Shown piece by piece: positions 1 through 10,853 of a stretch of DNA of 10,853 nucleotides; positions within the stretch are counted from its first letter, which is position 1; every line of letters starts with the position of its first letter. Both the position numbers and the translations under genes were made by a program. Origin of the DNA: a virus (Duplodnaviria > Heunggongvirae > Uroviricota > Caudoviricetes); IMG/VR virus record IMGVR_UViG_2695420478_000001, one strand, 5' to 3'. The notes beneath the pieces were generated by a model. That model ran no database searches, was not told where the DNA came from, and was given only the letters and a program-made list of their open reading frames with translations.

Positions 1-122
1 GTCGCTGGTCGCTGGTCGCTGGTCGCTGGTCGCTGGTCGCTGGTCGCTGGTCGCTGGTCGCTGGTCGCTGGTCGCTGGTCGCTGGTCGCTGGTCGCTGGT
101 CGCTGGTCGCTGGTCGCTGGTC
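1..122. repeat. Perfect heptanucleotide tandem repeat (GTCGCTG)n, 17 full copies plus a partial one; truncated by the window edge
   Basis: Direct reading: the unit gtcgctg repeats without a mismatch from 1 to 119, then gtc before diverging. The array may continue to the left of the window. Confidence 0.95.
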
Positions 123-131
123 TGGCAGCAT
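1..131 (-). CDS. Putative 5' end of a minus-strand gene: ATG at 131..129, then MLPD followed by (QRPATSD)n encoded by the heptamer repeat; partial, continues beyond the window
   Basis: Minus-strand sequence aaaAGGAtgattttATG places an AGGA ribosome-binding site 7 nt upstream of the ATG. The repeat has no stop codon in any frame on either strand. Orientation matches the surrounding operon. The gene body is not visible. Confidence 0.3.
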   Translation of the reverse strand, partial: MLPDQRPATSDQRPATSDQRPATSDQRPATSDQRPATSDQRPA

Positions 132-305
132 AAAATCATCCTTTTATGAAAATCAACGTTTTTTGAGCACTCGCACACAAAAAATTACCGCATTGGTTGC
201 AACGACAACCTTCATTTTGCGGAGCATATGACAAATAAAGTACGGGTGCGTTGAGGATGCCAGACACATCAGAGGTGGCGGGAGATTACTCCCCTGCCTG
301 GTCTC

Positions 306-461
306 TTACTTCTCAGATTCGTAGTCTACGAAGACAGCGACCTCCGTCTGGCCGGTTCGGATTCGTACCTCGCAGAAGTCTTTCCTCGTTACCAGTGCTA
401 TCACTACGACGGTAATACAGATGACGATCAGGGCGATTAACATCGCCTTTTGCTGCTTCAT
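306..461 (-). CDS. Hok/Gef-family type I toxin, 51 aa, HokD/RelF-like (MKQQKAMLIALIVICITVVVIALVTRKDFCEVRIRTGQTEVAVFVDYESEK)
   Basis: Manual translation of the minus strand from the ATG at 461 to the TAA at 308..306. GGAG ribosome-binding site upstream. N-terminal transmembrane helix plus the conserved RK.LCE..R....EVA motif typical of Hok/Gef toxins (recalled family features). Below the 60-aa cutoff of the ORF track. Confidence 0.85.
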   Translation of the reverse strand: MKQQKAMLIALIVICITVVVIALVTRKDFCEVRIRTGQTEVAVFVDYESEK

Positions 462-636
462 AGCCTACTTCTCCTTGCCTTTCGGCACGTAAGAGGCTAA
501 CCTAAGTTTGTAAGTCATAGATTTGGCCTCAGATTAATGTTAAGCGTCCTGCAAGACGCGTAATGTTAACTGGGGCTTTTCTCTGTCTGCCTTACGGCTG
601 CATGCCCGAGGCAGACAGCCTCAAGCACCCGCAGCT

Positions 637-664
637 ATTCTACAGTAAAAACTCGCGCTTTCAA
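637..664 (-). promoter_or_regulatory. Candidate sigma70 promoter TTGAAA-16 nt-TAGAAT reading leftward; the -35 overlaps the Q stop codon (pR'-like position, or the hok promoter)
   Basis: Minus-strand reading gggaaaTTGAAAgcgcgagtttttactgTAGAATagc. The position immediately downstream of Q is where lambdoid late promoters sit. Confidence 0.35.
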
Positions 665-1086
665 TTTCCCGCACGTCCGGCAAACTGACTGGCCTGTGAT
701 CCTGATGGTTCACGCTCAACGTACCTGTCCATTTCCAGCTTTACTCCCTGCATGATCAACATCCCCTCAATAACACCTTCTGCTTTTTGCAGTACCCGCC
801 CGGCCCAGCAATCAGAGCGCCCATGCTTACGGCCCAGTGACATAAGCGTCATCCCGAACACATAATAATCATACAGAAAATCATGCAAATCGCTGTTGTT
901 GACGTTCAGTTGCGCCATGCAATTGCTGATAATCAGCGCATCGTCATCGGTACACTGAGGCCGTGATTTAACCTTTGACGGGATCAGCCCCTTAAATCCG
1001 GCGGCAATGGGCGACCAGCTCACATCCTCATGATTATTGGCCACCCATGCGCCCCAGCGTTCAAGCACCTGCTGAATATCACGCAT
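661..1086 (-). CDS. Q: Late-gene antitermination protein Q (Q-family antiterminator, 933W/phage 21-like short form, about 141 aa)
   Basis: ORF 661..1170. Start chosen at the internal Met ([14 protein letters not shown]...) because its ATG overlaps the NinH stop (GATGCGTGA). Size and sequence resemble short Q proteins. Last gene of the early-right operon, after ninG and ninH. Confidence 0.75.
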
Positions 1087-1279
1087 CAGAGTCTTTCCCC
1101 TTATCCCATCCACGGTGAACCATAAGGACACCGTTGACGACGGCGTGCCGTTTGCCTTCTTTATCGCCAATATATTTTCTGACCGTGTTGCGACTACAGT
1201 TCAGTATTCTGGCTACCTCGGTCTGATTTTCATATGCCTCAACGAGCATGTCAGGAATGGTTTTTACTGTGAACGTCAT
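1079..1279 (-). CDS. ninH: NinH (small Fis-like helix-turn-helix DNA-binding protein), 66 aa
   Basis: [26 protein letters not shown]...RKYI... closely resembles lambda NinH as I recall it. Position between ninG and Q as in lambda. ATGA overlap with the ninG stop. Confidence 0.85.
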
Positions 1280-1881
1280 GCGGCCTCACTTCTGCTGTTT
1301 CGCAGGTCTTTGAGTTTCTGTTGGTACTCTGCCTTGATGGCCCTGCACTCTTCGACAGTCCAGCGATGGCGGTTATGGTTTGATTCGATTTCGTCTACTG
1401 CTTCCTGCCCGATGCGGTTAATCAGTTCGACGCGATACGGAACGAGATTTCCGCTTTTGTGCTGGTTGCACACCACGCATTGCTTGTGAATATTGCGTTC
1501 ATCAAATCGGAGTTGAGGCGCCGCAGCAGTTGTCCGGTAATGTCCGGCATCCCACTGAGCAGACGTGAGCGTTCCGCACGAGATACATGGTAAGTCGCGG
1601 TCTCTTTCTCTGATGAAGGCGTTTACGGCTTGTTGGGCTTGTTTAATCCAGTAACTGCGGGGCTTTAAGGCGAGTTTTCGAATCTTAATTTTATCTTTCT
1701 GTTTCTGCTCCTCTCGTCGTCGTTTCTTCTCTGCTGTTTTTTCCGCCTTTTCGCGTTCTTTATTTCGTCGTTCGAGCGCTAATTTAGTTCCGTGTTCCGG
1801 GCTGCACCACCACTGATTTGAGAATGCCGGGTGAAACCATTCCTTACAGATTTTGCATTTCCTTCGCGCTGGTTTAGCCAT
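1276..1881 (-). CDS. ninG: NinG / Rap recombination protein (structure-specific endonuclease), 201 aa
   Basis: Cysteine-rich N-terminus (CKICKEW...CSPEHG), a basic K/R/E-rich linker and a C-terminal C..C/H motif typical of lambda NinG. Position upstream of ninH and Q. Confidence 0.9.
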
Positions 1882-2609
1882 TAAGCAGCCTCCCCTGTTA
1901 CTTTAAGCATTCCGTTATCTAGCAGCTTTCTTGTCAGCCACTGTTGACCACGCCCGGTGATTTTTGTGGTGAACGATATCTGTATTCCGTGATTTGTGTT
2001 GACCGCTGTTTCTTTCACTGTGAAATAGCCACGATCCATATATTCCTGCATTGGCACATTGCGCCGGGAGCCTGAAGCAATAAGGATTTTGTGATCGCGC
2101 ATCCACGCAAACAGTTTGTTTGGACCAATACCAACAACCTTTGCAAAGTTTCCAATCAAAATTCCGCTGGACTCGCCAACGCGATCGGCAAACTCAACTT
2201 TAGGTGCTGCGAGAGCAAGCTGTTTCTCCAGTTCAGCCTTCTGGTCTTCAAGGTCGGCCGCAAGGCGCAATGCCTCAGAAAAGGTTTGTGGTATTTTCGC
2301 GGTTGCCCCTTCGAGTTCTCGCCAGCGGTCAACAAGGCGAGCGGTGAATTCCGGCGACAACTGGGCAACGACAATAATGCTGTCGCGCTTACCTTGTTCG
2401 CCCTCAAAAACGTAAGCCTCTACGCCACGAAGTAATCCTAAGTTATTGATTTTTTCGAAAACCACCATTGGGGGATTTCGGATCACACCTCGAACCGCCA
2501 GTCGTTCAATGGATTGTTTCACCTTGTCATGACGACTTCCCACCAACTCAGCGATTTCAATGCTTGTCATTTTGATGGCATTGCTATTTATCAGCTCATT
2601 CATTGTCAT
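1881..2609 (-). CDS. Phage antirepressor / regulatory protein: N-terminal Rha-type domain plus C-terminal ANT (KilAC) domain, 242 aa
   Basis: N-terminus ...[22 protein letters not shown]... (Rha-like). C-terminus ...[39 protein letters not shown]... (ANT-like). Stop overlaps the ninG start (TAATG). Confidence 0.75.
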
Positions 2610-2635
2610 GTCCTCTCACATTGAAAATTCAGTAA

Positions 2636-2664
2636 TAAAAAACCCAGCCGAAGCTGGGTTTGTT
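2636..2664 (-). terminator. Intrinsic terminator between roi-like and ant genes (hairpin cccagc-cgaa-gctggg followed by a 7-T run on the minus strand)
   Basis: Minus-strand transcript reads aacaaacccagcttcggctgggttttttatt, a GC stem followed by a U-run. Confidence 0.6.
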
Positions 2665-2677
2665 AAGTTGTCAATTG

Positions 2678-3355
2678 TCAGTAGCGATGCAGTGAAGGCG
2701 GCAACTCTTTGTTCTTAAGCCTTACCCATGCGGAAAGGTTCGTTGGTCCGTCTGGCTCATTAATATCAACATCTCGTGTGTGGTTGATTAAAACATCTCT
2801 CGCCATTCCGATAACATACGAAAACTCATGACCGTAGTCGTAGCATCTGCCGGAATAGTTCGATTGAATTTGTTTTAGCGCCGGATACAGTTCGCGGAAT
2901 AATGCCTGTGAGCGGTTAGCATAATCCCATAACCATACAAGGCTGTTTGCTTCTTTTGCGGAAAGCTCGTTGGTGCTCTTCTCTTGTTTGCCAGTATTTT
3001 TCTTGCACTGGCTGAAATAGCAGTCTTCCAGTTTTTCGAACACATCCCACGCCTGATCGGTTTCGAGCATTTTGGCGTGACGGGCTGCTCCGCGTTCTGT
3101 CCAGAGGATGAGGGAGCGGGCATTTTTACCAACTAACCCGATTGTTTCGGGTCTGTTCTTAAACTCGCGTAATTCGTTTTTTTCAATTTTAAAGTAATGC
3201 TTTCCGGGCATGAATCGCGTCGTGTTGTTCAGAAAGTTATCAGAAATGTTTTTGATTTTTGTTCCGTAAAGGTGAGCCAACAGTTCAGTAGTAATTACGG
3301 GGATCTGGTTATAGGTAACAGGGGAAAGGTTTTCGACAGAAATTTGAACAGCCAT
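2678..3355 (-). CDS. Roi-like DNA-binding protein with N-terminal ORF6N domain, 225 aa
   Basis: ...[23 protein letters not shown]...[17 protein letters not shown]...[33 protein letters not shown] matches the ORF6N pattern found in HK022 Roi-type proteins (recalled). GAGG ribosome-binding site 5 nt upstream of the ATG at 3355. Confidence 0.7.
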
Positions 3356-3518
3356 AATGACCTCGCGTTTCGATAATTTTTACCTCGCCACCGTCAGGTG
3401 CTAATCATCGTGGTGGCGAACTGTGCGGGGTTAGCACTACCGGTCGAAACATCCGGCGAGCCTTTCGGCTCCCCCACACAGCCCGCCATAAATCGCGAAT
3501 GTGACTGTGCTTAGCGCA

Positions 3519-3541
3519 TAAAAAAACCGCCAGCGCGGTTA
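3519..3541 (-). terminator. Intrinsic terminator in the nin intergenic gap (stem aaccgc/gcggtt, loop gctg, 7-T run on the minus strand)
   Basis: Minus-strand transcript reads ...aaccgcgctggcggtttttttatgc. Lies in a 275-bp stretch with no ORF of 60 aa or more. Confidence 0.5.
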
Positions 3542-3630
3542 TGCACCGTTTCGATATCCGGGGTGCTAATCCCGACGCCAGATTTTGCTGGCGCGTGAGG
3601 AATATAGCCCCGAATAAATCATCGCGTCAA

Positions 3631-3813
3631 TCACCTTGTTTTCCTCGCACGATGTCTTAGCCACCGGATATCCCACAGGTGAGCCGTGTAGTTGAAGGTT
3701 TTTACGTCAGATTCTTTTGGGATTGGCTTGCGTTTATTTCTGGAGCGTTTCGTTGGAAGGTATTTGCAGTTTTCGCAGATGATGTCGGTGATACTTCTTC
3801 GCTGTCGCCTCAT
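3631..3813 (-). CDS. ninE: NinE, 60 aa
   Basis: Internal start [52 protein letters not shown]... matches lambda NinE as recalled. Its ATG overlaps the stop of the upstream methyltransferase gene (ATGA). Confidence 0.8.
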
Positions 3814-4337
3814 GCCGCCATCCTGACGCCCTGCCCGATCGCCATCAATGCCGCTTTGGATACAGTAGTAAACATTCGTCGAGGACTGATGAACGGTCGC
3901 CAAATCAGCAGCATGGAGCCTTTGCTGTTTCCCTTCTTCTCCAGCCCTGTCGATGGTTCGATAAAATTAATCCGTCCATCAGTGATAATGCGAACTTCGT
4001 CGACACTCTCCAGAGCCTTGCTGAACCATCCGACTGACATATCCTCTGGCACAAGCATCACTACCGTCTGTCGCTGTTGTATGCACTGCTCAGCGGCTTT
4101 TTCCACCCACGGCCTGATATTGCTGTACGGTGGGTTATTCCAGATTGCACCGTGGCTTATCCACTCAGAATTTAGCGCGTCGTCGGCCTCAGTTAGCCAG
4201 TGAGCGCACAGAGCATTTTTGTCGCTCGCAGCTGAATCCAGCCAGAATCCAAACTCAATATCCAGTGCATCAAAAAGCCAAAGCGGCGTTTGCCAGCAGT
4301 CCTTGTCGTGTGATGGCGTATTTGATTTGATAGTCAT
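3810..4337 (-). CDS. Phage orphan DNA N6-adenine methyltransferase (Dam-like, NPPY motif), about 175 aa
   Basis: Contains ...[14 protein letters not shown]... and the catalytic NPPY tetrapeptide ([10 protein letters not shown]). No restriction endonuclease partner in the window. Start chosen at the Met whose ATG overlaps the ninB stop. Confidence 0.85.
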
Positions 4338-4780
4338 GCAGCTCTCCCTTTTCGTTGTGACCATTCATACTCTCGCCAGGAGTCATCACTCCACCGCACG
4401 TTGCGCTCTGAGCCGAACCAGAACATGATTTCGATAAGCTCAGTCATGCTGGCCTTCCGCATTTTGCTGGTACGCACGCCAAGCATGACAACGCCACCGT
4501 CGATACCAGGCACACTTCGTTGCTCCAGTTTTTTGGTCTTAAGCCACAGGGCAGTGAACAGGTCTTTCCAGTCTTCCGGCGCCAGCCGTTGACCATGCCA
4601 TAGCACCTGACGCGAAACATCGTTCAGCATCGGCCACATACGGTCATTCTGCGCTTTGCTGCGCTTGGGTTCTTTAACGTGGACTTCGTGGGGTGACTTG
4701 TCGTCGATGGGTAGTGAGAGAATGGCGTCTATGGCGTTATTTCTGATTGCTTCGTTGCGAAGCAGAAAGGTTTGCTTCAT
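4334..4780 (-). CDS. ninB: NinB (Orf-family recombination mediator), about 148 aa
   Basis: ...NDRMWPMLNDVSRQVLWHGQRL...WKDLFTALWLK...GVRTSKMRKASMTELIEIMFWFGSERNVRWSDD... parallels lambda NinB along its length (recalled). Start at MKQTF..., by analogy with lambda. Confidence 0.85.
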   Translation of the reverse strand: MKQTFLLRNEAIRNNAIDAILSLPIDDKSPHEVHVKEPKRSKAQNDRMWPMLNDVSRQVLWHGQRLAPEDWKDLFTALWLKTKKLEQRSVPGIDGGVVMLGVRTSKMRKASMTELIEIMFWFGSERNVRWSDDSWREYEWSQRKGRAA

Positions 4781-4973
4781 CTCCTGCTCTCCGGTTCCAT
4801 TTTTCAGCCGCCGCAGCAACTGATGGTGCCCATGCCCCCCTGGCTTCACAGAGGTCACATTCTGCATAGCCCCACACATCAATATTTATTCCGGCCTCAA
4901 CCCACAGACGAGCATTACCGCCGCAAAACGGACATTCTTTTAGCTTTGGCTGGGTTAATGATAGGTCGCTCAT
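4737..4973 (-). CDS. Lar-family restriction alleviation protein, 78 aa
   Basis: Internal start MSDLSLTQPKLKECPFCGG...CDLCEARG...AAAAEKWNRRA carries the CPFCGG, C..C and WNRRA signatures of the Lar family. GGAG ribosome-binding site 6 nt upstream of the ATG at 4973. The 3' end overlaps the ninB start by about 44 nt. Confidence 0.6.
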   Translation of the reverse strand: MSDLSLTQPKLKECPFCGGNARLWVEAGINIDVWGYAECDLCEARGAWAPSVAAAAEKWNRRAGDEANLSASQRSNQK

Positions 4974-4983
4974 GCTCACTCCT

Positions 4984-5199
4984 TCACTTAAAATCCAGAC
5001 TCCGGATAATTCTGTTGCGCTGAAACTCATTGTTGAGTTTGAACAACCGTCGAAGAACACGGTCACGCGGATAGCGTCGTGCGGCAGGTGAATGCTCATA
5101 CAACTCATCAAGCGGCAAACTGGACGATGAACGATACCGATACCAACGCACCAACTCTTCACGAAAATTAGCCCTGACAAGCTCAGCTATCGTACTCAT
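4984..5199 (-). CDS. Hypothetical protein, 71 aa, first gene after the tR2-like terminator
   Basis: ORF preceded by a GGAGG ribosome-binding site 9 nt upstream. Tightly packed against the lar-like gene (10-nt gap). No family recognised. Confidence 0.45.
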   Translation of the reverse strand: MSTIAELVRANFREELVRWYRYRSSSSLPLDELYEHSPAARRYPRDRVLRRLFKLNNEFQRNRIIRSLDFK

Positions 5200-5228
5200 T
5201 TCTTAAAGCCTCCAATTACTCTTCCTCA

Positions 5229-5259
5229 AATAAAAAGGCCTGCGATTACCAGCAGGCCT
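5229..5259 (-). terminator. Intrinsic terminator downstream of ren (tR2-like): stem ggcctgc/gcaggcc followed by ttttta ttt on the minus strand
   Basis: Minus-strand transcript reads ...aggcctgctggtaatcgcaggcctttttatttgagg. Its position between ren and the nin genes corresponds to lambda tR2. Confidence 0.6.
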
Positions 5260-5284
5260 GTTACAAGCTCAGTGATGTAGATGG

Positions 5285-5575
5285 TCATCTTTTAACTCCA
5301 TATACCGCCAATACCCGTTTCATCGCGGCACTCTGGCGACACTCCTTAAAAATCAGGTTCGTGCTCACCTTTCCTTCCCGTTCTTCCCTGGTAGCAAACC
5401 GGTAATACACCGTTCGCCAGACCTTACCATCAATGACAAGGATTCCTGCCCGCGCCATTTTAGCCGCGGCCTGATTTATACTGGTTACGGTTGCGCCTGT
5501 TAGCGCGGCAACGTCCGGCGCACAGAAGCTATTATGCGTCCCCAGGTAATGAATAATTGCCTCTTTGCCCGTCAT
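5285..5575 (-). CDS. ren: Ren protein (lambda-like), 96 aa
   Basis: MTGKEAIIHYLGTHNSFCAPDVAALTGATVTSINQAAAKMARAG... is near-identical to lambda Ren as I recall it. Same length and same position after P. Confidence 0.9.
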   Translation of the reverse strand: MTGKEAIIHYLGTHNSFCAPDVAALTGATVTSINQAAAKMARAGILVIDGKVWRTVYYRFATREEREGKVSTNLIFKECRQSAAMKRVLAVYGVKR

Positions 5576-6273
5576 ACACTTGCTCCTTTCAGTCCGAACT
5601 TAGCTTTAATTTCTGCGATCTTCGCCAGAGCCTGAACATGATTTAGAGGTCTGCCGCCCATGACAGGAAGTTGTTTTACTGGTTCAGGAATCACCTCACC
5701 ACGGTTAATTCTCGCAGTCATATGGACAAGCTCATCTGCGGCCTTGCGCCGTAATTCCGCGTCAGTCAGTGCATTGGCCCGCATGTTCTGGTACAGGTTG
5801 GTAACCAGCCAGTAGTGCGCGTTCGATTTCCACGGATAAGACTCTGCATCCGGATACAGGCCTCGCTTCCGGCAATACTCGTAAACCATATCAACCAGCT
5901 CGCTGACGTTTGGCAGTCCGGCGATAACGGATGCTTCTTCCCGGCACCATGCAACAAACTGCCCGGGTGATGGAAGAAATGGTCGATTCTGCCGACGGGC
6001 TACGCGCATTCCTGCGTTAACCTGTTCCATCGAGGTGATCCCGTTTTCCCGGAAAGCCAGAACCCACTGGCGGCGGATTTCATTCAGTTCGTTCTGGTCC
6101 CGGTTAGCCAGACTCGCCGGGAAAGTTGCCAGTAACTGGCTGAACACACCGTTGATGATCTGCGCTACCTGTTGTACCTGCGGCTTTTCGTCGTACTGTT
6201 CCGGCATGTTGTTGGTGATCCGACGCATCTGCTCACGGTCAAAGTTAACCATCTGTGCGGCGATGTTTTTCAT
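5572..6273 (-). CDS. P: Replication protein P (DnaB helicase loader), 233 aa, lambda-type
   Basis: MKNIAAQMVNFDREQMRRITNNMPEQYDEKPQVQQVAQIINGVFSQLL... matches lambda P in sequence and length (233 aa). Overlaps the O stop and the ren start. Confidence 0.95.
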   Translation of the reverse strand: MKNIAAQMVNFDREQMRRITNNMPEQYDEKPQVQQVAQIINGVFSQLLATFPASLANRDQNELNEIRRQWVLAFRENGITSMEQVNAGMRVARRQNRPFLPSPGQFVAWCREEASVIAGLPNVSELVDMVYEYCRKRGLYPDAESYPWKSNAHYWLVTNLYQNMRANALTDAELRRKAADELVHMTARINRGEVIPEPVKQLPVMGGRPLNHVQALAKIAEIKAKFGLKGASV

Positions 6274-7208
6274 AAATCCACCCCGTAAATCCAGTCAGTG
6301 TTTGTCAGGTCGAGTTTTGGTTTTCCAGCTGTCACGCCAGCCTGTTGCTTGTTACGGTTGATTTCGAGTTGGGTCCACTTGTCGCGGAGTTTGGCCGGAC
6401 TTAGCACGTTACCGGACCAGAAGTTGTCCTGGCATGCCCAGCGGAACAGCACGCACATGTCGCGGTGGTTACGTCCGTCACGTTCACGCATCAGGCGGAT
6501 ATCGTTAGCCCACCCTGCAAAATTCGGTTTTCTGGCTGATGGTGCGATGGTCTTCACCATGTCAAACATCCACTCTGCGGCGGTCAGGTCTTCTGCTGTT
6601 CCCCACTTGCTGCCGCTCTGAATTGCAGCATCCGGTTTAACCACAGAAAGATCGTTTTCTGGCTGGTCAGAGGATTCGCCAGAATTCTCGGACGAATAAT
6701 CTTTTCTTTTTTCTTTTGTAATAGTGTCTTTTGTGTCCCCCTGTTTTGAGGGATAGCAATCCCCTAATTTGAGGGATGTTTTATCCCTCGTTTTAGGGGA
6801 TTTTCCCTCGTTTTGAGGGATGTCCCTCATTTTAGGGGAACTTCCCTCGTTTTGAGGGATGCACCATTCTGAGATGTTTTTATTTGGTCCAAACATGCCG
6901 CCTTGCTGCTTGATAATATTCATTCTGACGAGTTCTAACTTGGCTTCATTGCACCGTTTGACAGGTAACTTTGTAATCTCGCTAAGTTGAGAATCGGTGA
7001 TTCTGTCCATTGGTTTATTCCACCCATAGGTTTTACGCAGAATGGCAAGCAGCACTTTAAACTGTCGCTTGGTCAGATCTGCGCCTGAATAAGCCTCAAT
7101 CAGCATATTTGATAGTCTGGCGTAACCATCATCGAGATCTGCCACATTACGCTCCTGTCCGGCAAAGTTACTTCTGCCGAAGTTGAGTATTTTTGCTGTA
7201 TTTGTCAT
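6270..7208 (-). CDS. O: Replication initiator O, 312 aa, lambda-type, with the origin embedded in its coding sequence
   Basis: MTNTAKILNFGRSNFAGQERNVADLDDGYARLSNMLIEAYSGADLTKRQFKVLLAILRKTYGWNKP... matches lambda O. The iteron array and AT-rich tract lie inside the gene. Confidence 0.95.
   Translation of the reverse strand: MTNTAKILNFGRSNFAGQERNVADLDDGYARLSNMLIEAYSGADLTKRQFKVLLAILRKTYGWNKPMDRITDSQLSEITKLPVKRCNEAKLELVRMNIIKQQGGMFGPNKNISEWCIPQNEGSSPKMRDIPQNEGKSPKTRDKTSLKLGDCYPSKQGDTKDTITKEKRKDYSSENSGESSDQPENDLSVVKPDAAIQSGSKWGTAEDLTAAEWMFDMVKTIAPSARKPNFAGWANDIRLMRERDGRNHRDMCVLFRWACQDNFWSGNVLSPAKLRDKWTQLEINRNKQQAGVTAGKPKLDLTNTDWIYGVDL
6690..6862. repeat. Replication origin (ori-lambda type): six iterons of about 19 bp (6736-6860, TCCCTC-N-GAGGGA dyads spaced about 20-23 bp apart) plus an adjacent AT-rich tract (6690-6735)
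   Basis: Six iterons read directly, starting near 6736, 6759, 6783, 6803, 6823 and 6842. The AT-rich tract is cttttcttttttcttttgtaatagtgtcttttgtg. Confidence 0.9.
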
Positions 7209-7218
7209 AATGACTCCT

Positions 7219-7298
7219 GTTGATAGATCCAGTAGTGACCTCAGAATTCCATCTGGATTTGTTCAGAACGCTCGGTCTTGCACACCGGGCGTTTTTTA
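7219..7298 (+). ncRNA. oop: oop antisense RNA (about 80 nt) with its intrinsic terminator; antisense to the 3' end of cII
   Basis: gttgatagatccagta...ctggatttgttcagaacgctcgg...ccgggcgttttttatt closely matches lambda oop RNA as recalled. Candidate promoter TTGAGT-17 nt-CATAAT at 7183-7211. Confidence 0.75.
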
Positions 7299-7540
7299 TT
7301 GGTGAGTTCATCAAGCGCATACTTAAAAGCCCTGCTAATCGGACTGATGTCTGATGCCATTCCGAAAGCACACAAGACCGAAGCAATAAATCTCCAGTCC
7401 GTTCTGCTTATCTTCGATTCATGACAGCCAATCATCTTTGCCAGACCGCGCTGGGTAAGCGTTGACAGGTTGATAAGTAAATCTGTTTCTGCGCGATCAA
7501 CGTCGCGCTGTGATAGTTTGCTGTAACTTGTTTGTTCCAT
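7241..7540 (-). CDS. cII: CII-like transcriptional activator, 99 aa
   Basis: C-terminus ...LTNKKRPVCKTERSEQIQMEF matches the lambda CII C-terminus. The N-terminal two-thirds is divergent. Position between cro and O. Confidence 0.85.
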   Translation of the reverse strand: MEQTSYSKLSQRDVDRAETDLLINLSTLTQRGLAKMIGCHESKISRTDWRFIASVLCAFGMASDISPISRAFKYALDELTNKKRPVCKTERSEQIQMEF

Positions 7541-7579
7541 TTCTTAAGATTTCCAATAGTGAATAGTTAGTTGAAAGGT

Positions 7580-7670
7580 ATGCGTGGAAACGCATATGGC
7601 CTTAGTTGGTCAGATATCTTGGGACTCGCTTTTCAGCGACGTAGGACGAATGTCCGTTGTTACAAAGAGC
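7580..7670 (-). promoter_or_regulatory. nutR-like region: boxA-like GCTCTTTGTAACAA (7657-7670), boxB-like hairpin TCGCT-GAAA-AGCGA (7626-7639), and a possible tR1 hairpin (7580-7595)
   Basis: On the minus-strand transcript just after the cro stop. Same architecture as the nutL candidate (GCTCTTT box, small hairpin, TACG, GAAA-loop hairpin). Confidence 0.5.
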
Positions 7671-7679
7671 GGGTACTGC

Positions 7680-7898
7680 TTAGGCGGCTTTGTTACTGGA
7701 TGGAGGGAAAACATCATCCAAAGAACATTGGCACCCTAACTTCCTGAGGCCTTCTACGATCTTTCGGCAATCGTTAAGTCTAGGAGTACGGATATTCAGC
7801 TCATAGTTGGCGATGCGGGATTGCCCCCAACCAATTGCCGAAGCCAGTACAGCTTGCGAAACTCCGATTTTTTTTCGCTGCTGGGCAATTTTGTTCAT
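7680..7898 (-). CDS. cro: Cro-like helix-turn-helix (XRE-type) repressor, about 72 aa
   Basis: Helix-turn-helix motif GVSQAVLASAIGWGQSRIANYE. First gene leftward of the operator region and divergent from cI. GGGAG ribosome-binding site 7 nt upstream of the ATG at 7898. Confidence 0.7.
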   Translation of the reverse strand: MNKIAQQRKKIGVSQAVLASAIGWGQSRIANYELNIRTPRLNDCRKIVEGLRKLGCQCSLDDVFPPSSNKAA

Positions 7899-8006
7899 TG
7901 CGGTCTCCCTAGTATTAATCACACACCCATTACACACAATTTGTGATTAACAGTCAACCTCAATTCGTGTACAGAGTTCAATCACGTTGCGTGTTACATT
8001 TAAAGG
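7899..8006. promoter_or_regulatory. Right operator/promoter region (OR with divergent PR and PRM): three candidate operators of the form AATCACA-N3-TGTG (near 7915-7931, 7936-7952 and 7979-7995). PR -35 TTGACT (7952-7957, minus). PRM -10 TTACAT (7994-7999, plus).
   Basis: Intergenic region between divergent cro and cI. Dyad motifs read directly and are shared with the OL region. The PRM -10 sits so that transcription would start at or next to the cI ATG (leaderless, as for lambda cI). Confidence 0.6.
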
Positions 8007-8654
8007 ATGAAAACGATGCATGAAATTATCGGGGAAAGGATCAAGTCCCTTAGAGAAGCTAAAGGACTTAGCCAGGCTCAATTGGCCAAGCTTTGCGGCT
8101 GGGCTGCGCCTTCACGCCTGGGGAACTACGAGTTAGGAACAAGAAAGGTTAGCGCGGATGACGCGCTGGTTCTTGGGGCGGCACTCGGCGTATCTCCGGC
8201 AAAAATAATGTTTGGCGAGGATTCAGACGCTGTATTTCGCCAATATGAGTACCCGTTATTTTCTTCAGTGCAGGCCGGGCCGTTTTCGGAGGTTGGAAGC
8301 TACACAGCAAGCGATGCAAAGGCATGGGTCCCAACGACCACAAAAGCCAGCGAAAAAGCTTTCTGGCTTGAGGTGAAAGGCCATTCTATGACTGCGCCAC
8401 AGGGCGTAAGGCCGAGTTTTCCTGAGGGTATGCTGATACTCGTTGATCCGGCCGAGCCGGTAGAGTCTGGGGATTTCTGCGTGGCTTCTGCAAATGGTGA
8501 TTCAGAGGCAACGTTCAAGAAGTATGAGAAGGATGCAGGGGTTAGTTACTTGGTTCCATTGAATCCGGCATACAGAACCCTGGACTGCGATCACACATGC
8601 CGCATCATAGGCAAGGTAGTTAAGGCTCAGTGGCCTGAAGAGACGTTTGGATGA
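8007..8654 (+). CDS. cI: CI prophage repressor (N-terminal helix-turn-helix, C-terminal LexA/S24-type autocleavage domain), 212-215 aa
   Basis: Helix-turn-helix motif [23 protein letters not shown]-terminal domain with Ser (KGHSM) and Lys (FKKY) catalytic-dyad context. Divergent from cro. The start may be the second ATG at 8016. Confidence 0.9.
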
Positions 8655-8704
8655 TGGATGGTCGCAGAGATGCTCGTAGAGCATACAGCGATGCAGGAGA
8701 ATTT

Positions 8705-9139
8705 ATGGCACTTAATTTAGAAAGAATATCTTTTATAACCCCATTTGATAGCAGCGAAGAACCCAACCAACCGACGCTTAATTTTACATGCAATGAATTT
8801 CCTGCGCGGCTATCGATTGATTTCAGGGTTGGTATGATCGGGTTGAAACCAAATTCAAGATATAATTTGGGTATTATGGTAATCCCCGCGCACCTAATTA
8901 TAAAAAAAGGTGAGGAAATTCAATTCCCTGACGGCTCTTCGGAATCAGTTTCACTTTTCATCGATACGAAAGATAGCCATTTTGAAACAGGGGTTGGCGG
9001 ACAGGTAATAGTAACATTGAAAGAAATTAGGGTCCCAGCTAAAGGGCTGTATAGTGTTATAGGGATATTGCAAGATAATGAAGACCCTAAAAATGAACTT
9101 CATAAAAATGAATCATTTTTCACCGTAGAGCTATTATGA
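8705..9139 (+). CDS. Hypothetical small soluble protein (144 aa), first gene of the cI-linked AT-rich cargo cassette
   Basis: ATG at 8705 with an AGGAG ribosome-binding site 6 nt upstream. Same strand as cI. No recognisable motif. AT-rich composition. Confidence 0.6.
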   Translation: MALNLERISFITPFDSSEEPNQPTLNFTCNEFPARLSIDFRVGMIGLKPNSRYNLGIMVIPAHLIIKKGEEIQFPDGSSESVSLFIDTKDSHFETGVGGQVIVTLKEIRVPAKGLYSVIGILQDNEDPKNELHKNESFFTVELL

Positions 9140-9756
9140 GTGACGACAGTAATTTAAATAATCATGGAAAGCAAGACACCAACATATCTGAAAGCCGGAG
9201 GTTGAAGGTTGTTGGCGGTTCCGATTTTGAGGCTGAATTTGATAATTCTCCCACCAAGGTGCAAAATAATTACATAAAACCGCCACAAACGGAGGAAGAA
9301 GTGGGAACGATCAGCAGAGAGGAACTTGATGCTCGCTTAGCTGCTAATAAAGCAGAGATGGAGTCTATTGCTTCTTCCATTAGGACTGACATGGCTCTAT
9401 CTCGTGAAAGCGTTAATGTCCAATTTGCATCACTTAATGCAGCCATAAGCTCTCTATCGTCCAAGATCGATGGAAAGATGGATAGCGCTGCTGGCGATAT
9501 AAAAGCAATTAATGGGAGATTCGAAGGAATTCAAGGACAAATAACAGGGGTTAATACCGCAATTAGTGGTGTTCAGTCGGGTATTTCTATACGATTAGCC
9601 ATTTTTAGTGTCATTATCGCTGTAATAGTTGCGATTCCCGGGCTGGTATCAGCTTTAAAGTCAGACCACGCACCTTTGCAACAGCCTTCCACTTTGCAAG
9701 CGCCGCCACAAAATACCCAGCCAACAGACAACAAAAAAATCACTCCCCAGCATTAA
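9136..9756 (+). CDS. Hypothetical tail-anchored membrane protein (206 aa): polar N-terminus, predicted coiled-coil, single C-terminal transmembrane helix, Pro/Gln-rich tail
   Basis: ATG overlaps the upstream stop (ATGA at 9136-9139). Hydrophobic segment IRLAIFSVIIAVIVAIPGLVSAL near the C-terminus. Followed by a strong terminator. Confidence 0.7.
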   Translation: MSDDSNLNNHGKQDTNISESRRLKVVGGSDFEAEFDNSPTKVQNNYIKPPQTEEEVGTISREELDARLAANKAEMESIASSIRTDMALSRESVNVQFASLNAAISSLSSKIDGKMDSAAGDIKAINGRFEGIQGQITGVNTAISGVQSGISIRLAIFSVIIAVIVAIPGLVSALKSDHAPLQQPSTLQAPPQNTQPTDNKKITPQH

Positions 9757-9764
9757 CGCATTAA

Positions 9765-9788
9765 CCCGGCCTCAGCGCCGGGTTTTTT
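9765..9788 (+). terminator. Intrinsic terminator ending the cI cargo operon (stem cccggc/gccggg, 6-T run)
   Basis: acccggcctcagcgccgggttttttgtt, a GC-rich hairpin followed by a T-run 9 nt after the stop codon. Confidence 0.8.
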
Positions 9789-10026
9789 GTTGCCTGCACA
9801 TAACTATCAGGACAGCACCTGCCAGCCAGCCCAAGCCTCTGATTAAATTACTATAATTCTTAATACAACTCCCATATCCCGCCATCTCGTCACCACCTAC
9901 TTCGCTCGTTTTTCGAACTTTTCAGCACACCATCCTGCTGTTTCCCCCGCCTTAAGTAAGCAAACCCATCGCGGGGAAAACTATTTACACAAAAAAATCA
10001 TACACATAACGTGTCACACCCTTATT

Positions 10027-10073
10027 TTACACATTTTGTGATTGACCATTAAATCACAATATGTGACTATTAT
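10027..10073 (+). promoter_or_regulatory. Left operator/promoter (OL/PL): -35 TTGACC (10042-10047), 17-nt spacer, -10 GACTAT (10065-10070). Operators at about 10027-10043 and 10052-10068.
   Basis: Same AATCACA-N3-TGTG dyads as in OR. Positioned upstream of nutL and N. Confidence 0.5.
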
Positions 10074-10117
10074 TTCCATCAGCAGGACGCTGGTAGCCAA
10101 ACGGAAAAGATTGGCAG

Positions 10118-10164
10118 GCTCTTTAAACAACGTCGAACACTCGACTACGTGGCTGAAAAGCCAG
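10118..10164 (+). promoter_or_regulatory. nutL-like site: boxA-like GCTCTTTAAACAA (10118-10130), small hairpin GTCGA-ACAC-TCGAC, boxB-like hairpin TGGCT-GAAA-AGCCA (about 10150-10163)
   Basis: Read directly. Lies between PL and the N start. Architecture repeated at nutR. Confidence 0.55.
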
Positions 10165-10261
10165 ATCACCCAACCACATAAGCTGTGGGATGCAATGCCG
10201 AAGCAACCGTCTCAGGAGGAGCTTCGAGATTGCATCGCCAAAGTTTATTCGGGAGGAATCT

Positions 10262-10534
10262 ATGTCCAGAAAAACAGAATTTAAAGGCACCGCAGCTTCT
10301 CGCCGTAGAGCTCGTCGCGCAAACCTGCAAAGTCAGGAGTCGATTAGCTCCGACAAGCTACACAGGCCAACCCCTTCACGAGTGGTCTTGCAATGCAAGC
10401 GCAAACCAGCAATGAGAGCAGAAGTTATAACTCTGACAACGTTGACCAGAAAATATGAAGGTTCAACTTGTCTTCCAAACGTAGCCATTTACGCTGCAGG
10501 CTACCGTAAATCCAAACAACTGACAGCAAGATGA
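10262..10534 (+). CDS. N: N-type transcription antiterminator (P22 gene 24-like) with an arginine-rich motif, 90 aa
   Basis: Start MSRKTEF... with a GGAGG ribosome-binding site (gggaggaatctATG). Arginine-rich motif GTAASRRRARRANLQ. C-terminus ...LPNVAIYAAGYRKSKQLTAR resembles the P22 gp24 C-terminus as recalled. Confidence 0.8.
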   Translation: MSRKTEFKGTAASRRRARRANLQSQESISSDKLHRPTPSRVVLQCKRKPAMRAEVITLTTLTRKYEGSTCLPNVAIYAAGYRKSKQLTAR

Positions 10535-10595
10535 CTTGTGTTGGTCGCCAGAAAATGAAATTAGGCAGCAAACCACTTATTTGAGAGGAATTAAT

Positions 10596-10802
10596 ATGTC
10601 ATCAATCCGCTTAACTACGAGAATGAAAGAGGAAATCGCTCGTAACGCTTTAATTAAGTCCGGGGTGTTCACTGAACTTGAAGAAGTAACAAAGTTAAAG
10701 AACCAGCTTGCACTTGACGCCAGAGTTATTGCGTTTGGCGGGAAAAAGAAAACTGAACCGCCCCGGGAATCCTGGAGACTAAACTTCCTGAGAAAGAGGT
10801 AA
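10596..10802 (+). pseudogene. Early-left hypothetical gene (68-aa reading frame) disrupted by an IS insertion: codons from about 10754 onward are IS-derived
   Basis: Good ribosome-binding site (gagaggaattaatATG). The last 16 codons (TEPPRESWRLNFLRKR) are encoded by the IS left end that begins TGAACCGCCCCGGG at 10754. Confidence 0.5.
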
Positions 10803-10853
10803 ACAGGATGACTAAAAATACTCGTTTTTCCCCTGAAGTCCGTCAACGGGCAG
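10754..10853 (+). mobile_element. Left end of an IS3-family insertion sequence (IS629/IS1203-like), partial; continues beyond the window
   Basis: Terminal sequence TGAACCGCCCCGGGAATCCTGGAGACTAAACTTCC..., then orfA starting MTKNTRFSPEVRQRA, which I recognise as the IS629-type OrfA N-terminus. Confidence 0.7.
10808..10853 (+). CDS. IS3-family transposase OrfA, N-terminal fragment (MTKNTRFSPEVRQRA...), partial
   Basis: ATG at 10808 preceded by AGAGG. The protein N-terminus matches IS629-group OrfA from memory. Confidence 0.7.
   Translation, partial: MTKNTRFSPEVRQRA

What the first reader, a model, noticed from the sequence alone, without database searches (positions are those of the whole stretch)
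1..131. Perfect 7-bp tandem repeat (17 or more copies) directly after a ribosome-binding site and ATG: candidate phase-variable switch
The unit GTCGCTG repeats without a single mismatch from position 1 to 119 and probably continues beyond the window. On the minus strand an ATG at 131..129 with an AGGA ribosome-binding site sits 2 codons upstream of the array, giving MLPD(QRPATSD)n. Because 7 is not a multiple of 3, any gain or loss of a unit shifts the frame of everything downstream. This is the architecture of slipped-strand contingency loci, which is unusual in an enterobacterial prophage late region. Perfect repeat homogeneity suggests recent or ongoing slippage.
Basis: partly seen in the sequence, partly recalled or inferred. 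Interest (0 to 1): 0.7.

Follow-up and report, generated by a model that had tools for sequence, protein, structure and literature searches.

The report
Frame-shifting repeat switch on prophage restriction enzyme
The window starts inside a very unstable 7-base repeat placed just after the start codon of a prophage restriction-and-methylation enzyme gene, so gaining or losing one repeat unit should turn the enzyme on or off; the same repeat switch is already published for a different E. coli methylase, so this is a new carrier of a known trick.

Summary
Window 1-122 is a perfect (GTCGCTG)17.4 array cut by the window edge, preceded on the minus strand by AGGA, 7 nt, then ATG (131..129).

In 26 related E. 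coli loci the array has 16-120 units. It lies between that ATG and a 684-codon gene for a fused nuclease-methyltransferase (type IIB/IIG-like) with its own S subunit. The cassette sits between Q/hok and the tRNA and lysis genes of a Stx-phage-like prophage.

An unexpanded relative starts at the same ATG (MRSDQRPATSKSRK), so the ATG is native and the array grew from a 3-unit proto-repeat. Only one unit count in three keeps the frame; the other two frames stop 2 or 19 nt past the array. Loci with identical 3.7-kb flanks carry 30-82 units. Frame states are about even (8/8/10), yet the enzyme ORF is intact everywhere.

It is not wholly new. Atack et al. 2018 described CAGCGAC[n] in a STEC type III mod (M.Eco131I). 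That gene is plasmid-borne and unrelated, but shares the leader, ATG-CTG-CCA-GAC and the array. The module appears native to the gene here and transplanted onto the mod gene.

PGAP annotates the array's antisense translation as a 'YXWGXW repeat' or 'hypothetical' protein.

The parts
1..122 (-). Heptanucleotide array, (CAGCGAC)n on the coding strand. It is truncated by the window edge; 17.4 units are visible. It encodes (QRPATSD)n in all three frames and has no stop codon in any of the six frames.
   Evidence: relatives carry 16-120 units
123..131 (-). Start codon ATG (131..129) plus the CTG and CCA codons (M-L-P). With GAC (122..120) this makes the invariant ATGCTGCCAGAC start of the restriction-methylase gene.
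   Evidence: Invariant in all E. coli loci. It is the native start in the unexpanded relative L117 and in proteins P0003, P0009 and P0016.
139..142 (-). Shine-Dalgarno AGGA, 7 nt upstream of the ATG
   Evidence: Read directly from the sequence; conserved as AAGGA in relatives
137..139 (-). Second ATG in the +1 frame (MILCCQTSD...). It overlaps the SD and is probably not a genuine start.
   Evidence: Replaced by ATA or ACG in L112, L023, L117 and L130, and absent in the plasmid module. It has no properly spaced SD. Gene callers use it when it happens to be in frame.
132..163 (-). Leader of about 32 nt immediately upstream of the ATG. It is shared (24 identities, one 2-nt gap) with the leader of the plasmid type III mod gene that carries the same array.
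   Evidence: 1 of 1000 shuffles reaches the observed score
306..630 (-). Context: hok/gef toxin ORF (306-461) and the hok/sok RNA element (456-630), lying between Q and the restriction gene
   Evidence: PGAP annotation of identical DNA; Rfam RF01794, 118 bits
637..664 (-). Context: sigma-70-like promoter (TTGAAA-16-TAGAAT) overlapping the Q stop codon. It is a candidate hok promoter and/or late promoter, and the only promoter-like site upstream of the restriction gene on this strand.
   Evidence: a consensus match only
661..1086 (-). Context: antiterminator Q gene
   Evidence: PGAP annotation of near-identical DNA

Best explanation
Window 1-131 (minus strand) is the translation start of a prophage-borne restriction-modification gene, with a hypermutable heptanucleotide tract inserted right after codon 4. 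The gene encodes a single polypeptide with an N-terminal PD-(D/E)XK nuclease and an N6-adenine methyltransferase. A separate two-domain specificity (S) subunit follows it, which is the type IIB/IIG (BcgI/BsaXI-like) layout. Replication slippage adds or removes 7-nt units, and each step shifts the frame by one. When the number of GACCAGC units is a multiple of 3, the ATG at 131 reads through (QRPATSD)n into the enzyme (ON). In the other two frames translation stops 2 nt or 19 nt past the array (OFF).

Shown here: the anatomy, the native start codon, the frame logic, the very large and rapid copy-number variation, and the intact enzyme ORF in every locus.

Inferred: slippage as the mechanism (7-nt loops are too large for MutS-directed repair, from general knowledge); that protein output really toggles; and that this gives lysogen or phage populations a mixture of restricting/methylating cells and silent cells.
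For: Array and start site.

Gene after the array.

Enzyme class:
- PADLOC REase_MTase_IIG, E = 1e-232, full length, and Specificity_II for the next gene.
- Pfam N6_Mtase, a weak VRR_NUC match, and Methylase_S.
- P69-D70...E88-x-K90 and NPPY are invariant or nearly so in 29 homologues.
- Foldseek's longest alignments are to BsaXI (type IIB), DrdV and BpuSI (type IIG).
- No HsdR gene nearby.

Native start and proto-repeat: L117 and the 3- and 9-unit alleles; P0003, P0009, P0015 and P0016.

Position of the array: homologues in 77 loci from other phyla start M + 2-10 variable residues + S(I/V)EPNIADLANGW, so the array lies in a short unconserved N-terminal tail. None of the 80 loci from other species has an SSR at the gene start.

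Hypervariability: 16-120 units in 26 loci, 20 arrays perfectly pure. There are 0 mismatches in 3,700 nt of flanks between loci with 30, 55, 57, 63, 72 and 82 units, and likewise for G1/2, G6/7 and G8, UCPROB-001 and -002, and OkiPb01714 and 01692.

Frame states are 8/8/10, indistinguishable from random, while the 684-codon body is open in all 26 loci.

Experimental precedent for the same module on another gene: Atack 2018.
Against: There are no expression, methylome or single-culture data for this gene.

The window itself stops inside the array, so its own downstream gene and frame are inferred from relatives. All 29 complete genomes that share at least 80% of the leader carry the gene.

Arrays of 60-120 units are far longer than in classic contingency loci and would add up to about 280 disordered residues to the ON protein. 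It is untested whether such proteins are active.

Six arrays contain small interruptions that may be long-read errors, so individual frame calls are unreliable.

No promoter was found between hok and the ATG, so it is unknown when the gene is transcribed.

Exactly 82 units recur in four unrelated records, which hints at an assembly artefact or at a constraint on length.
Confidence: 0.8

Rival explanations
1. A runaway neutral microsatellite. The tract is unstable but has no switching role. It has in effect knocked out a decaying prophage restriction gene, and the frame states are only noise.
For: Two thirds of loci are out of frame. Tracts are longer than in any classic contingency locus. Some S genes are disrupted (an IS1 in L022; split S in L021 and L026).
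Against: The 684-codon body contains no stop in any of the 26 loci, even though most are out of frame at the array. The unit length is not a multiple of 3. The array sits exactly at the start codon in a tolerant N-terminal tail. The same module has been recruited by a second, unrelated methylase gene, which is hard to explain without utility.
Confidence: 0.12
2. The array encodes a functional variable-length N-terminal (QRPATSD)n extension or a free-standing repeat peptide. Length rather than frame is what matters, for example by tuning enzyme activity or assembly.
For: All three frames encode the same heptapeptide, so a (QRPATSD)n product is made from the ATG in every state. ON alleles with 1, 3 and 9 or more heptapeptides are on record.
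Against: A 7-nt unit cannot change length without changing frame, so the frame effect dominates. No homologue outside Enterobacteria has any such extension. The peptide is low-complexity, and the N-terminus is predicted disordered (pLDDT 36 for residues 1-10).
Confidence: 0.05
3. The plus-strand ORF that PGAP annotates across the array ('YXWGXW repeat-containing protein' or 'hypothetical protein') is the real gene.
For: It is annotated in nearly all RefSeq records. There is a weak Pfam WXXGXW hit and a grass-antifreeze beta-roll hit.
Against: The ORF is only the antisense translation of the array (MIYCWSLVAGRWSLVAG...). It has a TTG start and a C-terminus that changes with the copy number. It has no NCBIfam hit. 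The Pfam hits come from the periodic low-complexity sequence. Its length tracks the array.
Confidence: 0.02

Closest known systems
M.Eco131I, the CAGCGAC[n] phase-variable type III mod of a subset of STEC (Atack et al. 2018, Nucleic Acids Res 46:3532, PMC5909438)
   Same: The repeat unit is identical and so is the start, ATG CTG CCA GAC, giving MLPD(QRPATSD)n. About 32 nt of leader is similar. The logic is the same: an array just after the start codon of a DNA methyltransferase gene, with a variable n between strains. For that gene the authors showed tract-length heterogeneity within cultures and the methylation motif GCC(m6A)TC.
   Different: The protein is unrelated (BLASTP E = 0.23): a type III Mod followed by a Res helicase, on 92-117 kb plasmids next to a relaxase. 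Here it is a nuclease-methylase fusion plus S in a lambdoid prophage. Their primers are absent from all my loci. A 76%-identical mod relative starts MQTELIKELN with another leader and no array. The module therefore looks foreign to the mod lineage and native to the gene studied here.
Cj0031 (CjeNIII-type), the phase-variable type IIG restriction-modification enzyme of Campylobacter jejuni (Anjum et al. 2016, PMC4889913)
   Same: A single polypeptide with both nuclease and methylase is switched ON/OFF by a frame-shifting simple repeat inside the ORF, so restriction and protection go on and off together.
   Different: There the tract is a poly-G homopolymer, the gene is chromosomal, and the enzyme carries its own specificity domain. 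Here the unit is 7 nt with tens to over a hundred copies, there is a separate S subunit, and the gene is on a temperate phage. I saw only the paper's title and abstract in the search results; the other details about Cj0031 are from my own knowledge.
BcgI / BsaXI type IIB restriction-modification enzymes
   Same: A fused N-terminal PD-(D/E)XK nuclease and gamma-class N6-adenine methylase in one subunit, plus a separate type-I-like S subunit with two target-recognition domains. One source names a homologue 'Restriction enzyme subunit alpha'.
   Different: There is no detectable sequence match to any solved structure, including BsaXI. The fold match is weak (TM 0.27 on a pLDDT-69 model). Double-sided cleavage was not tested. 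No type IIB enzyme is known to me to be phase-variable.
SSR-bearing hsdM/hsdS genes of type I systems (Atack et al. 2019/2020 survey, PMC7383803)
   Same: PGAP names the gene here 'HsdM family', and it carries an SSR at the 5' end like the hsdM genes in that survey.
   Different: The survey text does not mention E. coli, heptanucleotides or prophages. The gene fails the hsdM equivalog model (35.9 bits against a cut-off of 242.75), and there is no HsdR gene nearby.

Membership tests
SSR-driven phase-variable (contingency) locus | A simple-sequence tract, whose unit length is not a multiple of 3, inside the ORF near the start (or in the promoter) | tested here: met
   A 7-nt unit beginning at codon 4
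SSR-driven phase-variable (contingency) locus | Tract length differs between closely related strains | tested here: met
   16-120 units; loci with 0 mismatches in 3.7 kb of flanks differ by up to 52 units
SSR-driven phase-variable (contingency) locus | Length changes move the start codon in and out of frame with an otherwise intact ORF | tested here: met
   8 loci are in frame with the native ATG and 18 are not. The OFF frames stop 2 and 19 nt after the array. The body is open in all 26.
SSR-driven phase-variable (contingency) locus | Tract-length heterogeneity within one clonal culture, and reversible ON/OFF expression | not testable with these tools
   No read-level or expression data. It has been shown for the sister locus with the same module (Atack 2018).
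Type IIB/IIG restriction-modification enzyme (BcgI/BsaXI-like) | Nuclease and N6-adenine methylase domains in one polypeptide | tested here: met
   PADLOC REase_MTase_IIG at 1e-232 over the full length. PD...ExK and NPPY are invariant. Pfam N6_Mtase plus a weak VRR_NUC match.
Type IIB/IIG restriction-modification enzyme (BcgI/BsaXI-like) | A separate S subunit with two target-recognition domains encoded next to it (type IIB) | tested here: met
   Methylase_S with 2 matched stretches, and PADLOC Specificity_II. The gene lies directly downstream.
Type IIB/IIG restriction-modification enzyme (BcgI/BsaXI-like) | Fold similar to a solved type IIB enzyme | tested here: inconclusive
   BsaXI at E = 2.8e-7 over 670 columns, but TM 0.27 on a model of mean pLDDT 69. 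No sequence-level PDB hit.
Type IIB/IIG restriction-modification enzyme (BcgI/BsaXI-like) | Cuts on both sides of a bipartite site and methylates the same site | not testable with these tools
   Needs biochemistry or a methylome
Type I restriction-modification system (the PGAP name 'HsdM family') | HsdM matching the equivalog model, with an HsdR helicase-nuclease gene in the locus | tested here: not met
   TIGR00497 scores 35.9 bits against a cut-off of 242.75. No HsdR gene in 16 kb of context.
M.Eco131I type III mod phasevarion (Atack 2018) | Same CAGCGAC[n] 5' module | tested here: met
   Identical ATGCTGCCAGAC plus the same unit, and a similar leader
M.Eco131I type III mod phasevarion (Atack 2018) | Type III Mod protein with a downstream Res gene | tested here: not met
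   The proteins are unrelated, E = 0.23. The published primers are absent. The replicon and neighbours differ.
YXWGXW / WXXGXW repeat protein (the PGAP name for the plus-strand ORF) | A genuine protein family match outside low-complexity sequence | tested here: not met
   No NCBIfam hit. Pfam WXXGXW at E = 4e-4 with no stretch that passes on its own. The ORF is only the array read backwards.

The most novel reading that the evidence does not exclude
The leader, ATG-CTG-CCA-GAC and (CAGCGAC)n form a portable switch cassette. It arose by expansion of a proto-repeat in the N-terminal tail of this phage-borne type IIB-like restriction-methylase gene, and was later recombined onto an unrelated plasmid-borne type III mod gene. 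Mobile elements of E. coli would thus share a ready-made ON/OFF module for their restriction and methylation genes. In the phage system it is paired with a second, in-frame 24-bp repeat in the S subunit (2-4 copies) that may retune target spacing. Together these would give a two-tier variable defence and epigenetic system carried by a Stx-phage-like prophage.
Probability: 0.5. Interest if true: 0.72.

Novelty: new member of a known kind. Interest (0 to 1): 0.6.

Why it matters
Repeat-driven phase variation is textbook biology in Haemophilus, Neisseria, Helicobacter and Campylobacter, but is regarded as exceptional in E. coli. Atack et al. (2018) called their STEC type III mod the first phase-variable methyltransferase found in E. 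coli.

This locus would be a second one, on a different mobile element (a Stx-phage-type lambdoid prophage of O111 and other STEC/EPEC strains, and also of commensal and probiotic strains). It controls an enzyme that both cuts and methylates DNA.

If it switches as predicted, lysogen populations are mixtures that differ in phage and plasmid uptake barriers and in genome-wide m6A marks. Phage bursts would be mixtures of modified and unmodified virions. That bears on phage host range, horizontal transfer in STEC, and strain typing.

The apparent transfer of the same switch module between unrelated genes suggests that such modules can themselves spread.

There is also a practical point. RefSeq annotation of this locus is systematically wrong: an antisense phantom ORF is called and the enzyme's start is truncated. 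Short-read assemblies break or collapse at the array.

Tried and rejected
- A full-text search for the bare 7-mers returned only primer noise.
- A search for the 14-mer repeat strings found nothing, because the 2018 paper writes the tract as CAGCGAC[n].
- The Atack type I hsdM survey has no E. coli entry.
- Forde et al. (bioRxiv 173336) concerns a different type IIG enzyme, a SenTFIV homologue disrupted by an IS element.
- I could not establish whether the array coincides with one of the O111 MLVA loci (EH111-8, -11, -14), because the paper that defines those loci is not in the library.
- Sequence searches of the PDB, with the single protein and with a 29-sequence profile, gave no hit.
I reran it with database proteins.
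- The RNA fold of the hok-to-ATG leader is no more stable than shuffles (z = -0.83), so I propose no riboregulatory element.
- No sigma-70-like promoter or terminator was found between hok and the ATG on the coding strand.
- I considered and rejected the second ATG (139..137) as a real start, because it is not conserved.
- I considered and rejected the plus-strand ORF.
- Their cloning primer core is absent from the viral contig collection, which fits the finding that the mod gene is plasmid-borne.
- The supplement of the Atack 2018 paper is not held in the library.

Full report
**1. The observation**

Tandem Repeats Finder reports a perfect period-7 array at window 1-122: unit GTCGCTG, 17.4 copies, 100% matches, score 244. 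The raw sequence confirms it. The minus strand reads AAAAGGATGATTTT ATG CTG CCA GAC (CAGCGAC)n. AGGA lies at 142..139, seven bases before the ATG at 131..129. The array runs off the left edge of the window.

**2. What lies beyond the edge**

Window 100-1300 matches 29 of 5,426 complete E. coli genomes over at least 80% of its length, and also one phage record, PhiR12_3. The same 29 genomes carry the gene to the left of the array.

I fetched 26 loci. On the coding (minus) strand the gene order is:
- NinG, NinH, Q
- hok/sok
- [ATG + array + a 684-codon gene]
- a specificity-subunit (S) gene
- a remnant of a Dam-like methylase
- tRNA-Ile, tRNA-Arg, tRNA-Arg
- nanS-p
- holin, lysozyme, terminase

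This is the Stx-phage backbone, with the cassette in the moron slot downstream of Q. Rfam confirms the hok/sok element at 456-630.

**3. The array in relatives**

The array has 16 to 120 units, and 20 of the 26 arrays are perfectly pure. The small interruptions in the other six look like long-read indel errors.

Loci whose flanks (2,000 nt on one side, 1,700 nt on the other) are identical carry very different counts:
- 30, 55, 57, 63, about 72 and 82 units in the O111-type group
- about 92, 82 and 98 in the three Symbioflor strains G1/2, G6/7 and G8
- 75 and 82 in UCPROB-001 and -002
- 23 and 30 in two OkiPb strains

The tract therefore changes orders of magnitude faster than point substitutions accumulate. 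Many short-read contigs end inside the array, as this window does.

**4. Which start codon, and what the frame does**

An 86%-identical relative with no expansion (L117) begins AAGGAtaatttt-ATG cgg tca GACCAAC GACCAGC AACCAGC aaa tca, which encodes MRSDQRPATSKSRK. The ATG that corresponds to window 131 is thus the native start, and the array grew out of an imperfect three-unit proto-repeat.

Alleles with 3 or 9 units are in frame with this ATG. Database proteins P0003, P0009 and P0016 begin MLPDQRPATS.

Homologues from other phyla begin with M, then 2-10 variable residues, then the conserved S(I/V)EPNIADLANGWLKSY. The array therefore sits in a short unconserved N-terminal tail.

Because 7 and 3 share no factor, all three frames of the array encode the same heptapeptide, QRPATSD, and no frame on either strand contains a stop. 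The ATG reads into the enzyme only when the number of GACCAGC units is a multiple of 3. Otherwise translation stops 2 or 19 nt after the array.

Among the 26 loci, 8 are in frame with the native ATG, 8 with a second ATG (139..137), and 10 with neither. This is indistinguishable from random. Even so, the 684-codon body is open in all 26, which argues for a gene maintained by selection and switched, not one that is decaying.

The second ATG overlaps the Shine-Dalgarno sequence. It is ATA or ACG in several alleles, so it is probably not used.

**5. What the gene encodes**

PGAP calls the gene 'HsdM family methyltransferase' and starts it at an internal TTG. The evidence points to a fused enzyme instead:
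- PADLOC matches the whole protein to REase_MTase_IIG (E = 1e-232), and the next gene to a type II specificity subunit.
- Pfam finds N6_Mtase, a weak nuclease match (VRR_NUC) near the N-terminus, and Methylase_S in the next gene.
- In an alignment of 29 homologues, P69-D70...E88-x-K90 (a PD-(D/E)XK nuclease motif), DFAxG and NPPY are invariant or nearly so.
- The hsdM equivalog model is missed by a wide margin.
- There is no HsdR gene in the neighbourhood.
- No solved structure matches by sequence.
- An AlphaFold model of the unexpanded allele P0003 (mean pLDDT 69) matches type I M subunits through its methylase core. Its longest alignments are to BsaXI (type IIB), DrdV and BpuSI (type IIG).

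I file it as a type IIB/IIG-like restriction-methylase with a separate S subunit. The biochemical hallmarks are untested.

The enzyme family is about 70% identical across very distant phyla. None of the 80 loci from other species has a simple repeat at the gene start. The switch is thus a lineage-specific addition in Enterobacteria.

**6. Prior art**

Atack et al. [quoted passage not shown] It is a type III mod gene of STEC strain DG131/3 with a CAGCGAC[26] tract, named M.Eco131I, with motif GCC(m6A)TC. The tract varies between strains, and fragment analysis showed that it also varies within cultures.

That gene is not the one in this window:
- Their primers are absent from all my loci.
- Their cloning primer core occurs in only 8 complete genomes, always on plasmids of 92-117 kb.
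- In plasmid NZ_CP182309 the gene lies next to a relaxase and is followed by a Res-type helicase.
- The two proteins are unrelated (E = 0.23).

Yet the plasmid gene begins with the identical ATG CTG CCA GAC followed by 29 units of the same repeat. The 32 nt before the ATG align collinearly with the window's leader, with 24 identities and one 2-nt gap.

A 76%-identical relative of the mod gene starts MQTELIKELN with an unrelated leader and no array. The module is therefore foreign to the mod lineage. It is native to the type IIB-like lineage, where unexpanded forms exist. The simplest reading is that the 5' module was transplanted from the gene studied here onto the mod gene.

I found no paper describing the array on the prophage enzyme. 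The library is incomplete, however, and I could not check REBASE or the MLVA literature.

**7. Mechanism and uncertainty**

Shown:
- the anatomy and the native start codon
- the frame logic
- hypervariability of the tract
- an intact ORF in every locus

Inferred:
- Slipped-strand mispairing is the cause. Loops of 7 nt are beyond the range of MutS-directed repair (general knowledge).
- Protein output really toggles.
- This gives bet-hedging between restricting/methylating cells and silent cells, or between modified and unmodified phage progeny.

Unknown:
- Which promoter drives the gene. The only sigma-70-like site on this strand is at 664..637, overlapping the Q stop codon and coinciding with the start of the hok/sok element. 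Expression may therefore be lysogenic, late, or both.
- Whether ON proteins with up to about 280 extra disordered residues are active.
- Why exactly 82 units recur in four unrelated records.

**8. Verdict**

The switch belongs to a known kind, and its repeat module has already been published on another E. coli gene, so this is a new member rather than a new mechanism.

The new elements are:
- the carrier, a Stx-phage-like prophage
- the target, a fused restriction-methylase with an S subunit
- the extreme tract lengths
- the evidence that the module moved between unrelated genes
- a second variable repeat in the S subunit

Interest is moderate to high.

Noticed in passing
Loci L001-L026, S gene directly downstream of the restriction-methylase gene (for example L024 against L025): The S subunit has its own in-frame 24-bp repeat (ATAGAAGAGCTGGAAGCGGCCCAT, encoding IEELEAAH) in the central spacer. 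Most loci have 2 copies; SCU-104, KY173, strain 48 and 04-00955 have 3; OkiPb01714 has 4 while the near-identical OkiPb01692 has 2. By analogy with EcoR124I/II this could change the spacer of a bipartite recognition site.
   Followed up: partly
L003, L009, L014, L016 (array): Exactly 82 units (574 bp) occur in four records from unrelated sources with different flank haplotypes (PhiR12_3, G6/7, O111:H8 7-32 9A, UCPROB-002). This is unlikely by chance given the 16-120 range. It could be an assembly artefact or a preferred length, and is unresolved.
   Followed up: no
Window 1-149 or 1-231 on the plus strand, and all RefSeq relatives: PGAP annotates the antisense translation of the array as 'YXWGXW repeat-containing protein' or 'hypothetical protein'. 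It also truncates the enzyme to an internal TTG start and names it HsdM. This misannotation is systematic across the fetched RefSeq loci.
   Followed up: yes
Window 3409-3607 (-), next to ORFs 1881-2609 (-) and 2678-3355 (-): Rfam finds C4 antisense RNA (3409-3493), its a1/b1 target (3555-3607) and isrK (3520-3594), upstream of a P63C-domain ORF and a KilAC antirepressor ORF. This is a P1/P7-type antirepressor immunity module inside a lambdoid prophage.
   Followed up: no
Window 306-630 (-): A hok/gef toxin gene with its sok RNA element lies between the Q antiterminator and the restriction gene. In several relatives hok is frameshifted.
   Followed up: no
Window 6784-6861: Four roughly 20-bp TCCCTC...GGGA repeats, the lambda-type origin iterons, lie inside the putative O replication gene (ORF 6270-7208, minus strand).
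   Followed up: no
Loci L027-L106: The restriction-methylase protein is about 70% identical across Bacteroidota, Bacillota, Pseudomonadota, Campylobacterota, Cyanobacteria, Spirochaetota and Saccharibacteria. Such conservation is unusual and implies recent wide horizontal spread.
   Followed up: partly
L134 1-20 and L135 (Salmonella enterica contigs): Salmonella homologues (85-86% identity) lie in other contexts: next to HicAB in L134, and next to integrative-conjugative-element genes in L135. Contig L134 starts exactly at the junction after the array (ACCAGC AAA TTA AGA AAG), which suggests an array that broke the assembly there too.
   Followed up: partly
L133 5474-5587: A 3' remnant of a site-specific (Dam-like) DNA methyltransferase gene sits immediately after the S gene and before the tRNA genes. 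The restriction cassette may have replaced most of the methylase gene that Stx phages carry at this position (the Stx-phage comparison is from my own knowledge).
   Followed up: no

What the first reader, a model, noticed from the sequence alone, without database searches (positions are those of the whole stretch)
306..660. Hok/Gef-family type I toxin inserted immediately downstream of Q, with a short upstream ORF and probable antisense regulator
A 51-aa Hok-like toxin gene lies about 200 bp downstream of the Q stop, in the position where lambdoid phages carry the late promoter leader. A 17-codon upstream ORF (518..465) ends 3 nt before the hok ATG, in the same frame, with its end overlapping the hok ribosome-binding site, which suggests mok-like translational coupling. 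The leader (470-640) has several hairpins (for example gtctgcc...ggcagac), and a plus-strand promoter-like element TTGCCT-17 nt-TAACCT (474-502) could drive a Sok-like antisense RNA across the leader. If the promoter overlapping the Q stop is the late promoter, toxin expression would be tied to late transcription.
Basis: partly seen in the sequence, partly recalled or inferred. Interest (0 to 1): 0.55.

Follow-up and report, generated by a model that had tools for sequence, protein, structure and literature searches.

The report
Known hok/sok toxin-antitoxin beside phage Q
This is an ordinary, well-known hok/sok toxin-antitoxin cassette, a close relative of the tested hokW-sokW of Shiga-toxin phage Sp5, sitting just after the Q gene of an E. 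coli prophage and running from its own promoter rather than the phage late promoter.

Summary
Window 664..243 (minus strand) is a complete hok/sok type I toxin-antitoxin cassette.

- **Toxin:** a 51-aa Hok (Pfam PF01848, 77 bits).
- **Leader:** matches Rfam RF01794 over its full length (118 bits).
- **mRNA closure:** a 5' tac element pairs with a 3' fbi element.
- **Antitoxin:** a Sok gene whose -35/-10 are identical to those of sokW. Mutating that -10 in Sp5 abolished antitoxin activity.

The cassette is 91% identical in DNA to hokW-sokW. The 17-codon upstream ORF is the in-frame mok of the hokC/hokW type, cut short by a rare CAG→TAG change. The exact 57-mer occurs in 18 of 5,426 E. coli genomes.

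The conditional late-promoter idea fails. The promoter over the Q stop carries the conserved hok -10. In four relatives a 933W-type pR'/qut/tR' lies about 4.4 kb further on. It follows a block holding hok/sok, a hypervariable 7-nt repeat and a methyltransferase/specificity gene pair.

That block was found in 29 of 5,426 genomes. In 7 of 25 such loci hok is broken; here it is intact.

Verdict: already known, low interest. The repeat-controlled methyltransferase next door deserves its own look.

The parts
661..1086 (-). Antiterminator Q gene (context). Its last ~16 codons (709-661) differ from 933W Q and occur only together with this hok module.
   Evidence: Pfam PF06530, 161 bits. Annotated 426-nt CDS in L001/L002. 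Homology to 933W stops at window ~709. The tail was found only in genomes that also carry the hok junction.
637..664 (-). hok promoter: -35 TTGAAA (664-659, overlapping the Q stop TGA 663-661), 16-nt spacer, -10 TAGAAT (642-637).
   Evidence: (10 of 12 matches). The -10 and discriminator align with hokW, Rac-SA53 hok and K-12 hokC (TATAAT agcggc GGGTGC). Cassette homology in 740+ genomes starts at window 643.
243..630 (-). Full-length hok mRNA (inferred). The +1 G at 630 is placed by homology to the R1-type +1 and by the Rfam model start. The 3' end lies at or just past the fbi element and is not mapped.
   Evidence: No intrinsic terminator was predicted on this strand downstream.
619..630 (-). 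tac element, GGGUGCUUGAGG, at the 5' end of the hok mRNA.
   Evidence: Pairs with 257-243 in both the MFE and the centroid fold. Duplex dG -21.5 kcal/mol, the same in Sp5 hokW and Rac-SA53.
243..257 (-). fbi element, UCCUCAACGCACCCG, in the 3' UTR. It closes the mRNA by pairing with tac.
   Evidence: Homology to hokW ends just after it.
456..630 (-). hok leader matching Rfam RF01794 over its full length. The model lies on the hok-sense strand and ends in the hok AUG.
   Evidence: 118.4 bits against a gathering score of 59, E=4e-27. There is a 16-nt insertion in the second hairpin relative to the model consensus.
465..518 (-). mok: 17 codons plus TAG, in frame with hok. SD GAGG lies upstream. 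The stop is 3 nt before the hok AUG and after the hok SD.
   Evidence: mokW and mokC are in-frame 70-codon ORFs with CAG or AGA at this codon.
306..461 (-). hok toxin gene, 51 aa, intact.
   Evidence: Identity 47/51 to HokW, 43/51 to K-12 HokD, 41/51 to HokC, 22/51 to R1-type Hok.
475..503 (+). sok promoter: TTGCCT, 17 nt, TAACCT.
   Evidence: Identical to Sp5 sokW. The -10 was mutated in the pro-less construct of PMC8621323. Conserved in all 23 Q-linked loci read by the script.
510..586 (+). Sok antisense RNA (ends inferred, ~71-77 nt). It has a single-stranded 5' tail, a long hairpin and a U-rich tail. It is complementary to the mok SD and start.
   Evidence: Fold dG -30.8, z=-5.2. The 5' end is placed by analogy with annotated K-12 sokC, which covers the first 9 nt of mokC. 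sokW is reported as 71 nt complementary.
1..122 (.). Right end of a perfect heptanucleotide repeat (GTCGCTG; CAGCGAC on the minus strand). It belongs to the neighbouring methyltransferase gene and is context only, not part of hok/sok.

Best explanation
Window 664..243 (minus strand) is a self-contained hok/sok type I toxin-antitoxin cassette of the hokW/hokD subgroup.

**How it most likely works** (mechanism inferred from R1 hok/sok and Sp5 hokW-sokW, not shown here):
1. Its own sigma-70 promoter makes a ~390-nt hok mRNA.
2. That mRNA is held closed by pairing of its 5' tac element with its 3' fbi element.
3. Slow 3' trimming opens it.
4. Ribosomes starting at mok read through the hok Shine-Dalgarno and allow hok to be translated.
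5. The short-lived antisense Sok RNA, made from TTGCCT-17-TAACCT on the plus strand, covers the mok SD and start. This blocks translation and marks the duplex for RNase III.
6. When Sok synthesis falls (loss of the element, transcription shut-off, prophage induction), Hok is made and depolarises the inner membrane.

**Local peculiarities** (shown by sequence):
- mok is cut to 17 codons by an amber codon 3 nt before the hok AUG. Whether this preserves or weakens coupling is unresolved (see evidence against and rival 1).
- The hok -35 is supplied by the Q stop-codon region.
- In all four relatives examined, the cassette is the first element of a ~4.4-kb block (hok/sok, 7-nt repeat, methyltransferase, specificity subunit) inserted into the 3' end of Q, upstream of pR'.

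So it is not driven by the late promoter. It lies co-directional with pR-to-Q read-through, which could interfere with sok on induction (inferred).
For: - **Toxin and leader:** Pfam HOK_GEF 77 bits. Rfam RF01794 118 bits, full length.
- **Similarity to a tested system:** the cassette (236-640) is 91.1% identical over 100% of its length to hokW/mokW of VT2-Sakai (Sp5) and related Stx phages. Hok is 47/51 identical to HokW.
- **Experiments on hokW-sokW** (PMC8621323): HokW is toxic; sokW counteracts it from its own promoter; RNase III and Hfq contribute; sokW disappears and HokW appears on mitomycin C induction.
- **sok promoter:** identical to that of sokW.
- **RNA structure:** tac/fbi pairing appears in the MFE and centroid folds (z=-5.97), with duplex dG -21.5. 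The Sok fold gives z=-5.2.
- **Promoter ownership:** homology among hok cassettes begins at the -10 TAGAAT.
- **Late promoter elsewhere:** 933W positions 2372-2471, which carry pR', qut, tR' and the Q 3' end, map to L001 ~2080-2179 and L002 2122-2221. That is beyond the restriction-modification genes.
- **Coupling rule in R1:** mok must be translated at least up to the hok SD, and not beyond the hok start (PMC9841398). The amber codon here lies after the SD.
- **Allele persistence:** the amber mok allele with intact hok recurs in 13 loci, plus one where hok runs off the contig, out of 25 Q-linked loci. It also occurs in an unrelated prophage position in strain C311.
Against: - Nothing here shows expression, toxicity or antisense control for this allele.
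- In R1, all five recovered premature mok stops upstream of the hok start suppressed toxicity, and even synonymous changes next to the hok SD did so. I could not see their positions because the supplement is not held. The amber codon could therefore weaken or abolish Hok synthesis.
- In 7 of 25 Q-linked loci hok itself is broken: a +T frameshift in 5 and a Q4 ochre in 2. So the module does decay.
- No terminator for the hok mRNA was predicted, and the 3' end is unmapped.
- The pR' position is inferred from four relatives, because the window ends inside the repeat.
Confidence: 0.9

Rival explanations
1. The cassette is an attenuated or dead hok locus. The amber codon in mok uncouples or lowers hok translation, so the locus is a silenced remnant like most chromosomal hok copies and has no present function.
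For: - The exact 57-mer carrying TAG occurs in only 18 of 5,426 genomes, against ~3,900 with one mismatch (CAG in the loci I read).
- Premature mok stops upstream of the hok start are toxicity suppressors in R1.
- Sister loci in the same position carry outright hok frameshifts or nonsense codons.
- The better -35 here (TTGAAA, 5 of 6) compared with Sp5 could have selected for attenuation (inference).
Against: - hok, the sok promoter, tac, fbi and the leader structure are all intact.
- The stop lies after the hok SD and 3 nt from the AUG, a geometry that fits termination-reinitiation and the R1 rule.
- The allele persists with an intact hok in 13-14 Q-linked loci and in another prophage context.
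- Two loci of the TAG lineage still acquired a hok nonsense codon. This is easier to explain if hok remained harmful there.
Confidence: 0.3
2. One reading: the promoter overlapping the Q stop is the phage late promoter pR'. The hok mRNA would then be the late leader, and toxin expression would be Q-dependent.
For: In 933W the annotated pR' also overlaps the Q stop. Here a strong promoter-like site sits in the same relative place.
Against: - The -10 TAGAAT, the discriminator and the transcript start are part of the conserved hok cassette, found in other genomic positions without Q.
- Sequence from 709 to 643 has no similarity to the 933W pR' region.
- A 933W-type pR'/qut/tR' (88-92% identical) lies about 4.4 kb downstream in L001 and L002.
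- In Sp5, hokW mRNA is present before induction and does not rise after mitomycin C.
Confidence: 0.03
3. The cassette acts mainly as part of a composite island with the adjacent methyltransferase/specificity genes. It might stabilise that block or drive its transcription by read-through, rather than act as an independent phage lysis or maintenance aid.
For: - The Q tail, hok/sok and the 118-nt methyltransferase leader were each found together in 29 of 5,426 genomes. The leader was never found apart from this block.
- No terminator or promoter was predicted between fbi and the methyltransferase ATG at 131-129.
Against: - The 400-nt cassette occurs on its own in thousands of genomes and in other phage positions.
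- hok alleles within the block are mosaic, with four Hok variants. This suggests exchange with other copies rather than co-adaptation.
- There is no expression evidence.
Confidence: 0.1

Closest known systems
hokW-sokW (with mokW) of Sakai prophage 5 / VT2-Sakai, Takada et al. 2021 (PMC8621323)
   Same: 91.1% DNA identity over the whole cassette from the -10 to fbi. Hok is 47/51 identical. The sok -35/-10, tac and fbi are identical. Both have the long 16-nt-extended Sok hairpin. Both lie in a lambdoid, Stx-type prophage.
   Different: - **Position:** hokW lies near the right end of Sp5 on the strand opposite to the record's Q. This one lies directly after Q on the Q strand.
- **mok:** mokW is a 70-codon in-frame ORF, whereas here codon 18 is TAG.
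- **Sequence:** there are four amino-acid changes in the transmembrane part of Hok, the first mok codons differ, and the upstream -35 differs.
hokD (relF) of the Qin prophage and hokC (gef)/mokC/sokC of E. coli K-12
   Same: Same subgroup: 43/51 identical to HokD and 41/51 to HokC. mokC is likewise in frame with hokC. sokC starts 9 nt inside mokC, which places the Sok start here at about 510. The promoter -10 and discriminator are alike.
   Different: - In K-12, an IS186 copy is annotated ending about 20 nt downstream of hokC.
- K-12 hokD sits directly after relBE, and no mok or sok is annotated for it.
- That the K-12 copies are inactive is from my knowledge of Pedersen and Gerdes 1999 and was not re-read here.
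- The K-12 SokC hairpin lacks the 16-nt extension.
hok/sok (parB) of plasmid R1
   Same: Same architecture: promoter, tac...fbi closure, a mok start covered by Sok, a Sok promoter at the same place and spacing (TTGCGC-17-TATCCT against TTGCCT-17-TAACCT), and an mRNA of ~390-400 nt.
   Different: - Only 22/51 identical in Hok.
- By the coordinates given in PMC9841398, R1 mok is out of frame with hok and overlaps it. Here mok is in frame and stops before hok.
- R1 is plasmid-borne with a proven post-segregational killing role.
- An R1-style terminator hairpin after fbi is not seen here.

Membership tests
Hok/Sok type I toxin-antitoxin | Small (~50 aa) Hok/Gef toxin with an N-terminal transmembrane segment | tested here: met
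   PF01848, 77.2 bits, E=7e-22, profile positions 1-42 of 42. 92% identical to the tested HokW.
Hok/Sok type I toxin-antitoxin | Structured hok mRNA leader | tested here: met
   Rfam RF01794, 118.4 bits against a gathering score of 59, model positions 1-157 of 157, on the hok-sense strand.
Hok/Sok type I toxin-antitoxin | Long-range 5' tac / 3' fbi pairing that closes the full-length mRNA | tested here: met
   Present in the MFE and centroid folds (z=-5.97). The 12-bp duplex has dG -21.5 and sits at the same positions in hokW and Rac-SA53. The R1-type locus pairs with a different sequence (GGCGCUU/AAGCGCC).
Hok/Sok type I toxin-antitoxin | mok reading frame whose SD and start are covered by Sok and which is translated at least through the hok SD | tested here: met
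   mok 518-465 starts where mokW and mokC start, reads through AAGGAG and stops 3 nt before the hok AUG. It does not overlap hok because of a CAG-to-TAG change. The functional consequence is untested.
Hok/Sok type I toxin-antitoxin | Antisense Sok gene in the leader: promoter, single-stranded 5' tail, terminator-like hairpin | tested here: met
   TTGCCT-17-TAACCT at 475-503 is identical to sokW. The 510-586 fold gives z=-5.2. The generic promoter scan does not list it because TAACCT matches only 3 of 6.
Hok/Sok type I toxin-antitoxin | ucb/dcb boxes, metastable 5' hairpins and the U-turn target loop | not tested
   I did not map these elements individually. Agreement with the Rfam consensus structure is indirect support only.
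Hok/Sok type I toxin-antitoxin | Toxicity of Hok, repression by Sok, RNase III cleavage, 3' processing | not testable with these tools
   Shown for the 91%-identical hokW-sokW (PMC8621323), not for this allele.
Lambdoid late promoter leader (pR'-qut-tR') | Promoter directly after Q that is homologous to a known pR' with its qut site and tR' terminator | tested here: not met
   There is no similarity between window 620-709 and the 933W pR' region. The 933W-type pR'/qut/tR' lies at L001 ~2080-2179 and L002 2122-2221, about 4.4 kb beyond Q.

The most novel reading that the evidence does not exclude
The Q-linked hok/sok is not a passive copy. In this reading it is wired to delayed-early transcription. 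It sits sense-oriented directly after Q with no predicted terminator in between, so N-antiterminated pR transcription on induction would run head-on into the sok promoter. That would deliver hok sequence while silencing Sok and time membrane damage before Q-dependent lysis. The amber-truncated mok and the Q-derived -35 would be adaptations to this position. The cassette would also anchor a composite island with a repeat-switched methyltransferase inserted between Q and pR'.
Probability: 0.12. Interest if true: 0.5.

Novelty: already known. Interest (0 to 1): 0.15.

Why it matters
For the finding itself there is little new. It adds one more insertion site and one rare mok allele to a toxin-antitoxin family studied since the 1980s, whose closest relative has already been tested in a Shiga-toxin phage.

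It is useful for annotation in three ways.
- RefSeq lists only the Hok protein here, not sok or mok.
- The Rfam 'sok' model in fact marks the hok-sense leader.
- The late promoter of this phage group should be sought about 4.4 kb downstream of Q, not next to it.

The naturally occurring amber codon 3 nt before the hok start is a ready-made test of how far mok must be translated for hok to be expressed.

Tried and rejected
- **R1-style out-of-frame mok:** I looked for one overlapping hok. That frame is open but has no ATG, GTG or TTG after its TAG, so I rejected it.
- **Terminator for hok mRNA:** I looked on the minus strand between 305 and 123 and none was predicted. A hairpin at 195-210 is followed by a T-run on the plus strand only.
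- **Source of the window:** no complete E. coli genome covers 80% or more of it, so the prophage is a mosaic. The window probably ends where an assembly broke in the repeat. Many IMG/VR contigs end in the same place.
- **Other species:** the Q/hok junction was not found in one-genome-per-species GTDB contigs.
- **StxS-like leader:** I ran Rfam on the downstream block of L001. It returned only sok, STnc100 and three tRNAs.
- **Positions of the R1 mok stop suppressors:** the supplement is not held.
- **Literature:** I found no paper linking hok, Stx phages and the late promoter. I found none describing a heptanucleotide-repeat methyltransferase in E. coli prophages.
- I did not run the large protein-homology or structure tools. 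A 51-aa Hok that is 92% identical to HokW did not need them.

Full report
**1. What is there**

On the minus strand the window reads NinG (1881-1276), NinH (1279-1079), antiterminator Q (1086-661), then a 51-aa ORF at 461-306. Pfam assigns these proteins to NinG, NinH, Phage_antitermQ and HOK_GEF. HOK_GEF scores 77 bits, E=7e-22.

Rfam family RF01794 ('sok') matches 630..456 on the minus strand over the full model, at 118 bits against a gathering score of 59. The match lies on the hok-sense strand and ends in the hok AUG. As built, the model therefore describes the hok leader and not the antisense RNA itself.

**2. Anatomy**

- **hok promoter.** TTGAAA (664-659), 16 nt, TAGAAT (642-637), 10 of 12 matches. 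The -35 overlaps the Q stop TGA at 663-661.
- **Transcript start.** Seven bases after the -10 lies G630. This is where the Rfam model starts. The R1-type and K-12 hokC sequences have the same GG(G/C)(U)GCUUGAGG motif there.
- **tac/fbi closure.** The first 12 nt (tac) pair with UCCUCAACGCACCCG at 257-243 (fbi) at dG -21.5 kcal/mol. The partner sits at the same mRNA position in Sp5 hokW and Rac-SA53. This pairing appears in both the MFE and centroid folds of the 391-nt RNA (z=-5.97, none of 100 shuffles as good).
- **mok.** 518-465 is ATG plus 16 codons plus TAG, preceded by GAGG. It reads through the hok SD AAGGAG and stops 3 nt before the hok AUG.
- **sok.** On the plus strand, TTGCCT (475-480), 17 nt, TAACCT (498-503) would start an RNA near 510. 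The 510-586 stretch folds into a free 5' tail, a long hairpin and a U-rich tail (dG -30.8, z=-5.2). It is complementary to the mok SD and start codon.

**3. Relation to known loci**

The 405 nt from 640 to 236 are 91.1% identical, over their whole length, to the hokW/mokW/sokW locus of VT2-Sakai (Sp5) and many Stx2 phages. Identity is 82-90% to copies in Rac-SA53, mEp460, P1-like and PPompW phages.

Hok identity:

| Compared with | Identical residues |
|---|---|
| HokW (Sp5) | 47/51 |
| HokD (K-12) | 43/51 |
| HokC (K-12) | 41/51 |
| R1-type Hok | 22/51 |

Takada et al. (PMC8621323) showed the following for hokW-sokW:
- HokW is toxic and locates to the inner membrane.
- sokW counteracts it from its own promoter, and RNase III and Hfq contribute.
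- On mitomycin C induction sokW disappears and HokW appears in a RecA-dependent way.
- Deleting the locus halves phage release.

Their promoter-less mutant changes TAGGTTA on the hok strand. Their sokW probe YO-597 is identical to window 473-502. The antisense promoter is thus supported by experiment on an identical sequence.

**4. The upstream ORF**

K-12 mokC and Sp5 mokW share their stop codon with hokC and hokW, so they are in-frame 70-codon extensions. The window's uORF starts at the same ATG but has TAG where mokW has CAG and mokC has AGA.

A 57-mer spanning this site occurs exactly in 18 of 5,426 complete E. coli genomes, and with one mismatch in about 3,900. Three of the 18 are in other contexts. 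In strain C311 the same short mok precedes an intact hokD in the nin region of another prophage.

In R1, mok must be translated at least to the hok SD, but not beyond the hok start (PMC9841398). By that rule the amber here should preserve coupling. However, all five recovered mok stops upstream of the hok start were toxicity suppressors. I could not see their positions. Attenuation therefore remains a live rival.

**5. Context and the late promoter**

Similarity to 933W Q ends at window ~709. The next 66 nt, which encode a different Q C-terminal tail, occur only in genomes that also have the hok junction. Of 764 genomes with any match to 800-600, 21 cover 80% or more of that stretch. The sampled others match only 643-600. 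The cassette's left edge is therefore at the -10, and the -35 is local.

933W's annotated pR', qut and first terminator, which overlap its own Q stop, reappear at L001 ~2080-2179 (92%) and L002 2122-2221 (88%). That is about 4.4 kb beyond Q. Between them lie hok/sok, a perfect heptanucleotide repeat, a 653-aa N6-methyltransferase and a specificity subunit.

Relative to 933W, about 4.4 kb has replaced 29 nt inside the 3' end of Q, upstream of pR'.

Two things can still be said:
- No terminator is predicted between Q and hok.
- hok is co-directional with pR-to-Q transcription.

Read-through on induction could collide with sok transcription. This is inference only.

**6. Distribution and decay**

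The Q-hok-methyltransferase-leader arrangement is present in 29 of 5,426 complete genomes. It is also in one deposited phage (PhiR12_3 of ECOR13) and 20 IMG/VR contigs. It is absent from GTDB species representatives.

State of the 25 Q-linked loci read:

| mok codon 18 | hok state | Loci |
|---|---|---|
| TAG | intact | 13 |
| TAG | runs off the contig | 1 |
| TAG | CAA-to-TAA at codon 4 | 2 |
| CAG | intact | 4 |
| CAG | +T frameshift | 5 |

The window belongs to the majority class with an intact toxin.

**7. Verdict**

This is a correct identification of a known system, close to an experimentally characterised member and already annotated as 'Hok/Gef family protein' in RefSeq. What is specific to this locus:
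- the insertion site between Q and a displaced pR';
- the Q-derived -35;
- the rare amber mok allele.

None of these changes the kind of system. Interest is low. The neighbouring repeat-controlled methyltransferase is the more unusual object and is recorded separately.

Noticed in passing
window 1-122 (continues beyond the window start); SD+ATG at window 131-129 (-); relatives L001 5378-6000, L002, L010, L011, L015-L033: A perfect heptanucleotide repeat (CAGCGAC on the minus strand) lies in the 5' coding region of a 653-aa N6-methyltransferase with an adjacent S subunit. Copy number ranges from 3 to 89 among relatives. The upstream ATG is in frame with the full methyltransferase in some loci (L011, L030, L015; probably L020 and L032) and out of frame in others (L001, L002, L010, L019, L031, L033). 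This is the signature of slipped-strand phase variation. PGAP annotates the opposite strand as a 'YXWGXW repeat-containing protein', probably spuriously. Many contigs, apparently including this window, end inside the tract. I found no description in the searched literature.
   Followed up: partly
L001 2180-6586 versus 933W (L004 2472-2500); window 1-709 is its Q-proximal end: In the relatives examined, about 4.4 kb replaces 29 nt inside the 3' end of Q. The block holds a new Q tail, hok/sok, the repeat, the methyltransferase and the S subunit(s). It moves the 933W-type pR'/qut/tR' about 4.4 kb away from Q. In strain 04-00955 the same arrangement precedes stx2b.
   Followed up: partly
window 3409-3607 (-): Rfam matches above the gathering score to C4 antisense RNA (3409-3493), its a1/b1 target (3555-3607) and isrK (3520-3594). 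They lie upstream of ORF 3355-2678 and the KilAC antirepressor gene 2609-1881. This looks like a P1-type C4/ant immunity module in the nin region.
   Followed up: no
window 456-630 (-): The Rfam family named 'sok antitoxin' (RF01794) matches the hok-sense strand and ends in the hok start codon. Hits to it mark the hok leader and not the strand of the Sok RNA.
   Followed up: yes
L010 and L011 6184-6340; L016, L019: Independent inactivations of hok occur in the same Q-linked position. One is a +T frameshift at codon ~9, seen in 5 loci including an Stx2b prophage. The other is CAA-to-TAA at codon 4, seen in 2 loci.
   Followed up: partly

Follow-up and report, generated by a model that had tools for sequence, protein, structure and literature searches.

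The window, the whole analysed stretch of 10,853 nucleotides (IMG/VR virus record IMGVR_UViG_2695420478_000001), contains the immunity region of a lambda-like E. coli prophage that carries a mobile, conserved gene pair, here termed A and B, directly behind its repressor gene. Judged from the position and architecture of the pair, phage exclusion is its most likely role. A more specific reading, to which we assign a probability of roughly 0.45, is that A and B constitute a mobile anti-phage module of the inner membrane, in which B would be a pore-forming effector and A its sensor or regulator.

Layout of the immunity region

The genes and sites of the region follow each other in the order cI, A, B, terminator, OL/PL and N, so that the cassette resides inside the immunity region. 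Since operator-like repeats bracket cI-A-B and N comes next, this position corresponds exactly to the rexAB slot of lambda. The features are the following:

7919..7951, no strand: OR-side operator-like element with the palindromic core ACACAATTTGTGATT, between cI and a divergent cro-like gene
within 7919..7951: putative PRM region, expected to drive cI-A-B; the layout is like the annotated OR/PRM of HK542 and lambda
8007..8654, + strand: cI-type repressor of 215 aa, with HTH and S24 autopeptidase
8627..8654, + strand: boundary sequence TCAGTGGCCTGAAGAGACGTTTGGATGA, comprising the final cI codons (QWPEETFG*); left recombination joint of the cassette
8694..8698, + strand: Shine-Dalgarno sequence AGGAG of gene A, 6 nt before the ATG at 8705; kept in HK542 and WCHEC040047
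8705..9139, + strand: gene A, 144 aa, predicted cytoplasmic Ig-like beta-sandwich, phrog_5893
9136..9756, + strand: gene B, 206 aa, predicted tail-anchored inner-membrane coiled-coil protein, phrog_5820
9763..9790, + strand: intrinsic terminator, probable end of the cI-A-B transcript and equivalent of 'Timm', as which it is annotated in HK542
9791..9799, + strand: right end of the exchanged module, where identity breaks off
10014..10065, no strand: OL/PL-side operator-like elements, a repeat of the OR element at the far edge of the immunity region
10262..10534, + strand: N antiterminator, first gene of the PL operon (Pfam N_peptide, E 1.2e-31), given for context

The operator-like elements include a 33-nt direct repeat with inverted-repeat cores (7919-7951 versus 10014-10046; 79% identity), and the OL/PL side has an extra 14-nt inverted repeat formed by 10030-10043 and 10052-10065. 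The repressor matched Peptidase_S24 (E 3.9e-26) and HTH_31/HTH_3 in Pfam; its RefSeq counterpart is the 215-aa 'LexA family protein' WP_001299796, with a DNA identity of ~94%. The start of N at 10262 is backed by the RefSeq N annotation of a related prophage. For gene A, RefSeq lists a form of 162 aa that starts at 8651, its ATG overlapping the cI stop codon. We favoured the start at 8705 because the N-terminus is conserved among distant homologues.

The initial annotation had placed A and B on the same strand directly after cI, joined by an ATGA overlap and closed by a strong terminator, and all of these structural points were confirmed. The start ATG of B overlaps the stop TGA of A at 9136-9139, while the terminator consists of an 8-bp stem (9763-9784) with six G-C pairs, followed by a T-run, and its RNA fold has an energy of -20.2 kcal/mol (z = -3.07). 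The assignment to the rexAB slot was likewise correct, and the sequence is consistent with the co-transcription with cI that had been proposed along with it; no terminator-like and no promoter-like site was detected when the cI-A interval was scanned. The only promoter-like site, inside B (9239-9267), was disregarded, since one such site was found where 4.6 were expected by chance. Scans with Rfam and for tRNAs returned nothing within the cassette. Elsewhere, the same window also carries hok/sok, a membrane-toxin addiction locus. The G+C content of the cassette had been put at 27-45%, clearly below that of its neighbours. The dip is real, but it is milder than this: A has 37.7%, B 43.2% and A+B 41.0%, as compared to 48.3% for the whole window, 51.9% for cI and 52.8% for P, while the contrast with O (47.4%) is small.

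The cassette is exchanged between repressors

Horizontal acquisition, which had been proposed from the base composition, was upheld by a comparison of loci. Copies of the cassette that are at least 96% identical follow six or more distinct types of repressor, and elsewhere other cargo is found behind the same cI allele, namely the PADLOC candidate pair PDC-M63 or a second uncharacterised pair. Although the cI genes differ, HK542 and E. coli WCHEC040047 match at high identity from 8627 onwards; this identity (at least 98.8%) ends at 9799, and in the IMG/VR loci it ends at 9795. Of 22 cassette loci checked, 21 have the core motif of the boundary sequence ahead of gene A, locus L035 having a one-base variant, and the motif is duplicated on either side of an inserted DUF3024 gene. 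Lambda cI ends with the boundary sequence as well, beyond which the lambda sequence departs into rexA. The cassette is swapped among unrelated repressors via the short boundary sequence of 27 nt. The pair is a 'moron', a mobile accessory operon of two genes that lambdoid and other enterobacterial temperate phages carry. Of 5426 complete E. coli genomes, 51 have it; the exact B sequence occurs on 619 contigs, and clinical and animal E. coli often carry the cassette.

A and B are conserved as a pair

At all eight loci where the A-B junction was checked, the two genes overlap by 4 or 8 nt or are separated by a gap of at most 8 nt, and substitution analysis gave saturated dS with dN values of 0.12-0.65. 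A and B are real genes under purifying selection that are translationally coupled and kept as a pair. Moreover, the layout that had been noted for this locus, a soluble protein followed by a membrane protein with a C-terminal anchor, holds true and persists among relatives with as little as 22-30% identity. Among 43 IMG/VR loci bearing B, 40 have a same-strand ORF upstream that resembles a repressor gene; throughout Enterobacterales, genes of the B family are nearly always found downstream of a repressor. Every B gene examined has a tightly linked partner gene upstream, yet this partner is interchangeable: it is A-like in 31 loci, and elsewhere it is either an unrelated protein 92-101 aa long or a Zn-ribbon protein of 112 aa.

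The description of the pair as undescribed applied to its function alone, which is unassigned; the ORFs themselves were deposited in 2007 with HK244/HK542 and belong to phrog_5893 and phrog_5820. Neither protein gave a significant match in Pfam or NCBIfam, nor in sequence and profile searches of the PDB. In PADLOC-DB v2.0.0 no HMM family reached E <=1 for A or B, or for the alternative partners. Both are absent from the supplementary tables of DefensePredictor, and a literature search on the cassette genes found no functional data. No enzymatic and no nucleic-acid-binding domain was detected in either protein.

Gene A encodes a predicted Ig-like beta-sandwich

The product of gene A is a cytoplasmic Ig-like beta-sandwich according to its structural model, the fold being predicted with confidence: the model showed the two-sheet sandwich of 7-9 strands that defines this fold, with confident structural matches. 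When tested for HTH, RHH and AbrB-type domains, this all-beta sandwich gave no match. A aligns with positions 1-136 of the 140 in the phrog_5893 profile (E 2.1e-50), a family whose function is unassigned. Other Enterobacterales and Salmonella phage epsilon34 have relatives at 22-40% identity, which directly follow an HTH or S24 repressor and are themselves followed by an overlapping gene for a coiled-coil protein with a C-terminal TM helix. One distant A-like pair sits within a myovirus baseplate module, away from any repressor. For this pair in a tail module, Tai tail-assembly interference was considered and dropped, as Tai systems are described as single genes, the word 'transmembrane' does not occur in the paper on them, and no link was found.

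Gene B encodes a predicted tail-anchored coiled-coil protein

The protein encoded by gene B can be divided into four parts, in agreement with the polar N-terminus, coiled-coil-like segment, single C-terminal helix and Pro/Gln-rich tail that had been recognised initially:

9136..9297, + strand: residues 1-54, fast-evolving polar N-terminal region with the short strand-like motif RLKVVGGSDF
9298..9594, + strand: residues 55-153, conserved core with the motif 'SREELDAxLAANKAE..IAS..R.EMA', then a/d heptads
9595..9657, + strand: residues 154-174, lone predicted transmembrane helix with a small-xxx-small face (G/S158, A162, A166, G169)
9658..9753, + strand: residues 175-206, Pro/Gln-rich C-terminal tail, predicted to be periplasmic

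B matches the phrog_5820 profile over positions 1-199 of 200 (E 3.4e-76); distant partners match the PHROG families as well. Homologues of B form 65 clusters, all from Enterobacterales, none of which has a curated functional name. The N-terminal region is variable in alignment A2, with analogous motifs in distant partners. In four of five comparisons this region and the tail evolve faster than the core, dN being 0.26-0.75 for the N-terminal region versus 0.14-0.29 for the core. Within the core, according to the column statistics of alignment A2, glycines are conserved at 113, 120, 127, 131, 138, 145 and 149, and mostly at 134; the wider alignment A5 shows nearly invariant residues here. The a/d heptads, rich in Ile, continue without interruption into the TM helix, which presents a GxxxAxxxA face and has a hydropathy maximum of 2.71 over 19 residues. 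The tail motif 'QPIIIQVP', conserved in relatives (alignment A2 columns 184-190), is degenerate here ('QPSTLQAP'), and several family members have a tail of only 1-7 residues or none. The single hydrophobic helix, the polar N-terminus and R/K153 ahead of the helix would be compatible with a tail anchor. B is predicted to be a single-pass tail-anchored membrane protein, whose cytoplasmic coiled coil is joined to a glycine-zipper-like TM helix.

The AlphaFold2 model of B contains one helix at 61-142 and a second at 150-174, with a pLDDT of 59. The low confidence of this model means that the idea of a pore is drawn from the sequence pattern. B showed a weak, non-significant likeness to the membrane-inserting heads of alpha-pore-forming toxins, namely SmhB (E 0.014, PDB profile), MakE (0.007) and MakA (0.015). 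An assignment of B to the ClyA-type alpha-pore-forming toxins was rejected, the NCBIfam scores being 14-15 bits against cut-offs of 320-360, and so was one to Baculo_PEP_C (PF04513), for which 19.1 bits (E 1.4e-3) fell below the gathering threshold of 38 bits. The likeness of B to this family is compositional and of the coiled-coil type, although some homologues of B carry a precomputed PF04513 hit and some databases name them after it.

A possible role in phage exclusion

A-B would be read from the repressor transcript (PRM/PRE) and would hence be made in lysogens. In the pore-forming reading, B would act as the conserved effector: once it is activated, the coiled coil would bundle several TM helices, perhaps with the Gly-rich amphipathic segment of residues 118-150 as part of the pore. 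The bundle would then form a viroporin-like or type-I-toxin-like pore, collapse the membrane potential and abort the infection. A may serve as the sensor or regulator, docked on the variable N-terminal region of B, where it would either keep B inactive or recruit a phage trigger; in other family members this sensor role would fall to the interchangeable upstream partner. A conserved core of B thus stands beside a varying N-terminus, tail and partner, which is the pattern of a variable sensor and a conserved effector. One TM helix, on the other hand, offers little on which to build a channel. As to the argument from position, phage-exclusion precedents at this locus are RexAB, BstA (PMC8585504) and the RexAB-type pair of P. 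putida (PMC12894663); by analogy with these, the location raises the prior probability of an exclusion function and goes no further. More tentatively still, phrog_5820 might be the common viroporin-like effector of an unrecognised modular family of repressor-linked defence systems, shuffled in an integron-like manner via the 27-nt boundary. Its small sensors, whether Ig-like sandwich, ~92-101-aa class or Zn-ribbon protein, would be interchangeable and would dock on the fast-evolving N-terminus of B.

Alternatively, B with a tethered A could block genome injection in a non-abortive superinfection exclusion that the cell survives and that needs no pore, in the manner of P22 SieA, HK97 gp15 or T4 Imm. 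We regard this as rather unlikely. B is a predicted inner-membrane protein, expressed from the prophage judging by its position, the periplasmic strand-like motif 'QPIIIQVP' of close relatives could contact an injection component, and the distant A-like pair is inserted within a tail module, a position comparable to that of the HK97 gp15 moron. SieA is a prophage inner-membrane protein that is sufficient for exclusion (PMC10883804). However, several members have a tail of 1-7 residues and that of B is degenerate here, which leaves the cytoplasmic coiled coil plus TM helix as the conserved part of the family. In addition, two proteins with an interchangeable cytoplasmic partner resemble a sensor-effector system more than a passive block, and Pfam revealed no homology to the SieA, SieB, Imm or gp15 families.

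It is improbable that the cassette encodes a lysogenic-conversion factor without a defence role, for example one that helps the host to tolerate envelope stress, to colonise, or to resist colicins or serum. Such prophage-expressed morons exist, as is the case for lambda bor and lom, and two observations would suit one: E. coli of clinical and animal origin frequently has the cassette (51 complete genomes, B on 619 contigs), and no defence family was matched. Yet every documented characterised occupant of the repressor-OL slot has a phage-exclusion function, the partner-swapping, fast-evolving architecture is typical of conflict systems, and no signal peptide, adhesin or enzyme feature is present.

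That the pair is an addiction module of the toxin-antitoxin kind, or that it modulates the lysis-lysogeny decision, with A neutralising a membrane toxin B, is distinctly improbable as well, even though the small soluble gene comes first and is coupled to the membrane gene as in type II operons. RexA biases the lambda switch, independently of RexB (PMC11077077), and an addiction locus, hok/sok, is already present in the window. Against this, A has no DNA-binding domain and looks like a stable beta-sandwich rather than a labile antitoxin; the pair has no promoter of its own, no promoter-like site lying upstream of A, and depends on the repressor transcript. This reading would be compatible with abortive infection, since many toxin-antitoxin systems act in that way. 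Lastly, the notion that A and B have no function and are just chance ORFs, or genes decaying in a spacer prone to recombination, to which low G+C and the ubiquitous annotation 'hypothetical protein' might lend some colour, is refuted by the conservation data: homologues down to 22% identity with conserved gene order, a confident fold for A, saturated dS with low dN, and a conserved start-stop overlap.

As an exclusion module carried by ~1% of complete E. coli genomes and by many more drafts, the cassette could affect the host range of therapeutic and typing phages. HK542, an isolated phage, makes the cassette genetically tractable, and the natural partner-swap variants could reveal how a sensor is coupled to a single-helix membrane effector. 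The stacking of DUF3024 and A-B at boundary sequences is a concrete example of cargo exchange at a hotspot.

Comparison with known systems

In E. coli FJ_Ec_21, the cI allele is identical, and the slot behind it is taken by PDC-M63 (a DUF6932 protein and one of 310 aa), with the same boundary motif. The proteins of this pair, which itself has only candidate status, are unrelated to A and B. Class I viroporins such as influenza M2 and type I toxins such as Hok and TisB are single-pass proteins that oligomerise to conduct ions. They share with B one TM helix that has a small-residue face and offer an analogy, not a homology, for how B might depolarise the membrane; unlike them, B has a cytoplasmic domain of ~150 residues and a protein partner.

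Gene pairs that are linked to the repressor, combine a soluble with a membrane protein and defend the lysogen are reportedly encoded by the mycobacteriophages Butters and Sbash (gp30/gp31). The membrane partners of the Butters, Sbash and P. putida P1 pairs are reportedly multi-pass proteins modelled as rings, whereas B has one coiled-coil-anchored TM helix, and none of these pairs was matched in any search. The P. putida prophage P1 pair PP_5643-5644, of the RexAB type, is also a repressor-linked soluble plus membrane protein and defends lysogens (PMC12894663). BstA of Salmonella phage BTP1 and its relatives mediates abortive infection and is encoded directly downstream of the prophage repressor, with a presumably shared promoter, and its authors noted the cI-N interval as a hotspot of mosaic diversity (PMC8585504). 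BstA is a single cytoplasmic protein that localises at sites of phage DNA replication (PMC8585504); in contrast to A-B it lacks a membrane component, and it has no detectable homology to either protein.

The immunity-region ORFs of HK244 and HK542, labelled hypothetical in the records EF120457, EF120458 and JQ086373 (GenBank; Degnan et al. 2007), are the same genes as A and B, with identities of 99.4% for the DNA, 100% for the A protein and 98.5% for the B protein. They too replace rexAB, at the same position and with the same terminator, but they lie behind a lambda-immunity cI and not behind the 215-aa repressor of the window.

RexA-RexB of lambda is alike in its slot after cI, on the same strand and before the immunity terminator and OL/PL, in its combination of two genes for a soluble and a membrane protein, and in the boundary sequence at the cI junction. 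In lambda lysogens, RexAB causes abortive infection, excluding T4 rII and other phages through membrane depolarisation. The proteins do not resemble those of the A-B pair, as had been noted: in hhalign, the A-family profile showed no similarity to RexA (probability 0.3%, E 0.22), nor did the B-family profile to RexB (probability 0.1%). RexA, with 279 aa, is a DNA-binding protein (PMC11077077), whereas A is a predicted Ig-like sandwich of 144 aa. Moreover, rexA and rexB are separate in lambda, while A and B overlap. RexB has 144 aa and four TM segments; B, with 206 aa, is predicted to cross the membrane once, by a tail anchor, and to contain a long coiled coil. The cI-OL interval is the classic home of RexAB, the mechanism of which is still not understood. 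If the A-B pair excludes phages, it would represent a second, much simpler soluble-plus-membrane system in the rex slot.

Position and expression signals of the gene pair

The window represents the early region of a lambdoid prophage. On its minus strand are genes for a hok-family toxin, the Q antiterminator, ninH, ninG, two antirepressor-like proteins, a Dam-type methyltransferase, ninB, a Lar-like protein, a 96-aa ORF at the ren position, P, O, cII and a cro-like protein; sok, C4 and isrK RNAs were identified with Rfam. The immunity region contains the following features.

Features of the immunity region
7919-7951 and 10014-10046, operator-like element of 33 nt, one copy on each side
8007-8654, plus strand, cI-type repressor (HTH and Peptidase_S24)
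8705-9139, plus strand, gene A (144 aa), AGGAG 6 nt before the start
9136-9756, plus strand, gene B (206 aa), ATG overlapping the TGA of A
9763-9784, terminator stem of 8 bp with 6 G-C pairs, followed by a T-run
after A and B, plus strand, N (Pfam N_peptide, E 1.2e-31)

Since operator-like elements are located on either side, A and B fall within the immunity region that extends from cI to OL/PL, and their position is exactly that of rexA-rexB in lambda. No terminator-like or promoter-like site was found in the interval between cI and A, and the location of the two genes would place them on the repressor transcript. The predicted RNA fold of the terminator has an energy of -20.2 kcal/mol (z = -3.07). 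RefSeq lists A as a 162-aa protein starting at 8651, where the ATG overlaps the cI stop; the start at 8705 was preferred because the homologues, including distant ones, all begin at the equivalent position. Both genes, the start/stop overlap and the terminator described in the initial annotation were thus recovered. The low G+C content that it proposed is a genuine dip, albeit smaller than a hand count had implied, the exact values being 37.7% (A) and 43.2% (B) versus 51.9% (cI), 52.8% (P), 47.4% (O) and 48.3% (whole window).

Elsewhere in the window, a type I toxin-antitoxin locus (306-630, minus strand) was observed at the edge of the prophage late region. C4/isrK and the antirepressor-like genes form a P1 immI-like antirepressor control unit that is inserted in the nin region. 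Past N, a short ORF may be a truncated gene of the nucleotide modification associated (Nmad5) type.

Other features of the window
306-461, minus strand, hok/gef-family toxin ORF (PF01848, E 7e-22)
456-630, minus strand, sok antisense RNA of the toxin (Rfam, 118 bits)
1881-2609, minus strand, second antirepressor-like gene (KilAC/Rha), after the ORF6N/P22_AR_C gene
2678-3355, minus strand, ORF6N/P22_AR_C antirepressor-like gene, downstream of C4/isrK
3409-3607, minus strand, C4 antisense RNA, a1/b1 targets and isrK RNA, upstream of the antirepressor-like gene
10596-10802, plus strand, 68-aa ORF, matching the Nmad5 profile at positions 1-55 of 206 only

A and B are conserved as a pair

Comparison with relatives at 55-80% protein identity gave dN values of 0.12-0.65, with synonymous sites saturated, which indicates that the A-B pair is under purifying selection. 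A profile search with A among 1.84 billion representative proteins returned 23 hits only, about 15 of which are proteins of 136-153 aa matched over nearly their whole length, and full-length relatives were found down to ∼22% identity. For B, 65 homologous clusters were retrieved, all without a curated functional name, and the named sources are all Enterobacterales (Escherichia, Klebsiella, Enterobacter, Citrobacter, Cedecea, Leclercia, Serratia, Yersinia, Salmonella, Pantoea, Morganella, Providencia, Xenorhabdus and Pectobacterium). The A-family profile also matched segments that recur within giant proteins (2700-4200 aa; P0041, P0053 and P0055), with 22 such stretches in one protein, and the fold of A may have a common origin with repeat domains, which perhaps belong to surface proteins.

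In four relatives of A with 28-40% identity (P0042, P0047, P0050 and P0052), the next gene overlaps and encodes 159-195 aa; the same holds for a Phytobacter relative (63%), while a more distant Salmonella relative (22%) is followed after a 4-nt gap by a 200-aa B partner. In each case, the product of the partner gene has the conserved B motif together with a coiled coil and a hydrophobic helix at the C-terminus. Where the contig extends far enough upstream, these pairs lie directly 3′ of an HTH-type repressor gene, usually with an S24 peptidase domain. The same order is found in Salmonella phage epsilon34, where the repressor gp46 is followed by the A-like gp45, gp44, OL/PL and N. Across the eight loci measured, A and B either overlap by 4 or 8 nt or are separated by no more than 8 nt.

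Among 43 full IMG/VR loci retrieved with the B profile, a repressor-like ORF precedes B on the same strand in 40, and in 31 the gene immediately before B is A-like. Of the B genes that remained, seven were inspected; each had a tightly linked small upstream gene that is not A-like, encoding either a protein of the 92-101-aa classes or one of 112 aa containing two CxxC pairs, and those scanned matched nothing in Pfam, PHROG or PADLOC. B proteins lacking an A-like neighbour have different, longer N-terminal regions. In addition, a very distant A-like gene (23% identity) with an overlapping gene for a 108-aa tail-anchored coiled-coil partner was observed in a myovirus baseplate/tail module.

Variant loci (L numbers denote loci compared)
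L021 2959-3727, epsilon34 gp45 and gp44, distant A-like gene and 103-aa partner with coiled coil and C-terminal TM helix
L052 3482-3820; L057 3486-3776; L058 3397-3693; L015 4695-4988; L016 4683-4982, partners that are not A-like
L011 5001-5751, also L012 and L013, myovirus-module pair, not adjoined by a repressor

Together these findings define a translationally coupled pair of a predicted soluble beta-sandwich protein and a predicted tail-anchored membrane coiled-coil protein, the B family of which combines a conserved membrane core with a variable N-terminus and interchangeable upstream partners.

The cassette is horizontally exchanged

The cassette was present in 51 of 5426 complete E. coli genomes, always chromosomally and in single copy. 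The exact B sequence occurred in 619 contigs and that of A in at least 1000. Relative to HK542 and E. coli WCHEC040047, identity of ≥98.8% was confined to window positions 8627-9799, beginning with the final 28 nt of cI and ending about 15 nt beyond the terminator. The left joint at 8627-8654, TCAGTGGCCTGAAGAGACGTTTGGnTGA, encodes the end of a lambda-type cI; it is also present in lambda, where the sequence beyond it diverges and leads into rexA. Of the 22 cassette loci checked, 21 have the core of this joint ahead of gene A, and the other (L035) has a one-base variant.

The repressors upstream of the cassette in 20 IMG/VR loci carrying it at ≥96% identity were of six types with 19-71% mutual identity. 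Conversely, the cI allele of the window precedes other cargo elsewhere: in O157:H7 ATCC 35150 (L019 2578-3417) a different pair of 93 and 183 aa belonging to no family, with sieB just past the first gene after PL, and in E. coli FJ_Ec_21 (L020 2604-4012), behind the same 215-aa allele, a DUF6932 protein and one of 310 aa, which match PDC-M63, a candidate defence system in PADLOC. Horizontal exchange of the cassette, in line with the acquisition initially suggested, is thereby borne out. The exact combination of cI allele, A-B and N allele (window 7700-10560) was found in none of the 5426 genomes at ≥80% coverage; each of the three is common singly. The authors of the BstA study call the cI-N interval a hotspot of mosaic diversity, citing Degnan et al. 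2007 (PMC8585504).

In 12 loci, a gene for a 113-aa DUF3024 protein (PF11225, E 2.4e-31) lies between the repressor and A (L041 3131-3519; also L025-L031 and L033-L036). The ∼27-nt 'QWPEETFG-stop' joint, or a degenerate remnant, flanks this gene on both sides, even behind repressors with an unrelated C-terminus. The insertion recurs in many E. coli prophages. Cargo is therefore stackable as well as swappable, and the flanking copies suggest that DUF3024 and A-B were stacked via recombination at the short joint.

Previous records of A and B

Phages HK542 and HK244 contain the 1.1-kb region at 99.4% identity; there the two ORFs, located after the lambda-immunity cI and before an annotated 'Timm' terminator, are labelled hypothetical proteins. 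These records reportedly derive from the study of Degnan et al. 2007 on wild phages with lambda immunity. A and B matched phrog_5893 and phrog_5820, respectively, both families of unknown function; no match was obtained in PADLOC, NCBIfam or PDB sequences, nor in Pfam above threshold. Their accessions were absent from the DefensePredictor supplementary tables, and our literature search retrieved no paper naming them or any function. Accordingly, the description of the pair as undescribed applies to its function and not to the genes. Neither lambda RexA nor RexB was matched in profile comparison, in agreement with the initial view that A and B resemble neither.

Possible function of A-B

We infer a putative anti-phage function for A-B, mainly from its position, as the documented occupants of this slot, RexAB and BstA, are exclusion systems (PMC8585504), and so is a RexAB-type pair of P. 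putida, located two genes further away from its repressor (PMC12894663). The candidate defence pair PDC-M63 behind the same cI allele also points to this function, as does the pairing of a conserved effector and an exchangeable partner, a pattern typical of conflict systems.

The structural model of B is poor (pLDDT 59), with a long helix at 61-142 and another at 150-174. Among 23 homologues, the motif 'SREELxAxLAANKAE..IAS..R.EMA' is nearly invariant, as are, at least nearly, glycines 113, 120, 127, 131, 138, 145 and 149; Gly134 is present in 19. Hydrophobic a/d positions run unbroken from 97 to 150 and continue directly into the predicted transmembrane helix (154-174), which is immediately preceded by R/K153 and has a small-residue face (G/S158-A162-A166-G169). 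On this sequence pattern, and on non-significant resemblances to heads of alpha-pore-forming toxins, we favour a mechanism in which B would oligomerise via its coiled coil and its glycine-zipper-like helices would form a small pore, leading to abortive infection, while A would be a sensor or regulator docked on the B N-terminus.

The main alternative is exclusion at DNA entry, which would fit the 'QPIIIQVP' motif conserved in the predicted periplasmic Pro/Gln tail of most close relatives (degenerate, 'QPSTLQAP', in the window); however, the tail is lost in other B family members. A toxin-antitoxin-like or switch-modulating role is conceivable, as is a non-phage role in lysogenic conversion.

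With HK542 as a tractable model phage and with natural modular variants, A-B is a well-defined, testable candidate. If it does act in defence, it would be a repressor-linked exclusion pair of a soluble and a membrane protein, non-homologous to the characterised members of that kind.

Follow-up and report, generated by a model that had tools for sequence, protein, structure and literature searches.

An IS629 Insertion in the Nmad5 Gene Downstream of N in a torS-Adjacent Lambdoid Prophage

The DNA analyzed here, referred to throughout as the window, comprises 10,853 bp and is the entire draft contig CYCI01000095.1 of assembly GCA_001285465.1. It carries an intact gene for an N antiterminator (90 aa, 10262–10534, plus strand), which matches the Pfam family PF25694 (N_peptide) with 109 bits (E = 1.6e-31), and whose same-length counterpart in relatives is annotated by RefSeq as “transcriptional antitermination N peptide”. 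Upstream of N, and on the same strand, we place a candidate nutL site at 10118–10145, made up of a boxA-like GCTCTTTAA (10118–10126) and the hairpin GTCGA-ACAC-TCGAC (10132–10145), which is present in both the minimum-free-energy and the centroid folds, with a z-score for the region of only −1.7. No consensus PL was found in a promoter scan, and the PL candidate TTGACC-17-GACTAT at 10042–10070 was picked by eye and carries no weight in the argument. Between cI and PL, two ORFs of 162 and 206 aa (8651–9756) correspond to what an earlier reading of this DNA (hereafter the original prediction) called a cargo cassette; these ORFs have no Pfam match in the precomputed tables, and L008, a contig with the same IS junction as the window, carries different genes at this position.

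Directly after N, an ORF on the plus strand runs from an ATG at 10596 to a TAA at 10800–10802 (68 codons plus stop) and is a hybrid of prophage and IS629 sequence. Codons 1–52 (10596–10751) are native, codon 53 (10752–10754) is split, and codons 54–68 (EPPRESWRLNFLRKR) consist wholly of the left end of IS629, giving 52 native codons, 1 split codon, and 15 IS codons. The split codon reads ACT, with its third base contributed by the IS, in place of the native ACC, such that threonine is encoded either way. At 10740–10770, the window reads GGC GGG AAA AAG AAA AC|T GAA CCG CCC CGG G, where the bar marks the junction. The original prediction had placed the left end of the IS at 10754, inside a 68-codon frame, and both the frame and the comparison with the IS bear out these coordinates; its count of 16 final IS-encoded codons is right if the split codon 53 is included, and its claim that the IS truncates the first gene after N agrees with an ORF that directly follows N and with intact relatives that are 207 aa in length. 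Some intact relatives align with the window as far as 10756, because they read ACT GAG at the site, while the empty site in the window’s own lineage reads ACC GAA.

IS629 starts at 10754 with TGAACCGCCCCGGG, and its first 100 bp (10754–10853, plus strand) are 100% identical both to nucleotides 1–100 of the complete 1310-bp element discussed below and to IS copies on many plasmids. These 100 bp hold the 25-bp left inverted repeat (10754–10778, plus strand), which matches the right repeat at 23/25 positions, and the start of the transposase gene orfA (10808–10853, plus strand; the gene call at position 10213 of contig L005 corresponds to window position 10808), which is co-oriented with PL. The left copy of a 3-bp target-site duplication, AAC, occupies 10751–10753, and AAC is also found after the right repeat in contigs L005, L015, and L016. 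The orfA ATG at 10808 is preceded by GAGG at 10796–10799, which we read as the orfA Shine-Dalgarno sequence, and the stop codon of the hybrid ORF sits between the two, 5 nt before the ATG. Read backward, the orfA frame itself stays open as far as IS nucleotide 4 and meets a stop only in the TGA at the tip of the inverted repeat; with this TGA and the hybrid ORF stop included, all three incoming frames are stopped before orfA.

The complete element can be read from L005 (JAOTHS010000057.1, 24.4 kb), a sister contig that differs from the window at 2/10,258 positions and spans the whole of the IS, at 10159–11468, exactly 1310 bp. Over its full length, this element is 100% identical to the copy annotated as “IS3 family IS629, OrfA, OrfB” in LC567824.1, and the inserted element is thus IS629 itself, a transposable element common in E. 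coli, where the original prediction had described it as IS3-family and IS629-like. Its termini are TGAACCGCCCCGGG...CCCGGGGCGGTTCA, with imperfect inverted repeats of 25 bp (left repeat, TGAACCGCCCCGGGAATCCTGGAGA; reverse complement of the right repeat, TGAACCGCCCCGGGTTTCCTGGAGA); a literature text search with the inverted-repeat sequence returned no match. OrfA matches PF01527 (HTH_Tnp_1), and the joined transposase product of 404 aa matches HTH_Tnp_1, HTH_21, rve, rve_3, and rve_2. An A-run is found at nucleotide 373 of the element, which also contains the ALIL frameshift pseudoknot (Rfam RF01497, 120 bits). All the features by which IS629 and the IS3 family are recognized are therefore present, namely sequence identity, TG...CA terminal repeats, two frameshift-joined ORFs (overlapping orfA, with its HTH domain, and orfB, with its DDE/rve domain, joined by a programmed −1 frameshift), and a 3-bp target duplication together with an empty site. 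The same 1310-bp element, ALIL pseudoknot, and 3-bp target duplication characterize IS629 in the lambdoid prophages of EHEC, EPEC, and STEC strains. Close variants of IS629 go under the RefSeq name “IS3-like element IS1203 family”.

The window stops inside IS629 because the short-read draft assembly broke at the repeat, 100 bp into the element. We found the partner contig by searching with the hybrid ORF that leaves the right end of the IS, which gave a 182-aa protein (P0001); the contigs encoding it include L015, which is CYCI01000088.1 of the same assembly, GCA_001285465.1. The first 102 bp of L015 are IS sequence, up to the last base of the right inverted repeat; the contig then continues as AAC CGA AGA AGT GGA CCA G..., and shows 0 mismatches to L005 in 8841 bp. 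In L005, AAC stands directly on both sides of IS629, as expected for the 3-bp target duplication. When window positions 10596–10753 are joined in silico to L015 with one AAC removed, an uninterrupted ORF of 207 codons results, and the predicted empty site with its single AAC occurs exactly in 12 IMG/VR prophage contigs. The 1149-bp IS-free reconstruction, which runs from the end of N through the interrupted gene to the start of cIII, is 100% identical to contigs L022, L023, and L025, the last of which is an IS-free sibling, IMG/VR record IMGVR_UViG_2695420646_000001, with 99.5% identity to the window along 7.7 kb and 99.96% along the 2.4 kb past the insertion. The two comparisons proposed with the original prediction have hence both had the predicted outcome: extending the sequence rightward yields the right inverted repeat, the transposase, and the AAC duplication (L005 and L015), such that a complete IS lies downstream of the junction, and the IS-free relatives yield the intact 207-aa gene, the 3′ sequence of which is different from that of the hybrid ORF.

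L015 holds the last 155 codons of the interrupted gene and then cIII, kil, gam, bet (RecT), exo (YqaJ), a number of small early genes, xis (Exc), an int gene for 357 aa, and torS. The order seen in L005 and L015 is that of a lambda-type PL operon, with N followed by cIII, kil, gam, bet, exo, xis, and int on the same strand, and of the distal genes called on L015, only bet is not intact, being five codons short at its 3′ end. The thermoregulator RNA of cIII is intact too (Lambda_thermo element, 88.5 bits). The original prediction held that the operon is severed from PL and N; this stands insofar as there is a physical gap of 1310 bp, but not with respect to the distal genes, which are present on L015 apart from the five bet codons. 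The most useful outcome of our analysis is a correction: what looks like severing is a break in the assembly, and the distal operon is in essence intact. A caution goes with it, namely that when a contig runs out inside an IS, the operon can look severed even though its remainder sits on the next contig.

Three further observations concern this side of the insertion. In bet (L015 1448–2218, corresponding to L005 12814–13584), a CAG-to-TAG change lies 5 codons before the normal stop, shortening the product to 256 aa vs 261, and with this nonsense codon the ATGA through which bet normally overlaps exo is lost. The prophage terminates with int, which directly borders torS (L005 18760–18860; L015 7391–7486), and its attachment site therefore adjoins torS. 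Finally, a second hybrid ORF of 181–182 aa (L005 11392–11937; L015 23–571) starts in the right end of the IS and continues into the 155-codon remnant, and is annotated as an Nmad5 family protein by gene callers and by NCBI.

The interrupted gene is, as judged by its profile matches, a member of the Nmad5 family (PF18757). The 68-aa product of the window matches profile positions 1–55 of 206 with 50.6 bits, and the reconstructed 207-aa protein matches positions 1–206 of 206 with 231.9 bits, where the curated cutoff of the family is 27 bits; intact relatives are named “Nmad5 family putative nucleotide modification protein” by RefSeq. The 5′ fragment in the window (10596–10753, plus strand) retains codons 1–52 and two bases of codon 53 of the 207 codons, and the insertion accordingly splits the gene into a 52-aa N-terminal stub, extended by 16 IS-derived residues, and a 155-aa C-terminal remnant. 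We note that the Nmad5 name rests on a prediction from genomic association, and that it is here the sole gene between N and cIII. A structure search found no solved relative of the protein, no PADLOC defense-system match was obtained, and its PHROG family, phrog_1965, is without an assigned function. Homologues are found directly after N in isolated phages, for example HK542, HK244, mEp235, SH2026Stx1, and the PhiR12 series. A Dhillonvirus phage is viable after deletion of nmad5, and its nmad5 resisted cloning, apparently through toxicity (PMC11846954). The Nmad5 gene thus behaves as dispensable accessory cargo, and it is the only gene demonstrably lost through the insertion. Strain Z1323HEC0393 has, after N, an Nmad5 gene that is annotated with a frameshift (L003 18593–19215), a second and independent inactivation in a prophage.

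An exact-product look-up of the 68-aa ORF, which gene callers predict in exactly this form, places the junction on 13 public contigs, the window included, and the junction is therefore not a chance one. The carriers are several draft E. coli assemblies and four gut metagenome assemblies. Among 5,426 complete E. coli genomes, no single-piece match to the exact junction was found, with the best relatives stopping at 10756 and having the gene intact, and neither 50,697 phage records nor IMG/VR gave a match to it; from these searches, no sequenced free phage is known to carry the junction. In a search with the whole window, no complete genome covered more than 71% of its length. The junction occurs on at least three mosaic backgrounds (that of the window, that of L008 with another immunity region, and that of L012 with other sequence upstream of 10469), which shows that recombination among lambdoid prophages has shuffled the IS-bearing segment.

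Taking these observations together, we read the locus as a simple transposition of IS629 into a torS-adjacent lambdoid prophage, which the insertion alone has probably not made defective, and we put the probability of both parts holding jointly at roughly 85%. The type of event is already known: for pathogenic-type E. coli, IS629 entering a lambdoid prophage is a textbook case. The second part of this reading depends on where in the transcription unit the IS has landed. Codon 53 of the 207 in the Nmad5 gene lies downstream of N and upstream of the first strong early-left terminators; terminator-like hairpins are found at L005 positions 11926, 12072, and 12110, between the end of the Nmad5 gene and cIII, and expression from cIII to int would thus depend on antitermination even without the IS. 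On induction, transcripts from PL would acquire N at the candidate nutL, and, since the insertion is downstream of both this site and N, the polymerase entering the IS should already be N-modified. Such a polymerase would be expected to read through IS629, as it would through the native terminators before cIII, and the expression of cIII, kil, the red genes, xis, and int would probably be cut little or not at all. If distal expression is indeed little reduced, the prophage is probably not defective from the insertion alone, although it could be defective for other reasons, as the late region lies outside the sequence compared.

There are precedents for read-through of this kind. Adhya, Gottesman, and de Crombrugghe (1974, cited in PMC2147009) reportedly described that lambda N releases polarity in E. 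coli, which is its classical activity. More generally, the polar insertions relieved by lambda N include IS elements, such as an IS in gal transcribed from PL, and lambda phages with IS2 in the PR operon are viable. The present case resembles these classical insertions in having an IS downstream of a nut site (here a candidate) in an N-modified operon; unlike in them, a 90-aa N homologue takes the place of lambda N, and IS629 that of IS1 or IS2.

The original prediction drew the opposite consequence, namely that the IS is strongly polar, such that cIII, kil, the red genes, xis, and int are uncoupled from PL and N, and the prophage is excision-impaired and fixed in the chromosome together with its cargo. 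In favor of this, the IS separates N from the remaining operon by 1310 bp of foreign DNA. Rho-dependent terminators can occur in IS elements, as in the case of IS2, the polarity of which was studied in galEP3 and is Rho-dependent (PMC3737525). The trapping of prophages by IS elements, which are over-represented in O157 prophages, has also been published for O157, with IS629 in an excisionase as an example (PMC5359411), and the junction studied here is in none of the free-phage records searched. However, a consensus scan of IS629 in the PL direction finds only one weak terminator-like site, to be met by a polymerase that should arrive N-modified from the candidate nutL, and the hairpins native to the operon must be passed by N before cIII regardless of the IS. 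The distal genes that would be trapped, xis and int included, are intact, save that bet is five codons short at its end. An IS also resides in Sp5, the Stx2 prophage of O157 Sakai, which is nevertheless inducible and transferable to K-12 (PMC2669165). Sp5 is similarly a lambdoid prophage with an IS inside a transcription unit; we note, however, that no gene is broken by its IS, which sits upstream of the lysis region, whereas the IS studied here has broken an accessory gene in the early-left operon. Finally, the occurrence of one and the same junction on at least three mosaic backgrounds argues that the allele has kept recombining among prophages. We therefore consider strong polarity with fixation of the prophage to be unlikely. 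The claim of a defective or excision-impaired prophage finds no support in the sequence, in which xis and int are intact and the native hairpins already call for N, but neither does the sequence disprove it. The case also shows that the presence of an IS in an N-antiterminated operon is not enough to score a prophage as inactivated, for which expression or induction data are needed, and neither the torS-adjacent prophage nor its immunity-region cargo can be assumed to be immobile in the source strain.

The insertion may also be more than neutral damage, through a transposase that is coupled to induction, through selection for the loss of Nmad5, or through both; taken jointly, we give these proposals rather little credence. 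With IS629 placed just after N and co-oriented with it, prophage induction could couple a burst of transposase to the SOS response, which we propose because the PL-driven hybrid ORF ends 5 nt before the orfA start codon. Inactivation of Nmad5 may in turn be selected in lysogens, a suggestion prompted by the apparent toxicity of the Dhillonvirus nmad5 (PMC11846954) and by the independent frameshift in another prophage.

Related insertions are found in the same interval in other prophages. Four prophages have an IS629/IS1203 copy between N and cIII, each at a different site (L002 5927–7236, L004 18609–19918, L017 ∼5185–6495, and L005 10159–11468), in strain 06-3462, an O111:H11 Stx1a prophage, O157 644-PT8, and the window lineage, and all 4/4 are co-oriented with PL, which in so small a sample can only hint at a bias in orientation or site. 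The insertion in the window is thus like known IS629 insertions in prophages, with copies between N and cIII in O157, O111, and another STEC strain, but differs from them in its site, codon 53 of the Nmad5 gene, which is absent as an insertion site from the complete E. coli genomes and phage records searched. O111:H11 strain 88.0502 was considered as a carrier of the same event and excluded, as alignment shows another first gene after N and another insertion site.

That the two flanks of the IS are not contiguous, recombination between IS629 copies (by inversion, deletion, or translocation) having moved the distal operon away from N, would be in keeping with a draft source genome in which no single contig reads through the IS, and with assembly L007, which joins the same left junction to an unrelated locus via an IS copy, but is highly improbable given that both flanks occur in one assembly and each breaks ∼100 bp inside the IS, that AAC matches on both flanks and the reconstructed gene is identical to that of IS-free relatives, that L005, identical to the partner contig and nearly so to the window, spans the IS on one contig, and that, in complete genomes, sequence matching the right half of L007 flanks a degenerate remnant of an IS3-family element at a fixed island locus. 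In L007 (CYFY01000090.1, 332–1700), the junction between the Nmad5 gene and the left end of the IS is followed by an unrelated flank starting AACCTGATT, which in complete genomes borders this remnant beside an iuc/ibrAB/PerC island. We have accordingly set L007 aside as evidence of an IS-mediated rearrangement: with its right half matching the flank of a known remnant at a fixed locus, it is most simply, and probably, a chimeric contig, although it could represent a real recombination between two IS copies. The join in L007 passes through an IS copy with a 53-bp internal deletion.
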